Positions 1-64,000 of a stretch of 64,000 nucleotides of DNA are shown in pieces. This stretch comes from Candidatus Woesearchaeota archaeon (GTDB lineage Archaea > Nanobdellota > Nanobdellia > Woesearchaeales > GW2011-AR9), in NCBI GenBank assembly GCA_018696595.1, contig JABHQW010000001.1:1-64000 (forward strand), given 5' to 3'. The notes beneath the pieces are model-generated. The model did not search any database. It saw only the letters and a program-made list of their open reading frames with translations, and was not told where the DNA came from. Every line of letters begins with the position of its first letter. Position 1 is the first letter of the stretch. The translations under genes were made by a program, and so were the position numbers.

Positions 1-108
1 AGCAGGAGCTTCCTCTTCAGCAGGAGCTTCCTCTTCAGCAGGAGCTTCCTCTTCAGCAGGAGCTTCCTCTTCAGCAGGAGCTTCCTCTTCAGCAGGAGTT
101 TCCTCTTC
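1..108. repeat. 18-bp tandem repeat AGCAGGAGCTTCCTCTTC (5 perfect + 1 variant copy visible), encoding EEEAPA on the minus strand
   Basis: Read directly from the sequence. Confidence 0.95.
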
Positions 109-234
109 AGTAGCAGGTTCTTCAGCTGGAGTCTCTTCTTCTGCAGGAGCAGAGTTCCCAGAAGTCTCTTCAGTAGTTTCTTCTGTAGGAGTTTCAGTTT
201 GTTCTTCTTCAGTTACTTTTTGTTCTTCTTCCAT
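1..234 (-). CDS. N-terminal part of an acidic low-complexity protein (MEEEQKVTEE...EEEAPA repeats), truncated by the window edge
   Basis: ATG at 234 with GAGGTG SD upstream; open frame to position 1; not in the ORF track; identity unknown. Confidence 0.7.
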   Translation of the reverse strand, partial: MEEEQKVTEEEQTETPTEETTEETSGNSAPAEEETPAEEPATEEETPAEEEAPAEEEAPAEEEAPAEEEAPAEEEAPA

Positions 235-325
235 TATAATTACACCTCTGTAAATTTTTTATGATTCTAACCAATCTAAAATCATTTAAAAATATTTGTA
301 TTGTGAAAAAGAGAAAGAAAAAAAA

Positions 326-1717
326 TTAATTCTTAAAAAAAGCTTTGTAAAATAAGTAAGCCGAATAAACATCAGCTTTACTGGTAACTTCACAAGGAGA
401 ATGCATCCCTAAGATTGAAGGGCCAGCATCTAAACAATTCATCCCATAACGAGACAGAAACATTGCAATTGTTCCGCCACCACCAAGATCAATCTTTCCT
501 AGTTCTCCAGTTTGCCAAGAGATTTTATTCTTGTCTAATAATCCGCGAATGTATTGCATGTACTCAGCATGAGCATCATGAGTAGAATACTTCCCTCCTC
601 CGCCCCCATACTTCTCAACTGAAACTCCTTTTCCAAGATATGAAGCATTACTAGGGTCATGAACATCTTTGTAATTAGGATTCATCCCAGCAGTTACGTC
701 AGCAGAAACAGCGTTAGAGTTTTCAAATAACCGAGAAACATCCAACTTTAAACCACAAGTAGAAACATAGTCGTAAGCAAAGTTTTGTAGAACAAAACTT
801 GCTGCGCCAGTATCTCCCATAGAACCAATCTCTTCCTTATCAACAAACATTCCAATAGCAGTGTTATTTGGAGTCTTAGTTTCCAACAAAGCCATTAATG
901 AAGTGTAAACACAAACTTTATCATCTTGCCCATAAGCAGCGATTAAAGCACTATCAAAACCAATATCCATCGGATTACTAGCGGGAACTAATTCTAATTC
1001 TGCAATTGCAAAATCTTCTTCAATTAAACCATACTTTTCATTCAGATATTTCAGAACAGTAAACTTAACTTGTTCCTTAATCTTTTCATCCTTTACAGGC
1101 AAATGACCAACAAGAATGTTTAGTTCTTCACCTTCAACAATCTTGTTTGCTTTTCGTTCCATTTGATTCTTTGCTAAATGTGGCAATAAATCAGGAATAA
1201 TAAATTTAGGTTCATTTTCTTTATCTCCAATAGAAATTTTTATTTGCTTACCTGCTTTTGTAAAAGCAACTCCATGTAAAGCTAAAGGAGTATTAACCCA
1301 ATGATATTTCTTAACACCGCCATAATAATGTGTTTTCATTAATCCGAACCCAGAATCTTCGTAAACAGGATGTGGTTTCAGATCTAACCGTGGAGAATCA
1401 ACATGACTACCAATTAATTGCCATTGTTCTTTGTTCTTTCCAACAATCGCTGCAAAGACCGCTTTTCCCCTAACAGATTTGTATAATTTATCACCAGTCT
1501 TAGCTTCTTTAGCTTGACTAATATCTTTGAAACCTGCTTTCTTCAAAACTTTAAGAATATTTTCAACACATAATCGTTCTGTTTTACTTTCTTTCATGAA
1601 ATTTTTGTACCCTTCTGCAAATTTGAATACTTCTTTCTGATTCAAGTCGTGCCAGGATGTTTTTTTATCTAAGAAAATTTTCTTTTGTAACAATTCATTC
1701 TTACTCTTTTTTGTCAT
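326..1717 (-). CDS. M18-family (aspartyl) aminopeptidase
   Basis: Motifs GSHVDSPRL, GQDDKVC, DKEEIGS, SADV, GMHSP. Confidence 0.9.
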   Translation of the reverse strand: MTKKSKNELLQKKIFLDKKTSWHDLNQKEVFKFAEGYKNFMKESKTERLCVENILKVLKKAGFKDISQAKEAKTGDKLYKSVRGKAVFAAIVGKNKEQWQLIGSHVDSPRLDLKPHPVYEDSGFGLMKTHYYGGVKKYHWVNTPLALHGVAFTKAGKQIKISIGDKENEPKFIIPDLLPHLAKNQMERKANKIVEGEELNILVGHLPVKDEKIKEQVKFTVLKYLNEKYGLIEEDFAIAELELVPASNPMDIGFDSALIAAYGQDDKVCVYTSLMALLETKTPNNTAIGMFVDKEEIGSMGDTGAASFVLQNFAYDYVSTCGLKLDVSRLFENSNAVSADVTAGMNPNYKDVHDPSNASYLGKGVSVEKYGGGGGKYSTHDAHAEYMQYIRGLLDKNKISWQTGELGKIDLGGGGTIAMFLSRYGMNCLDAGPSILGMHSPCEVTSKADVYSAYLFYKAFFKN

Positions 1718-1828
1718 AGTGATTCACCTCTGATTATAATAAGTTATATTAAATAATTAGAATATATAAGTGTTTTGATAGAATGAATAGCAGTTACATT
1801 AATATAATAATAAGAAATCCCAACAATT

Positions 1829-2659
1829 ATGAAGAAACTACTCTTTGGAACAGCAGGAATTCCTATCTCAACACCAGATCGTAACACGCTTAACGGAGTT
1901 GAACATGTTAGAACCCTAGGATTGGATTGTATGGAACTAGAGTTTGTTCATTCTGTAAATATTTCTAAAGAAAAAGCACCATTAATCAAAGCAGCTGCAG
2001 AAAAACATAATGTTTTCTTAACTTGCCATGGCCAATATTTTATCAATCTAAGTTCTCTTGAAGTTGAAAAGATTGAAGCAAGTAAACAAAGAATCCTAAA
2101 TGCGGCCAGAATCGCTAATCTTTGTGGAGCTAAATCTATGACTTTCCATGCCGGTTTCTATATGAAACAAGATCCAGAAGAAGTTTACCAGAAAATCAAA
2201 AAAGGAGTTAAAGAAGTTGTTGAGATATTAAAGAAAGAGAAGAACCCCATTTTAATTAGACCAGAAACAACAGGTAAAGCCACTCAATGGGGAACTGTTG
2301 AAGAGATTGTCAGATTGTCAAAAGAGGTTGACCAAGTTTTGCCTTGTATTGATTTCTCTCATGTTTATGCAAGAAGTATTGGAAAGATTAATTCTTTAGA
2401 TGATTTCCGTCAAATATTAAAGTTGATTGAGAAAGAATTAGGAAGGAAAGTTTTAGACAATATGCACATTCATCTTTCTGGGATTTATCATGGAGAGAAA
2501 GGGGAAAGACATCACTTAACTTTAAAAGAATCTGATTTTAATTATTCTGCGGTTTTAAAAGCTTTGAAAGAATTTGATTGTAAAGGCATAGTTATTTCTG
2601 AAAGCCCAGTTATTGAAAAAGATGCTTTGTTATTGCAAAAAGAGTTCAATTCTTTGTAA
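1829..2659 (+). CDS. nfo: Endonuclease IV / AP endonuclease 2 TIM-barrel protein
   Basis: Metal-ligand motifs CHGQY, TFHAG, RPETTG, CIDFSH, HIHLSG, ISES. Confidence 0.85.
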   Translation: MKKLLFGTAGIPISTPDRNTLNGVEHVRTLGLDCMELEFVHSVNISKEKAPLIKAAAEKHNVFLTCHGQYFINLSSLEVEKIEASKQRILNAARIANLCGAKSMTFHAGFYMKQDPEEVYQKIKKGVKEVVEILKKEKNPILIRPETTGKATQWGTVEEIVRLSKEVDQVLPCIDFSHVYARSIGKINSLDDFRQILKLIEKELGRKVLDNMHIHLSGIYHGEKGERHHLTLKESDFNYSAVLKALKEFDCKGIVISESPVIEKDALLLQKEFNSL

Positions 2660-2770
2660 TAAAAATAAGCAACTTTACGAGTAATATTATCAATTAAACA
2701 TAAGTCTGCAGGATTGGATAAAGCCAATTTCTCCTAAAAATTTATAAACAAAAAGAAACTACATTTACAT

Positions 2771-3400
2771 ATGCCTGCACAGTACTTCGAAAAAGATCAG
2801 CTGATTGAAATCTTTCCAGATTTTCAACCAATGAGAGTTAAGTACAAAGACGTCTTTGATATGAAGGCATTCTATGAAGCATTACATGAATGGTTATTAG
2901 AAAATAAATGGGAAGATAAAGAGGACCATTTAGATCATTGGGAAAATTTTTACGGAGAAAGAATTTCTCAAGGTGGCGCTAGAGAAATATGGATTCAATG
3001 GCGACCATGGAAAAGCCCAGGAGATGTTGGCGATTCAAAATTAGCTTATTATATGGATCTTGATTTTCATTGCATTGCGCTTACTACTACAGAAATTGTT
3101 CGTAATGGTCAAAAGATGAAAATTAACAAAGGAGAAGTAGAATTAAAGATAAGAGCCTATATTGAAAAAACATATGTTAGCGAATGGAAAGATCATTGGT
3201 TCTTAAAACATTTCATTGATTTATTCACTAAGAGAATTTATCATGAAACTCTTAAGCGTAGACAAAAAGAATTATATCAACAATCTTATGAATTCCAGAA
3301 CTTCATTAAGCAATGGTTTAAGTTAAAGCGTTACTTACCATACGAAGAAGCAGGTAATTTCTTCACTTCAGAAGCGTATCCTAGTCATCTGAAGGAATAA
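2771..3400 (+). CDS. Hypothetical protein (aromatic-rich)
   Basis: 209-aa ORF with an upstream TATA-like TTTATAAA; no motif recognised. Confidence 0.75.
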   Translation: MPAQYFEKDQLIEIFPDFQPMRVKYKDVFDMKAFYEALHEWLLENKWEDKEDHLDHWENFYGERISQGGAREIWIQWRPWKSPGDVGDSKLAYYMDLDFHCIALTTTEIVRNGQKMKINKGEVELKIRAYIEKTYVSEWKDHWFLKHFIDLFTKRIYHETLKRRQKELYQQSYEFQNFIKQWFKLKRYLPYEEAGNFFTSEAYPSHLKE

Positions 3401-3433
3401 AGTTTTTAAATTCTAGCTATTATGAGATAAATA

Positions 3434-4417
3434 ATGGCACTTTACAAAGTAATAGAAGGACAATCAGAAAACATGCAATGTCAAGCTTGTGTTAGAGAAT
3501 GTTACATTGCCCCAGATAAAACGGGTTTTTGTGGTAACCGTAAAAATACGGTTCAAAGGATTGAAGATTGTATACCAAATAATATTGTTGTAATTGATAC
3601 AAATGGGGTCCTGGGAGATAAACCAATTAAATATTTTGTTAAAGATGAGAATATTGTTTCTTGCTGCACCCCTGTTCTTTCTGTTGGAGGTTATAATTGT
3701 AATTTAGATTGCCAAGAATGCCCCAATGAATCAATGTCACATCCCCATGAGAAAGATGTGGGTTCTACAGAATACTTTTCTCCTGAGATGGTAATTGAAA
3801 TGGCAAAAAAGCAAGGTTTAGGATTTATTGCTTTAACTTATAATGAACCCGTGCCGTTTGTTGATACAACAATGGAACTAACGAGATTAGCTAGTCAAGC
3901 AGGAATTGAAACCATCTTAGTAACAAATAGTACTTGTACTACAGAGTTTCTTGATTTGTATCAAGAGAGTGGAGGCAAGATTGTTAGAATGGACTTAAAG
4001 GCTTCTTTAAGTTCTGGAAATAATTTTTATGAAAAGTATTGTAATTTAAAAGTTGTTGAAGAAGGAGAAGTAGTTACTATCGATAAAATTTTAGAGAGTA
4101 TTAAACATGCAAAAGAGATCGGATTACATTTAGAGTTGATGAGTGCAATCACTCCTTTTGATTATGTCCCCAGCAATTTTCCAAACGAAGAAGAATTCCA
4201 AAAAACTGCAAGATGGATTTTAGGAAACTTAGGTGCAGAAACTCCTTGGCATTTAGCTTTGTTTAGAACTAAAGGAAAAAATGTTGATATTGGTGCTAAT
4301 TTATCTAGGGTAAGAGATTATGTTCAGTTAGCAAAAAGTGTAGGATTAACAAGAGTTGGTTTAGTTGAAAAGATGTGTGATTGTCTTGAAATGGAAGAGT
4401 TTGAAGAAAAGGAATAA
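3434..4417 (+). CDS. Radical SAM enzyme, AmmeMemoRadiSam/PflA-like
   Basis: N-terminal CxxCxxxC...GFCGxR, CNLDCQEC (CxxxCxxC), TYNEP, DLKA, PWHL. Confidence 0.8.
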   Translation: MALYKVIEGQSENMQCQACVRECYIAPDKTGFCGNRKNTVQRIEDCIPNNIVVIDTNGVLGDKPIKYFVKDENIVSCCTPVLSVGGYNCNLDCQECPNESMSHPHEKDVGSTEYFSPEMVIEMAKKQGLGFIALTYNEPVPFVDTTMELTRLASQAGIETILVTNSTCTTEFLDLYQESGGKIVRMDLKASLSSGNNFYEKYCNLKVVEEGEVVTIDKILESIKHAKEIGLHLELMSAITPFDYVPSNFPNEEEFQKTARWILGNLGAETPWHLALFRTKGKNVDIGANLSRVRDYVQLAKSVGLTRVGLVEKMCDCLEMEEFEEKE

Positions 4418-4475
4418 AGTAGTTACGATTTTTCTCTAGAAATATTTATATAACTATTACAATTAGCTTGTTCTT

Positions 4476-6053
4476 ATGACAAAAGAAAAGAAAGAAAAGA
4501 GATCTTATCATTGGACAGACATTGCCGCAGAGAATATTATCCGCGAGAAAGGTGATAAAGAGAATTACGTTTTAGCTGCTGGTATTACTCCAAGCGGTGT
4601 GGTTCACGTAGGAAATTTTAGAGAAATGATCACTGTTGATTTAGTTAAACGGGCTTTAGAAAAGAAAGGTAAAAAAGTTCGTTTCCTTTATTCTTGGGAT
4701 GATTATGATGTGTTTAGGAAAGTTCCAAGTAATATGCCTAATCAAGAAATGTTAGAAAATCATCTGCGGAAAGCCATTGTTGATGTTCCAGATCCATTTG
4801 ACAAAGAAGATAGTTATGCTAGAAATAATGAGATAGCAGTTGAAAAAGATATTGCTAAAGTAGGAATTAAACCAGAATTTGTTTATCAAGCTAAGATGTA
4901 CCGTGCAGGTAAATATACTGAAGAAATAAAGACTGCGTTAGAAAATACAAATAAAATAAAGGAAATTTTAAACAAGTATAGGGAACATCCGCTTGAAAAA
5001 GAATGGTTACCAATCTCAATTTTCTGTGAAAGTTGTAATAAAGATACAATCAAGAAATTAGAATGGCGAGGAGATTATACCATCTATTACAAATGTGAAT
5101 GTAATTTTGAAGATGAATTTAATTTTGATAAAAAACCAGGCGTAAAGTTAAAATGGCGTATTGATTGGCCAATGCGTTGGCATTACGAAAATGTTGACTT
5201 TGAACCAGGCGGAAAAGATCATTCAGCTTCTGGGGGAAGTTTTGATACTGGTAAACAAATTTGTAAAGAAGTTTATGGTTCTGAAGCGCCATCATATATC
5301 ATGTATGAATGGATTGGCATTAAAGGTAAAGGACAATTTGCTTCTTCTTCTGGAAATGTTATTACTGTTAACGAACTCTTGGAGGTTTATGAACCAGAAA
5401 TAGTTAGATACCTTTTTGCTGGGACTCGACCAAATAGAGAATTTCAAATTTCGTTTGATACTGATGTTCTTGCTCTTTACGAGGAGTTTGATAAAGTTGA
5501 AAGAATTTATTTTGGATTGGAAGATATTAATGAAAAAGAGAATAGTAAAGCTAAATCCGCCTATGAATTAAGTTATATTGGAGATATTCCAAAAACAATC
5601 CCATACCAACCAAGTTTTAGACATTTGACTACGATGTTACAAATTTACAATTTTGATATTAACAAAGTTATTGGTTATTTTGAAAATGAATTGAAGAATG
5701 AGCATGATAAAAAACGGATAAGAGTAAGAGCAGAATGTGCAGAAAACTGGGTTAAGAAATTCGCACCAGAAGATTTTAGATTTCAGGTACAAGATAAGTG
5801 TCAAATAACTTTAGTTGATAAAGAAAAAGAGATCTTGCATCAAGTTGCTGATAAATTGTCTGAGAAAGATTGGACAGATAAAGAGTTACATGAAGAAATG
5901 TATATCTTAGTTAAAAATAACGATTTTCCTGTAGGGGACTTCTTTAAATTAGCTTATCGGGTTTTAGTTAACAAAGATAAAGGCCCAAGATTAGCTAGTT
6001 TCATTCTTGAAATTGGGAAAGAGAAAGTTGCTGAACTGTTTAAGGGTGTATAA
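4476..6053 (+). CDS. lysS: Lysyl-tRNA synthetase, class I
   Basis: GITPSGVVHVGNFRE, WRIDWPMRW, EPGGKDH, GPRLASFI. Confidence 0.97.
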   Translation: MTKEKKEKRSYHWTDIAAENIIREKGDKENYVLAAGITPSGVVHVGNFREMITVDLVKRALEKKGKKVRFLYSWDDYDVFRKVPSNMPNQEMLENHLRKAIVDVPDPFDKEDSYARNNEIAVEKDIAKVGIKPEFVYQAKMYRAGKYTEEIKTALENTNKIKEILNKYREHPLEKEWLPISIFCESCNKDTIKKLEWRGDYTIYYKCECNFEDEFNFDKKPGVKLKWRIDWPMRWHYENVDFEPGGKDHSASGGSFDTGKQICKEVYGSEAPSYIMYEWIGIKGKGQFASSSGNVITVNELLEVYEPEIVRYLFAGTRPNREFQISFDTDVLALYEEFDKVERIYFGLEDINEKENSKAKSAYELSYIGDIPKTIPYQPSFRHLTTMLQIYNFDINKVIGYFENELKNEHDKKRIRVRAECAENWVKKFAPEDFRFQVQDKCQITLVDKEKEILHQVADKLSEKDWTDKELHEEMYILVKNNDFPVGDFFKLAYRVLVNKDKGPRLASFILEIGKEKVAELFKGV

Positions 6054-6094
6054 AAACCGAAGATTTTAAAAACCATAAAAAAAACATTATTACT

Positions 6095-6469
6095 ATGGTG
6101 ATAGCTGATACTGCTTTACAAGCAGCTCCGGGAATAACAGAAGGGATTCAACCATTGATAGATTTCTTTCAACCAATATTTGTTAAAGCTAGTTTGGTAG
6201 TAGGTGGTATTTTTGGAATTTATTTATTATTACTAATTTCTAGAGTTTATTATGAAAAGAAGAAAGTTAAACTTCTAAAAGACATCAGATTTAATTTAGA
6301 TCAGTTAAACATTTATCATGGCATTAAAACACATAAACAAAAAAAGGGAATGTTCGTTGGATTGTTTGATTTACTGAAAAGAAAAAGAAGGGAAAAGAAA
6401 GTTGCTAAAGAGTTCTCTAATGATGTTGAGGAAGAACCTAAAAAAAAGAGTAAGAAGAAGAAAAAATGA
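6095..6469 (+). CDS. Hypothetical membrane protein with basic C-terminal tail
   Basis: One hydrophobic segment followed by a Lys-rich tail. Confidence 0.7.
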   Translation: MVIADTALQAAPGITEGIQPLIDFFQPIFVKASLVVGGIFGIYLLLLISRVYYEKKKVKLLKDIRFNLDQLNIYHGIKTHKQKKGMFVGLFDLLKRKRREKKVAKEFSNDVEEEPKKKSKKKKK

Positions 6470-7152
6470 AGATTACTGTTAAAAAAAGTGTTTTCAAGAA
6501 ATATTCTAAATTAAAGATTGCTTTTGTTTTCGTAGAAGGGATTAATAATAGCATGAAACTAGAAGAATCTAAACATTTACTTAAAGAAACTGAACAATTG
6601 ATTGGATTTACTTTTAACAAAGATACAGCTAAAACACATCTACTTATTTCTCCTTGGAAAACTGCTCAAGAAGAATTTGGCAAAGAAGCTAAACATTATC
6701 AGACTTCTGTAGAAAGGTTGATTAAGGCGGTTATTAAAGGTAAGACAACTGCCACGGGAAATGTTGTTGGTAATTTATCTAGATACTTAGCTTTGAAACA
6801 TATTGTTCCTTTCGGTGTTGATAATTTTGATAAAATCAAAGGAGATTTAAATTTTGATTTAGCAACAGGAAGAGAGAAAGTAGGAGTTTTGAGAAATCTT
6901 AAGAAAGGAGCATTGTATTACAAAGATGAAAAAAGAATCTTAGGAACAAAATTAGATTATTGGAAATCAAAAAAAACGGTTTTAGATAAAAAAAGCAAAT
7001 CTGCTTTGATTCATTTTGAGATTCTTCCGCCAGTTAATGGTAAGAAATTGGGCGAGTTACTTAAAGAAACTAAAGATTTAGTTAAAACCTTTTGTAATGG
7101 TAAAGTTAGTTCTTTTGTATTAGATGAGAATAATAAAGTTAAGAAAATCTAA
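6466..7152 (+). CDS. Stand-alone B3/B4 (PheRS-beta editing-like) domain protein
   Basis: Pattern PW..A..EFG......SVERL, LKHIVPFGVDNFDKIKGDL; overlaps the upstream stop codon. Confidence 0.75.
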   Translation: MKITVKKSVFKKYSKLKIAFVFVEGINNSMKLEESKHLLKETEQLIGFTFNKDTAKTHLLISPWKTAQEEFGKEAKHYQTSVERLIKAVIKGKTTATGNVVGNLSRYLALKHIVPFGVDNFDKIKGDLNFDLATGREKVGVLRNLKKGALYYKDEKRILGTKLDYWKSKKTVLDKKSKSALIHFEILPPVNGKKLGELLKETKDLVKTFCNGKVSSFVLDENNKVKKI

Positions 7153-7189
7153 AAAATAAAAAAATAAGTTGGTTTCCCAACTATTTGAT

Positions 7190-7567
7190 TTACTCTCCTG
7201 TCAACAAATCCTTAATCTGGTCATAATATTGGATAGCTTCCCCAACAGTTAATGCACCAGAACAAATCATTCCTGGAGCATTTGCTTCGTAAGCAGTTTG
7301 GAAAACCCTAACAAGATGTTTATTTTGACCAAATCGATCAAGGTATTGTTCAATAACTTCACCCATGCTCATACCAGTTTCCTGCAAGGTTCTCATGTAA
7401 CTCTTTATGGTCATCAACATAAACCCATATTCAGCATCTCTTAGGAACTGTTCTGAACCATCATTTACAACTCCAATTCTAGTTCCAAATCTTTCCATTC
7501 CTTCTGGAGGTTCATGGTCCTGAAATCCTTCTAACCTTTCTTCAAGTTCTGTTATTCTTTCCGTCAT
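7190..7567 (-). CDS. Hypothetical protein
   Basis: 125-aa ORF with a strong GGGGGTGA SD. Confidence 0.75.
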   Translation of the reverse strand: MTERITELEERLEGFQDHEPPEGMERFGTRIGVVNDGSEQFLRDAEYGFMLMTIKSYMRTLQETGMSMGEVIEQYLDRFGQNKHLVRVFQTAYEANAPGMICSGALTVGEAIQYYDQIKDLLTGE

Positions 7568-7595
7568 TTTTTTTCACCCCCTGTATGTTATATTG
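7564..7595 (-). repeat. Copy 1 of a ~31-bp gene-leader repeat (minus strand CAATATAACATACAGGGGGTGAAAAAAAATGA)
   Basis: Identical to 8311-8341 apart from one A in the A-run. Confidence 0.9.
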
Positions 7596-7609
7596 CTTTT
7601 TTTTATTTC

Positions 7610-8314
7610 TTACAATTTCTCGTAAGCCTTTGTTAATTCTGCAGCAAGCAATCTTGCAATGTATCCTGGATCTTTTCTCAACTCTCTGCTGATTTCTATC
7701 TGTATTGAGTGGTCTTTTTTTCCAACATGGTATTGTGTTCCAGTAGTCTCTTCCCAAGCAGGAAAGACTTTTCCCATTTTAGCAGTTCTTCCTTTTTCAG
7801 ATCTCAAGGCATCATCTAAACTTAATCGCATTTGCCGAGTCATTTCAATGTTGGTTGTAACTCTTCCCTTGCTTCTGGTTCCGTCTTCTTTTACAGCTTC
7901 TGGATGAAATGTTGCTCCTTGGTACTTCTTCCTTTTTTGTCTCCATTTTACTCCAATTCCAAGGTCTACACCCAAATCTCCTCGATCTTCCATTCCATGA
8001 ATATAAACAACCAAAGCATGTTCTTTGCCATCATGTTCTTTTACTGAGTACCCTCTCGCTTCTTCTGCAGATTGACTTATATCTGCATAGAATCGTTGCT
8101 TTCTTTGATCTGTAGATAAATCAGATATGTCGTTCAAGTTGCAGGACTTTCTTCTATGTTTTGTGTTCACTACCGCTGCTGAATCCATGATCCTAGCAAC
8201 TTCTTCTGCAACAAGATCAGTAAGTTCATCATCACCTGCACCATGTGGAGCAACGATTACAAACTTACTTTCTCCTGTCCTTCTCCAACCGTATTGTGTT
8301 TCTGTTCTTTTCAT
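7610..8314 (-). CDS. Metallo-amidohydrolase-like protein (poly-gamma-glutamate hydrolase / N-formylglutamate amidohydrolase-like)
   Basis: VIVAPHG, YIHG, QIEISRELR motif spacing; start reassigned to ATG 8314 after the SD. Confidence 0.45.
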   Translation of the reverse strand: MKRTETQYGWRRTGESKFVIVAPHGAGDDELTDLVAEEVARIMDSAAVVNTKHRRKSCNLNDISDLSTDQRKQRFYADISQSAEEARGYSVKEHDGKEHALVVYIHGMEDRGDLGVDLGIGVKWRQKRKKYQGATFHPEAVKEDGTRSKGRVTTNIEMTRQMRLSLDDALRSEKGRTAKMGKVFPAWEETTGTQYHVGKKDHSIQIEISRELRKDPGYIARLLAAELTKAYEKL

Positions 8315-8341
8315 TTTTTTCACCCCCTGTATGTTATATTG
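8311..8341 (-). repeat. Copy 2 of the ~31-bp gene-leader repeat
   Basis: See 7564-7595; a shorter copy (SD + A-run + ATG) lies at 9346-9362. Confidence 0.9.
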
Positions 8342-8382
8342 TTTTTGTGTTGTTTTTAAAAAAATAAAAAATATCTTTGAAG

Positions 8383-9348
8383 TTATTCTTCAAAGATTTC
8401 AGTTATGGTCTTTCTATGTCTTTCTTTGCAATCCATGGCAGCTCTTATTCTTGGTAACCATACTTCTGCAAGTTGTTCTGTTGCTGCTTGAGAAGCATGT
8501 AAAGAGTAACCTGAAGTTTCAGATCTTGCGTAAACTGTATCTGGAACTCTTCTTGCATCTGCCCATGGACGACCCCATTCCGGATCAATCTCTCCCCGAA
8601 TTGCAAAAGTTGCTTCACCACTCTTTCCATGATAGACACTTCTTTTAGAAAGATAGAAGTCGTGTTCTGCTGCAAACTTTTTCAGTTCTTCAACCATTTC
8701 TCCATCTGAAAAAGGCATCTTTAAATCTGCTCTTGCATGACCTATTACTGTTCCTCTTGGAGAAACATAAAAAGCGCCGGTTACTGGCTGGTGCATTAAC
8801 GACATACTCCCTTCATCATCTTTTCCTTTAGGTTTTCCATGGCTGTACCAACTCAGATCACTAAAAGCCTTAATTCTTCCATCTATGAGAGCACTTTCAA
8901 TTGCAGCTAAACCAAGATACTGGTCTTGAACTACTCTTTCAACAATTGGAATGCCAGTCAAAACTGAATATATTTCACGGCCTCCAATTCTGCAAGGATC
9001 GGTGTAATCGCCACCCAGACTAAAGATAGTTCCCAAGGACCTAGATAATGTGCCATATTGTTCGCCTCTTGTTAAGTCATCTATAATCCCATCAATACTA
9101 CTGGAATGAACATCTACAACAATTTTTCCTGATTGTCTTGCATAAGATTCAAAACCCTCACAACCCGACGCACCAACAAGTTTTGTTTTAGATTTTTGTA
9201 CCAAACCAATAAGAGCTACTGCCATCTCATCTCCAAGATCACAACTACAAACACTACCTCCATCGTAGATAGCAACAGGTCTGTCTTCTCTCAATGCAGA
9301 GATAAATCCCATCAAAGTTTTGTGTTTCTCTATTTCTTTTTTTTCCAT
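8383..9348 (-). CDS. Hypothetical protein
   Basis: Long ORF; start reassigned to ATG 9348 after the GGGGGTGA SD. Confidence 0.75.
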   Translation of the reverse strand: MEKKEIEKHKTLMGFISALREDRPVAIYDGGSVCSCDLGDEMAVALIGLVQKSKTKLVGASGCEGFESYARQSGKIVVDVHSSSIDGIIDDLTRGEQYGTLSRSLGTIFSLGGDYTDPCRIGGREIYSVLTGIPIVERVVQDQYLGLAAIESALIDGRIKAFSDLSWYSHGKPKGKDDEGSMSLMHQPVTGAFYVSPRGTVIGHARADLKMPFSDGEMVEELKKFAAEHDFYLSKRSVYHGKSGEATFAIRGEIDPEWGRPWADARRVPDTVYARSETSGYSLHASQAATEQLAEVWLPRIRAAMDCKERHRKTITEIFEE

Positions 9349-9487
9349 TTTTTTCACCCCCTTCACACTTTGCTTCATTGCGTCGTGCTTATTTATTACA
9401 TTTTAGTAGTGACACAATAGTTATTTAAAACTTTGTTGTAAGGAAACTGACGAAAGATTTAAATAAGAACAAAGTCTAAAATTAAAT

Positions 9488-18638: not shown

Positions 18639-19736
18639 TTAAACATTAAATCCAACAAACTTCTTCTCTTCTTTAACACGATCATATAAATCAATTACCG
18701 CAATTAAATCTTTATCACGAATCATCAGTTCCTCTTTACACATTGGCTTGCCCATTGCAGAAGATTGCATAAAATATTGGATTTGATTAAATGATGCTTG
18801 TTTCAGAACATTAGCAATGTCTGCACCAGTCATTCTACAAGCATACATCATTTCAGATAAACCTTCTGAATTAGTAAGTTGGTAAATTTCTCGGTTCGCT
18901 TTCTCTTCTTTCATTCTCATTTGTTTAACAAAGATATCTTCAACACCAGCTAAGTTGGGTTTAGGGATTTCAACAACATAATCAAATCTGCCTGCACGTA
19001 ACAAAGCGTCATCAATCTTTTCTAAGTAATTAGTAGCGGCAACAAAAATTAGTCCCTCATTGTTGCCCATCCCATCCATTGTTCTTAACCAAACGTTCAC
19101 ACATCTGTCCACAACTTCATGACCATTATGGCTGCCTTTCTTCCTAAACATTTGTTCTGCTTCATCAACAAACAACATTACCTTTCGTTCAGTTTGATGA
19201 TATTTCTTTCTAGCAGAGTTAATCGCAGCTTCCAGATTTTGTTCTGCCTCACCAACATACTTACTAATAATCAAACTCAAAGGCAATTCTAAAAACCAAC
19301 ATCCAAGTTCATTAGACATTGCTTTAGCAATCATAGTTTTCCCTGTTCCGGGAGGTCCGTACATTAACAACCCTTTCGGAGGATCAATCCCGTAGGAAGA
19401 GTAAGCGTAAGGGCAATCAATCCCATACTCAAAATGTTTGATCTTTTCTAAGACAGAATCTAAACCGCCAATATCAGAGTAAGAAGTTTCTTCTTGGCTT
19501 AAAGCGATTTTTAGTGAAGAAGGAGGATTAGATAATTGATGGATTTGTTTTTCATATTTCTCAATAATCTTTTTTTGTCCTTCAATAACTTGATCTTGGA
19601 CATATAATCTATCAGCAATACTTTTAACAAACTGTTCTGCTTCCTCTTCCGAAATCTCTTCATCTTCTTCTATGATTAAATCTTCTAGATCTTCTTCATC
19701 TTCGTTCTCTTCCTTCTTCTTTTTTGGATCAACCAT
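18639..19736 (-). CDS. AAA+ ATPase (CDC48/PAN-like, single AAA module) with acidic coiled-coil N-terminus
   Basis: Walker A GPPGTGKT, Walker B LFVDEAE, SRH AATN...DDALLRAGRFD. Confidence 0.9.
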   Translation of the reverse strand: MVDPKKKKEENEDEEDLEDLIIEEDEEISEEEAEQFVKSIADRLYVQDQVIEGQKKIIEKYEKQIHQLSNPPSSLKIALSQEETSYSDIGGLDSVLEKIKHFEYGIDCPYAYSSYGIDPPKGLLMYGPPGTGKTMIAKAMSNELGCWFLELPLSLIISKYVGEAEQNLEAAINSARKKYHQTERKVMLFVDEAEQMFRKKGSHNGHEVVDRCVNVWLRTMDGMGNNEGLIFVAATNYLEKIDDALLRAGRFDYVVEIPKPNLAGVEDIFVKQMRMKEEKANREIYQLTNSEGLSEMMYACRMTGADIANVLKQASFNQIQYFMQSSAMGKPMCKEELMIRDKDLIAVIDLYDRVKEEKKFVGFNV

Positions 19737-19745
19737 TTTCTAACT

Positions 19746-20063
19746 CTAATCTTTATGATAATGTATAGGTACAATTTTTTTCTCCTTACCAGAATAATAA
19801 AAAGTTCTAATTTCAGCACAATCTCCAAGTAATAAATGAGCACGCTCCATTTGACTGACAGCTTTATCATAACCATCATTAGATTTTACTTCATAAATAT
19901 CCCAACAGTCTCCATTAATCCCCACTAAATCTAACTCGCCAGCGTCGTTTCGAGAAGGAGGCATACGATAAACAACATTCTTCATTACAATTTGATACTG
20001 ATCTCTAACCAAAAGTTCAAGTTCGTCTAATGCTTGATCGTGTTTATTTTTTCCGTGGCTCAT
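19746..20063 (-). CDS. Small PD-(D/E)XK nuclease-fold protein
   Basis: GELDLVG...IYEVKS motif. Confidence 0.55.
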   Translation of the reverse strand: MSHGKNKHDQALDELELLVRDQYQIVMKNVVYRMPPSRNDAGELDLVGINGDCWDIYEVKSNDGYDKAVSQMERAHLLLGDCAEIRTFYYSGKEKKIVPIHYHKD

Positions 20064-20148
20064 TCTTCTTCACCGGTTTCTTTCTCTTTTCCTCTTCATA
20101 AGGAGGCAGGTGGTCGTACCATTGCAACCATTTTTTTCTTCGTCTCAT
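20044..20148 (-). CDS. Possible 34-aa basic peptide MRRRKKWLQWYDHLPPYEEEKRKKPVKKNEPRKK
   Basis: Manually translated; fills the gap between co-oriented ORFs. Confidence 0.35.
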   Translation of the reverse strand: MRRRKKWLQWYDHLPPYEEEKRKKPVKKNEPRKK

Positions 20149-20151
20149 TTT

Positions 20152-20361
20152 TTAATGATCATTCTCCAGATATTTTTTTGCTGAAAAGATGTACACCTTG
20201 CCATTAGGAAAATATTGACACCCTTTCTCCTCACTGAAAAGATAAGTTGTAAACTCATCATAACCAAAAGGAACATCCATTTCTCCCAGTTCAGTTTTTA
20301 CGGGAACGTTCAGGTAATGAAATTCTTCAACGACTTCTTGCAAAGATTTGTATTCAACCAT
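20152..20361 (-). CDS. Hypothetical protein
   Basis: 69 aa; start overlaps the upstream stop codon. Confidence 0.6.
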   Translation of the reverse strand: MVEYKSLQEVVEEFHYLNVPVKTELGEMDVPFGYDEFTTYLFSEEKGCQYFPNGKVYIFSAKKYLENDH

Positions 20362-20609
20362 TATTGATCACCACAAAAATAGATGTCGTGTTCTTTTGTG
20401 CGGACGTAAAAACACCCAAAGAGATCATTCAATTTTTCATCTGAACATCCACAATAGACCTTACGCCCTTCTTTCTTCTTAATTACCAAGTTGCATTGTT
20501 CAGAAATTTCAGGATAAGCAAGATCGCACAAATTCAAAGTTTTTTTCTCACTACAACCAACTAAGGATAATGCCAATGTAAGTCCAACAATTAATTTGTT
20601 CAGACTCAT
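20361..20609 (-). CDS. Small Cys-rich putative lipoprotein
   Basis: Signal peptide with LVGC lipobox; five further Cys. Confidence 0.6.
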   Translation of the reverse strand: MSLNKLIVGLTLALSLVGCSEKKTLNLCDLAYPEISEQCNLVIKKKEGRKVYCGCSDEKLNDLFGCFYVRTKEHDIYFCGDQ

Positions 20610-21424
20610 AGGCTCACCCGAATTTCATGTTTTGTCCCATCTAATTTCAAAAGTGGACTACCTTTTCTCATCGGCTCTAAAGATTTCATGTGTGCATAAC
20701 TACCCCAATGATTCAAATAAGACCCAGTAAGAATGAAATGTTTCTGCGCCTCGATAACTTTCTTGTTTCTTAAATCTGCAGAATAAAAATTCTTCACATG
20801 ATGACTTAGTTGATGTAAATGACCCATGGCGTAAACTTCTGCCTCTGCTAAGTTTGCCAGATCAATAACACCTTTTATTTTTGTATGTGGCATTCTTGCT
20901 CCGGAAGCGCCGTGAGTAGTGTACAAGGTATATCCTTGTTTTCCCACCAAGAAATAATGCATTTTTCCCCAACCAAAGTAAGGAACGTCTAACTGTTTAG
21001 CCATGATTTTAGAAAGATTTAATCCCGCCTGATTGTAAACACGATTCTCATGATTACCAGGATGTAATCCTAGAATTAATCCATTATCTGCTAATGGTTT
21101 GTATATTCCCAAAAAGTGATCTAATTGTTGTTCTAATATTTCATCTTGTTCATACACCCCAGCACCAACAGAATCACGCGTAGCAGTTTCTAATTGGTCA
21201 CCCATTAGAATTATTGGAATCTCTTTCTCATAACAATGTTCCAACACTTCTTTATGCATATCAGCATCATAATATCTTGACCCGATATGTTCGTCACCAA
21301 TTAACATCACACTTAATTTTTCAACATCAAACTTGCGATAATTTAACGTCGGCTTTAATTCATTTTTTGCAGCAGCTTTTTTCATTGATTCCCATTCGGA
21401 AATCTTATCTGATAGTTCACCCAT
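20606..21424 (-). CDS. Calcineurin-like metallophosphoesterase
   Basis: GDEHIG, GDQLE, GNHE, THG, GHLH. Confidence 0.9.
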   Translation of the reverse strand: MGELSDKISEWESMKKAAAKNELKPTLNYRKFDVEKLSVMLIGDEHIGSRYYDADMHKEVLEHCYEKEIPIILMGDQLETATRDSVGAGVYEQDEILEQQLDHFLGIYKPLADNGLILGLHPGNHENRVYNQAGLNLSKIMAKQLDVPYFGWGKMHYFLVGKQGYTLYTTHGASGARMPHTKIKGVIDLANLAEAEVYAMGHLHQLSHHVKNFYSADLRNKKVIEAQKHFILTGSYLNHWGSYAHMKSLEPMRKGSPLLKLDGTKHEIRVSL

Positions 21425-21433
21425 TTTTCACCA

Positions 21434-21444
21434 CCTCTAGCGAG
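21434..21444 (-). promoter_or_regulatory. CTCGCTAGAGG motif, copy 2, fused to SD
   Basis: TAA-ACTCGCTAGAGGTGGTGAAAA-ATG between two genes. Confidence 0.75.
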
Positions 21445-21445
21445 T

Positions 21446-21691
21446 TTATTCATTCTTCCAATTCTTAATCACATTGTACGGCCACTTTGATTGTAGTTCT
21501 TCCATCAATTCACGGTAATGTGTTATAACCCCACAATCATTGCACGCATATTCGTAACGAAAATTATATTCTCCTGATTCGTTTCTTTTCTGCCCTAGAT
21601 ATTCAATGTTACCCTCACATTCACGACAACTAAGATCGTAAAATGTAGGAAAATCAATCAATTGTTGCTCAAATTTTTTGTCAAGAGTCAT
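21446..21691 (-). CDS. Small zinc-ribbon protein
   Basis: CRECE ... CNDCG. Confidence 0.65.
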   Translation of the reverse strand: MTLDKKFEQQLIDFPTFYDLSCRECEGNIEYLGQKRNESGEYNFRYEYACNDCGVITHYRELMEELQSKWPYNVIKNWKNE

Positions 21692-21694
21692 TTT

Positions 21695-21705
21695 CCTTTA
21701 GCGAG
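21695..21705 (-). promoter_or_regulatory. CTCGCTAAAGG motif, copy 3, fused to SD
   Basis: AAACTCGCTAAAGGAAA-ATG; TTGTC/GACAA inverted repeat at 21712-21731 upstream. Confidence 0.75.
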
Positions 21706-21740
21706 TTTAAATTGTCCTGCCATATTGACAAGACCATTCT

Positions 21741-22625
21741 TTACATTCTACATTCTTCAAAATGGTCATCAATATTCATTATCACATAATCAGTAATTTC
21801 ACAAATAATTTTTGAGTCCATAGCGATAGCTAGTCCTGAATTCTCCCGATGAAAAGGGCCACCAGCATTGTGAATTAAGTAAGCGCTGATGATTCCAGCC
21901 CAATACAATTGATCGTCTTTTTTAACAAAGAGAGCCCCACCAGAATTTCCAGGGTTAGCAGTGAGATCCAATATCTTTCTTGAAGAGTTTGGTACAGTAA
22001 TACCATTTACTTTATCTTCAAATTCATAATGAAACGGATAGTTACCCGGATTAGCGACTATACCTCCCGTAGTTGCAGGAAACATTCCTAAAGGATATCC
22101 GACCAGATAAACTTCTTCACCATACCTTAGATCTGAACTTAGTTGAAGATTATTCTCGGGAAGAAAGTTTAGTCTTTGATCCGTTCTTAGAATGGCTAAG
22201 TCCAATTCCTCAGATTCAAAAACAATTTCTAAAGGGATGTCATCATCTTTATTATTGTCAAACTTCGAATCAATAATTTTAATATCAACTTTAGTTCGAT
22301 CATATTTAGTTCCATTAACGTTCTGTTCAAAACCCCCAACAACATGTTGATTAGTAATTAAGTAAGAGTAACCATCAACGTCACGATAAGCAAAACTAGA
22401 ACCATATCCTCCGGCGTTGAATGTGTTTCCAGCCTGATCCTGATATTCTCTTTCTGAAAGTAAACAGTATGTGGAAGAGATTAAATCATCTAATGTAACT
22501 TCTTTTTCTGAGATTTCATGAGTGGCGCCATAGTTATTAATGGGAACATGTTGCATTGGCACACAAGCTGTTCCTGTTCCCACCAATAATGTTGCGGCTG
22601 CAATTAAGTTAACAAGTTTATTCAT
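21741..22625 (-). CDS. Trypsin-like serine protease, secreted/lipoprotein
   Basis: Catalytic triad TNQHVV, LDLAIL, PGNSGG; signal peptide ending TAC. Confidence 0.9.
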   Translation of the reverse strand: MNKLVNLIAAATLLVGTGTACVPMQHVPINNYGATHEISEKEVTLDDLISSTYCLLSEREYQDQAGNTFNAGGYGSSFAYRDVDGYSYLITNQHVVGGFEQNVNGTKYDRTKVDIKIIDSKFDNNKDDDIPLEIVFESEELDLAILRTDQRLNFLPENNLQLSSDLRYGEEVYLVGYPLGMFPATTGGIVANPGNYPFHYEFEDKVNGITVPNSSRKILDLTANPGNSGGALFVKKDDQLYWAGIISAYLIHNAGGPFHRENSGLAIAMDSKIICEITDYVIMNIDDHFEECRM

Positions 22626-22633
22626 TCATATCA

Positions 22634-22644
22634 CCTTTAGCGAG
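22634..22644 (-). promoter_or_regulatory. CTCGCTAAAGG motif, copy 4, fused to SD
   Basis: AAACTCGCTAAAGGTGATATGA-ATG. Confidence 0.75.
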
Positions 22645-22656
22645 TTTTTTTGATTC

Positions 22657-22765
22657 TCAAAAATGGAAATGGTTTGTATACGGGGCACGGCGGACATCGT
22701 ACTCCCTTAGAGTACCCGCCTCAGCAAGCTAGGGCCCCCGTATACAACTAACACCCATTTTTTGA
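22657..22765 (-). ncRNA. Structured intergenic element E1 (candidate ncRNA / cis-element)
   Basis: Nested helices AAAAATGG/CCATTTTT, TTGTATACGGGG/CCCCGTATACAA, GGCGG/CCGCC, GTACTC/GAGTAC; GC-rich in AT-rich DNA; strand inferred from similarity to E2. Confidence 0.6.
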
Positions 22766-22803
22766 TTTGATTTTAATGGTGGATTAACATCCAAACTTTA
22801 GTT

Positions 22804-23322
22804 TTAATCAGTTTCATTCTTATTCAGGATCCCCACCAGTCCACGGTATTGTGGATCATCGTTTTCTTTTTTTGAACGTAAAATGTTGGAGAGGGTGGAA
22901 GAATAACAAGCAGTAGCTAAACCGGCCATAACTGTGCCCATCTGATTATCACCAAGAAAATAATATCCTGCTGAAAGACAAGCCGCCAGTGTTCCGGCTA
23001 CTGGTTGAAACTTCTTGATAACTTCCACGGAATCTTGGTTAGAATATCTGTCACCCATAATTGCACTCATTCCGGAAACAGCTAAACCCAATCCCAAAAA
23101 AATGTTGTAGGGAAAAGTTTCACAGGCAGCTAAAGCAACTGTAAATCCCCCAGCAGCAGCAAGATCTGAATAGACTGCTAATCGTTCATACTTTCTATCT
23201 TGGACAGCTGTAATTTCTTCTAAGGAAACAAGCTCCTCTTTTTTATCTGGTTTTTCTTTCCACCCCAATTTCCAAATAGAACTTCCCCTTTTAGCGAGAT
23301 TTTGATGAGGAAGCACCCTCAT
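22804..23322 (-). CDS. Hypothetical membrane protein
   Basis: Two pairs of hydrophobic segments; start uncertain because the ATG lies within the hairpin at 23305-23322. Confidence 0.65.
   Translation of the reverse strand: MRVLPHQNLAKRGSSIWKLGWKEKPDKKEELVSLEEITAVQDRKYERLAVYSDLAAAGGFTVALAACETFPYNIFLGLGLAVSGMSAIMGDRYSNQDSVEVIKKFQPVAGTLAACLSAGYYFLGDNQMGTVMAGLATACYSSTLSNILRSKKENDDPQYRGLVGILNKNETD
23287..23298 (-). promoter_or_regulatory. CTCGCTAAAAGG motif, copy 5
   Basis: Preceded by perfect hairpin ATGAGG-N6-CCTCAT; lies inside the 5' end of the predicted ORF. Confidence 0.6.
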
Positions 23323-23508
23323 TTTTTTTGTTTACACTTCTGACTTACATTAATGTGAATAGTGTAATATAATGATAAACATGTCGAGAAGATTTTTTAT
23401 CGATTTGCAGTTTTAAGTTTGAGAAAGTTTTGCTAGAATAATTCTTAGTTATAAAATGCTAAACATAATTGAGAAAAAAGTTTCTTAATAAAATGAAAGA
23501 AAAAAATA

Positions 23509-24270
23509 CTAATTTTTTACAAAGATATATCTGTCAGCTACTCTTCTATCAGGCATACCTTCTCGCATTACTTCTCTATATGCTGCCCATTTTTTTTCAA
23601 ATGAATCATTTGGATCTGCTCTTAGAACACCTTGATCAACATACGAAAGAACTAGATCCCTAGTAAATTTAAATTCAGTTGGTTTTAGTCTTTCAAATTC
23701 AGCAGCGTCTTTCATAGGTTGAAATAAATCTTCTAAATTTCTAGAAACGACAACCCTATTATCATTCTTTCTTCGATCTTTTTCAACAAAATCTATTGAT
23801 CCCCATAAGGTAAACTGGTTAGGTTGTTCGTACATTTCAGATGCATTCCCGTGATAATCATTTGCCAAAATATATCCTCCAGGTTTTAAATGTCTAGAAG
23901 CCCATTCTGTTGGAATTGCCGGATTTAATAAAATCAATAAATCATGTAAATCTTGAGGAGAATATGTTTTAATATCTTGCTTTAATGCTTGAAATCCTGC
24001 TTCTTGAAGTTTTTTTACACAACCTTCACTTCCTTTCTCAATGTCTACAAAGGTAACATCATCAAAAACTTTTACAGGACTTGCATCAAATCCACAAGAA
24101 GGATATAAAACAGATTGAGGATTAAAAACTTGATTACAAAAAGCAGTATATATTGTTATCAGATCATCTGAAAAGTATATTTGAGGTTCTTCTCTAGGGG
24201 TATCATCATTATCTGCAGGAAATTCAAAATCATCTGGAAATCCTTCAAAGTCATCATTATTATCTGTCAT
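23509..24270 (-). CDS. Hypothetical protein with class I SAM-methyltransferase-like core
   Basis: VLYPSCGFD, TFVDIE, DLLILLNP, LKPGGYILA. Confidence 0.5.
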   Translation of the reverse strand: MTDNNDDFEGFPDDFEFPADNDDTPREEPQIYFSDDLITIYTAFCNQVFNPQSVLYPSCGFDASPVKVFDDVTFVDIEKGSEGCVKKLQEAGFQALKQDIKTYSPQDLHDLLILLNPAIPTEWASRHLKPGGYILANDYHGNASEMYEQPNQFTLWGSIDFVEKDRRKNDNRVVVSRNLEDLFQPMKDAAEFERLKPTEFKFTRDLVLSYVDQGVLRADPNDSFEKKWAAYREVMREGMPDRRVADRYIFVKN

Positions 24271-24417
24271 GTTAGTGTTTGATTTTATTGCCTTTATAAA
24301 TTTTGTGGTCGTTACTACTCTCTTGTGAATATTAACTAAGCAGTCATTTCATAATACCACTAAGTTGACAATTTTTAAACCAAAAATCTTAAAAAACAAT
24401 CTGGTAAAAGTACAACT

Positions 24418-24879
24418 ATGACAAATAACTTAACACCGCTCTGCCAAATCAACGGCGGATGTATGGGCTGCTGTGGGCATGACTTCATCTCTAGAGAAAA
24501 AATCAAAGAAGCGATTAGATTGAACACCTTAGAATTTGAAAACAAAAGCCCCAGAGTTAAAGCACAGTTTCTTGCATTTAGAGATCGTGAACACCCCTCT
24601 AACTTAAGACACGGAGTTTGTAGAAATCTGATTGAAAAGAATGGGAATATTTTTTGTCCATTACATCCAACCCTACACAATTCAGATTTAAGAGAAAATC
24701 ATTGTGATATCAAGCATCTTTGTGGTACTGCTAAGAAGTATGCTGAATGGGATAAAGAGAAACAAGAAAAGTTTTTAGAGTTTGTTAAAAGTAAAAATAT
24801 TGATAATCTGGAATATTCTATGCAGATGGATAACGGAACTTTGTTAGAGGAATTCGAGAGATTATTCTTTTCTTTCTAA
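24418..24879 (+). CDS. Cys-rich hypothetical protein (YkgJ/CxxCxxCC-like)
   Basis: GCMGCCG, CRNL, CPLHP, HCD..HLC. Confidence 0.6.
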   Translation: MTNNLTPLCQINGGCMGCCGHDFISREKIKEAIRLNTLEFENKSPRVKAQFLAFRDREHPSNLRHGVCRNLIEKNGNIFCPLHPTLHNSDLRENHCDIKHLCGTAKKYAEWDKEKQEKFLEFVKSKNIDNLEYSMQMDNGTLLEEFERLFFSF

Positions 24880-25347
24880 TTTTTTCGTGGGGCTGAATGA
24901 GCTTGTGAATGAACGCCGTACATCGCTCCCAGTTCGCGAAAGAACTGTTAGAGGAATTTGAAAGTCAAACTTTCTAAGTAAGATTAAAGAGATAATTATT
25001 ACTGCCACCGAAAACATCAATCCAAATATTAATAAGAAATTCCAAATCCAAGAAGAAGTGGTTTCTGTTAATACTAAAATCAAACTAATGATAAAAATAA
25101 TTGATTGAGTTATTAAATAAAAATAAGGCAAAGCATGTGCCAGGTCATCAACTCTATGATGGTGGAAAAAAGAAATTGCTTGAATATTAAATACATAGAA
25201 TAGAATTATCAAAACAATCATTCCGTGAGTTAACAGATTATCTACTCGAAACAATCCCAATAAATTATCAAGAATTCCTAAGATACCAAAGGTTAGGGCT
25301 AAGTATAAATAGATTCTAAGGAAACCTCTTTTTGATGTTGTTGCCAA
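24862..25347 (-). CDS. Hypothetical four-TM membrane protein
   Basis: Hydrophobic segments; TTG start with GAGGT SD. Confidence 0.7.
   Translation of the reverse strand: MATTSKRGFLRIYLYLALTFGILGILDNLLGLFRVDNLLTHGMIVLIILFYVFNIQAISFFHHHRVDDLAHALPYFYLITQSIIFIISLILVLTETTSSWIWNFLLIFGLMFSVAVIIISLILLRKFDFQIPLTVLSRTGSDVRRSFTSSFSPTKKLERKE
24915..24955 (+). repeat. Copy of the rpl7ae 5'-leader hairpin element
   Basis: TCGCTCCCAGTTCGCGAAA (19 nt exact) + N + AACTG..AGAGGA shared with 40801-40839 (minus strand). Confidence 0.8.
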
Positions 25348-25431
25348 ACGTTAATACCTCACTACGAGTTCAAAAAGACGCCAAAAATTTATAAAATTTT
25401 TATTGTCTTTTTTGATGTCATGATAATAAAG

Positions 25432-25659
25432 TGGGCCTACAGGGACTTTCAAATCTCCAGGAAGATTTGTAGTCTCCTAAAGGATATTTGAACCCTGATC
25501 AACCGGTATCAACCCAAACTCTTCTTAAATAATTTGACTGCAGGGAAAATCCTGTTTTGATCAAACTTTTTTTAAAAATTTGGTCCGAAGCCGGCCGCAC
25601 TTTTTGGCTAGCGCCTAAACTTTGTCTGACGCCAAGTATCCAGGTTATGCTATAGGCCC
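25432..25659 (-). tRNA. tRNA-Arg(TCG) with three introns: D-loop (25601-25636, 36 nt), anticodon loop 37/38 (25508-25584, 77 nt), T-loop ~59/60 (25446-25486, 41 nt)
   Basis: Removing the three segments leaves a 74-nt cloverleaf: GGGCCTA/TAGGCCC, GCAT/GTGC, GCCGG-CTTCGGA-CCGGT, CAGGG-TTCAAAT-CCCTG; splice sites may be off by 1 nt. Confidence 0.9.
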
Positions 25660-25703
25660 ACAATAAAAGGATAAAAGAAGAAGGTATTTTTAAAGTTATT
25701 GTC

Positions 25704-26354
25704 TTATTCAGTAATGTGTGGATTTCTTAACTGATAAAACTTGTGTTCTTCATGTTTGATCACTCCATTTAAATAACCTATTTCAACCAATCCATCACAA
25801 ACTTTTTCTAAACATTCTAAGGGAAGACGTTCATCAAAAGAAAATAAAGTTTCAACAGGAAAACCCGATTGTTCATCTCCATTTAAAATAGAATGGGGAA
25901 TGTTTTCTTCAACCAACTTTTGCACATAAACAGATCTCATAATAGATTCAACTTTAGTCCAAAAAAGAGCCCCATTTTTCCAAAGTACCTTACAACCTGT
26001 TCTATCAGCAACTTGACGGTCACGAGGAGAAATATTTCCAGTAATATATCTAAAATTTATTTGTCTTTCATTTTTACGAAATAAAACCCCCATTTGTTCA
26101 GGAGCTAAAGATTCTGTACTACCTTCTTCTAAATAACCAGAAGCGTCAGGAAGCCTCATGTCTGAAAATCCCCCCCTAGGGAAATTTCCTGTCGAGGATA
26201 AGTAAAGTAAAGCGTCTTTTCCTTTAGTAAAAGATTTATAAGATAATTCTAATAAATCGGCTTTTGCTTCTAATAATTCCAAGATACATTCCTGATCGTC
26301 CAAAAACATTAAATCAATTCCTCTCCTAGCCATGTTTCTATTATGAAGTGACAA
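25704..26354 (-). CDS. Response-regulator receiver domain protein with C-terminal wHTH-like region
   Basis: FLDD, FSDMRLP (phospho-acceptor Asp), YITG, LWK; likely start ATG 26333. Confidence 0.6.
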   Translation of the reverse strand: MSLHNRNMARRGIDLMFLDDQECILELLEAKADLLELSYKSFTKGKDALLYLSSTGNFPRGGFSDMRLPDASGYLEEGSTESLAPEQMGVLFRKNERQINFRYITGNISPRDRQVADRTGCKVLWKNGALFWTKVESIMRSVYVQKLVEENIPHSILNGDEQSGFPVETLFSFDERLPLECLEKVCDGLVEIGYLNGVIKHEEHKFYQLRNPHITE

Positions 26355-26416
26355 TTGATATTTAAATGTTTCCAGCCAAAAAGTTAATAAATGAAGTAAA
26401 TAAAAGTAGGATTATT

Positions 26417-26571
26417 GCCCCGGTGGCCTAGTGGCTATGGCACCTGACTTGTAGCCAACTATCTACTATGTTTACAATAGTAAAGAAAGCATGGTAAGAT
26501 ATCAGGAGATCGCGAGTTCAACTTCCGTTAGGGAGTTACAATCCCATGGATTGAAAGTCTCGCTCGGGGCT
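26417..26571 (+). tRNA. tRNA-Thr(TGT) with anticodon-loop intron (26454-26500, 47 nt) and T-loop intron (~26523-26557, 35 nt)
   Basis: Spliced 73-nt cloverleaf: GCCCCGG/TCGGGGC, CCTGA-CTTGTAA-TCAGG, GCGAG/CTCGC. Confidence 0.9.
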
Positions 26572-26600
26572 CTTTTTTCTTTTGTTACTCTAAAGTAATG

Positions 26601-26622
26601 AAATAAACGAAAGATTTATAAA
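26601..26622 (+). promoter_or_regulatory. BRE-TATA promoter AAATAAACGAAAGATTTATAAA
   Basis: Archaeal BRE+TATA consensus; 21/22 identical to 31859-31880. Confidence 0.7.
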
Positions 26623-26672
26623 TCAAATTTGTTTCTAGATCATATCACACTAATTATGAGGAAAATAATAAA

Positions 26673-27155
26673 ATGACAGATACAGGAATGGAATTAACAC
26701 AATCGCATGAACATGCATTAGAAACTGCAGTTCACCAATTTGGAATTGATTTAGTACCAATTGGTAGAGCTTATATAGATAGTTTAAATCACGAAGATTT
26801 TAGAGAAAGCGGAGTTTATGTTCTTTTTAGACCATTAGATGTAAATCCAGAATTGGGAGATTATAAAGAAAGGTTAGAAATGCTTACTAGAACTTATCTT
26901 CCTGGAGCTACAGAAGAATTTTTACAATTAGAAACTGATCGAAGAGAACTTTCTACTCAGTTAACTACAAGTAGAATGGGACTTAATAAACGAGAAATTG
27001 CTGATTATGAAAAAAGATTTCCTTTAGGTAAAAGCCGAGGTTATGAAGTTTTTGTAAAAGGCGGAAGAGGAAGTATTGACGTTTTAGCATTAAGAGAAAC
27101 TAATACTATCCACACAGCAGAAATGAAAGATCATGATTTAGTTCCTTACGAATAG
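26673..27155 (+). CDS. Hypothetical protein
   Basis: 160-aa ORF after promoter and GAGG SD. Confidence 0.7.
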   Translation: MTDTGMELTQSHEHALETAVHQFGIDLVPIGRAYIDSLNHEDFRESGVYVLFRPLDVNPELGDYKERLEMLTRTYLPGATEEFLQLETDRRELSTQLTTSRMGLNKREIADYEKRFPLGKSRGYEVFVKGGRGSIDVLALRETNTIHTAEMKDHDLVPYE

Positions 27156-27167
27156 AGGTAAAATAAA

Positions 27168-27407
27168 ATGAGAAGAATGATTACTGATAAAAAGCGTGAA
27201 GAAGATTTAGCTAATGAAGTTATAGAAGATTTGGAACATTGGACAAATCCATATAATGGTGCAGTTAATTCAAGTACAACTTATCAACAACTAGGCGTTG
27301 GATTTTTTGCTGCTGAACCAGACTCACAAGAATTATTGGATCAAGGATTTAATAATCGTGTTGATGGCTCATATTTTAGAAATAATCGAATTGAAGAGGA
27401 TGAATAA
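27168..27407 (+). CDS. Hypothetical acidic protein
   Basis: 79 aa, GAGGT SD. Confidence 0.6.
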   Translation: MRRMITDKKREEDLANEVIEDLEHWTNPYNGAVNSSTTYQQLGVGFFAAEPDSQELLDQGFNNRVDGSYFRNNRIEEDE

Positions 27408-27408
27408 A

Positions 27409-27843
27409 ATGAAAATATTAGAAAAAATTGTTAATGCAGGAAAATACATTGCAGGAACCGCTAGTCTTTTAGCTATGGCCAGCGGATGTGCAACTACTAC
27501 AACTTATGATGTAAACCAATTCTGTGGAAAAATGCCATTTCAAGATGGAACAGTAAAAGAAGCCGTAAAGAGAGTTGATGACCGAGGTATTGAGATATCA
27601 TATTTAAGAGTAGAAAATGATTCAGAAATATTTGAAAAGATGGATTATGATGGAGATGGATTTTCTGAAACTCAAGTTTATAGGAAAACTCACTCAGATG
27701 GTTCAAAAACTTTTGTAAGATGTGCAAATGATGAAGGAGTTTTGAATGGTCAAGTAACAAAAAAAGGAGCTTGGACTTTAAGTCAAACTGAAAAGAATGC
27801 CGCAGGAGAAATAGTTAAAGAAGATTATCAAATTGCTAGATAA
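27409..27843 (+). CDS. Putative lipoprotein
   Basis: Start reassigned to ATG 27409; signal peptide with ASGC lipobox. Confidence 0.65.
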   Translation: MKILEKIVNAGKYIAGTASLLAMASGCATTTTYDVNQFCGKMPFQDGTVKEAVKRVDDRGIEISYLRVENDSEIFEKMDYDGDGFSETQVYRKTHSDGSKTFVRCANDEGVLNGQVTKKGAWTLSQTEKNAAGEIVKEDYQIAR

Positions 27844-28027
27844 AATGACAGGAATCAAATACCAAAAACCAGTACTTGAAACAAGACCATTATTTGAACC
27901 TTCTGGGCAAGTTGATTTAGATGCTTTTTATATTGCGGCGAAAGTTATTGATGAAAAGAAATATGTTAAGATGTATCAAAGAGAATTAAAAGCAGTAATG
28001 GCAGATAAATTAAATAAAGAGGAATAA
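27833..28027 (+). CDS. Hypothetical protein
   Basis: 64 aa, tightly packed in the operon. Confidence 0.55.
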   Translation: MLDKMTGIKYQKPVLETRPLFEPSGQVDLDAFYIAAKVIDEKKYVKMYQRELKAVMADKLNKEE

Positions 28028-28030
28028 AAA

Positions 28031-28672
28031 ATGACATACCAAATACATGATGTTAACACAATAAAAGCTCGCTTCGGAGAATCAGCAGAAGCATTTGAAC
28101 AAGGACTTAATTTTCAACATTCAGATTCAATTTTCTTGAGAGTAAAACAAAGGTCAGTAAATCCAGAAGAGATGGACTGTAGTTTAGAAGGAATGGACTT
28201 ACTAATCTCTGGAAACCATTATGAAGCAGAAGAGGGTGAACTTGTTGAGTTAGATTATGAGAATGAAACTTGGCACAAACCAGTTCAAGGGCAGAAAGTA
28301 GAAGTTCCTTTTAAGGGTACAGTACAAGTAACCCATCTTGGAGAAGATTCTGTTCGTCCCCCATTTCAGATAAAGGAAGGAGAATTTGATTATAGTAAAA
28401 CCACATTTTTATTTCAAAGAGAAGATTGCCCTGATTTATATTTCTTAGGAGACTCTTTGAGAGGAGCTTACGGAACAGTTGGCTTAAGTCAAGAAATTGT
28501 GGATGAATTAAGTAAAGAAAATGCATTATACAAAGTTCTTACAGAAGAACCAATAACATTAGGCCCAAAACAAACATTAATAGTGCCTCACGAAGGAATT
28601 GTTAGAGTTAGTTTAGAAGCAAGATTAAATGATCCAGATAAAGAAGTTGTTGTTAAAGGTTCAGGGATTTAA
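28031..28672 (+). CDS. Hypothetical acidic protein
   Basis: 213 aa, GAGG SD. Confidence 0.7.
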   Translation: MTYQIHDVNTIKARFGESAEAFEQGLNFQHSDSIFLRVKQRSVNPEEMDCSLEGMDLLISGNHYEAEEGELVELDYENETWHKPVQGQKVEVPFKGTVQVTHLGEDSVRPPFQIKEGEFDYSKTTFLFQREDCPDLYFLGDSLRGAYGTVGLSQEIVDELSKENALYKVLTEEPITLGPKQTLIVPHEGIVRVSLEARLNDPDKEVVVKGSGI

Positions 28673-28776
28673 TTTTAATTTTCTTTCTCTTTTTTTCCGC
28701 AATATTTATATATATAACAACTATTTTCAACATAAAATAATGATAGATGTGATAAAGCATTCTGAAGGTGTTTAAT

Positions 28777-29412
28777 ATGAATGAACAATTAAAAACTGGT
28801 ACTACTACGGTAGGAATTGTATGTAAAGACGGAATTGTTTTAGCGGCTGATAAAAGAGCAACCGCAGGAACAATGATCGTGGACAAAAGAGCAGACAAAG
28901 TACACATAATCAATGACGATTTTGCTGTAACTTGGGCTGGGACTGTTTCAGATGCGCAATTAGTAACTAAGTTACTAAAAGCAGAACTAAAACTGAAAGA
29001 AGTTAAAACTAACAAAAGACCAACTGCAAAAGAAGCAGCTAATTTATTGGGTGGATTATTATATTCAAGTATTAGAAGGCCAAGCATGATTCCAAGCATT
29101 GCTCATTTTTTGATGGGTGGAAAAGATACAAGTGGGATTCATCTTTACGATTTATTCCCTGATGGCAGTGTAACAAAAATAACCGACTTTGTATCTTCGG
29201 GATCTGGAAGTGTATTCGCTTTAGGAGTATTAGAAACACAATACACTCAAGATATGACTACAGAGAAAGGTGTTGAATTAGTAGTAAAAGCTATCAATAC
29301 CGCCTTACAGAGGGATTCCTGTTCTGGAAACGGAATTGACGTAGTTGTAGTTAAGATGGAAGACATCAAGAAGGTGATGCACAAAGAAATAAGTTACAGT
29401 TTATTAAATTAA
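28777..29412 (+). CDS. psmB: Proteasome subunit beta
   Basis: KTG/TTTVG processing site, AADKRAT, SGSG; ATG 28777 after GAAGGTG. Confidence 0.97.
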   Translation: MNEQLKTGTTTVGIVCKDGIVLAADKRATAGTMIVDKRADKVHIINDDFAVTWAGTVSDAQLVTKLLKAELKLKEVKTNKRPTAKEAANLLGGLLYSSIRRPSMIPSIAHFLMGGKDTSGIHLYDLFPDGSVTKITDFVSSGSGSVFALGVLETQYTQDMTTEKGVELVVKAINTALQRDSCSGNGIDVVVVKMEDIKKVMHKEISYSLLN

Positions 29413-29604
29413 ATTTTATCTTCATAAAAAGGCGCAAGTGCTTTTTTATGACTTTTTTCATATTCACTTTAAATATTCTTAAAAGAATTAAACAATGAGG
29501 ACCCAATAAAATAAGGGTAAAATAAAACAAAAATGGCAGACATAAAGAAAAATTTTCAATTTTTAAATGTCGGCCATTTGGAAAATAAATAAAAGGAAAA
29601 TAAA

Positions 29605-31494
29605 ATGGCAGATATATTAAAAGAAATTATTAAAGTACTACCACACAATAAAATATCAGATGCAGCTTATGAAGCAGCAAACATCGTACTTTACACTAAA
29701 GATAAAGATTACTTCTTAGACAATAAAGGAACAATCAGAGAAGCAGTTAAACAATTCAAAAAAAGAATTGAACTTAGACCAGACCCATCAATGTGTATGG
29801 AAATGGAAAAAGCAGAAAAACTAATCAAAACACTAATTCCAAAAGAAGCAGGAGCACAAAATTTCATTTTTGATGCACCAAGATCACAATTAATTATTCA
29901 TGCTGATAAACCAGGCGTAGTTATTGGAAAACAAGGAGAAATTCTGAAAGGTATTAAAGAAAAAACAATGTGGGTACCATTAATTAAAAGAAACCCACCA
30001 ATAAGATCAAAACTAATTGAAAGTATTCGTTCAGTATTATATGAAAACGCTGATTATAGAAAAAAGTTCTTAGATAAAACCGGTCATCGAGTTTATGATG
30101 GTTGGTTAAGAGAAAAAAAACACGAATGGGTAAGATTAAGTTTCTTAGGAGCAGCAAGACAAGTAGGAAGAGCTTGCTTATTATTACAAACACCAGAATC
30201 AAGAATAATTATGGATTGTGGGATTGATCCCAGTCAAGATGGACCAGAATCTTATCCTTACTTAGATGCACCAGAATTTAACATTGATGAAATTGATGCA
30301 GTTATTGTAACACATTCACATTTAGACCATAGTGGTTTAATTCCTTACTTGTTTAAGTATGGATATAAGGGTCCCGTTTATTGTACCTTGCCAACAAGAG
30401 ATGTAATGTCCTTATTACAGTTAGACATGGTTAAGATTCAAAGAAATGAAGGTAAAGACCCAATTTACACTAGTGAAGAAGTTAGAGACATGGTTTTACA
30501 TACAATCTGCTTAGAGTTTGATGCAGTTACAGATATCACACCGGATGTAAGGATTACTCTTTACAATGCGGGACACATCTTAGGAAGTTCATTGGTTCAT
30601 TTGAATATTGGTAATGGTTTGCATAACATTGTTTTTACTGGCGATTTAAAGTATGGTCGAACAAACGTTCTAGAAGCAGCAAATACTCAATTTCCAAGAG
30701 TAGAAACTTTAATTATGGAATCCACTTATGGTGGAAAAGATAACGTTATGAACGAACAAGAAGCTGATGCATATATGGTTGATGTTGTTAAGAAGACCTT
30801 TGAACGTGGTGGAAAAGTTTTAATGCCCGTTCTTGGAAGTGGAAGAGCACAAGAAGTAATGATTATTGTTGAAAGGTTAATGAGAGAAAAGAAAATCCCT
30901 CAGGTGCCCGTATATTTAGATGGAATGTTATGGGACATCACAGCAATCCATACAGCCTATCCGGAATTCTTAAACAGAAACATTAGGCAACAGATCTTTC
31001 ATAAAGAAAATAATCCGTTCTTATCTGAAATATTTAAAAGAGTAGGATCTAAAAAAGAACGGGACCAGATTATTGCGGAAGAAGGTGCTTGCTTAATTCT
31101 AGCAACATCAGGAATGTTACAGGGCGGACCATCTGTAGAATATTTAAAACATCTGGCAGAAGGTAAAAAACATAGTTTAGTATTTTCTTGTTATCAGCCA
31201 CCTGGAAGTTTAGGACATCGTATTAGGGGTGGAGAAACCGAGATTATGATGAGAGAAAATGGTAAACAGCAAGTTCTTAGAATCAATATGGATGTGCACA
31301 AAGTTGAGATTACTAACCATTCAGATAGAAAGCAATTGATGAACTATGTTAAGAGATGTAACCCAACTCCAAGAAAAGTGATTTTAATGCATGGTGAGAG
31401 TTCTAGATGTCTAGACTTAGCTTCGTCTTTACATAAACAGATGAGAATTGAAACTAATGCACCTAAGAATTTAGAAGTTATTCGAATTAGGTAA
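29605..31494 (+). CDS. Beta-CASP ribonuclease aCPSF1 (FttA)
   Basis: KH-like N-terminus, THSHLDH, AGHILG, ESTYG, HSDR, HGE; synteny with psmB. Confidence 0.97.
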   Translation: MADILKEIIKVLPHNKISDAAYEAANIVLYTKDKDYFLDNKGTIREAVKQFKKRIELRPDPSMCMEMEKAEKLIKTLIPKEAGAQNFIFDAPRSQLIIHADKPGVVIGKQGEILKGIKEKTMWVPLIKRNPPIRSKLIESIRSVLYENADYRKKFLDKTGHRVYDGWLREKKHEWVRLSFLGAARQVGRACLLLQTPESRIIMDCGIDPSQDGPESYPYLDAPEFNIDEIDAVIVTHSHLDHSGLIPYLFKYGYKGPVYCTLPTRDVMSLLQLDMVKIQRNEGKDPIYTSEEVRDMVLHTICLEFDAVTDITPDVRITLYNAGHILGSSLVHLNIGNGLHNIVFTGDLKYGRTNVLEAANTQFPRVETLIMESTYGGKDNVMNEQEADAYMVDVVKKTFERGGKVLMPVLGSGRAQEVMIIVERLMREKKIPQVPVYLDGMLWDITAIHTAYPEFLNRNIRQQIFHKENNPFLSEIFKRVGSKKERDQIIAEEGACLILATSGMLQGGPSVEYLKHLAEGKKHSLVFSCYQPPGSLGHRIRGGETEIMMRENGKQQVLRINMDVHKVEITNHSDRKQLMNYVKRCNPTPRKVILMHGESSRCLDLASSLHKQMRIETNAPKNLEVIRIR

Positions 31495-31626
31495 GTGTTA
31501 GCAATCGCACTACCGCCAATGGAGGCGATTTTCTGAATATGTTCTCAAGATTACTAATACATGAAGCAACGCGAAGTGCTTGAGAACTGAGGAAAATAAT
31601 AAACGCCGTGCCGTAGTGCTATTTTT
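31495..31626 (+). ncRNA. Structured intergenic element E2 (candidate ncRNA)
   Basis: Helices GCACTAC/GTAGTGC, GGCG/CGCC, ATTTTCT/GGAAAAT, GTTCTCAAG/CTTGAGAAC; shares GTGTTAG, GAGGCG and CGCCGTGCC with E1. Confidence 0.6.
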
Positions 31627-31680
31627 TCATTGAATTTTACCTAAACTTTTATAAACCGCTTTATTTCTTTATCTTTTATT

Positions 31681-31832
31681 GCCAGCGTCGCATAATCCGG
31701 TATTGCGCTGGTCTTGAAACCTTTGGTTTTGACCTAATACCAGATAACCAGTTCCTTTTGGAATTCCCGGTTCAAATATCCCCCAGGGAGACTACAAATC
31801 TTCCTGAAGATTTGAAAGTCCGGGCGCTGGCG
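31681..31832 (+). tRNA. tRNA-Ser(TGA) with anticodon-loop intron (31719-31745, 27 nt) and T-loop intron (31777-31818, 42 nt)
   Basis: Spliced 83-nt cloverleaf with long variable arm: GCCAGCG/CGCTGGC, CTGGT-CTTGAAA-ACCAG, CCCGG-TTCAAAT-CCGGG. Confidence 0.92.
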
Positions 31833-31858
31833 CTTTTATTCTTCACTCAATAGTGATA

Positions 31859-31880
31859 AAATAAACGAAAGGTTTATAAA
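31859..31880 (+). promoter_or_regulatory. BRE-TATA promoter AAATAAACGAAAGGTTTATAAA
   Basis: Consensus BRE+TATA just upstream of the Fic gene. Confidence 0.7.
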
Positions 31881-31902
31881 GAGTTAAGTCAACAATAAGA
31901 CT

Positions 31903-32910
31903 ATGTTTACACTACAACCCCAAATTGGTGAAGCTAGAAGAAAAAAAGAAGCAATTCTTAGGAACCCCGAATATTCTAGAAGCAAAAGAACTCAATTTAC
32001 AAACATGCTCCAACTAGAATCTAATGTGAATTCTGCAATTATGGAAATTGCAAGTGGTAGTACTGAAATGGGTGTAACTAAATCTAGTACTGGCGATGTT
32101 GATTCTCCTCATGTATTAAAAAGAAATGTGGAAGATATATGGAAGTGGTTATTAGAAGAAACAGAAGACAAGATATCAATAGACCAACCAAATATTATTG
32201 CTTTAGCAAAAAAATTTAGCCCAATGAATACTAATTTCAATTATCGTCAAGACAGAGTACATATGAAAGGATTACAATATGCGCCACCTAACCCCTTAAA
32301 AGTACCAGAATTAATGGATAGTGTGGAACACCACATCTCATGTCAAGACATTAATCCATTAGAAAGAGCTTTAATAGCACATTTCCATATAACTAGAATC
32401 CAACCTTTTAATGATGGTAATAAAAGAACAGCAAGAATGGTACAAAATTTAATTTTACATAAAAATGATTATGTGCCAATTTTAATTAAAGAAGGAGAAA
32501 GAAGTTTTTATATAGACTTATTAGAATCTGCAATGATAGCCTTTAAAGATCGGACTTCAAGTTTAGCCCCAGGATCAGAATCATGTTTTACTCCTGAATT
32601 ATCTCAACAAGAAAGACAATTCTTTAGCTATTTGGTTGCCAAAGAAGTATCTGCATTAGATGATGTCAAAGATCATTTAGCGAAAAATAGAGAATATTTA
32701 GTTACAATGGGAAGACAAGAACCAGGAGTACTTTACGCAGGTAAAAAATTAATCAAAGGATTTTTCAGAAAAAGAGATTTAAATGGCAGAGTTAAACTAA
32801 ATCAGCAAGAACGTTATTTAAAGATTTTCGGAGATATTAGCAGAGATCAAGTAGAAACAATATTAGATAGCAAACCGGGCCAATACGAACTAAAAACAAT
32901 TACAGACTAA
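31903..32910 (+). CDS. Fic-family protein with variant motif QPFNDGNKRTAR
   Basis: Fic core with His->Gln and GNG->GNK changes. Confidence 0.85.
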   Translation: MFTLQPQIGEARRKKEAILRNPEYSRSKRTQFTNMLQLESNVNSAIMEIASGSTEMGVTKSSTGDVDSPHVLKRNVEDIWKWLLEETEDKISIDQPNIIALAKKFSPMNTNFNYRQDRVHMKGLQYAPPNPLKVPELMDSVEHHISCQDINPLERALIAHFHITRIQPFNDGNKRTARMVQNLILHKNDYVPILIKEGERSFYIDLLESAMIAFKDRTSSLAPGSESCFTPELSQQERQFFSYLVAKEVSALDDVKDHLAKNREYLVTMGRQEPGVLYAGKKLIKGFFRKRDLNGRVKLNQQERYLKIFGDISRDQVETILDSKPGQYELKTITD

Positions 32911-33359
32911 AATCTTTTTTCTAACCTTAAAGAACCGTCAACAGAAACAAATCCATGTTTTTCAGTCCAATAAGTTTTAGCACCAGTATCTTTATCAGCA
33001 ACTAAAGAAACACTTTCAAAACCAAACTTTCTTGCAGTTTCCATTAGATCAGAAATAAAACCGGTTCCAATCCTCTGACCCGAATACTCTTCTTTAATAT
33101 AAGCATTCTCAATCCCCAATCTTCCAGATAAATCAATATTAACTAACATGCCCGGTAAAGAAGAATTTGAGTCAACTTCTTGATCTTCAAATAATAGATT
33201 CCCGGAATCATCATAAAGATTAACACCCACACAGATCTTACCATTATCACCTATTGAATGTGGAACAATCTCGGTTCTTGAAGAATCAACAGCAGGATGT
33301 TCAAAAGATTGCATTTGTTTAGCAAACAAACCAACAACAGCAAGATTATAAGAAACCAT
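32907..33359 (-). CDS. GNAT-family acetyltransferase
   Basis: Motif A YSGQRIGT; YWTEKHGF. Confidence 0.75.
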   Translation of the reverse strand: MVSYNLAVVGLFAKQMQSFEHPAVDSSRTEIVPHSIGDNGKICVGVNLYDDSGNLLFEDQEVDSNSSLPGMLVNIDLSGRLGIENAYIKEEYSGQRIGTGFISDLMETARKFGFESVSLVADKDTGAKTYWTEKHGFVSVDGSLRLEKRF

Positions 33360-33384
33360 TTTAAATCATAAATTATCAGAAATT

Positions 33385-33699
33385 TTAAACATCAACCATC
33401 TCAATCTCAATATTAAGATTTTCAGGAATTGGAACCCTCATCACCAAACGAAGAGTTCTTTCATCAGCAGAAATATCAATCAAACGTTTGTGGATACGCA
33501 TTTCATAACGTTCCCAAGAAGCTTTTCCATCCCCGCAAGGACTTTTTCGAGAAGTAACTTTTAATTTTTTTGTAGGCAAAGGAATAGGGCCACGTAAATT
33601 TACGCCAGTCTTATTAGCTATTTCATTAATATCTCCACAGATCTGATTGATCTTATCAATATCGATACTTGCTAGTTTTATTCTTGCTCTTTGCGCCAT
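33385..33699 (-). CDS. rpsJ: 30S ribosomal protein S10
   Basis: RGPIPLPTK, EMRIHKRLI. Confidence 0.98.
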   Translation of the reverse strand: MAQRARIKLASIDIDKINQICGDINEIANKTGVNLRGPIPLPTKKLKVTSRKSPCGDGKASWERYEMRIHKRLIDISADERTLRLVMRVPIPENLNIEIEMVDV

Positions 33700-33823
33700 T
33701 GTTATTTATTTTTGACATGATAATTTTAAATCATCATGAGTTACTCATTTGGGACCCCGGTTCTTTATAAGTGTTTTGGTTTAACCTTCAAAAAATAAAA
33801 GAAGGTAAAAAAAATAAAAATTT

Positions 33824-35116
33824 TTACATCTCTTTCTTAACTAATTCCTGACACATACCAGCTGCTACAGTAACACCAGAATCCCGGATTGCGAATCTAC
33901 TCATCTGAGGGATTTCAGAGTTTTTCTCAATAACTAGTGGTTGTACAGGTCTCAATCTTACGATTGCTGCATCGCCGTTTCTTAAGATGTCTTTATTCTC
34001 AGTAACCTCGTTACCAGTTGCAGGATCCATTTTCTTAATAATCTCTACAAATTGGCAAGCAATCTGTGCTGTGTGAATATGGAATACTGGAGTATAACCA
34101 ACAGTTACAACACTAGGATGGCTCATGATTACAATTTGTGCAGTGAATTCAGTTGCTACACTAGGAGGTGCATCAGCAGGGCCGATAACGTCTCCACGAG
34201 CGATGTCTTTCTTTCCGAATCCTCTAACGTTAAATCCAATGTTATCACCAGGTCCAGCTTGCTGAACTTGTTCGTGATGCATTTCAATAGATTTACATTC
34301 GCCAGGAACTCCTTTACCTTCTCTTCCAGGAACTGCAATAATCTTGTCACCAATCTTCATAATACCAGTTTCAATTCTTCCAACAGGAACAACTCCGATA
34401 CCAGTAATATTGTAAACATCCTGTAAAGGAAGTCTTAATGGTAAATCGGTTGGTTTTTGAGGAACCTCAAACTTATCAATTGCTTGTAATAAATTGTCTC
34501 CAGTCCACCAAGGCATTTTCTCAGTTTTCTTAGCAATATTATCTCCAGGTAAGGAAGCAATAGGTAAGAAAGCAATCTTATCAGGTGCCCATCCAGCTTG
34601 AGCTGCATGTTTTTTAACTTCTTCTACAACAGCTTTGTATCTGTCTTCAGAATAATCTACACCAGAAATGTCCATCTTGTTAACAGCAACAATTAATTGG
34701 CCTACTCCAAAGATCTTGGATAATTTCAAATGTTCAATAGTTTGTGCATTAACACCATCGTTAGCTGCAACAACTAAAACAGCACAGTCAGCTTGAGCTG
34801 CACCAGTAATCATGTTTTTAATAAAGTCTCTGTGCCCAGGAGCGTCGATAACAGTAAAGTAATATTTGTCTGTATCGAATCTTTTGTGAGCCAAGTCGAT
34901 TGTAACTCCTCTTTCCTGTTCTTCTTTTAAGTTATCCATAACGAAAGCAAACTCGAATCCTTTTTTACCAAGTTGTTCAGCTTTCTCTTTTAATTTTCTC
35001 ATAGTTTGTTCGTCAATATTTCCTGCGTCGAACAATAATCTACCTACAGTTGTGGATTTACCGTGATCTACGTGACCGATAAATACCAAGTTAATATGTT
35101 CTTTTTCTTTTGCCAT
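33824..35116 (-). CDS. tuf: Translation elongation factor EF-1 alpha
   Basis: [28 protein letters not shown]. Confidence 0.98.
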
Positions 35117-35294
35117 TTTATTCCTCCATTTTTATACTATAATAAGTATAATTGTTTAAGTTTGTTTTTGGCGGGTTTATTTATAAAGGTTTCTGAAATT
35201 TTAGTTTAAAATCTCTGAAAAACTAAGAAAAATGTTATTTTTCTGTATAGTTTTGGTAAAAAGTAATAGAAACCGAGAGAGATAAAATGAATTT

Positions 35295-36122
35295 TTATTC
35301 TTCTTTCCCTATGTGTAACTGACTAAAATAATCATAAGCCAGTTTACGGGCTTCATTCATCATTCTTCTAATTTTATCTTCTGGTAAAGGAATTAAGTCT
35401 TCTTCTGGAGTAATTTCCGCTTCGACAAAATGTGTTCCCCCGCTTGAATCAAAATAAACAGATCTTTCTCCATTTACAATATGTGCATTTTTTAGTCTTT
35501 CTTCAAGTTCTTCGCAAAAGAATTTATTTAAGTCTGGTTTATCTCCTTGAATTCTTTGAGAATACTTCACTAATTGAGAAAAAAAGTCTAATCCTTTTTG
35601 GTAAGGATTATCAAGTATTAATTTCTTTTCCGACCCAATATAATTATCGGCTTTAAGTCGTGCCAATTCATCTATACTTTTTTCTTTAACATCCCTAACT
35701 AAACTCTCTAAATCACTTTCATCAGGAAACCGAGAACGAATTAATCCTAAAAAGATTTCTGCTAATTCATTGGAATCAGTCTCTCCATAAGATATTAATC
35801 CACCAATAAAAGTTAACATTCTCCCTTTGTTATCACTTCCAACTATTCCTTTCTGGATTCCACTTATAGTTGTATAACTTCCTTCATCTTTTTTCAATAA
35901 AAAGAGTGAACTTTCCAAACCCTCTGATTCTGAACTAGGAACAGCCATGTATAAAAGGACAGATTCATCGTTTAATTGATACTGAAAAACAATTTCAGGA
36001 CTAGAAACAATCTTAAAATAAGGTCCAAGACATCTTGCAGAATATTCTTTTGTAGTTTCATTAAATTGAAGTTTAAAATCTCTGTCTTCAACTTTCTCCC
36101 ATTGGTAATCTTTATCAACCAT
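35295..36122 (-). CDS. Hypothetical protein inserted between fusA and tuf
   Basis: 275-aa ORF with its own TATA-like upstream sequence. Confidence 0.7.
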   Translation of the reverse strand: MVDKDYQWEKVEDRDFKLQFNETTKEYSARCLGPYFKIVSSPEIVFQYQLNDESVLLYMAVPSSESEGLESSLFLLKKDEGSYTTISGIQKGIVGSDNKGRMLTFIGGLISYGETDSNELAEIFLGLIRSRFPDESDLESLVRDVKEKSIDELARLKADNYIGSEKKLILDNPYQKGLDFFSQLVKYSQRIQGDKPDLNKFFCEELEERLKNAHIVNGERSVYFDSSGGTHFVEAEITPEEDLIPLPEDKIRRMMNEARKLAYDYFSQLHIGKEE

Positions 36123-36213
36123 TACGGTAAACTAAGAAGCAGGAATATATAAAAGTTATGATACAATCACTAAAGAGTTAAAAAATATAAAAAAGAAAAG
36201 AAAAAAAGAAAAT

Positions 36214-38412
36214 CTAAGCCCCCAAATTACCAGCAGTTAAACCTTTCCTCTGTACAATCTGAGTCTGAATCTTATCCTGTAATTCTCTAGGTAACATCTC
36301 AAACGACTGATCAACCAATGAAGAATTTCCACGGCCACCAGTACCTGAACGAAGATCGTTACTCCAACCGAACAGTTCACCAACAGGCAACTTTGCAACA
36401 ATTACAGTAATGTCTCCTTCTTGGTTCATTTCCAATAATTGCCCTCTCTTAGAAGAAACCAATTTAGAAATTTCTCCAACATACTCGTCAGGAACTTCAA
36501 TTCTAGTTACTTGTAATGGTTCGTACAATAAAGGACCAGCTTGCATCATTGCTCCCCGGATACCTTCTCTTACAGCAGGATACATCTGAGCAGGACCACG
36601 ATGAATAGCATCTTCGTGCAAAGTACAATCCATTAATCGAACTTTAACTTTAATACATGGTTCTTTTGCTAAAGGACCAGCGTTCATTACATCTTCAAAC
36701 ATGTCAAGAAGTAATTCCATGATTTCATTAATGTGTACAATACCACGAGTATTATCCATGAATAGATTACCATTACATTCTGCTCTAACACTTTGAGCAG
36801 TTTTTGTGTCCCAATCACATTCATCTCTTAAGAAAGATATTACTTCAGCATCTTTCTTTTTGAATCTTCCATGACCCATTTTATCAGCTTTAATTCCAGC
36901 AACAACATCATCTTCTAAAGGTTCAACAATAAAGTAAAGTTTATTGTGTTTGTTAGGAGACTTTCCTTCAACTTGTGGACTGGTTTTAGTAATTGCTTCA
37001 CGATAAACAACAATTGGAGGAGAAGTTTTAACTTCAACACCTTTCTCTTTAATGATTCGGTGTTCAATAACTTCCAAATGTAACTCTCCCATCCCGTGAA
37101 GTAAATGTTCCCCAGTTTCTTCGTTAATCTCAACAACAATTGTAGGATCTTCTTTTTGTACTTGTCGAAGAACTTCAATTAATTTAGGTAAATCACTAGG
37201 TCTTTTTGCTTCAATTGCTTTAGTAACAACAGGATCAAAGAGATGAGAAATCTTTTCAAAAGGTTCAGCTTTTCCGTCAGAAGTAACAGTTTCACCAGGC
37301 ATACCGGCTCTTAAACCACCAACACCAATAATGTTTCCAGCTGAAACATTATCAACAATTTCTTTCTTCGCTCCATTATAGATGTAAACTTGCTGAATTC
37401 TTCCAGCAGACTTAGCCATGTTTAACCAAACTTCTTCTCCTTTCTTCATTGTTCCACCAAAAAGTCTACCTGCAGCAATTTCTCCTGCTTGTGGATCAAC
37501 AACAACTTTAGTAATTACAAAGAATAATCTTCCTTTAGGATCACAATTCATCAGAGTTTTCCCGTCAGCAGATTCTAAGTCTCCTTGCCATAATTTTGGA
37601 ATTCGATATTTTTGTGCCTGAACAGGATTAGGATGATGTTCAACTGACATGTCTAAAACAACTTCGTGAATAGGTGCTTTTTTTGCCAAAGCTTTAACTT
37701 TTTCATCAACTTCATCACTAGTTCCTTCATAAGCATCAATAATTTCTTTAAAAGAAATTCCTTTCTTCTGCATGTAAGGTAAACTGATTCCCCAATTGTG
37801 GTAAGCAGAACCAAAACCAACTGTCCCTTTTTCAATACCAACTTGCCAAAGATCTTTATACTCATCAGGGGCCACGTTTCTAATAATTTTATTAACGTCA
37901 GCAATTTGTTTAATGAACCTTTGCTGCATTTGTTCAGGAGTAAGTTTTAATTCTTTGATTAACCGATCAACTTTGTTAATAAACAAAACAGGTCTAACTC
38001 TTTCTTTCAAAGCTTGTCTAAGAACAGTTTCGGTCTGTGGCATTGCCCCTTCTGAAGCACAGATTAAAACTACTGCCCCGTCAACTGCTCGCATTGCCCT
38101 TGTTACGTCTCCACCAAAGTCTACGTGGCCAGGAGTATCAATTAAGTTAATTAAAAACTCTGTCTCACCTACGGTGTGAACCATAGATACGGAAGCGGAA
38201 TCAATTGTAATTCCTCTTTCCTGTTCGTCCTCATGAAAGTCAAGCTTACAAGCTTTACCTGCATCTTCTTCACTCATCATACCTGCACCAGCAAGTAAGT
38301 TATCGGAAAATGTTGTCTTCCCGTGATCGATGTGTGCGCAAATTGCGATATTTCTTATTTGGTCGGGTTTACTAGCTAACCTCATAACCATGTCAACCAT
38401 TTTTTCTGCCAT
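36214..38412 (-). CDS. fusA: Translation elongation factor EF-2
   Basis: AHIDHGKTT, DTPGHVDF, diphthamide loop LHEDAIHRG. Confidence 0.98.
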   Translation of the reverse strand: MAEKMVDMVMRLASKPDQIRNIAICAHIDHGKTTFSDNLLAGAGMMSEEDAGKACKLDFHEDEQERGITIDSASVSMVHTVGETEFLINLIDTPGHVDFGGDVTRAMRAVDGAVVLICASEGAMPQTETVLRQALKERVRPVLFINKVDRLIKELKLTPEQMQQRFIKQIADVNKIIRNVAPDEYKDLWQVGIEKGTVGFGSAYHNWGISLPYMQKKGISFKEIIDAYEGTSDEVDEKVKALAKKAPIHEVVLDMSVEHHPNPVQAQKYRIPKLWQGDLESADGKTLMNCDPKGRLFFVITKVVVDPQAGEIAAGRLFGGTMKKGEEVWLNMAKSAGRIQQVYIYNGAKKEIVDNVSAGNIIGVGGLRAGMPGETVTSDGKAEPFEKISHLFDPVVTKAIEAKRPSDLPKLIEVLRQVQKEDPTIVVEINEETGEHLLHGMGELHLEVIEHRIIKEKGVEVKTSPPIVVYREAITKTSPQVEGKSPNKHNKLYFIVEPLEDDVVAGIKADKMGHGRFKKKDAEVISFLRDECDWDTKTAQSVRAECNGNLFMDNTRGIVHINEIMELLLDMFEDVMNAGPLAKEPCIKVKVRLMDCTLHEDAIHRGPAQMYPAVREGIRGAMMQAGPLLYEPLQVTRIEVPDEYVGEISKLVSSKRGQLLEMNQEGDITVIVAKLPVGELFGWSNDLRSGTGGRGNSSLVDQSFEMLPRELQDKIQTQIVQRKGLTAGNLGA

Positions 38413-38439
38413 TTTTATTTTACCTCGTTATAATTTATC

Positions 38440-39084
38440 TTAATTGTTATCAATTGCTGTGAAAACTTTTTCCATGATCTGGTCTTTATACTTGCCCATG
38501 TCTTCATTGATTGTTAATTCTCGTAACAAACCTTTTTCTTTGTAATAATCGATCAAGGGAGCGGTTTGTTCCTCGTAAACTTTTAACCTTTCTTCAATTA
38601 CTTCTGGAAGTTCATCAGATCTTTGAATTAATTCCCCTTCACATTTATCACAAACCCCTTCCACTTGAGGAGGTAAGTTAACCATATGGAATGTTGCTGC
38701 ACATTTCTTACAAGTTCTTCTTCCAGTAAGACGTTGCATGATGATTTCTTTATCTGCTTTGAAATTAATAGCCATATCAACCTCAACAAATTCTGCTAAA
38801 GCTTCTGCTTGCGGAATTGTTCTTGGAAAACCGTCCAAAACAAAACCTTTCTGGGTATCTTCTCTACTTAGACGCTCTTTCATCATTTCAATAGTGATTT
38901 CATCAGGAACTAAGTGGCCAGCATCAATTAACTCTTTAGCTTTCTTTCCCAATTCAGTTTCATTTTTAATATTCTCTCTAAATAGATCCCCACTAGAGAT
39001 TGTAATAATACCATACTTCTCGACAATCAATTTAGCGTAAGTACCTTTGCCCACTCCTGGACTTCCTAAAGCAATAATTTTCAT
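38440..39084 (-). CDS. adk: Adenylate kinase (bacterial-type, Zn-lid)
   Basis: GSPGVGKGT, LDGFPRT, CxxC lid. Confidence 0.95.
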   Translation of the reverse strand: MKIIALGSPGVGKGTYAKLIVEKYGIITISSGDLFRENIKNETELGKKAKELIDAGHLVPDEITIEMMKERLSREDTQKGFVLDGFPRTIPQAEALAEFVEVDMAINFKADKEIIMQRLTGRRTCKKCAATFHMVNLPPQVEGVCDKCEGELIQRSDELPEVIEERLKVYEEQTAPLIDYYKEKGLLRELTINEDMGKYKDQIMEKVFTAIDNN

Positions 39085-39096
39085 TTTTATAACACC

Positions 39097-39678
39097 TCAA
39101 TATTTATGCATAACTTTCCAGCGGTTTGTTTCCCAACCAAAGATTTCTTCTGGTTTGAACCACAAAGCAACTTCATTATCAGCTTCTTCCTTATTTCCAG
39201 AAGCGTGTACTAAATTTCTTAACGGCCTTCCCAACTTATCAGCCATACCATAAGATTCAGTACTGAAATCTCCACGAATTGTTCCGATTGGTGCGCCTTT
39301 TGATTCTGCAGGGCCAACAATTTTTCTTCCAACTTCAATTGCATGGAAACCTTCCCAAATCATCGCCACAACTGGACCTTCAGTAAGATATTTCATGTTC
39401 CAATTCTTAACCCGAGTAGCAATTTCTTCATTAGTTTCTTTTACTTCTGCCCCCCTAGAAGCAGCAGCTTTACGAGTATTCTCTCCTAACTTCTCAATAA
39501 ATGCAGGAGTTAAAACATAATGTTTGTCTGCAATTGCTTCAGTAGGAAAAACCATTTTCATTGCCACTAGTTTAAGTCCTCGCTGTTCAAATCTTTTAAT
39601 AATTTCTCCAACTAGTCCTCTCTGAACACCGTCGTGTTTAACGGCGATAAAAGTTCTTTCAATTAAATCTTTAACCAT
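39097..39678 (-). CDS. ndk: Nucleoside-diphosphate kinase
   Basis: KHDGVQRGL, GTIRGDF, NLVHAS. Confidence 0.96.
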   Translation of the reverse strand: MVKDLIERTFIAVKHDGVQRGLVGEIIKRFEQRGLKLVAMKMVFPTEAIADKHYVLTPAFIEKLGENTRKAAASRGAEVKETNEEIATRVKNWNMKYLTEGPVVAMIWEGFHAIEVGRKIVGPAESKGAPIGTIRGDFSTESYGMADKLGRPLRNLVHASGNKEEADNEVALWFKPEEIFGWETNRWKVMHKY

Positions 39679-39679
39679 T

Positions 39680-39985
39680 TTATTTTGTCACCTCGTCGAT
39701 CCATTCTTCTACACCTTCAGTAGATCGTTCAATATGAATCACTTCTATTGCAAGCAAGTCGTAAGGATGAATTTCTTTAATTTTGTTTATTGTTTCTTCA
39801 ACTAAAGAGTCTTTAGTTTTTATCATTAAAGTAAACTCGTTTGTTTTTTCGATATTACCTTTCCACCAATAACTACTTTTTCCTGGAAGAATATTAACAC
39901 AAGCTACTAATTTTTCTTTTAGTAAGACTTCAGTTATTTCATCAGCTTTTTGTTCGTCATTGATGTAAGTAATTATCTTCTTCAT
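39680..39985 (-). CDS. cutA: Divalent-cation tolerance protein CutA
   Basis: LVACVN, SYWWKG, HPYD. Confidence 0.92.
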   Translation of the reverse strand: MKKIITYINDEQKADEITEVLLKEKLVACVNILPGKSSYWWKGNIEKTNEFTLMIKTKDSLVEETINKIKEIHPYDLLAIEVIHIERSTEGVEEWIDEVTK

Positions 39986-40176
39986 TCTTTCTGATCTTTT
40001 TTATGTTCCTTTCTAAAAAACTCAGTCCATTTTACTCTTAATGGCTTTCGTTTTAGTACTAACATGTTTTTCTCACACTTGCCGGAACAAAAGTTCAGAA
40101 TTTTACCAGAAGCATAAACAAATATTTTTCCAGTACTTTTCTGAATGGAATTTCCACAAAAATTACACTTAGGCAT
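39982..40176 (-). CDS. rpl24e: 50S ribosomal protein L24e
   Basis: CNFCG, FCSGKCEK, KWT. Confidence 0.95.
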   Translation of the reverse strand: MPKCNFCGNSIQKSTGKIFVYASGKILNFCSGKCEKNMLVLKRKPLRVKWTEFFRKEHKKDQKE

Positions 40177-40178
40177 TT

Positions 40179-40472
40179 TTATTTCCTCCCGCCGCGTCTA
40201 CCGCCGCCGAGACGTTGAGCCTCAATTTCTGTCTCTAATAACATTAATGTGTCGCCAACTCTTACTGGGCCTTTAACGTTTCTTCGAAGAGATTTTCCTT
40301 TGTCTCTGCCGTCTAAAACATTACACATTACCTGAGTGATTTCTCCTCTAGAACCTGCCCGGATTACAATTTCCTTAACTTCTGCAGGAATTCCAGGAGT
40401 AAAAGTAACTTGACCTTCTACTTTACTTCCCTCAGCTTTTTTATCGTTCTTACTAACCATTTTCTGGGCCAT
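40179..40472 (-). CDS. rps28e: 30S ribosomal protein S28e with N-terminal extension
   Basis: [17 protein letters not shown]. Confidence 0.95.
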
Positions 40473-40474
40473 AT

Positions 40475-40792
40475 TTATTCACCCTTAAGAGCTTCAATTT
40501 GTGCTTTAGCATCTCCTTCTTTAACAACAGCTACTGCTGCGGTTGAAACTGCTAATCCTGCTGCTGCACCTAAATCTTCCTTTTTAGTAATTTCTACACA
40601 AGGAATGTTTTTATCTTTGCACAACAATGGTAAATGCATAACTACTTCTTTAGGAGATACGTCTGCTGCGTAAACTACTAATTTTGCGTTACCTTTTTCG
40701 ATTGCTTTAGTTGCTTCGTTAGCGCCTTTTCTAATTTTACCGCTAGTTCTTGCGATTTCTACTATTTCTAATACTTTTGCTTCATCAGCCAT
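40475..40792 (-). CDS. rpl7ae: 50S ribosomal protein L7Ae
   Basis: [23 protein letters not shown]; start reassigned to ATG 40792. Confidence 0.96.
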
Positions 40793-40800
40793 TTTATTTG

Positions 40801-40839
40801 TCCTCTCAGTTATTTCGCGAACTGGGAGCGAGGTGCGAC
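40801..40839 (-). promoter_or_regulatory. Structured rpl7ae 5' leader (hairpin CAGTT/AACTG; upstream CCTC can pair with the GAGG SD)
   Basis: GC-rich leader with a second copy at 24915-24955. Confidence 0.6.
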
Positions 40840-41108
40840 ACATGAAAATTAACAAAGATTAATTTTCAGTGCTAAAATTTGATAGTTTTCAAATTTCATG
40901 CATGCGTTCGTTACACTTCACTTAGTCTCACGAAAAAACTATTTATTTTTTTATAGTAACAAAGAATTATCAATGTTACCTCGTTGTGTTTACCCAACTC
41001 ATTGGTAATATAAGTTAAATCAGTGAGTTCTTTATAAATGTTATGGGGGGAATAAAGTAATATCCAATTCCACAAACTTCTTAAACAAAAAAAACAAAGC
41101 GATGTACT

Positions 41109-42848
41109 ATGTGTGGAATAATTGGTTATATTGGTGATAGAGAAGCTAATGATATTCTTATAGCTGGTTTAGAAAGATTAGAATATAGAGGATACGATTC
41201 TGCAGGGGTTGCTACGATTCACAATAATTCTCTTTGTATTAATAAAAAGGAAGGAAGAGTTCAGAACCTAAAAGAACTGCCAAAACTTTCTGGGAACGTT
41301 GGAATCGCCCACACCAGATGGTCAACACACGGTAAACCTTCTGATAGAAATGCACACCCATTCACAGACAACACCAACAGTTTTACTTTAGTACATAACG
41401 GAATCATTGAAAATTATTTAGAACTCAAAGCCGGCTTGCAAGAAGCAGGAGTTAATTTTACATCTGATACAGATTCAGAAGTTATTGTTCACTTAATTGC
41501 TAAAGCCTACATAGGAAACCTGAAAGAAGCTGTTTTGAAAGTAGTAAACTATTTGCAAGGCAGTTTTGCTCTTTGTGTAATTAACAAAGATTCAGACGAA
41601 ATTATTGGCGCTAGGAACGGATCCCCTTTACTTGTTGGTTTAGGAGATAATGAAAACTTTCTAGCTTCGGATGCATCTGCGATAATTGAACATACAAAGA
41701 AAGTGATTTATGTAAATGATTTTGAGGTTGTAGGAGTAAAGAAAGATTCTGTTAATATTTACGACTTTAATGGGAATGAGAAACCAAAAGAAATTAAAAC
41801 AATTAATTGGGATTTAGAACAAGCTCAGAAATCTGGTTACAAACATTTCATGTTGAAAGAGATTTATGAACAGCCAAAAGTCATTGAAGATTCAATGCAA
41901 ATTAATTTTAATGAAATGTTGAATACTGGGGCTAATTTCAATAGAATAATAATAGTTGCCTGTGGAACTGCTTCATATGCAGGATTAGTTGGAAAATATG
42001 TGATTGAAAAAGTTGCCAAAGTCCCAGTAATAAATGAAATTGCTTCTGAGTTCAGATACAAAGAATGTTTAATTAATGAAAACGATTTAGTAATTGCCAT
42101 CTCTCAATCTGGAGAAACGGCTGATACCTTAGCAGCGATTAGATTAGCTAAACAAAAAGGAGCAAAAACTCTTGGACTAATTAATGTTGTAGATTCAACA
42201 ATTGCTAGAGAAGTTGATGATGTTGTTTATACTCGTGCTGGGCCAGAAATTGGTGTTGCATCAACAAAAGCTTTTACTTCTCAATTAATTACTTTGTACA
42301 AATTAGCTTTTCACTTAATTGGAGAAGAGTTCCAGTTTGATGTTGAGAAAATTAAACAAGCGTTATTATTAAATGAATCTATTAGAAAGTTAGCAAAGAA
42401 GTATTATCAATCAACTAATTTTCTTTACATTGGCAGAAATTTAAGTTTTCCTTTAGCTTTAGAGGGCGCCTTGAAATTAAAAGAGATTTCTTACATTCAT
42501 GCAGAAGCTTATCCTGCAGGTGAGTTAAAACACGGACCAATTGCTTTAGTTTCAGAAGAAATGCCAACCGTTGCTATTTGCCCCAGGGATTCTGTTTACG
42601 AGAAAACTTTTTCTAATATCGAAGAAATCAAAGCACGGTCTGGAAAAGTAATTACTATCGCTACTTCTGGAGATGAGAAAATTAAAAAAGTTTCTGATGA
42701 CGTAATTTACATTCCAGAAGTCCAAGAGATTCTTTATCCTTTAATTGTTGCTATTCCTTTACAATTGTTTGCTTATCATGTTGCAGATTTGCGTGATTGT
42801 GATGTTGATAAACCAAGGAATTTAGCTAAGAGTGTTACGGTAGAATAA
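41109..42848 (+). CDS. glmS: Glutamine--fructose-6-phosphate aminotransferase
   Basis: MCGIIG, RGYDSAG, HTRW, SQSGET, PRNLAKSVTVE. Confidence 0.98.
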   Translation: MCGIIGYIGDREANDILIAGLERLEYRGYDSAGVATIHNNSLCINKKEGRVQNLKELPKLSGNVGIAHTRWSTHGKPSDRNAHPFTDNTNSFTLVHNGIIENYLELKAGLQEAGVNFTSDTDSEVIVHLIAKAYIGNLKEAVLKVVNYLQGSFALCVINKDSDEIIGARNGSPLLVGLGDNENFLASDASAIIEHTKKVIYVNDFEVVGVKKDSVNIYDFNGNEKPKEIKTINWDLEQAQKSGYKHFMLKEIYEQPKVIEDSMQINFNEMLNTGANFNRIIIVACGTASYAGLVGKYVIEKVAKVPVINEIASEFRYKECLINENDLVIAISQSGETADTLAAIRLAKQKGAKTLGLINVVDSTIAREVDDVVYTRAGPEIGVASTKAFTSQLITLYKLAFHLIGEEFQFDVEKIKQALLLNESIRKLAKKYYQSTNFLYIGRNLSFPLALEGALKLKEISYIHAEAYPAGELKHGPIALVSEEMPTVAICPRDSVYEKTFSNIEEIKARSGKVITIATSGDEKIKKVSDDVIYIPEVQEILYPLIVAIPLQLFAYHVADLRDCDVDKPRNLAKSVTVE

Positions 42849-42856
42849 AAAAGAAA

Positions 42857-43783
42857 TTAAGAATAATGTTCTAAAAATTTAGTCAAAGCAGCTGCTCCTG
42901 AAGGAACCATTGTTGGACCATGTTCTCTTAAATAATCTGGCAATTCACCAAGTTTTACAATCTCAAGATCAGAATGCTCATACTTTCCCGGGGCTTTATC
43001 TTTCCAGGCCCTTAATAACTTAGTCGGGGGCAAATAAACAGGCACCATCCCAATTGCTTCTGGAATCCTTGAAGGGGTTTGTCGGATTATTCCTAAGAAA
43101 CTTCCACCACCTACCCTTTCTGAAGGAACCCCTCCTTCTGCTTGAATTTCTCTTCTAGTTTGTTTAACAAAGTCAACCCCCCCTTTCTCTTCATCAACAT
43201 TCATAAATCCACCAAAGACATGCCTAGTCTCTGGATATATCGCAACTTTGTCTGAACGTTTTCCAACCACGACAAAAGGTTTATCGCCTCTTTCGAATCC
43301 GTAAACCACAGCACAAACACCCATCCCATTAGCAAAATAAATATTAGGATCAGCAAAATCTTCCAAACCAGCTTGCATGATTCTTTCCCTAAATTCGGGA
43401 TCAACAACTGCTTGTTGATGAGTTCCAACAATATTCGAATAACCAACATGACCTAATGCTAACCGCAAAGTTTTCTTCCCTTCCTCAAAATGGATTTGGT
43501 CAACAACATATTTAGCATTAAATCCCCCGATCTGACCAACCATTCTAGCAACAGCTAAAGGATCAGAACTTTGCATTGCATCTCTAAGATCTCCATCTCT
43601 TGCAATAGCTACATTTTGCATATTTCTAGTCCAAAAATCACAAATTAGACTATATAATTCAGGACGATGATCTTCCACTTTTGGACGAGACCCGCGTTTC
43701 TTCGCTATCTTAGTCGTTAAATCATCGTAAGGAATTGGTTCAGATACAGTCACAATTTCTTCCCAGGTTGGTTTGAATGTCAT
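42857..43783 (-). CDS. Hypothetical protein with degenerate NUDIX-like fold
   Basis: VVGKRS..VAIYP....FGG, RREIQAEGG. Confidence 0.5.
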   Translation of the reverse strand: MTFKPTWEEIVTVSEPIPYDDLTTKIAKKRGSRPKVEDHRPELYSLICDFWTRNMQNVAIARDGDLRDAMQSSDPLAVARMVGQIGGFNAKYVVDQIHFEEGKKTLRLALGHVGYSNIVGTHQQAVVDPEFRERIMQAGLEDFADPNIYFANGMGVCAVVYGFERGDKPFVVVGKRSDKVAIYPETRHVFGGFMNVDEEKGGVDFVKQTRREIQAEGGVPSERVGGGSFLGIIRQTPSRIPEAIGMVPVYLPPTKLLRAWKDKAPGKYEHSDLEIVKLGELPDYLREHGPTMVPSGAAALTKFLEHYS

Positions 43784-43860
43784 AATATATAGTCACACCA
43801 ATGTTTGCTTTATAAATATTACCAAACTTCAGAACATCATAACACATTAGAAAACAATAA

Positions 43861-44367
43861 TTATATCTCTTTAGACATTGCCACCATTCTAAAGTTTTCC
43901 CCATTAATATCATGATCTAAATCATTAACAACATTGTAACCTCTTGTAATATAAAAGTTTAAACTCAGGGGAATGTTCAATGATTCTAAATAAAAATAAC
44001 TTGCTCCTGATTGTTTAGATTTATTTTCAAGGTGATCCATAATTAATGTTCCAATCCCTTTACTTTGCATTTTTGGATTAACGTAAACAGATTTAATTTC
44101 CCAATACTTTTCACATTTAGCAACCGCACCACAACCCAGGATTTCTTTTCCTTCTTGATAAACAATGAAATATCTATCGGCAAGATTGTGTTTAATCCCT
44201 TCTGGGGTAAAAAGAGAAGCAAACAATACCAATTGTTTAGCAGAATAATGTCCTTCTCCTGAAGAAAGTAATGTTTCCTTAATTAATGAAACAATATCTA
44301 TTAAATCTTTATCATTTGAAGTTATAACCCCATCAAGCGTACTAATTTCCCTTAATTCTCCAACCAT
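43861..44367 (-). CDS. GNAT-family acetyltransferase
   Basis: VYVNPKMQSKGIGT, FYITRGY. Confidence 0.85.
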   Translation of the reverse strand: MVGELREISTLDGVITSNDKDLIDIVSLIKETLLSSGEGHYSAKQLVLFASLFTPEGIKHNLADRYFIVYQEGKEILGCGAVAKCEKYWEIKSVYVNPKMQSKGIGTLIMDHLENKSKQSGASYFYLESLNIPLSLNFYITRGYNVVNDLDHDINGENFRMVAMSKEI

Positions 44368-44487
44368 TTACAAATAAAAAACAAGAGACATATAAAAACT
44401 TTGCGCTTATGACTACTGGTCAGAAGTTAAAAAACCAAGTATTGGAAAACAACAATAAATATAAACAACAACAAACCCAACAATTCT

Positions 44488-45711
44488 ATGAAATATGCTC
44501 ATTTAGCAGACTTGCATCTTGGAAGTTGGAGAGATGATAAAATGAGAGAACTTTCCACGAAAGCTTTCTTAACAGCAATAGATGACTGTGTTCAGAAACA
44601 AGTAGATTTTATTCTTTTTGCAGGAGATTTGTTTAACACATCTCTTCCAAACTTAGACACGTTAAAAATAGTAACTAAGAAACTTAAAGATCTTAAAGAC
44701 AAAAACATTCCTGTTTATGCAATTGCAGGCAGTCACGATTTCTCACCAACAGGAAAAACTATGATTGACGTTTTAGAAAATGCGGGATTATTAATTAACG
44801 TTTGTAAAGGATCAGTAAATCAAGAGAACAAACAGTTACATCTGGGTTTTACAGTAGATCCAAAAACAGGAACAAAGATAACCGGCATGTTGGGCAAGAA
44901 AGGTTTACTAGACAAAATTTATTATCAAAACTTATTTTTAGAAAATTTAGAACAAGAACAGGGCTATAAGATATTTATGTTTCACACAACTTTATCTGAA
45001 TTGAAACCAAAACATTTAGAGAAGATTGAGTCTCAACCAGTATCATTTTTACCAAAAAATTTTCATTATTATGCTGGTGGTCATATCCATCATCCTACAA
45101 AAGTCCATCAGGAAGGTTATGGAACATTAACTTATCCTGGCGCGTTATTTCCAAATAACTTTTCTGAGTTAGAAAAGTATAGTAAAGGAAGTTATTTTTT
45201 AGTAACTGTTGAGAATGATGAACAAAAAGTTGAATTAGTACCATTAGAAATTATAAAACATAATTCTTTAATCTTAAACTGCCATCGTAAGACTCCAGAA
45301 GTAATCTCATTTGAAATACTAAATCATTTCCACGAATTAGATGTAAAAGAAAGTTTGATTACAATCCGTCTCACTGGAACCTTAGATAAAGGTAAGGTCT
45401 CAGATATTAATTTCAAAGAAGTTTTTAGTCAACTCTATAGTAAAGGGGCATTTTTTATTATGAAGAATACTGCTCAGTTAACTTCGGAAGAATTTGAAGA
45501 AATTAAGATTTCACATTCTAATCCCGAAAATGTTGAAGAAGAAATTATTAAAGAACATTTACAACAGATTAAACTATTTGACAGAGACTCCGAATTACAC
45601 CTAACTAAATCTTTGATGAGGGTTCTTAATACTACAAAGAAAGAAGGCGAGACAGTAACTGATTTCCAAGGCCGAGTAAAAGAAGAAGTTAGTAAGTTAC
45701 TGAATTTGTAG
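44488..45711 (+). CDS. mre11: Mre11/SbcD-like DNA repair nuclease
   Basis: ADLHLG, AGDLF, GSHD, FHT, GGHIH, YPG. Confidence 0.85.
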   Translation: MKYAHLADLHLGSWRDDKMRELSTKAFLTAIDDCVQKQVDFILFAGDLFNTSLPNLDTLKIVTKKLKDLKDKNIPVYAIAGSHDFSPTGKTMIDVLENAGLLINVCKGSVNQENKQLHLGFTVDPKTGTKITGMLGKKGLLDKIYYQNLFLENLEQEQGYKIFMFHTTLSELKPKHLEKIESQPVSFLPKNFHYYAGGHIHHPTKVHQEGYGTLTYPGALFPNNFSELEKYSKGSYFLVTVENDEQKVELVPLEIIKHNSLILNCHRKTPEVISFEILNHFHELDVKESLITIRLTGTLDKGKVSDINFKEVFSQLYSKGAFFIMKNTAQLTSEEFEEIKISHSNPENVEEEIIKEHLQQIKLFDRDSELHLTKSLMRVLNTTKKEGETVTDFQGRVKEEVSKLLNL

Positions 45712-45752
45712 AAACAAAAGTAATTTAAACTAAAAAGAATTATCTAACACAT

Positions 45753-46946
45753 ATGAAAACATTCCACTTATTACAAACACCAGTAAGAAATAAAGTAGTA
45801 TTTCTTAGAACAGATTATAATGTCCCTCTTAGAAATGGAAAGGTGTGGGACGCCCATAAAATTGAAGCTTCTTCATTAACAATAAAATATCTTTTACGAA
45901 ACAATTGTAAAATTATTATTGGAACCCATTTAGGAAGACCTAAAGGAAGAATTGTAAAAGAACTTAAAACTGATCCGTTAGTAAAAGAATTAAAGAAGTT
46001 ATTTCCAAAAATAAAAATAACTAAGTTGAATGATTGTATTGGAAAAGACATTAAAGAAAAGATTCAAAGAGCAAAAACCAAACAAATATTCTTATTAGAA
46101 AACTTACGTTTCTACAAAGAAGAACAAGCTAACGACCCTGCTTTTGCTCATTCCCTTGCAGATCTTGCTGACATTTACGTAAATGATGCATTTGCCGTTT
46201 CGCACCGAAAACATGCTTCTTTAGAAGCGATCACACATTTCTTGCCCGGCATTCCAGGAATACAGTTTGAGAAAGAAATTATTTTTCTGAATAAAGTACT
46301 AAAAACAAAAAGAAAGTCGGTCTGGATTATTGGCGGAGCGAAATTAGACAAAGTAGATTTTATTAATAAAGCGTTGAAGAAAGCAGATAAAGTTCTTATT
46401 GGTGGAGCATTAATCTTTGCATTTCTAAAAGCTAAGGGTTACAAAGTGGGACATTCTAAAGTGGATAGAACTTCTGTAGAAAATGCAAAAAAGATTTTAA
46501 GAAAATTCTCTGCTAGAAAGTTAGTTTTACCTCTTGACTTTGTTGTCGCGGACAAATTATCACCAAAAGCAAAAACAGAAATTGTCCCTTACAATCAGAT
46601 CCATCATCAACAAATTGGCTTGGACTTGGGGCCAAAAACGGTGGAACTTTTCAAGAAACAACTAGCTAAAGCCAAAGTGATTATTTGGAATGGCCCGTTA
46701 GGTTATTCTGAATGGGTGAAATTCTCTCAAGCAACAAAAGAAGTTGGCCGATTCCTAGGTAAGATGAAAGTACTTAAGGTAGTTGGGGGAGGAGAAACTG
46801 CGGAAGCGATTTACCGATTTCATTTAGAACGTAACTTTTCTCACGTTTCTACTGGAGGGGGGGCTACGTTAACATTTATTTCTGGAAAGAATATGCCTGG
46901 AATAAAAGCTTTAGAAAGAAACTTTAAGAAATTTAAGAGATCTTAA
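45753..46946 (+). CDS. pgk: Phosphoglycerate kinase
   Basis: RTDYNVP, LLENLRF, WNGPLG, GGGET, STGGGA. Confidence 0.96.
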   Translation: MKTFHLLQTPVRNKVVFLRTDYNVPLRNGKVWDAHKIEASSLTIKYLLRNNCKIIIGTHLGRPKGRIVKELKTDPLVKELKKLFPKIKITKLNDCIGKDIKEKIQRAKTKQIFLLENLRFYKEEQANDPAFAHSLADLADIYVNDAFAVSHRKHASLEAITHFLPGIPGIQFEKEIIFLNKVLKTKRKSVWIIGGAKLDKVDFINKALKKADKVLIGGALIFAFLKAKGYKVGHSKVDRTSVENAKKILRKFSARKLVLPLDFVVADKLSPKAKTEIVPYNQIHHQQIGLDLGPKTVELFKKQLAKAKVIIWNGPLGYSEWVKFSQATKEVGRFLGKMKVLKVVGGGETAEAIYRFHLERNFSHVSTGGGATLTFISGKNMPGIKALERNFKKFKRS

Positions 46947-48228
46947 TTTCTATTTCTCGACCAAAAGAAACCAGCATTAAATTCTGGAATAATTCAACTT
47001 CCCTTTTCTGGATTGCTCTTAAATCATCTAACTCATCCTCAGCATCAGCCACTTCTTCAACAAGTTTTGTTCCTTGTTTGGTAAAATGTTCCAATCGATA
47101 TTTAGCTTCTTCCACTTTCATCAGATTATCTTTATTTCTAAAAGAAGGTTCTTTTAACATTTCCAGTTCTTCTTTTGCTCTAATAGATTGTTCTTGTAAA
47201 AGTTTTAGCTTCCCACTAGTACATTCATCAATAATTCTTAAAGCAGTATCGTTTTGCATGGGGTCCAGTTTAATTCTTCCTTTAGTAATTTGTTCCCTCA
47301 TCTCTCTTAACAGATTATTAATTGCTAAAAATTTATCTTCGTAAAAAGTGTGGACTGGTTCTTCCAAATACTTCTGAATTAACTGATTAGATTGATTAAG
47401 ACCCACTTGTTGTCTAAAAGCTGGTTTAAGTTTAGATAATAAAATTGACACCTGGCCATCCAAATCCACTAAAAGTGCAACTAATTCGGTTTCTCTGTTC
47501 TTTCTCTTCGATAAATCTTCAGTATTGTCATTATTCTTAAGAACACGAGATAATTCTTTTTCCTTCTCTCCTTTTGATTCTTCTGCATTCTTAAACCGTT
47601 CTCTTTTAGAAGAAAGATCGTCTTTAATTCTCTTAATTCTTTCTTGAGTTTCTTCGATCAAGTTAGCCTTATCCAAAAGGTTGTCCATCTTACTATAACC
47701 ACAATTGATAATCTTGCTGTCAAAACTTTCTTTAAGTTGTTCAATCCCGATTAGTTCTTTTAATAATGGGTTAATTGCTAAATCTTTCTCCTCTTTGTTA
47801 AGAACAAAAGTATAATTGTAAGCGAAAGAACTTGCTTCAACAAGTTTTTGTAATTTTTCCAAATGGTCAGAAAGTTTATAATTTAATTTCATGACAGATT
47901 TAAAGTTAGGACTTTCTTTAAAAGTTAAGAAATCTAAAAATTTTCTTGAATGATTAAAGATGGTAGAAATGTCTTTAGTATCATAATCTAATCCCAAAGT
48001 GATGATTTTCTTTTCCCAATCATCAATCTTACATTCTAATAACCAACGCTTGTCTTTTAATTTGTTCACATAATTAATTAACCAATCATCTAACTGATTA
48101 TTATGAACGAGATCGTCTATCTTAATTTTAACCCAATCAGACAAATCGTTAATATGAATATATTCTAACTCAGATTCGTCCTCTTCGGCAACGCCGAGTT
48201 TCTTTAGAAAGTTTACTAGCCACCCCAT
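46933..48228 (-). CDS. Hypothetical coiled-coil protein
   Basis: 431 aa, charged heptad-like sequence. Confidence 0.7.
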   Translation of the reverse strand: MGWLVNFLKKLGVAEEDESELEYIHINDLSDWVKIKIDDLVHNNQLDDWLINYVNKLKDKRWLLECKIDDWEKKIITLGLDYDTKDISTIFNHSRKFLDFLTFKESPNFKSVMKLNYKLSDHLEKLQKLVEASSFAYNYTFVLNKEEKDLAINPLLKELIGIEQLKESFDSKIINCGYSKMDNLLDKANLIEETQERIKRIKDDLSSKRERFKNAEESKGEKEKELSRVLKNNDNTEDLSKRKNRETELVALLVDLDGQVSILLSKLKPAFRQQVGLNQSNQLIQKYLEEPVHTFYEDKFLAINNLLREMREQITKGRIKLDPMQNDTALRIIDECTSGKLKLLQEQSIRAKEELEMLKEPSFRNKDNLMKVEEAKYRLEHFTKQGTKLVEEVADAEDELDDLRAIQKREVELFQNLMLVSFGREIEIKIS

Positions 48229-48295
48229 AAGAGACTTCTGATTAAATTAGTTTATAAGGATTTCTGTAGTAGGAAATAAGGATTAGGGTTATAAG

Positions 48296-49495
48296 CTATT
48301 TGCCAGCAACAATTTCAACGATATCAGAATGTTTCAGCAGATGTTCCTTCCCTACTGTCATCTTTGTTCTTACATCTTTTGCACAGATGAATTTCTTACC
48401 AAAATCTGTATGCAATTTGTAAGCAAAGTCTAAAGCAGTTGTACCTTCCGGCATAAGAAAACAGTCAGGCAAACATCTTCCTTCAGAATCTTCTAATTTA
48501 GAAACTCCACCTGGGAAAATTGCAATATATTTCAGAACATTAAATACAGCTTGATCTAATGTTTGTTGTACTCCCGTAGTTCCAAATTTTTCTAAAATGT
48601 TCTGCCGGATAAATTCTAAAGCGGCTTTTTGTTTCTCATTCATTCTCTCTTGGTTTAAATTCAAGAAAGTATCATCTCCGGGAACATATTCAATTAACTC
48701 TGCTTTTGCTGCTTCTCTTAAAGCAAGCTCAGATTCTGCTGAACAAGCAACGAAAGTGTGACCAGTAAATTGTGTCTTTAATTTCTCATAATTTTCTTTT
48801 GCACCAGGGATATCAATTTTATTACAAGCAATAATCATCGGTTTAGTTTGTTTACGTAAACTCGTTGCTAAAGACTTCAGATCTTCAGCAGTCCAAGTGT
48901 TAGGCTTTTCTTTATCAAAACCTAATTTCTTAATAGTATCTTCAACCATATTTTCAGTAACACCTAGACCAGATAATTGTTTACCTAAAGCCAAATGAAT
49001 TTCTGCTTTTTCTTGCATTACAGTCCGGGCAAACTTTTCCCAACCTTTCTTTAATATGCCAAGATACCACATATCTAATTCCACTTCTAAAAATTTAACA
49101 TCATTAGCAGGATCGTAACTTCCAGGAGTGATAGGTTCACCTTTCTCATTAGTTGAACCAGCAACATCGATAACATGAATTAAAACGTCTGCTTGCCTAA
49201 GATCATCTAAGAATTGGTTACCCATTCCGTGCCCTTCATGCGCTCCAGGAACTAACCCAGCAACGTCAATCATTTGAACTCCAACAAATCTAGAATCTTT
49301 TAATACAAAACCAGTTCTTGGATTAGAGACTTTATCAAAATCTAATGCTGGATCTTTAACTTTAACATGTCCAACCCCGGTATTAGGGTCAATCGTTGCG
49401 AAAGGATAATTAGCAATTTCTACTTCTGCCAGCGTAGCTGCTTTAAAGAATGTACTTTTACCAACGTTTGCTTTTCCCACTACTCCTACAATCAT
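48296..49495 (-). CDS. ychF: YchF/Obg-family ATPase/GTPase with TGS domain
   Basis: GKANVGKST, YPFATID, DVAGLV, NKID. Confidence 0.93.
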   Translation of the reverse strand: MIVGVVGKANVGKSTFFKAATLAEVEIANYPFATIDPNTGVGHVKVKDPALDFDKVSNPRTGFVLKDSRFVGVQMIDVAGLVPGAHEGHGMGNQFLDDLRQADVLIHVIDVAGSTNEKGEPITPGSYDPANDVKFLEVELDMWYLGILKKGWEKFARTVMQEKAEIHLALGKQLSGLGVTENMVEDTIKKLGFDKEKPNTWTAEDLKSLATSLRKQTKPMIIACNKIDIPGAKENYEKLKTQFTGHTFVACSAESELALREAAKAELIEYVPGDDTFLNLNQERMNEKQKAALEFIRQNILEKFGTTGVQQTLDQAVFNVLKYIAIFPGGVSKLEDSEGRCLPDCFLMPEGTTALDFAYKLHTDFGKKFICAKDVRTKMTVGKEHLLKHSDIVEIVAGK

Positions 49496-49604
49496 ATAAA
49501 CTCCAGAGAATTAAATCCTTTTTAATATTTTCTGTAAAAAAGAAGGTTAATCTAAACAATAATTCTGGAAAAAGTTTATAAATCACCTCCAAAGCCACAA
49601 TTAT

Positions 49605-50282
49605 ATGGATGTAAGAGAAGAAATAATTAATTGTATTTCTGAAAGCGATTTAGTATTGGTAGATGCTTGTATTTTTGGTTGTACAGATCCGAGTGGTTCA
49701 CATCGAGAGATCTCTGAACATCTTTATGATGCAAAGAAAATTTCTCAGTTGGAAAACTTAACAGAAGAAGTTTTTGCATTACACATGGCTTGGCGTTGGG
49801 ATTTACATTGTATTGTAAGTAAAGATAATGTTTATACAATCCCAGGGGTTGTTGAAGAGATTAATGGGTTTTCAAGAATTTTACAAAATTCATATAGCTG
49901 GCATACGGAATTGATTAGAAATCCAAAGAGAAAAGGAAAACCTTCTAAAAATATGGGTGACCCTCGTGAAGAATTTCCAGTATTGGATTATTTAGATTCT
50001 TTAATTAAAGATGTTGGAAGAACAATTAATAGACTGAATATTTATCGGGGCCCAAAGGTAGAATTATTCAGAAATGTTGAAGGTGCATCAGAAACAGATT
50101 ATAATTTGGTAGAAGCCGCAGTTGGTTATTCTTTAAGCCATCCAGAAATGAAAGTTGAAATACTTTCTGAAGATAGACATGTCCATAAGATAATTAATAA
50201 CTATTTAAAAAATAAAATTGCTAGAACAATAAATGAAACACAAACTGATTTAGAAACAATTACTGGAATTTCTCAATCTTAA
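49605..50282 (+). CDS. PIN-domain-like protein
   Basis: LVDACI, VVEEI, TDYNLV, LSEDRH acidic spacing. Confidence 0.45.
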   Translation: MDVREEIINCISESDLVLVDACIFGCTDPSGSHREISEHLYDAKKISQLENLTEEVFALHMAWRWDLHCIVSKDNVYTIPGVVEEINGFSRILQNSYSWHTELIRNPKRKGKPSKNMGDPREEFPVLDYLDSLIKDVGRTINRLNIYRGPKVELFRNVEGASETDYNLVEAAVGYSLSHPEMKVEILSEDRHVHKIINNYLKNKIARTINETQTDLETITGISQS

Positions 50283-50898
50283 CATCCCCATCTGGAATGC
50301 CAATATCGACAATAACAGTTTTATCTTTAAATTTCTCTAAACCTTTCTTTAAATCATGGAAACAAATAATTAAATCTGCTTGACAAACCTTTTCTCCTTC
50401 TCCAGTATCCCCGTCCATTCCAGAAGGAAGGTCAACAGCCACTTTAGCACCAGAAGTTGAATTAAATAAATCAATTGCAGAAGCGAATGGTTCTCTAACT
50501 ATTCCAGTAAATCCGGTTCCCAATAAAGCATCAATTAAAATATAATCTTTATTTTGAAAATGAAACGCTTTAAGTTCTTCTTTATCTCGGATTTCAATTA
50601 CTGCGTCTTTAATCTTCTTATAATTCTGTTCGGCTTCTTCAGATTGTTTCTCTACATCCCCAAAGAATAGAACTAAAACTTTACTTTCCTCGGCAAAATG
50701 TCTAGCAGCCACAAAACCATCACCGCCATTATTACCTTGGCCACAGAAGATAACAATCTGTTTATTATCTAGTTCAAACTTTTGCTGAACTGTTTCAAAC
50801 ACAGCTTTCCCCGCATTTTCCATCAACTCAGAAACAGAAATTCCTTGCTGAATTGCTTGCTCTTCAAGAGCTTTCATTTCCTTTACAGTAATCATCAT
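50260..50898 (-). CDS. nnrE: NAD(P)H-hydrate epimerase (YjeF N-terminal domain only)
   Basis: LMENAG, GNNGGDG, IDALLGTG, VDLPSG. Confidence 0.92.
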   Translation of the reverse strand: MMITVKEMKALEEQAIQQGISVSELMENAGKAVFETVQQKFELDNKQIVIFCGQGNNGGDGFVAARHFAEESKVLVLFFGDVEKQSEEAEQNYKKIKDAVIEIRDKEELKAFHFQNKDYILIDALLGTGFTGIVREPFASAIDLFNSTSGAKVAVDLPSGMDGDTGEGEKVCQADLIICFHDLKKGLEKFKDKTVIVDIGIPDGDVKIEKFQ

Positions 50899-50937
50899 TA
50901 AACCGAAATCTAAACTACTTTATATGTGTTTAGCATA

Positions 50938-51762
50938 TTAGTATTCAACAAATTGTCCATCCACTAACTCTCCAAAAGAAATCTTGCAACCTCGAACCCT
51001 TAAAGCCTGTACTGTTCTTTTGTAGGCGGGTTCTTCCAAGCTGGATAAGAAAGTAGCACAACCATCCCCAATCAGTTCCCCTGTTGAGAAACTTTCAACA
51101 ATAAAGTCTAATAGTTCGGATTCATTTATTGGGACTAATTCATTTACCAAAAGCGGATCTATTCTCTCTTTTAATTCCGGAAAAGATAAATGTGTTCTTG
51201 CTTTATAAGAAACCATGTTGCCACCATATCCATAAGCATCGTGCACGTTTGTTGGAGAAACTTCAATTAAGTCACTTCTTTTTAATCCAAGCTCTGTCTC
51301 CATTCTTACTCTTAAAAATTCTTCAAATTCCAAATCTCCTTCTTTTAGATTACACATCCCTGCGGCTGAACAATCCAATAAACCAGCGGCCAAAATGTTG
51401 TCCCCTCTTCTTTGAACAACTAATTTTTTATCACTAGTGTATAAAGCAACACCTACAGAAGATGCCCTTGATAAATCATAAAGGTTTTCGCTTAAAGGCC
51501 GTTGTGGCAGTGATATTGTAGCGGAAATAACATCATAATGACGAAAATTAATCCCAATAAAAGATAATGCGCCTTGAGTATCCCAAAAATTTCCTAAACG
51601 CCCGTCCCATTGACCATTCTTTCTTTCCTGCCAAATTTGTCTAAATATTTCTTGATCTTTGTTATTAAGAAAATCCCCATAATCTCCTTCTAAACGTATT
51701 GGAGAAGCAATAACATCAGAAAGATTATTTGCTTCAAAACAATAAAACTTAATATCTCCCAT
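50938..51762 (-). CDS. Hypothetical protein with degenerate NUDIX-like fold
   Basis: LVVQRR...CSAAG, METELGL. Confidence 0.5.
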   Translation of the reverse strand: MGDIKFYCFEANNLSDVIASPIRLEGDYGDFLNNKDQEIFRQIWQERKNGQWDGRLGNFWDTQGALSFIGINFRHYDVISATISLPQRPLSENLYDLSRASSVGVALYTSDKKLVVQRRGDNILAAGLLDCSAAGMCNLKEGDLEFEEFLRVRMETELGLKRSDLIEVSPTNVHDAYGYGGNMVSYKARTHLSFPELKERIDPLLVNELVPINESELLDFIVESFSTGELIGDGCATFLSSLEEPAYKRTVQALRVRGCKISFGELVDGQFVEY

Positions 51763-51829
51763 AATAAATTGTCAGCTGAAGATAACTTTTATAAAGTTTC
51801 TGAATTTATAGAATTGAAAAGAGGGTAAT

Positions 51830-53641
51830 ATGTCTTTAAGCTTAAAGAAATATCAAGAAATTGATCTGAAACACAATCTTAAAACATTGTGGGGTTTTGT
51901 TAGTAAATACAAGTTAATTCTCTTTTCAATCATTGGACTTATGTTTGTTAATGAAGGGGTTGTTTTCTTAGACAATTTTATTTTCAAATATTTGGTTGAT
52001 AAAGGAACATTATTTACAAATAATGAACTTAGTGCAGAATTATTTGCTAAAGTAATAATTGGTTCAGTATTAGTTTATTTGGGATTAAAAGTTATTGATG
52101 CCGTTCTTTGGTATTTCATGATCCATTTTACTAATCGCTTAGAATCAAAAATGATGTCAGACATAGAAAAGAAATCATTCTGGCACATTCTAAAGTTATC
52201 TTACAGATTTCATTTAAACAAAAAAACAGGATCTATTATTTCACAGTTTACTCGGGGTATTAACAAAGTAGAAACTTTTGCTGACGCTTTCTTATTTCAT
52301 TTCGTTAAAGTTTTCTTCAGAATAATACTTGCCATCGGAGTGATTTTCTATTTTGATTTAGCTACAGCATTGACATTGTTGGCGATGATTGTCGTATTTG
52401 TATTTGTTGGGTTCCATATTACTAACTTACAAAAGAAACCGCAAAACATTGCTAATTATCGTGAAGATGTTTTGAAACAAAACCTGAGTGATGTTTTCCT
52501 AAACATTGAAACTGTAAAATATTTTGCTAAAGAAAAAAGCACGCAGGGATTCTTTAGTGCATTATCACACAGATTAAGAGATTCACGTTATAAGTTCTGG
52601 AATTACTTCTCCTGGCACGCTGGAATTCAAACTATGGTTTTAGGGATTGGAATCTCTTTAATCTTCTATTTCAGTTTTACTGGATTACTTACTGGAAGAT
52701 TAACTTTAGGAACAATTACACTTATTTATGCTGCAGTTTGGAAATTAATTCCAAACTTATTCGGACTAATTCATGGATACAGACAATTTGTTAGAAGCAT
52801 TGTCGATGTAGATGCTTTATTTAAGATGTTTAAAGAAGAGAATGAGGTTAAAGATTTAGTTCATGCAAAGAAATTAAAAGTTGATGAAGGAGAGATTGTA
52901 TTTAAGAATGTTACTTTCACTTATCCCGTTACCAAACAAAGCCATCAACCGAAAACTGTTATTAAGAATTTTGATTATAAAGTTAAAAAATATCATAAAG
53001 TTGCCTTTGTCGGTCCTTCAGGAGGAGGAAAAACAACAATGATTAAGTTACTTTATAGGTTGTTTGACCTTTCAGAAGGAAAAATATTAATTGATGGCCA
53101 AGATATTAGTAAAATCACTCAAGAATCTCTTCGTGACAATATGAGTGTTGTTCCTCAAGAACCTTTGTTGTTTGACAATTCTCTGTGGTACAATATTGCT
53201 TATGCCAATCCAAAAGCAAGTAAACGACAAATTTGGAAAGCGATTAAGTTTGCTCAATTAGATAAGTTTATTGCAGACCTTCCTAACAGAGAGAAAACAA
53301 TTGTGGGTGAAAGGGGTGTTAAGTTATCTGGTGGAGAAAAGCAAAGAGTTTCTATTGCTCGAGCTTTGCTTGCAAACAAAAAAATATTAGTTTTAGATGA
53401 AGCTACTTCTGCTCTTGATTCAGAAACAGAGAAAGAGATTCAGAAAGATTTAGAGAAGTTAATGAAAGGCCGAACAACCATTATGATTGCTCACAGATTA
53501 TCTACAATTATGAAAGCTAATGAGATTGTTGTTATTAGTAAAGGTAAGATTGTAGAGGCCGGAACCCATAAAGAATTGACTAATAAACGCGGTGGATTGT
53601 ATAGGCGGTTATGGGAACTGCAAAGAGGCGGTGGATTGTAG
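51830..53641 (+). CDS. ABC exporter, fused permease/ATPase
   Basis: TM domain, GPSGGGKTT, LSGGEKQR, LDEATS. Confidence 0.95.
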   Translation: MSLSLKKYQEIDLKHNLKTLWGFVSKYKLILFSIIGLMFVNEGVVFLDNFIFKYLVDKGTLFTNNELSAELFAKVIIGSVLVYLGLKVIDAVLWYFMIHFTNRLESKMMSDIEKKSFWHILKLSYRFHLNKKTGSIISQFTRGINKVETFADAFLFHFVKVFFRIILAIGVIFYFDLATALTLLAMIVVFVFVGFHITNLQKKPQNIANYREDVLKQNLSDVFLNIETVKYFAKEKSTQGFFSALSHRLRDSRYKFWNYFSWHAGIQTMVLGIGISLIFYFSFTGLLTGRLTLGTITLIYAAVWKLIPNLFGLIHGYRQFVRSIVDVDALFKMFKEENEVKDLVHAKKLKVDEGEIVFKNVTFTYPVTKQSHQPKTVIKNFDYKVKKYHKVAFVGPSGGGKTTMIKLLYRLFDLSEGKILIDGQDISKITQESLRDNMSVVPQEPLLFDNSLWYNIAYANPKASKRQIWKAIKFAQLDKFIADLPNREKTIVGERGVKLSGGEKQRVSIARALLANKKILVLDEATSALDSETEKEIQKDLEKLMKGRTTIMIAHRLSTIMKANEIVVISKGKIVEAGTHKELTNKRGGLYRRLWELQRGGGL

Positions 53642-53649
53642 AGATTAAT

Positions 53650-54054
53650 ATGTTAACTGCTGCAAGAGTAATCATTCTGAAAAATAACAAAATTCTTTTT
53701 ATTCACAGAATAAAGTACGGAAAAGAATATTATGTTCTTCCTGGCGGTGCGATTGAAGCTAATGAGACTCCTGAAGCAGCAGCAGTTAGGGAAATTAAAG
53801 AAGAAACTAATTTTGAGATTAAAATTGATAAATTACTTTGGGGATCTGAAGAATTTGTTAAAAGTGAAAAAAGATATGCTTATTATTTCTTAGCAAAAAG
53901 TTTTACTGGTAAATTAAAACTGGGTGGACCAGAAATTGTAAGACAAGCTGAAGATAATCAATATATATTCGAATGGTTAACAATATCTGAATTAGATAAG
54001 TTATTAGTTTATCCAGAAGGATTAAAAGAAAGAATTAAAGAATATTTCTCTTAA
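53650..54054 (+). CDS. NUDIX hydrolase
   Basis: PGGAIEANETPEAAAVREIKEETN; start reassigned to ATG 53650. Confidence 0.92.
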   Translation: MLTAARVIILKNNKILFIHRIKYGKEYYVLPGGAIEANETPEAAAVREIKEETNFEIKIDKLLWGSEEFVKSEKRYAYYFLAKSFTGKLKLGGPEIVRQAEDNQYIFEWLTISELDKLLVYPEGLKERIKEYFS

Positions 54055-54134
54055 AATAAATATATAATATCAATTTGGTAGTTTGTGAGAAAATAGTAGC
54101 AAAATATTTAAAATAAACACAAAATAAACAGTTT

Positions 54135-54659
54135 ATGGGTAAAAAAAGTAATAAAATTAGCAGATTAGAAAAAAATTTAATGAAAGTAAACGCGGTAATC
54201 CTAATCCATCCTGCTTATGACTTAAGAGATTTAGAATCACATAACAAAAGTCCAGAATCTTATATTGGCGGATTAAAAGAAATGAACCAAATAGCAATCA
54301 GAGTAGGTAAACCAATTTATGCTATTCCTTATACTTTAGCTAACCCTAAAAAGTTACCCCCAGAGATTATAGAACCTTGGGAAATACTCCACCCTGGTAT
54401 GTATGGTGTTAATCCAAACATGGGGTTACAGCAAATATCTGCAAAAGAGAATGTTCCACTAAAAGAATTAGTTATTGCCTTAGGGGGAATGTATGAAACA
54501 GCTTGTATGGCATTATGGGGCCAATGTTGTTTTAGAAACTATTATGGTAGAGAAGTTAGAGATGAGTATCAAGATAATCTTGAAATATTAACTAAAACTA
54601 TTCCAATAAAAGGTCGTTCTGCAAAAGTGATTCAATCTATAACTCGTGATAAATCTTAA
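54135..54659 (+). CDS. Hypothetical protein
   Basis: 174-aa ORF. Confidence 0.65.
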   Translation: MGKKSNKISRLEKNLMKVNAVILIHPAYDLRDLESHNKSPESYIGGLKEMNQIAIRVGKPIYAIPYTLANPKKLPPEIIEPWEILHPGMYGVNPNMGLQQISAKENVPLKELVIALGGMYETACMALWGQCCFRNYYGREVRDEYQDNLEILTKTIPIKGRSAKVIQSITRDKS

Positions 54660-55066
54660 AGTAGATAATAAACCCCAACACTAACCAAGAATCCTAACAC
54701 AGAGCCAACGATAACTTGTAAAGGGGTATGGCCCATAGAAAAGTGGGTTTTCTTTTTCATCTTTAACTTTTTCATGATATCATTAATAACAATACCTTCT
54801 TCACCAGCAGTTCGACGCACACCAAAAGCATCTCTAAGAACAACCATAGCAAAAACTAAACTAATAGCAAAACTAGTAGACAAACCCTCTACCAAATAAA
54901 TTATTGTAACTAAAGAAACTACGAAAGCAGCATGAGAACTTGGCATTCCACCAGTTACGACTAAGTCATGCCAACTTAAAGTCTTATGTTTAAACCATAA
55001 ACCAATCAATTTTATTACTTGCGTACCAAATCCCGCTAGTAATAAAGCCAATATTATTTTGTTCAT
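54656..55066 (-). CDS. Divergent PAP2-family (DUF212) membrane protein
   Basis: TGGMPSSHAA, DA.GVRR.AG, GHT..QV. Confidence 0.9.
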   Translation of the reverse strand: MNKIILALLLAGFGTQVIKLIGLWFKHKTLSWHDLVVTGGMPSSHAAFVVSLVTIIYLVEGLSTSFAISLVFAMVVLRDAFGVRRTAGEEGIVINDIMKKLKMKKKTHFSMGHTPLQVIVGSVLGFLVSVGVYYLL

Positions 55067-55923
55067 TTACGTCCTCTTTTTTTCTTAGTAAGTTTTTTGG
55101 GTTTATTAGTTTTTCTGAAATTAAAATCAATCATAATAGGTAAATGGTCAGAGAAAGGAAATTTCAAAACAGAATAATTAGTTACATTTATTTCTGGAGA
55201 AGTTAAAATATAATCTAATCTCCGATGAGGATTCCAAGCAGGTTCTGTGAATGGAACAGAATTCTTATCCAAACTAATTTTATCTTTCAAATGTGTTTTT
55301 TTCATTAATTCATTAATCTCTTTAATGCCATTAAAAGTGTTAAAGTCACCCATTAAGATCACGGGCGTTTTTATCCCATTTACAATATCAATTAATTCTT
55401 TAATTTGTTTACCTCTGGCTTTCTTACCTAAAGATAAATGAGCAACTAGAAAAGTGACTTTTTTTGGACACTTAACAGTTGCTTCTATAACCATTCTTTT
55501 AGTTCCTTCATGAAAAACATGGTATTTAATATCAGTAAGATTAAATCTAGAGATTAAAGCATTAGCTTGTTTTCCTAATATAGGAAGATGATGAAATAAT
55601 TTTAACCAACCAGTTATAGGATATTTTATTTTTTCTATAAATGAATTTAATCCTAATTCCTCTTCTATAAAACGAACTTCATCTTTTCCCCTAGAACGTA
55701 AAGACCCAGTATCAACTTCAATTAAAGCAAGGATATCCGCTTTAAGTTGTTTAAGAGAACCAATAATTCTTTCATCTAACTTTTTGGGTGGGAAAAATAT
55801 TTTCCAGAATTTCAAGTATTGGTACCATTTCCCGGGAATCCCCTCACAATATTCAATGTTATAACTAATCACCCTTACCATCTTTTGTTTTATTAAATCA
55901 ATGAGGTATAAAATACTTTCCAA
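55063..55923 (-). CDS. Endonuclease/exonuclease/phosphatase (EEP) family protein
   Basis: SYNI, LIEVD, MGDFN, LDYI, SDHLP; start may lie ~14 codons downstream. Confidence 0.9.
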   Translation of the reverse strand: MESILYLIDLIKQKMVRVISYNIEYCEGIPGKWYQYLKFWKIFFPPKKLDERIIGSLKQLKADILALIEVDTGSLRSRGKDEVRFIEEELGLNSFIEKIKYPITGWLKLFHHLPILGKQANALISRFNLTDIKYHVFHEGTKRMVIEATVKCPKKVTFLVAHLSLGKKARGKQIKELIDIVNGIKTPVILMGDFNTFNGIKEINELMKKTHLKDKISLDKNSVPFTEPAWNPHRRLDYILTSPEINVTNYSVLKFPFSDHLPIMIDFNFRKTNKPKKLTKKKRGRK

Positions 55924-55986
55924 AGTAATATATATTATAACACAAACTAAAAAAGCTTATAAACCAATTCTTAATTTAAACAAATA

Positions 55987-56442
55987 ATGTTAAAGACAAT
56001 CAAAAAAATTACTGAACAAGCTTTTAAGGAACTAACAACTTTAGGAGGATCAATATTCTATGCTTTTATTTTACTTTTAGTTTTACTGTTAGGAGAACTA
56101 GAATTATTCATTCACTTGCTGATCGGATTATTTTTCAGTTTACTGATTGTTGTTTTGATCAGAACATTCTATTTTAAGAACAGACCAAAGAAACAGAGAT
56201 ATAACAATTACTTAGAAAGAATTGACGCGTCTTCGTTTCCTAGTTGGCACGCAGCCAGAGCAATCTTCTTGGCTTCAATGTTCTCTTACTTCTTCATTAA
56301 CAAATATATGACTGGGGCTTTGATATTAACTGCTTTAGCGGTATCTTATTCTCGGATTTATCTTAAGAAACATGATTGGGTTGATATTCTGGGTGGATTA
56401 GTTTTAGGTATGGTTACTTTCTTGTTAGTGTTCTTGATTTAA
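55987..56442 (+). CDS. PAP2-family phosphatase
   Basis: RPK, SFPSWH, SRIYL..HD..D. Confidence 0.88.
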   Translation: MLKTIKKITEQAFKELTTLGGSIFYAFILLLVLLLGELELFIHLLIGLFFSLLIVVLIRTFYFKNRPKKQRYNNYLERIDASSFPSWHAARAIFLASMFSYFFINKYMTGALILTALAVSYSRIYLKKHDWVDILGGLVLGMVTFLLVFLI

Positions 56443-56451
56443 AAATTCTAA

Positions 56452-57741
56452 TTATTTAAGTATCCCATAACCGATTAACCTAAATCTATCACCAACTCTT
56501 CTAGAAATAGTAATTCTTTCACCAGCATTTGCTGCAATAGGTTTCTTCAAAACACAAGTAGTATTTTTCTTACTAGGATCTGTAACAACACCAACAGTAG
56601 CGGCAGAATTTACATTAAGCATTAAGATTTCATTCTTAGCTAAAGGTTTAACATCTGTTTCTTCTTTAGTCCCAACAACTCTTTCCAACAAGTTTGTAAC
56701 TAAAGAAATTTGATTTCTAACTTCTGGAAGTTTACCAGAAACGCCGACTAATGAACCAGTTAATGAATCAGATTTAACAATTGTAGGATCTAAAGTAGTA
56801 GCAATAGCCATACTTCCACCGGGAGAAATTTCATCCACAGGAGCACCACCAGAAAAGATTTTAGTAATTTTAGTTTTCAAAGATCTCCAAACTTTTTTAT
56901 TTTTTTCTTCTACACTATAACCAGGAACAATCTCAATCTCATCACCAACTTTAAATGTGCCTTGTTTAATAGTTCCACCTAAAACTCCACCAATTAAATT
57001 ATCTGGCTTAATTCCAGGTTTATTAATATCAAAAGATCTTGCTACTAACATAATTGGTTCTGCATCTAGATTTCTTTCAGGAGTAGGAATAAATTCTTGA
57101 ATTGATTTAACTAAAACGTCAACGTTAACGTTAGCTCTTGCAGACATAGGAATAATTGGAGCATCTTTATAATCAGTAGTAGATAAAAATTCTTTAATTT
57201 GGCCATAATTCTTCATTGCTTCTTCAGGGCTAACTAAATCTATTTTGTTTTGAACAATGATAATATTCTTAATTCCAGAAATTTGTAATGCCATCAGATG
57301 TTCTTTAGTTTGTGGTTGAGGGCATTTTTCGTTTGCTGCCACCATTAATAGTGCTCCGTCAACGATTGCCGCTCCACTAAGCATTGTTGCCATTAAGGAT
57401 TCGTGGCCAGGAGCATCAACTAAAGAAATTTTCCTAATAAACTTAGTTTCTTTATTACATTTAATACATTTACTTTTAGGAGTATGAAAATCGCATTTGT
57501 CGCAGTAATAAACTGAGAAGTCAGCATAACCTAAACGGATAGTAATACCTTTCTTTAACTCTTCTGAATGTGTATCTGTCCACTTTCCAGATAGTCTTTC
57601 GGTTAAAGTAGTTTTACCATGATCAACATGACCAACTAAAGCGATATTTAGAACTGGTTGAACAACTTCTTCTTTTGCTTTCTTTTTAGTAGAAGTCTTC
57701 TTTTTAGTTGTTTTTTCTGTAGTTTCTTTCTTCTTAGCCAT
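56452..57741 (-). CDS. eif2g: Translation initiation factor aIF2 gamma
   Basis: GHVDHGKTT, GITIRLGYA, DAPGHE, QTKEH, NKID. Confidence 0.97.
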   Translation of the reverse strand: MAKKKETTEKTTKKKTSTKKKAKEEVVQPVLNIALVGHVDHGKTTLTERLSGKWTDTHSEELKKGITIRLGYADFSVYYCDKCDFHTPKSKCIKCNKETKFIRKISLVDAPGHESLMATMLSGAAIVDGALLMVAANEKCPQPQTKEHLMALQISGIKNIIIVQNKIDLVSPEEAMKNYGQIKEFLSTTDYKDAPIIPMSARANVNVDVLVKSIQEFIPTPERNLDAEPIMLVARSFDINKPGIKPDNLIGGVLGGTIKQGTFKVGDEIEIVPGYSVEEKNKKVWRSLKTKITKIFSGGAPVDEISPGGSMAIATTLDPTIVKSDSLTGSLVGVSGKLPEVRNQISLVTNLLERVVGTKEETDVKPLAKNEILMLNVNSAATVGVVTDPSKKNTTCVLKKPIAANAGERITISRRVGDRFRLIGYGILK

Positions 57742-57795
57742 GTAATTGTTAGAAATGCGAGTTATTTATAAAGTTTTAGTGATTATTTAGTTTTA

Positions 57796-58725
57796 ATGTT
57801 CCCAAAACTACCATCAGACACAATCTTAGCACCAATGGCTGGCGTTACAGATGTAGCTTTTAGACTCTTGTGTAAAAAGTACGGCGCTGGATTAACAGTA
57901 ACGGAAATGATTTCTGCGAATGCTTTAGCTAGAAATAACCAAGCTACAATAAGGATGATTGATGTAGTTGAGGAAGAGAAACCAAGAGTAATTCAACTAT
58001 TTGGCCAGAATGTAGAGAGTTTAGTAACAGCAGCAAAATATTGTGAAGATAAATGTGAAGTTTTAGATTTAAACTTTGGTTGCCCTGCTGCCAAGATTAT
58101 CAGACAGGGATCAGGATCAGCATTATTACAACGACCTAACAGACTTAAAGAGATTGTAGAGGCAGTTGTAAAAGCCGTTAAAATCCCCGTAACTGTTAAA
58201 GTTCGATTAGGCATAAGAAAAACAAACATCAATGTAGTAAAGATTGCTAAATTATGCGAGGAAGCTGGCGCTAGTTTAATTGCTATTCATGCCCGAACAC
58301 AAAAGCAAGGTTACACGGGTAAAGCAGATTGGGCTTGGATCAAAGAAGTAAAAGAATCTGTTTCTATTCCCGTTGCGGGAAATGGAGATGTTAGAACAGT
58401 TGAAGATTATTTAAAAATGAAAGAAGAAACAGGTTGTGATTATGTAATGATTGGTAGAGGAATCATGGGTAACCCCTACTTGTTTAAACAAATTGAAGAT
58501 TATAATAAAACAGGAAAATATTCTGAACGAGATAAGAAACAACAACTGGAAGATTTCTTTGAATATCTTAAATTAGCAGAGAGATATCAAATAAATATAT
58601 TGCATATTAAATTTCATGCTCAAGCTTTTACAAAAGGCATGAAAGGCGCTTCTCAGATTCGTAATTTGTTGGGCAGAGCTAAAACATCTGCTGAAATCAA
58701 AAAGATAATGCTCACAGTACAATAA
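57796..58725 (+). CDS. dusB: tRNA-dihydrouridine synthase (DusB-like)
   Basis: [30 protein letters not shown]. Confidence 0.93.
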
Positions 58726-58826
58726 TATTTTTATACTTCTCCCAGATCCCATTTGCAAACAACATTTTAAAATTAAACGATATTACAATACAATAATGAT
58801 TATAAATAAAGAAAATATTCTTCCAA

Positions 58827-59543
58827 GTGTCTCCAACAGATAGACCTATTTTCTTTGAATTTCCTAATTCCCCAATTAGAGGCATCCCACTCATTTCTGA
58901 ATCAAGAGAATATCTAAACTTAGGATTTATGGAAGTGGGATGTAAACCTACAAGAAAAAGAACCCAATTAAGAGATAAGAAAGAATTATTTTACAAATGG
59001 TGGGGAGACCAATATAAGAATCAACACGGAATTGAATGGACCCCAACAGTTTACCGAATCTTAGCACATTATTGTCCGGAGATACAACCGCGACTTTATG
59101 CTAGAAAAACAGAATTAGATGTAGTAGTCTTGTATACTGAAATTAGTCCAGAAATGTTAGGGGGATTAAATGAGTATGACAAAGAACAGATTTATCGAGT
59201 TGTTAAGAATAATCAAAGAAGAAGAGATTTATTAGAAGAAATAATTGAAACAAAAGATGCAGAAAGTTTACATAAATTAATTGTTGAAGGTGGAAGAATA
59301 CCCCAGGTGGAAATGTTAAGAGGAAAAATGGCAGAAATTTTAGCTCAGAAAGATATTGAAGAAAATTTACCGTTTGGCATGAATTTCTTTCGTAATAGTT
59401 CCATCAATTATTTTAATCGAAGATATAGAAATGGAACTGAAATTGATGGTGTTTTAACTTTTTATGGAGAAGAGACATTTATGGAATTAGTAGAAAGATT
59501 TGGAACTATCGATCATTTAACAATTAAAGATAGATGGAACTAG
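58827..59543 (+). CDS. Hypothetical protein
   Basis: 238-aa ORF, GTG start. Confidence 0.6.
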   Translation: MSPTDRPIFFEFPNSPIRGIPLISESREYLNLGFMEVGCKPTRKRTQLRDKKELFYKWWGDQYKNQHGIEWTPTVYRILAHYCPEIQPRLYARKTELDVVVLYTEISPEMLGGLNEYDKEQIYRVVKNNQRRRDLLEEIIETKDAESLHKLIVEGGRIPQVEMLRGKMAEILAQKDIEENLPFGMNFFRNSSINYFNRRYRNGTEIDGVLTFYGEETFMELVERFGTIDHLTIKDRWN

Positions 59544-59569
59544 TAAATGAATAAATAAAATTAAAAAAA

Positions 59570-59905
59570 TTATTTCTTTTTCAATCTTTTCTTAACGGCC
59601 TTCTTAATACTCTTACGGCCCTGTTTCAATCTACTTTTAACAACTCTCTTAACTTTTCCTAAATCGCCTTTCTTAATAACCCCAGAGTTATGTAAAGCAC
59701 CTTCAAATTGTCTTTTAGCTGTACCTAAAACAACTTTTGCAGTTTTCTCAGAAGTACTAACTAACTCTCGAGCCAATTTTAAACTCTCTTTTTCAGTAAG
59801 ACCTAAATCTTTCTTAACTTTTGCAGCAACTTTTTTTCCTTCAGCCAAAGTTAATAATCCTAATCCATAACCTGTTTTAATTGCTTTCTTAACAACATCT
59901 TCCAT
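59570..59905 (-). CDS. Small basic phasin-like/helical protein
   Basis: IKTGYGLGLLT..EGKK pattern; start reassigned to ATG 59905 next to the AarF stop. Confidence 0.55.
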   Translation of the reverse strand: MEDVVKKAIKTGYGLGLLTLAEGKKVAAKVKKDLGLTEKESLKLARELVSTSEKTAKVVLGTAKRQFEGALHNSGVIKKGDLGKVKRVVKSRLKQGRKSIKKAVKKRLKKK

Positions 59906-59906
59906 C

Positions 59907-61577
59907 TTAATCAACCCCCCTATTCTTCCTATGTGAAAAAATAAAGTATAAAAATAGTAATCCAGTAACACTTATTAATATTACGCTTAAAGGAAAACCA
60001 AACAAAGTGGTATGTCCCTCAATGTATAATAAGAAAATAGAAGCTAAGAACAAAACTAAAAAAGCAAAACCCACACTTCTTTTGTGTTGTTGATCTACTA
60101 GTTCATGTTCAATTTCTTCTAACTTTTGAGTATCTAATTGTTGCGGTTTATCTTCTTGTTCTAATTTACGAATAATTCTTACAATATGATCTGGCAACTC
60201 TAATAATAAATCTTTATTTTTCCAAAATGTATCTTTTACTTTATTAATAATCTTTCCAGCAGAATATTGTTCTTTAAGAAACTTATCTGTAAATATCTTG
60301 AACCCTTCTGCAACTTTAAAACTTGGATCTAGTTGATAACCTAATCCTTCTGCTTGATAAACTGCTTTCGCCAACATCACATGATTCGCATCAAAAATAA
60401 CTCCATATTTAGCACCTTCAGAAATAATTTCATATAAAGCATGACCAAAACTAACTTCACCAATAGAATGAAAATAAACATCTTCCATAACCTGAATACA
60501 TTTTTCTCTAAATTCTGAAATGTCATTCGTTTTTACTTCCCGTGCCAAAGAAAGAATAATGTTAAAACTTTTAATTGGATCTTTATCAGGAATAGTAGAA
60601 ATAAATTTAACTACTTTTTTCATGTCTTGAGGCCTAACTTCGCCCATAATTCCAAAATCAATATAAATCATTCTCCCATTCTTTTTAACAAGAATATTTC
60701 CTGGATGCGGATCAGCATGGAAGAAACCATAAAGTAAAGCTTGTTCTAGAACAGAATTAAAATAAGTGAGAGCTAAATTTCTACGATTAATATGTGCTTT
60801 CTTTAAGAATTTATAATCATCAATTCTCACTCCGGAAACAAAATCCATTATTAATACTTTTTTTGAGGACAAATCAGAATAAACTTTAGGAACATCAACT
60901 TTAGAATCAGTTTTTAACTCTTCTTTTAAACGAATAGCATTTCTTGCCTCAATCTCAAAATCAATTTCTCTTCTTGTCCAAAGAGCAAACTCTTTAACCA
61001 CGTCTAGTGGCCGATAGTTCCTTAACTTTGGAAAATGTTTTTCTAATTCTTTAGCAATGAAGAATAAGATGTCTAAATCAGCATCAATAGTCTCTTTAAT
61101 ATTCGGACGCTGAACTTTTACCGCAATTACTTTGCCGTTCTTTAGAACTGCTTTATGTACTTGAGCAATAGAAGCAGAAGCTATTGGTTTTTTGTCAAAA
61201 CTTTTAAAGATTTTATCAATTGGTTTCTTTAATTCTTCTTCAACTATTTTTTTTGATCCTGAATAAGAGAAAGGTTGCACTTCATCTTGTAATTTTTCAA
61301 ACTCTTTAGAAAATTCTTTAGGAACTAAATCTGGACGTAATGAAAGTAATTGTCCTAGTTTAACAAATGTTGGACCTAACCTTTCAAACGCTCTTCTTAA
61401 CTTATACGCTTGTACTTCTTTATTATTAATGTGTTTGTGTACTAGAAAACGTTTCATGAACGGCAAATGTCTTTTGAACTTTGTTTTTGCTAAGTAATAA
61501 CCTAGACCTTCTTCAAAAAAAACTAAGAGAATCTCCTTAAACCTACGAATATCTTTAATATCTTTTTTTAAGTTCAA
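59907..61577 (-). CDS. AarF/ABC1/UbiB-family kinase with C-terminal TM helices
   Basis: LGPTFVKLGQ, ASASIAQVH, VKVQRP, FHADPHPGN, IDFG. Confidence 0.95.
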   Translation of the reverse strand: MNLKKDIKDIRRFKEILLVFFEEGLGYYLAKTKFKRHLPFMKRFLVHKHINNKEVQAYKLRRAFERLGPTFVKLGQLLSLRPDLVPKEFSKEFEKLQDEVQPFSYSGSKKIVEEELKKPIDKIFKSFDKKPIASASIAQVHKAVLKNGKVIAVKVQRPNIKETIDADLDILFFIAKELEKHFPKLRNYRPLDVVKEFALWTRREIDFEIEARNAIRLKEELKTDSKVDVPKVYSDLSSKKVLIMDFVSGVRIDDYKFLKKAHINRRNLALTYFNSVLEQALLYGFFHADPHPGNILVKKNGRMIYIDFGIMGEVRPQDMKKVVKFISTIPDKDPIKSFNIILSLAREVKTNDISEFREKCIQVMEDVYFHSIGEVSFGHALYEIISEGAKYGVIFDANHVMLAKAVYQAEGLGYQLDPSFKVAEGFKIFTDKFLKEQYSAGKIINKVKDTFWKNKDLLLELPDHIVRIIRKLEQEDKPQQLDTQKLEEIEHELVDQQHKRSVGFAFLVLFLASIFLLYIEGHTTLFGFPLSVILISVTGLLFLYFIFSHRKNRGVD

Positions 61578-61647
61578 TTAAGTATACCTCTTTTTAACTA
61601 AATAAAGAATAATAAGTATATAAGCGTTTTGTTAATTGTAAAAGCCC

Positions 61648-62373
61648 TTATGATTCTTTATTCAGAAAGTAATCTAAAGAAGCACTATTAACATTCTTCA
61701 TAGAAAATAAAACTCTAACACCAGTTTTTGCAGCTTCTGAATTGTAAAAATCTTTAACAACTTGATAAGCAGCAGAGTCAGAGAATTCAAAACGATCTCT
61801 TAATCCATCCCAACTAAAATGTGGCATTTCACAACCAACAGATTTACCTTGATCGATAGCCAAAAAATGAAACAGTGGATCTAATTCAGCAGAGATTACA
61901 GAAACTATACCTTTTGTTCCTTCTTGTTGATTACGTTCTTCAACTTTTTCTTTTAATTCAAAAAGAAACTCAAGATAATCATGCGGATGAGGATTATTTC
62001 CTTCATAATGAGATAAAGCAACAGGACCAAAAAGTAAACGATAAGCAAAATCAGGGTTTCTATCAAAAGAATCTTCAAGTGTTTTTTTTAACGAATCATT
62101 TTCTGAATAAACAAAACCACTAACTTGACCATTTACATGAATAATTTCCTGTTCCGCAGTCCTAAATAACTGAGCAACAAATGGTTTGTATTCCACCATA
62201 GAAATATTTTTGATTAAAGATAATGAATCAACTTTAAGATCTCTTAATTTTTCGTAGACTTCATACCATTTAGGAAAGTCTGCTTTTAAGAGAGGTTCAA
62301 ATAACTCTTGAAGTTCTGCATTTTCAAATAAAATAGATTGTAGCATTGTCATCTTAAGAATAAAATTCAACAA
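61648..62373 (-). CDS. Hypothetical protein
   Basis: 241-aa ORF. Confidence 0.65.
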   Translation of the reverse strand: MLNFILKMTMLQSILFENAELQELFEPLLKADFPKWYEVYEKLRDLKVDSLSLIKNISMVEYKPFVAQLFRTAEQEIIHVNGQVSGFVYSENDSLKKTLEDSFDRNPDFAYRLLFGPVALSHYEGNNPHPHDYLEFLFELKEKVEERNQQEGTKGIVSVISAELDPLFHFLAIDQGKSVGCEMPHFSWDGLRDRFEFSDSAAYQVVKDFYNSEAAKTGVRVLFSMKNVNSASLDYFLNKES

Positions 62374-62378
62374 ATAAC

Positions 62379-62567
62379 CTAACTTTCCATTCTTTTAAGT
62401 CTAGTCATGTAACCAGAAATAACATTCTTCATCTTCTTACTAGTAAGCTTAGTATACTTTGCAGTAGTTTCTTTGTTCTTAGAGAACTCTGTAGTAAACT
62501 TGTCCCCATGTAACTTTAATAGCTCTTTAGTTTTTCGCTTGATAAATGTAGTCTTAATTCTTCCCAT
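62379..62567 (-). CDS. rps17e: 30S ribosomal protein S17e
   Basis: MGRIKT..IKR, KN.ISGYMT. Confidence 0.95.
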   Translation of the reverse strand: MGRIKTTFIKRKTKELLKLHGDKFTTEFSKNKETTAKYTKLTSKKMKNVISGYMTRLKRMES

Positions 62568-62685
62568 TTTAAGTTCTATTATTCTATTTGTTTTATAAAC
62601 TTTTCCTTTAATTTAATTAGAGAGATACCACTCCCCAGTATACCTTTTAGTAACATTTATATATTAAGCTACCTTTCCTATTTAG

Positions 62686-63081
62686 ATGGTTATTCTCTTC
62701 GACCAATTCAATCTGCCAGAGGACATTTACAAGATCATCTTTGCTACAGAACAGCAGGAGATAGTTGGTAAGATGTTAATTAAGTATATGTGGGATAACG
62801 GCGGAGAGATTGGTAAAACTGAGATGAGTCTATTTGCCACTGCCTTACATGAAGGTAAAGCTGTTGTTAAAGAGAAAGGTAAATCGCCGATTGGAAAAGA
62901 AACTCGTCTTTCATATAATAAAAGACAATTCTATGATCGAATTCTAACACCAATGCGCGGAATGGGTTTAATTGATTATGATTTGTATAAGAAGACTTAC
63001 AAAGTTTCTGACAAGTTTAACAAGTTAATGATTAAGATTGGTTTAACTTGGTTAAGAGAGTTAGATAAGCATAAGAAATAG
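62686..63081 (+). CDS. Hypothetical winged-helix-like protein
   Basis: FYDRILTPMRGMGLIDY pattern. Confidence 0.65.
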   Translation: MVILFDQFNLPEDIYKIIFATEQQEIVGKMLIKYMWDNGGEIGKTEMSLFATALHEGKAVVKEKGKSPIGKETRLSYNKRQFYDRILTPMRGMGLIDYDLYKKTYKVSDKFNKLMIKIGLTWLRELDKHKK

Positions 63082-63172
63082 TTTTAAGTTCTAGATTTTT
63101 ATTTCTGTTTAATATTAATTTAAGAAAATGTTTAATTCTTGTTTATTAGAAAAAAGAAAAAAAAGAAAAAAA

Positions 63173-63889
63173 TTAATTAACGCCAAAAGTTTCATATGCG
63201 AATCCAGAAAATTCACAATTTTTAACGGTAGGGTTATTCCCATCAAAATTAATTCCTGTTCCAGAATTCATATTCCCAGTTATAGTATGTCCTTGACAAT
63301 CAAAAACAACATCATCACCATTGATATCTAAACAAACAGGAACCGGAAGTCCAGGTTGTGACGCAATATTAATCTGACAAGTGATATCTTCTCCAAGAAC
63401 AATATTTTTCTCCCCAGTAATTACCAACCCTGGATGTGAATCTGAGATCATACTATTATCCAAAACTAAAGGTCCTTCTTCAACTTGATAAATAGTACCT
63501 TCTAAAGCTTTATCATAACAAACATTGTAACAAACGCTGAATTCAGATTTCAATTGTTTATAACTAAACCACAAATTAGTAGCAACTCTTTTTCCTTTCA
63601 TTAATTGTTGAACCTTTCGTAGCTCATTTCTTATTGCAGAACAATCTTGTTTATAACAATCATAAAACTCAGATTTACAAGCAGAATCTAATTTACAAAT
63701 TTTCTTTTCTGCAGTTGTTGCTTCTCCAGCTAAAGCACTATCTTCACTATCTTCAGGAACTGCTACTGCTTCTATTGCATCTAAGGCCGCTTCTGCTTCA
63801 TCAACTTCTACTTCTTCAACTGCACAACTTACTAAAAATATGGCCAATACCATTAGAGCAATAACCATCAACTTCATAACTTTTTTCAT
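63173..63889 (-). CDS. Putative lipoprotein with acidic linker, Cys pairs and a short beta-helix-like C-terminus
   Basis: LVSC lipobox; CLDING.DV.FDCQGHTI.G; TVKNCEFSGF. Confidence 0.65.
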   Translation of the reverse strand: MKKVMKLMVIALMVLAIFLVSCAVEEVEVDEAEAALDAIEAVAVPEDSEDSALAGEATTAEKKICKLDSACKSEFYDCYKQDCSAIRNELRKVQQLMKGKRVATNLWFSYKQLKSEFSVCYNVCYDKALEGTIYQVEEGPLVLDNSMISDSHPGLVITGEKNIVLGEDITCQINIASQPGLPVPVCLDINGDDVVFDCQGHTITGNMNSGTGINFDGNNPTVKNCEFSGFAYETFGVN

Positions 63890-64000
63890 TTCACATCACC
63901 TTTTTTATTTCTAATCAACTTGATTATAGAGGAAGTAAGAAGTTGTCATTTATAAAACTTATTATATTAGAGAAGGGGAAAAAGAAAAAAAATTAAAAAG

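Follow-up and report, generated by a model that had tools for sequence, protein, structure and literature searches.

The two structured intergenic elements E1 and E2, found in a 64,000-nucleotide stretch of Woesearchaeota DNA (the window), are with a probability of about 85% atypical, old and partly decayed members of a palindromic, non-coding MITE family. Among the genomes searched, this family is confined to one marine Woesearchaeota-type family of DPANN archaea. The element's anatomy, mobility and distribution can all be read directly from its copies. An earlier note on this DNA had proposed that E1 and E2 represent a new family of structured RNAs. They do belong together in a family whose conserved, covarying hairpin lies outside Rfam, but they are not a pair of dedicated RNA loci, against which speak the TIRs, the 9-bp TSDs, the empty sites, the nesting and the patchy copy number. 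The recurring signal of a "new structured RNA" in the host genome and its relatives is hence explained as a transposon family. Ends, a duplication of 9 bp, a model of the core and the range of hosts now define this family, which should prevent false leads and aid the annotation of DPANN genomes with their dense but undescribed MITEs.

Anatomy of the element

Intact copies are 121–186 bp long and nested copies 300–368 bp, and none of them contains an ORF. Read from the left, an intact element consists of a TIR, a short arm, the closing helix P1, an asymmetric core, a mirror-image arm and the second TIR. Within the family core, a GC clamp leads to the junction loop C-N-A-N-N-G-A, which faces G-U, and then to the 5-bp helix GGCRC/GYGCC; the 3′ strand carries a bulge of 4–6 nt, and the apical stem is variable. 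TIRs of 12–16 bp starting with GG, together with a 9-bp TSD, were retained in 15 of the 117 copies examined in five genomes, while shifted controls gave the same signature in 1/57 and 4/60 cases. The length of the TSD was 9 bp in all 15 copies, and in 11 of them the duplication was perfect. The TIRs fall into two related classes, and the same terminal sequences are seen again in independent copies and in different genomes. Small size, lack of coding sequence, TIRs, a TSD of fixed length and dispersed, polymorphic occurrence in many copies thus identify the element as a MITE.

E1 and E2 as decayed copies

Re-reading of the sequence found E1 and E2 at the sites and with the reads given in the earlier note, and the gene context described there was likewise correct, with E1 in front of a protease gene and E2 between aCPSF1 and tRNA-Ser. 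Most copies of the family have no clear TIR or TSD; E1 and E2 are counted as members because their core and arms are homologous to those of intact copies.

The whole long hairpin of E1 (22657–22765, minus strand) was assigned as a decayed MITE copy from its fold and from the corresponding block being empty in a congeneric genome. Its closing helix is of the GUAUAC type, its core is a three-way-junction variant and its outer arms are degenerate. Folding gave a single long hairpin with an MFE of −44.1 kcal/mol (z = −3.66), and none of 200 shuffled sequences was equally stable. The core (22673–22748, minus strand) aligned over its full length to the family covariance model R1 with 15.5 bits and E = 6e-5 (cmsearch with filters off). 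In this alignment, P1 is formed by pairing of 22737–22745 with 22676–22684 and is followed by a GC/GC clamp, a junction into which a small hairpin is inserted, P2 (GGCGG/CCGCC), P3, a 5-nt 3′ bulge and GU. The same core variant is found at C6:219389 and C5:71041 of the host genome and in relatives. Alignment to intact copies showed that the TIR of E1 is degenerate and that the left TIR of E2 is absent; the right arm of E1 aligns to the right arm and TIR of L033, an intact MITE of 121 bp. E1 sits 30–60 nt upstream of the gene, which encodes a trypsin-like protease.

E2 (31495–31626, plus strand) belongs to the long-P3 subtype of the MITE; its left TIR is gone and its right arm is decayed. This assignment is based on a match to R1 at 31502–31624 with 52.3 bits and on the alignment of E2 to the interior of L236, an intact 176-bp copy with a 9-bp TSD. 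Both halves of the E2 core were read directly and agree with the pairing and covariation of the family. The 5′ half (31507–31527, plus strand) comprises P1 (GCACUAC, 31507–31513), an unpaired C, the GC clamp (31515–31516), the junction loop CAAUGGA (31517–31523) and the P2 strand GGCG (31524–31527). The long P3 arm and the 6-nt 3′ bulge behind it (31528–31603, plus strand) were delimited by alignment of the long-P3 copies. The apical module of this arm is related to CGAAACAAAGUGNAGUG and is decayed in E2, as judged from 16 long-P3 copies of four genomes. The 3′ half (31604–31619, plus strand) contains the P2 strand CGCC (31604–31607), GU (31608–31609), the GC clamp (31610–31611), an unpaired C and the P1 strand GUAGUGC (31613–31619). 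The fold of E2 is weaker than that of E1, with a z of only −1.66, and its centroid contains the closing helix and the inner stem that had been proposed. On its 5′ side lies the gene for aCPSF1/FttA (domains Beta-Casp, KH_TffA and RMMBL), whose stop codon (31492–31494) abuts the GTGTTAG of E2, and an intron-bearing tRNA-Ser(UGA) begins about 60 nt downstream.

The two elements had originally been linked by shared motifs. Genome-wide, GTGTTAG...CGCCGTGCC in this order is present only at E1 and E2, and the reversed control is absent. CGCCGTGCC was found five times in 1.19 Mb, always within family copies, whereas we calculate an expectation of about 0.35 from base composition. GTGTTAG is indeed present in both E1 (22748–22754, minus strand) and E2 (31495–31501, plus strand), where it is a left-arm, subterminal motif of the MITE, but it lies outside the conserved fold and is absent from most copies. 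It is restricted to the left arm of one element class, stands 6 nt inside the left TIR of the intact copies L044 and L029, and is counted 100 times genome-wide. The 9-mer described as invariant varies across the family: its consensus is YRCC-GU-GC, with covariation between its first bases and GGYR.

The comparison with Rfam proposed in the earlier note left E1 and E2 without a known family in Rfam 15. Across the window nothing reached the gathering score, and at E ≤ 10 there was no relevant match for E1, E2 and 19 other copies. Only chance matches were obtained (snoZ223, Y RNA, mir-515, HgcG etc.), all of them far under the gathering score.

Copy number, host range and mobility

The genome that hosts E1 and E2 (G000, 1.19 Mb) holds 26 copies, 23 of which were detected by a regular expression and model R1 and three of which are of the E1 type. 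Of 35 genomes in the same Woesearchaeota-type family, 16 yielded about 110 further R1 matches in total; copy number ranges from 0 to 40 per genome. The homologue search by covariance model, which had also been suggested, thus returned many additional copies in the host and its relatives, and none in the 24 other families of the order that were searched. A scan of viral contigs with a 19-nt core word found ten contigs, none of which fits R1. Matches of the class I end 16-mer to the whole collection were nearly all due to chance; one contig carries an inverted pair 182 bp apart.

Filled and empty versions of the same site were observed in five pairs within the genus. The E1 block (about 115 nt at 22655–22770) is missing from the syntenic site of the congeneric genome G001, the copy at C3:344178 is missing from both G001 and a second congeneric genome, G002, and the copies at C3:349851 and C3:292647 are likewise missing in congeneric genomes. 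At G002:C45 the site is filled, and its counterpart on C8 of G000 is empty with a single 9-mer. Copies are also nested, with the inner copy inverted within the P3 stem of the outer one. In G002, the spacer that corresponds to that of E1 contains a copy in the opposite orientation and with a different P3 module, which indicates that this spacer is a hot spot and does not reflect inheritance. No copy was retained at syntenic sites across the genomes compared.

With respect to genes, the copies lie in co-directional spacers (17 sense and 10 antisense), in divergent spacers (19) and in convergent spacers (5), and the neighbouring genes are unrelated. A cis-regulatory RNA such as a riboswitch or leader was rejected on these grounds, as neither position nor orientation is constant. 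Element orientation is independent of GC skew, so that a replication-strand bias was not detected. When the copies were assessed as small-RNA genes, no common promoter was visible and the copies were not kept between congeners. No RNA run containing the organism was found for the 10-kb stretch. Three metatranscriptome runs of one study, compared with positions 21500–32500, gave four partial matches of 33–35 nt that belong to other organisms and say nothing on expression. Three further identities were tried and rejected. A tRNA does not fit, as the copies have no T arm and are called neither by ARAGORN nor by the Rfam tRNA model; in an H/ACA guide the internal loop would be variable, whereas here it is conserved, and E2 has no ACA box; and a BHB intron is at odds with a central helix of 5 bp, bulges of 5–7 nt and two bases opposite the 5′ loop.

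Proposed source of the transposition activity

We propose that a DDE transposase with 9-bp staggered cuts would mobilise the element in trans. The enzyme would most likely be of the IS5 family (IS903-group-like) and less probably of the IS4 family, and it may have been lost from G000, which would make the copies of this genome decaying orphans. A 9-bp TSD fits IS5 (IS903-group)-like or IS4-like transposases and does not fit IS6. In the same order, a 1019-bp IS of the IS5 family (NF033579) has a GGCT... repeat and a 9-bp duplication. IS4-family elements likewise make 9-bp duplications (L089). No dispersed repeat longer than 454 bp, and hence no multicopy IS, was found in G000. PF01609 transposases are missing from G000, G001, G002, G021 and G022, which include genomes with intact copies. 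Among the loci examined there was no autonomous IS with matching ends, and the PF01609 loci have no such ends. In G014:C12, two inverted class II end motifs spaced 1.06 kb apart proved to lie in ordinary coding DNA and do not mark the parent IS. Orphan MITEs are common, and the missing autonomous partner therefore does not exclude membership in a MITE family.

Two other sources of mobility were considered. Derivation from IS6 would agree with TIRs that start with GG and with elements of MITE size, and yet every well-preserved copy carries a 9-bp duplication, whereas IS6 family members generate 8-bp repeats (PMC7986276); we regard this origin as highly improbable. A REP/RAYT-like hairpin, or one of the IS200/IS605 type, that a Y1 (HUH) transposase moves in single-stranded form would account for conserved asymmetric loops within variable stems, for the strand-specific tolerance of G·T and for the fact that most copies have no visible ends. 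However, elements of this class do not make the TIRs and 9-bp duplications that the intact copies possess. Y1_Tnp (PF01797) was not found in G000, TnpB was not found, and Y1 does not track the element, given that the element occurs in 3 of the 11 genomes with Y1, and 13 genomes with the element have no Y1. This makes such a hairpin just as hard to credit. A Y1 gene located 1.4 kb from the G021:C34 copy adjoins a 418-aa ORF without a Pfam match and shows no IS605-like layout.

The conserved centre of the hairpin

In the family fold, 92% of cells are paired and double changes occur at 17 of 24 pairs, a level reached by none of 500 shuffles; in the comparison of genomes, four of the five P2 pairs show covariation. 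Within the helices, read on the core strand, G·U cells outnumber A·C cells by 53:20 (about 2.5 to 1), or by 47:19 once shared contexts are merged (p about 8e-4). Mean folding stability is 0.9 kcal/mol greater for the sense strand, which is the more stable one in 64 copies versus 41. An excess of G·U over A·C is not predicted for a purely double-stranded DNA element. Outward ungapped extension of P1 yielded too few cells to be added to the G·U and A·C count. The centre is better conserved than the ends and common to the two TIR classes, although copies were found through the core and its conservation is in part ascertainment. This is not the picture given by ordinary MITEs.

These features suggest that the centre may owe its conservation to a role as a folded single strand, most likely RNA co-transcribed with its neighbours, which could serve for instance as a protein-binding or transcript-end element. 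It is possible, although we would not expect it, that the hairpin is a functional RNA module riding on, or captured by, the MITE, either as a small RNP scaffold (e.g. with L7Ae at a K-loop-like apex) or as an element of transcript ends, processing or stability. Such a module is compatible with the MITE reading and would add a function at the RNA level. The strand asymmetry, the more stable sense strand, the covariation of P2 and the core common to MITE classes with different TIRs all point in this direction. In addition, the motif Y-GA-N7-(U)GA-R occurs in roughly one apex in four, several copies begin ≤10 nt from a stop codon, and one copy lies between a TATA box and a start codon and would be transcribed. 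On the other hand, a conserved promoter at a fixed distance was not seen, gene-relative orientation is nearly random (17:10), no copy is retained at a syntenic site across genomes, and the ascertainment through the core applies here as well. K-turns and K-loops, the sites of L7Ae, have tandem sheared G·A pairs beside a 3-nt bulge or loop. The junction of the family has no G·A pair at the K-turn-defining position: compared at the level of sequence, an A·G is present, but a U stands where the second pair needs an A. A self-cleaving ribozyme or ligand-binding riboswitch, which had been among the initial suggestions, is favoured by the conserved asymmetric junction inside variable helices, the many copies and the lack of an Rfam match. 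It is nevertheless very unlikely, as no such model matched any of 21 copies even at E ≤ 10, copies lie 5′ of, 3′ of and antisense to genes, in either orientation and unlike a cis-regulator, and the same genes in sister genomes are without copies; membership in a known class of either kind found no support. For the MITE itself, we tentatively suggest, while holding it doubtful, that the centre is a strand-specific functional module, probably RNA, that is under purifying selection and common to MITE lineages with different TIRs, and thus a candidate L7Ae-type protein-binding or transcript-end element spread by the MITE.

The wider interest of the family is that a MITE has preserved an asymmetric, covarying hairpin more faithfully than its termini, and that the strand bias of this hairpin suggests RNA folding. 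If this is true, the elements would be a natural system that seeds a structured RNA module beside many genes of a minimal archaeal genome, and the MITE would carry a new structured RNA motif from place to place in the compact genomes of symbiotic archaea.

Comparison with known systems

Like the archaeal MITEs described before (SM1–SM4 of Sulfolobus and those of haloarchaea), the new family is non-autonomous and occupies intergenic archaeal DNA. A high density of MITEs in DPANN is already on record (PMC11602168; PMC10969869), and in a bulk census of 2024 one of the archaeal genomes with the highest MITE density was from Woesearchaea (PMC11602168). That census is a catalogue without anatomy, and in the literature we found no account of this MITE family, its conserved core or its limitation to a single host family.

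The IS903 group of the IS5 family and its MITE derivatives share with the new family a 9-bp duplication and TIRs starting with GGC or GGT, and a duplication of this length is typical of the IS903 group (ISfinder). In this comparison the TSD length fits and the similarity of the ends is only partial; unlike in that group, an IS with the MITE's own ends was not found, nor was PF01609 in genomes with intact copies (carriers G000, G002, G021 and G022).

REP/BIME elements with their RAYT transposases resemble the family in being intergenic hairpins scattered over the genome, with compensatory changes in the stem and with mosaic and nested arrangements, and REP elements can stabilise or end transcripts. 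However, REPs have no TIRs or TSDs and are partnered by a Y1 transposase, whereas the new family has both TIRs and TSDs, and Y1 was not found.

In overall design the family also resembles the Correia/NEMIS elements of Neisseria and similar palindromic bacterial MITEs such as ERIC, RUP and BOX, which are also about 100–200 bp long and non-coding, with inverted ends and target duplications. Elements of the Correia/NEMIS type and the new family both have many intergenic copies, insert into one another and give transcripts, predicted ones in our case, that fold into long hairpins. The functional centre of Correia is an IHF site, and its RNA is processed by RNase III (PMC10969869). In contrast to Correia, the new family is archaeal and duplicates 9 bp where Correia has TA, and its centre is asymmetric, covarying, better conserved than the ends and common to two TIR classes.

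Sequence, fold and gene context of E1 and E2

E1 (22657-22765, minus strand) and E2 (31495-31626, plus strand), two intergenic hairpin elements, were read directly, and their sequences and gene neighbours are exactly as the earlier note gave them. The aCPSF1/FttA gene ends three bases 5′ of E2, which is followed by a tRNA-Ser(UGA) gene with an intron, and a gene for a trypsin-like protease lies 3′ of E1. A Fic/DOC-domain protein is encoded downstream of tRNA-Ser (31903-32910, plus strand). E1 folds into a single long hairpin with an MFE of -44.1 kcal/mol (z -3.66), matched by no shuffle. The whole-element fold of E2 is weaker (z -1.66); the closing helix and inner stem proposed for it are both present in the centroid. 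In the 1.19-Mb source genome the ordered motif pair occurs only at E1 and E2, and a reversed control gave zero. Comparison of both elements with Rfam 15 returned zero matches at the gathering score or at E ≤ 10.

A family of hairpin copies

Relaxing the two G+C-rich motifs revealed 21 copies in the source genome, every one of them between ORFs. They share a common plan, from the outside inwards: a variable closing helix P1; a G-C/C-G clamp; a junction loop C-N-A-N-N-G-A opposite G-U; a 5-bp helix GGCRC/GYGCC (P2); a bulge of 4-6 nt in the 3′ strand; and a variable apical stem (P3). Across 13 canonical copies 92% of this structure is paired, compared with 44-56% in slid controls, and two-sided changes occur at 17 of 24 pairs, a number reached by no shuffle. 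E1 and E2 are both atypical members. E1 is a variant, with three copies in the genome, in which a small hairpin replaces part of the junction loop to give a three-way junction, and E2 carries a conserved module on a long apical arm.

The covariance-model search for homologs that had been proposed did yield further copies. The model R1, built from the 13 canonical copies, matched 23 copies in the source genome, including E2 at 52 bits; E1 scored 15.5 bits with filters off. Within the same taxonomic family, 16 of the 35 genomes searched together gave about 110 further matches; 24 other families of the order, represented by a single genome each, gave zero. Copy number ranges from 0 to 40 per genome, with 40 in one congener and none in another. 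None of 19 further copies matched Rfam.

Transposon ends and worn copies

Searching outward from every core for a 9-bp direct repeat adjoining inverted ends, we found both in 15 of 117 copies (shifted controls, 1/57 and 4/60), and in 11 of the 15 the duplication is perfect. Two related classes of ends can be told apart; both begin with GG and both recur in independent copies and genomes. One accompanies a GUAUAC closing helix; beyond the other, after a gap of six bases, comes GTGTTAG or GTGTTAA. The 5′ GTGTTAG described earlier thus belongs to the left arm of the element and lies outside the fold. An intact element measures 121-186 bp. Elements also nest: four copies in the source genome are composites that spread as units, and R1 matches both strands in the congener G002 (contig C10) because one copy is inverted within the apical stem of another.

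E2 aligns with internal sequence of a 176-bp copy that is intact; the right arm of E2 is decayed, and E2 has no left repeat, GTGTTAG being directly preceded by the stop codon of aCPSF1. E1, whose left end is degenerate, has a right arm about 70% identical to its counterpart in an intact copy of 121 bp. Judged from these alignments, E1 and E2 are most probably worn copies of a transposable element of the miniature inverted-repeat type (MITE). What was proposed as a new ncRNA family is real as a family and forms the central hairpin of a new family of MITEs, with inverted ends, 9-bp duplications and presence/absence variation.

Filled and empty sites in congeneric genomes

The congeneric sister genomes G001 and G002 display clean filled and empty sites. 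At the E1 site in G001 a 115-nt block corresponding to E1 is absent between well-aligned flanks. The copy at C3:344178 of the source genome (G000) is absent from both sisters, where one to five bases remain; the sister genomes likewise lack the two at C3:349851 and C3:292647. Conversely, a 368-bp composite in G002 (contig C45) is absent from G000. In G002 the E1 spacer holds a family member in reverse orientation with a different apical module, and the C3:348585 spacer shows the same pattern. The family members in these two spacers are repeated insertions, not inherited genes.

Three further observations were made at these loci. The G002 spacer syntenic to G000 C3:349800-349980 (contig C87, locus L075 about 1340-1510) has no family copy and contains a different, unrelated palindrome; intergenic hot spots appear to be common to several hairpin-repeat families. 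A segment of about 350 bp adjoining the 368-bp composite is inverted between the congeners (G002 C45, L022 906-1253; G000 C8:50377-50730). Finally, the copy at C3:292647-292725 (L060 10148-10226) is inserted in sense orientation and separates the start codon of the gene that follows from its TATA box. The distance from TATA box to ATG is about 27 nt in G001 and G002, where this gene looks leaderless, so the insertion would equip it with a structured leader about 100 nt long or longer.

Search for a transposase

Duplications of 9 bp are typical of the IS5 family's IS903 group in ISfinder, and those of the MITE are compatible with this group or with the IS4 family. Other families of the order contain a complete IS5-family element of 1019 bp with GGCT... 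ends (G048, L095 1081-2099) and a complete IS4-family element of 1309 bp (G049, L089 785-2093); in both, the 18-bp inverted ends and the 9-bp duplication of the target are perfect. No element bearing the MITE's own ends was found. PF01609 transposases were not detected in G000, G001, G002 or two further genomes (G021 and G022), and G000 has no dispersed repeats longer than 454 bp. Y1 and TnpB genes were not found in G000, and their presence does not track the element. The G000 copies are best seen as orphans. An IS6 origin was excluded, as the IS6 target duplication is 8 bp (PMC7986276) and that of the MITE 9 bp. On G021 contig C34 (L085 263-2113) an IS200-like Y1 transposase gene lies beside a divergent 418-aa ORF with no Pfam match, and a family copy is located 70 nt past this ORF.

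Possible role of the hairpin centre

Several features suggest that the hairpin centre may be important in the form of a folded single strand. The core is common to both end classes, and GGCRC/GYGCC covaries at 4 of 5 pairs across genomes. With the strand fixed by the core's asymmetry, 110 distinct copies have 53 G·U pairs against 20 A·C mismatches, or 47 against 19 once shared contexts are merged, a bias not expected of a purely double-stranded element; the sense strand also has a slightly more stable fold than the antisense. A sequence resembling a K-loop (GA-N7-GA) occurs at about one apex in four; the junction, however, does not have the G·A pair diagnostic of a K-turn. Against a dedicated RNA gene count the near-random orientation to flanking genes (17 copies sense, 10 antisense), the absence of a visible shared promoter among copies and of any copy kept at a syntenic site. 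Moreover, the apparent conservation of the core is inflated, because every copy was found through it. A search of RNA data sets turned up none containing this organism.

tRNA genes and assembly

Two introns interrupt the tRNA-Ser(UGA) gene (31684-31833, plus strand): the first follows the anticodon loop and the second, of 42 nt, lies in the T-loop (31779-31820). At a distance of 6 kb another tRNA gene (about 25432-25655, minus strand) contains a homologous intron in the same T-loop position, and the tRNA-Ser orthologue in G001 has none there. Both genes were missed by ARAGORN as well as by the Rfam tRNA model. In the whole genome ARAGORN called 8 tRNA genes, or 14 with introns allowed, and the Rfam model 16; given a genome completeness of 97%, the majority of its tRNA genes must contain interruptions or be cryptic in some other way. 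Its contig ends share exactly 141 identical bases (C1-C6, C6-C8, C3-C7 and C4-C7), indicating that the assembly is near a closed graph and the contigs can probably be joined.

Comparison with known MITEs

We found no description of this MITE family. The family is new; MITEs as such are already known, and in a 2024 census a Woesearchaea genome was among the archaea with the highest MITE density (PMC11602168). The importance of the finding is modest, and would be greater only if the centre proves to act as RNA. The closest analogues are palindromic bacterial MITEs, above all Correia/NEMIS, which like this family insert into one another, and which fold as RNA and have a functional centre (PMC10969869).

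What the first reader, a model, noticed from the sequence alone, without database searches (positions are those of the whole stretch)
25446..31818. Near-identical T-loop introns shared by unrelated tRNA genes (Arg, Ser; related in Thr)
Seen: all three tRNAs carry an intron in the T-loop (~59/60). Arg (41 nt) TATCCTTTA-GGAGACTACAAATCTTCCTGGAGATTTGAAAG and Ser (42 nt) TATCCCCCAGGGAGACTACAAATCTTCCTGAAGATTTGAAAG match at about 37/42 positions, while their exons and anticodon introns are unrelated. The differences keep two internal hairpins intact (TCC/GGA vs TCCC/GGGA; CAAATCTT/(G/A)AGATTTG). The Thr intron has the same two-hairpin layout with different sequence and the same TTGAAAG end. In each case exon TTCA can pair with intron TGAA and leave a 3-nt AGT bulge (BHB-like). 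Established: intron transposition between tRNA genes has been described in Thermoproteales, and non-canonical introns need a relaxed splicing endonuclease. Inference: a T-loop intron family is spreading among the tRNAs of this DPANN lineage, with selection on internal structure beyond what splicing needs.
Basis: partly seen in the sequence, partly recalled or inferred. Interest (0 to 1): 0.75.

Follow-up and report, generated by a model that had tools for sequence, protein, structure and literature searches.

The report
Portable T-loop intron shared by tRNAs
Three transfer-RNA genes of a small marine archaeon (Woesearchaeota) are each interrupted inside the T-loop by a short protein-spliced intron. 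This intron belongs to a conserved 40-base family that sits in different tRNA genes in different relatives, which gives a sequence-defined case for studying how archaeal tRNA introns multiply.

Summary
Window 25433-25659(-), 26417-26570(+) and 31681-31831(+) are tRNA-Arg(TCG), Thr(TGT) and Ser(TGA) genes with three, two and two introns. ARAGORN and Rfam miss them until the introns are removed. Each has an intron between T-loop positions 59 and 60.

The Arg and Ser T-loop introns are 88% identical (37/42), while the mature tRNAs are 56% identical. The genome has 21 such T-loop introns among about 37 tRNA genes. Six of them (Arg TCG, Arg TCT, Ser, Gln, Glu, Met) form one family, and the Thr intron is a distant relative (69-76%).

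The family is an order-wide Woesearchaeales cassette (TATCCCAGAGGGAGACYACAAATCCCTCAGGATTTGARAG) found only at 59/60, in many different tRNA types. In same-genus genomes the orthologous Ser, Arg(TCG) and Arg(TCT) genes lack it. There it sits in Tyr or Phe instead, so it has been gained, lost or replaced recently.

The cassette's 3' tail pairs with the invariant T-loop (UUCR), which forms the splicing helix and makes the intron portable. How the DNA is copied is unknown. No RNA data were available.

The kind is known (59/60 introns in ARMAN-2, intron transposition in Thermoproteales); this is a new lineage and variant. The scan noted this cassette before on other DNA.

The parts
25433..25659 (-). 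tRNA-Arg(TCG) gene with three introns (acceptor 5' end at 25659; discriminator at 25432)
   Evidence: Acceptor and T-arm search, anticodon-arm parse, and ARAGORN Arg(tcg) 75 nt after intron removal. Independent metagenome contigs are identical.
25446..25486 (-). Arg T-loop intron, 41 nt, position 59/60, cassette subfamily A1
25507..25583 (-). Arg anticodon-loop intron, 77 nt (37/38 or 38/39 give the same product)
   Evidence: Anticodon-arm parse; spliced product accepted.
25601..25636 (-). Arg D-loop intron, 36 nt
   Evidence: Its removal restores D-stem GCAT/GTGC, and ARAGORN accepts the cloverleaf. The G001 orthologue has a different 19-nt insert at the same place.
26417..26570 (+). tRNA-Thr(TGT) gene with two introns
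   Evidence: identical in independent contigs.
26455..26501 (+). Thr anticodon-loop intron, 47 nt (boundary uncertain by 1 nt)
26523..26557 (+). Thr T-loop intron, 35 nt, position 59/60, subfamily B (distant relative of the cassette)
   Evidence: Subfamily B also occurs in Thr(GGT) of this genome and in Gln, Thr and Ser(GGA) genes of G002, G004 and G012.
31681..31831 (+). tRNA-Ser(TGA) gene with two introns
   Evidence: The G001 orthologue is 85% identical over exons and anticodon intron but has no T-loop intron.
31720..31746 (+). Ser anticodon-loop intron, 27 nt
   Evidence: Anticodon-arm parse with a 14-nt variable arm, confirmed by comparison with G001 and ARAGORN.
31777..31818 (+). Ser T-loop intron, 42 nt, position 59/60, cassette subfamily A1

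Best explanation
These are functional multi-intron tRNA genes of a marine Woesearchaeales (DPANN) archaeon. Each T-loop insert is a protein-spliced (bulge-helix-bulge type) intron between nucleotides 59 and 60.

How splicing is set up. The intron carries its own splicing partner. Four bases near its 3' end (UGAA or CGAA, positions -6 to -3) pair with the universally conserved T-loop bases U54-U55-C56-R57 to make the 4-bp central helix. The T-stem is the outer helix, and the last two intron bases plus U60 (AG|U) form the 3-nt bulge at the 3' cut. The 5' cut falls two bases after the helix (A58 A59 | U), next to the intron's own hairpin or hairpins. The genome's single alpha-type splicing endonuclease (EndA) is inferred to cut, and RtcB to join the exons, which restores UUCRAAU.

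Why it is portable. The exon partner is the same in nearly every tRNA, so one intron sequence works in any tRNA without co-adaptation. A 38-43-nt cassette with two conserved hairpins has accordingly been copied, lost and replaced at this one site in many different tRNA genes across the order, including recently within this genus.

Shown: gene structure, family membership, covariation, and presence/absence among relatives. Inferred: actual splicing, and the DNA-level copying. Its mechanism is unknown. My best guess is ectopic gene conversion or break repair between tRNA genes using the short conserved T-arm flanks.
For: Gene reality. ARAGORN accepts all spliced products. No second gene with these anticodons was found among about 37 catalogued tRNA genes.

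Splicing motif. The exon 54-57 / intron -6..-3 helix is paired in 20/20 copies (UA 14, UG 5, CG 1 at pair 6-52), including exon CTCA with intron TGAG in tRNA-Met. A conformer with both 3-nt bulges open lies within 0-3.2 kcal/mol of the minimum free energy for all 21 T-loop introns.

Enzymes. There is one EndA gene (C7:39420-40040, 207 aa). Its best solved relatives are the N. equitans alpha subunit (7e-39) and M. jannaschii EndA (3e-35). The Tyr/His/Lys positions align, and no paralogue is found. RtcB is present.

Family. Four copies are at least 88% identical and six are 74-95% identical pairwise, joined by single links of at least 80%; the best shuffled pair reaches 0.70. Host tRNAs are 0.50-0.61 identical, except Gln/Glu at 0.76.

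Turnover. The G001 orthologues of Ser(TGA), Arg(TCG) and Arg(TCT), and the G002 orthologue of Arg(TCG), have intact T-loops. G001 carries the cassette in Tyr, where this genome has an unrelated 18-nt intron. G002 carries it in Phe, where this genome has none. Ser(TGA) of G003 and G004 carries unrelated 31-nt and roughly 85-nt introns at the same site.

Breadth. A generic 59/60 pattern hits 33 of 40 related genomes, with controls near zero. Cassette copies occur in at least 12 genomes of at least 9 other GTDB families and in 47 metagenome contigs, in tRNAs of about 15 amino-acid types.
Against: No RNA evidence exists here, so splicing is inferred.

The 5' cut site is not a clean 3-nt bulge in most copies. 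It has one unpaired base opposite it or lies in a junction loop, and in tRNA-Trp it lies in a plain loop. The literature says alpha4-type enzymes cut only strict motifs (PMC3239211, PMC5829648). This EndA is colinear with the M. jannaschii enzyme except for a Lys-rich N-terminal tail. Either its specificity is broader than that paradigm or a helper was missed.

No enzyme for copying was identified: no reverse transcriptase and no Y1 transposase.

A test for co-converted flanks failed. The odd U50-U64 pair of Arg(TCT) is also present in the intron-less G001 orthologue.

Gain and loss cannot be polarised rigorously without a species tree.
Confidence: 0.85

Rival explanations
1. The cassette is old and vertically inherited in each tRNA. 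The near-identity reflects strong purifying selection or concerted evolution (gene conversion among pre-existing copies), not new insertions.
For: The cassette is nearly invariant across many families of the order, so constraint is strong. The four closest copies differ mainly in a 4-5-nt patch.
Against: Orthologous Ser(TGA), Arg(TCG) and Arg(TCT) genes in same-genus genomes have no T-loop intron, and Tyr and Phe carry the cassette there instead. Every genome has a different set of hosts. A derived subfamily signature (TCTTCCTGRAGAT) is shared by different tRNAs within this genus.
Confidence: 0.07
2. The cassette is primarily a small mobile DNA element whose spread is driven by a DNA endonuclease. 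Free-standing LAGLIDADG homing-type genes next to tRNA genes make breaks, and repair copies the intron in. Splicing by EndA only makes the insertion harmless.
For: All three free-standing LAGLIDADG genes of this genome lie within about 120 bp of intron-bearing tRNA genes, one of them next to the cassette-bearing Arg(TCT). In relatives, 22 of 30 homologue loci have a tRNA-like gene within 250 bp. At DNA level the cassette has two palindromes.
Against: No LAGLIDADG gene lies near the Arg, Thr or Ser genes of the window. Most tRNAs next to these genes have other introns and no T-loop intron. The Arg(TCT)-LAGLIDADG-Cys arrangement is conserved in G001, where Arg(TCT) lacks the cassette. No target site is known. 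No cassette copy was found in viral contigs.
Confidence: 0.15
3. RNA-level spread: the excised intron is inserted into another tRNA transcript by a reversal of splicing, copied to DNA by a reverse transcriptase, and recombined into the gene.
For: The insertions are exact to the splice sites. The tail is complementary to the T-loop of any tRNA, which would guide an RNA-RNA encounter.
Against: No reverse transcriptase domain in a 97%-complete genome. Exactness is also what selection on essential tRNAs would leave.
Confidence: 0.05
4. Assembly artefact: a repeated 31-mer was wrongly threaded into unrelated tRNA genes of a metagenome-assembled genome.
For: The genome is a metagenome bin, and short-read contigs do break at the repeat.
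Against: Contigs from other studies reproduce the Arg and Thr genes with no differences. Copies lie on four contigs with unique flanks and exact T-loop placement. Dozens of independent genomes and contigs show the same design.
Confidence: 0.01

Closest known systems
ARMAN-2 (Ca. Micrarchaeum acidiphilum) pre-tRNA-Cys(GCA) and pre-tRNA-Pro(GGG) introns at 59/60 (PMC3239211)
   Same: A DPANN archaeon with the same insertion site (59/60). The motif is relaxed (hBH) and uses the T-stem as outer helix. The Cys intron was cut in vitro by the organism's own endonuclease.
   Different: ARMAN-2 uses a three-unit epsilon2 enzyme with a special loop; here there is a single alpha-type gene colinear with the strict M. 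jannaschii enzyme. The ARMAN Cys intron is 13 nt and no intron family was reported. Here a conserved 38-43-nt two-hairpin cassette recurs in many tRNAs and genomes.
Transposed tRNA introns of Thermoproteales (Fujishima et al. 2010, Mol Biol Evol 27:2233, as summarised in PMC4033280)
   Same: Similar intron sequences occur in different tRNA species of one genome and among relatives, and were read as intron transposition and rapid gain. [quoted passage not shown] Here the figure is 6 of 21 T-loop introns.
   Different: A different phylum (DPANN, not Crenarchaeota) and a different enzyme type (single alpha gene, not alpha2beta2). In the genomes and contigs searched, this family appears at only one site and is conserved across an entire order. 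I read the 2010 paper only through reviews.
[quoted passage not shown]
   Same: Many introns per tRNA gene, repeated gains at splice-competent sites, and standard annotators miss them.
   Different: In Asgard only 1.5% of introns fall in cross-type families and no route of arrival was found. Here copying between tRNA types is evident.

Membership tests
Archaeal endonuclease-spliced (bulge-helix-bulge) tRNA intron at non-canonical position 59/60 | Removing the insert restores a standard cloverleaf with a 7-nt T-loop | tested here: met
   ARAGORN calls Arg(tcg), Ser(tga), Thr(tgt), Gln, Glu and Met on the spliced sequences; nothing is found before removal.
Archaeal endonuclease-spliced (bulge-helix-bulge) tRNA intron at non-canonical position 59/60 | A 4-bp central helix flanked by 3-nt bulges, with each cut two bases 3' of the helix strand | tested here: inconclusive
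   The 3' half is canonical in all copies (T-stem, AG|U bulge, UUCR/YGAA helix). The 5' half is relaxed in most copies: one base opposite the bulge, a junction loop, or a plain loop in Trp. It is strict only in Tyr.
Archaeal endonuclease-spliced (bulge-helix-bulge) tRNA intron at non-canonical position 59/60 | Splicing endonuclease and RtcB ligase encoded in the genome | tested here: met
   One EndA gene with aligned catalytic residues and RtcB.
Archaeal endonuclease-spliced (bulge-helix-bulge) tRNA intron at non-canonical position 59/60 | The insert is absent from mature tRNA | not testable with these tools
   No RNA run holds this DNA.
Mobile (transposed) tRNA intron families, Thermoproteales type | Closely similar introns in tRNAs of different amino-acid types within one genome, with unrelated exons | tested here: met
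   Intron identity is 0.74-0.95 across Arg, Ser, Gln, Glu and Met; host identity is 0.50-0.61 apart from Gln/Glu at 0.76.
Mobile (transposed) tRNA intron families, Thermoproteales type | Presence/absence or replacement at orthologous genes of close relatives | tested here: met
   Ser(TGA), Arg(TCG), Arg(TCT), Tyr and Phe differ between this genome and G001/G002.
Mobile (transposed) tRNA intron families, Thermoproteales type | Host lineage Thermoproteales with a heterotetrameric alpha2beta2 endonuclease | tested here: not met
   The lineage is Woesearchaeota, with a single alpha-type gene and no beta paralogue at tblastn E<=100. It works like that family but is not a member of it.
Self-splicing group I/II introns or other curated RNA families | Match to a curated covariance model; ribozyme-sized core | tested here: not met
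   No Rfam match in the window. The inserts are 35-42 nt.
IS200/IS605-type hairpin-ended miniature DNA elements | A Y1 transposase available in the genome | tested here: not met
   No PF01797 match in the 97%-complete genome.

The most novel reading that the evidence does not exclude
The cassette is a genuinely mobile genetic element of a new sort. It is a 40-nt intron that uses the invariant T-loop both as its landing site in DNA and as its splicing partner in RNA. It would be mobilised by DNA breaks made by the tRNA-adjacent free-standing LAGLIDADG endonucleases, or by an unknown enzyme. Its conserved extra hairpin and linker would serve propagation, or a function of the excised RNA, rather than splicing.
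Probability: 0.15. Interest if true: 0.85.

Novelty: new variant of a known kind. Interest (0 to 1): 0.6.

Why it matters
How archaeal tRNA introns arise and multiply is unresolved. Transposition was inferred in Thermoproteales, and a 2026 census of Asgard genomes found no route of arrival.

Here a short, sequence-defined cassette shows recent gain, loss and replacement events between species of one genus, always at a single nucleotide position. The structure gives a simple reason for its portability: it pairs with the invariant T-loop. That offers concrete substrates for in vitro splicing and for tests of copying.

The case also questions the rule that single-subunit alpha-type endonucleases handle only strict motifs.

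On the practical side, more than half of this genome's tRNA genes are invisible to standard finders. tRNA counts and completeness estimates for Woesearchaeota are therefore too low.

Tried and rejected
RNA evidence: no RNA holder was listed for the stretch, so splicing could not be checked.

Co-conversion footprint: I suspected that the U50-U64 mismatch of Arg(TCT) came from copying the Arg(TCG) 3' flank together with the intron. The intron-less G001 orthologue has the same mismatch, so I rejected this.

Box C/D guide RNA inside the intron: the copies contain no C-box (RUGAUGA), and CUGA occurs in only some of them, by direct reading of alignment A1. Rejected.

IS200/605-like hairpin element and retro-homing: no Y1 transposase and no reverse transcriptase in the genome.

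Viral carriers: no cassette copy in the viral contig collection.

Other positions: a cassette with any base but G after GATTT was found in none of 301 genomes of the order. About 33 of 81 loose-pattern matches in metagenomes were chance hits in unrelated sequence.

Nested single-hairpin model: it is far lower in computed energy but has less covariation support than the two-hairpin model. I kept it as an alternative.

Neighbouring ORFs in the window (proteasome beta subunit, FttA/aCPSF1, Fic, several unknowns) gave no mobile-element signal.


Full report
**What is there**

ARAGORN and Rfam find no tRNA in the window and only 14-18 in the whole genome, which is 1.19 Mb, 32% GC and 97% complete. 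I searched for a 5-bp T-stem, an NTCRA loop with an optional insert, and a matching 7-bp acceptor stem. That search recovers many hidden genes.

In the window these genes are:
- tRNA-Arg(TCG), 25433-25659, minus strand. Introns lie in the D-loop (25601-25636), the anticodon loop (25507-25583) and the T-loop (25446-25486).
- tRNA-Thr(TGT), 26417-26570. Introns at 26455-26501 and 26523-26557.
- tRNA-Ser(TGA), 31681-31831. Introns at 31720-31746 and 31777-31818.

After the introns are removed, ARAGORN calls ordinary cloverleaves of 75, 74 and 84 nt. Contigs from two other marine metagenomes reproduce the Arg and Thr genes without a single difference. Contigs break at the repeated 31-mer in Ser, as short-read graphs do at repeats.

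**The observation**

The Arg and Ser T-loop introns are 88% identical (37/42). Their mature tRNAs are 56% identical, and their other introns differ even in length. The core 31-mer occurs four times in the genome with at most one difference, always in a T-loop: Arg(TCG), Ser(TGA), Gln(TTG) and Arg(TCT). More diverged copies sit in Glu(TTC) and Met(CAT). The Thr intron is 69-76% identical to cassette copies, against a shuffle maximum of 0.61.

**Extent**

The genome has 21 introns at 59/60 among about 37 catalogued tRNA genes. Record titles of the closest EndA loci name Woesearchaeota / Nanoarchaeia. A generic 59/60 pattern matches in 33 of 40 related genomes, with reversed-pattern controls near zero. 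T-loop introns are therefore normal for the order.

The cassette consensus is TATCCCAGAGGGAGACYACAAATCCCTCAGGATTTGARAG. It occurs at 59/60 in at least 12 further genomes from at least 9 other GTDB families, each time in another tRNA: Arg(CCT), Phe, Leu(GAG), Leu(TAA), initiator Met, Trp, Cys and others. It also occurs in 47 metagenome contigs (33 distinct sequences), in tRNAs of about 15 amino-acid types by ARAGORN. No copy with a non-T-loop tail was found in 301 genomes, and none in viral contigs.

**Turnover**

Same-genus genome G001 is syntenic here: Ser and Arg lie on one contig about 7.5 kb apart.
- Ser(TGA) and Arg(TCG) in G001 have intact T-loops.
- G002 Arg(TCG) and G001 Arg(TCT) also lack the intron.
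- G001 carries the cassette in tRNA-Tyr, where this genome has an unrelated 18-nt intron at the same site.
- G002 carries a copy in tRNA-Phe, where this genome has none.
- Ser(TGA) of G003 and G004 holds unrelated 31-nt and roughly 85-nt introns at 59/60.
- Subfamily B (the Thr type) sits in Gln, Thr and Ser(GGA) in other genomes.

Other intron positions also differ between congeners. The four closest copies and the G001 copy share a derived signature relative to the order-wide consensus, which points to copying within this lineage.

**Structure and mechanism**

In all 20 aligned copies, exon bases 54-57 pair with intron bases -6 to -3. Compensated changes occur, for example exon CUCA with intron UGAG in Met. 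The T-stem covaries as expected. This arrangement gives a canonical outer helix, a 3-nt bulge (AG|U60) and a 4-bp helix at the 3' cut. It places the 5' cut two bases after the helix.

That model is 98% paired, with eight doubly changed pairs; pair 36-44, for instance, is CG in 9 copies and UA in 8. A nested single hairpin has less covariation support but a much lower computed energy. The bottom two pairs of hairpin 2 compete with the exon helix, because the intron contains a near copy (ACAAAU) of the T-loop.

A splice-competent conformer lies within 0-3.2 kcal/mol of the minimum free energy for all 21 T-loop introns. Most have a relaxed 5' side.

The genome has one EndA gene of the single-unit alpha type. 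It is colinear with the M. jannaschii enzyme apart from a 35-residue Lys-rich N-terminal tail, and it has no paralogue. RtcB is present. Published work holds that alpha4 enzymes need strict motifs, although it reports disrupted tRNA genes in DPANN lineages with alpha4-type enzymes (PMC5829648). This point stays open.

**Why the intron is portable, and how it might be copied**

The exon half of the splicing helix is the invariant T-loop, so the cassette works in any tRNA. This explains why one family can occupy so many hosts at one site.

The copying mechanism is not identified:
- No reverse transcriptase and no Y1 transposase are present.
- A flank co-conversion footprint did not hold up.
- One lead remains. 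All three free-standing LAGLIDADG genes of the genome abut intron-bearing tRNA genes, and 22 of 30 homologue loci in relatives do so too. None lies near the window's genes, and most of their neighbouring tRNAs lack T-loop introns.

**Comparison with what is known**

The site (59/60) and the relaxed motif are known from ARMAN-2, where the intron was cut in vitro (PMC3239211). Shared intron families across tRNA types are known from Thermoproteales (PMC4033280). I found no paper in the searchable library that describes this in Woesearchaeota.

Earlier notes of this scan reported the same kind of cassette on other genomes, and LAGLIDADG neighbours in this genome. I used them as leads and re-tested what I cite.

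**Verdict**

The feature is real. It is a new lineage and a position-locked variant of a known phenomenon.

Noticed in passing
G000 C3:151502-152218, C2:56336-56908, C1:36224-36445 (outside the window); loci L134-L163: Free-standing LAGLIDADG endonuclease genes lie within about 120 bp of intron-bearing tRNA genes: Arg(TCT)/Cys, initiator Met and Leu(TAA). In 18 related genomes, 22 of 30 homologue loci have a tRNA-like gene within 250 bp.
   Followed up: partly
L108 (G001:C27:38957-39097) and L104 (G002:C98) versus window 25433-25659: Orthologous tRNA-Arg(TCG) genes of three same-genus genomes carry introns at different positions: D-loop, 37/38 and 59/60 here; D-loop, about 30/31 and the variable loop in G001; one anticodon-region intron in G002. 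Intron turnover is fast at many sites, not only at 59/60.
   Followed up: partly
L112 (G002:C45:1300-1750, minus strand): A tRNA with a Gln-type body reads CTTAGG in the anticodon loop (UAG instead of UUG). It carries a subfamily-B T-loop intron and a D-loop insert. It could be an anticodon change, a pseudogene or an assembly error.
   Followed up: no
G000 C7:39420-40040 (L001:1474-2097, minus strand): The only EndA has a 35-residue Lys/Ser-rich N-terminal extension. Many Woesearchaeota homologues align from near its start. It may be an RNA-binding tail that relaxes substrate choice.
   Followed up: no
G000 C5:4770-4895, next to tRNA-Val (C5:4890-4980): A tRNA-like 3' end (T-stem, T-loop with a 20-nt insert, Val-like acceptor) sits behind a body that does not fold as a tRNA. 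It may be the remnant of an integration into tRNA-Val.
   Followed up: no
window 4350-4697: With introns allowed, ARAGORN calls a tRNA-Ile(GAT) with a 253-nt intron here. Rfam gives nothing. I did not examine it; it may be a false call or another disrupted gene.
   Followed up: no
L229, L187 and other metagenome loci: Cassette copies whose tail reads UGGG-AG sit in T-loops reading UCCG or UUCA. The helix is kept through G-U or G-C pairs, which is further covariation between exon and intron.
   Followed up: partly
window 25704-26354 (minus strand): A 216-aa ORF between the divergently placed Arg and Thr genes has no Pfam match.
   Followed up: no
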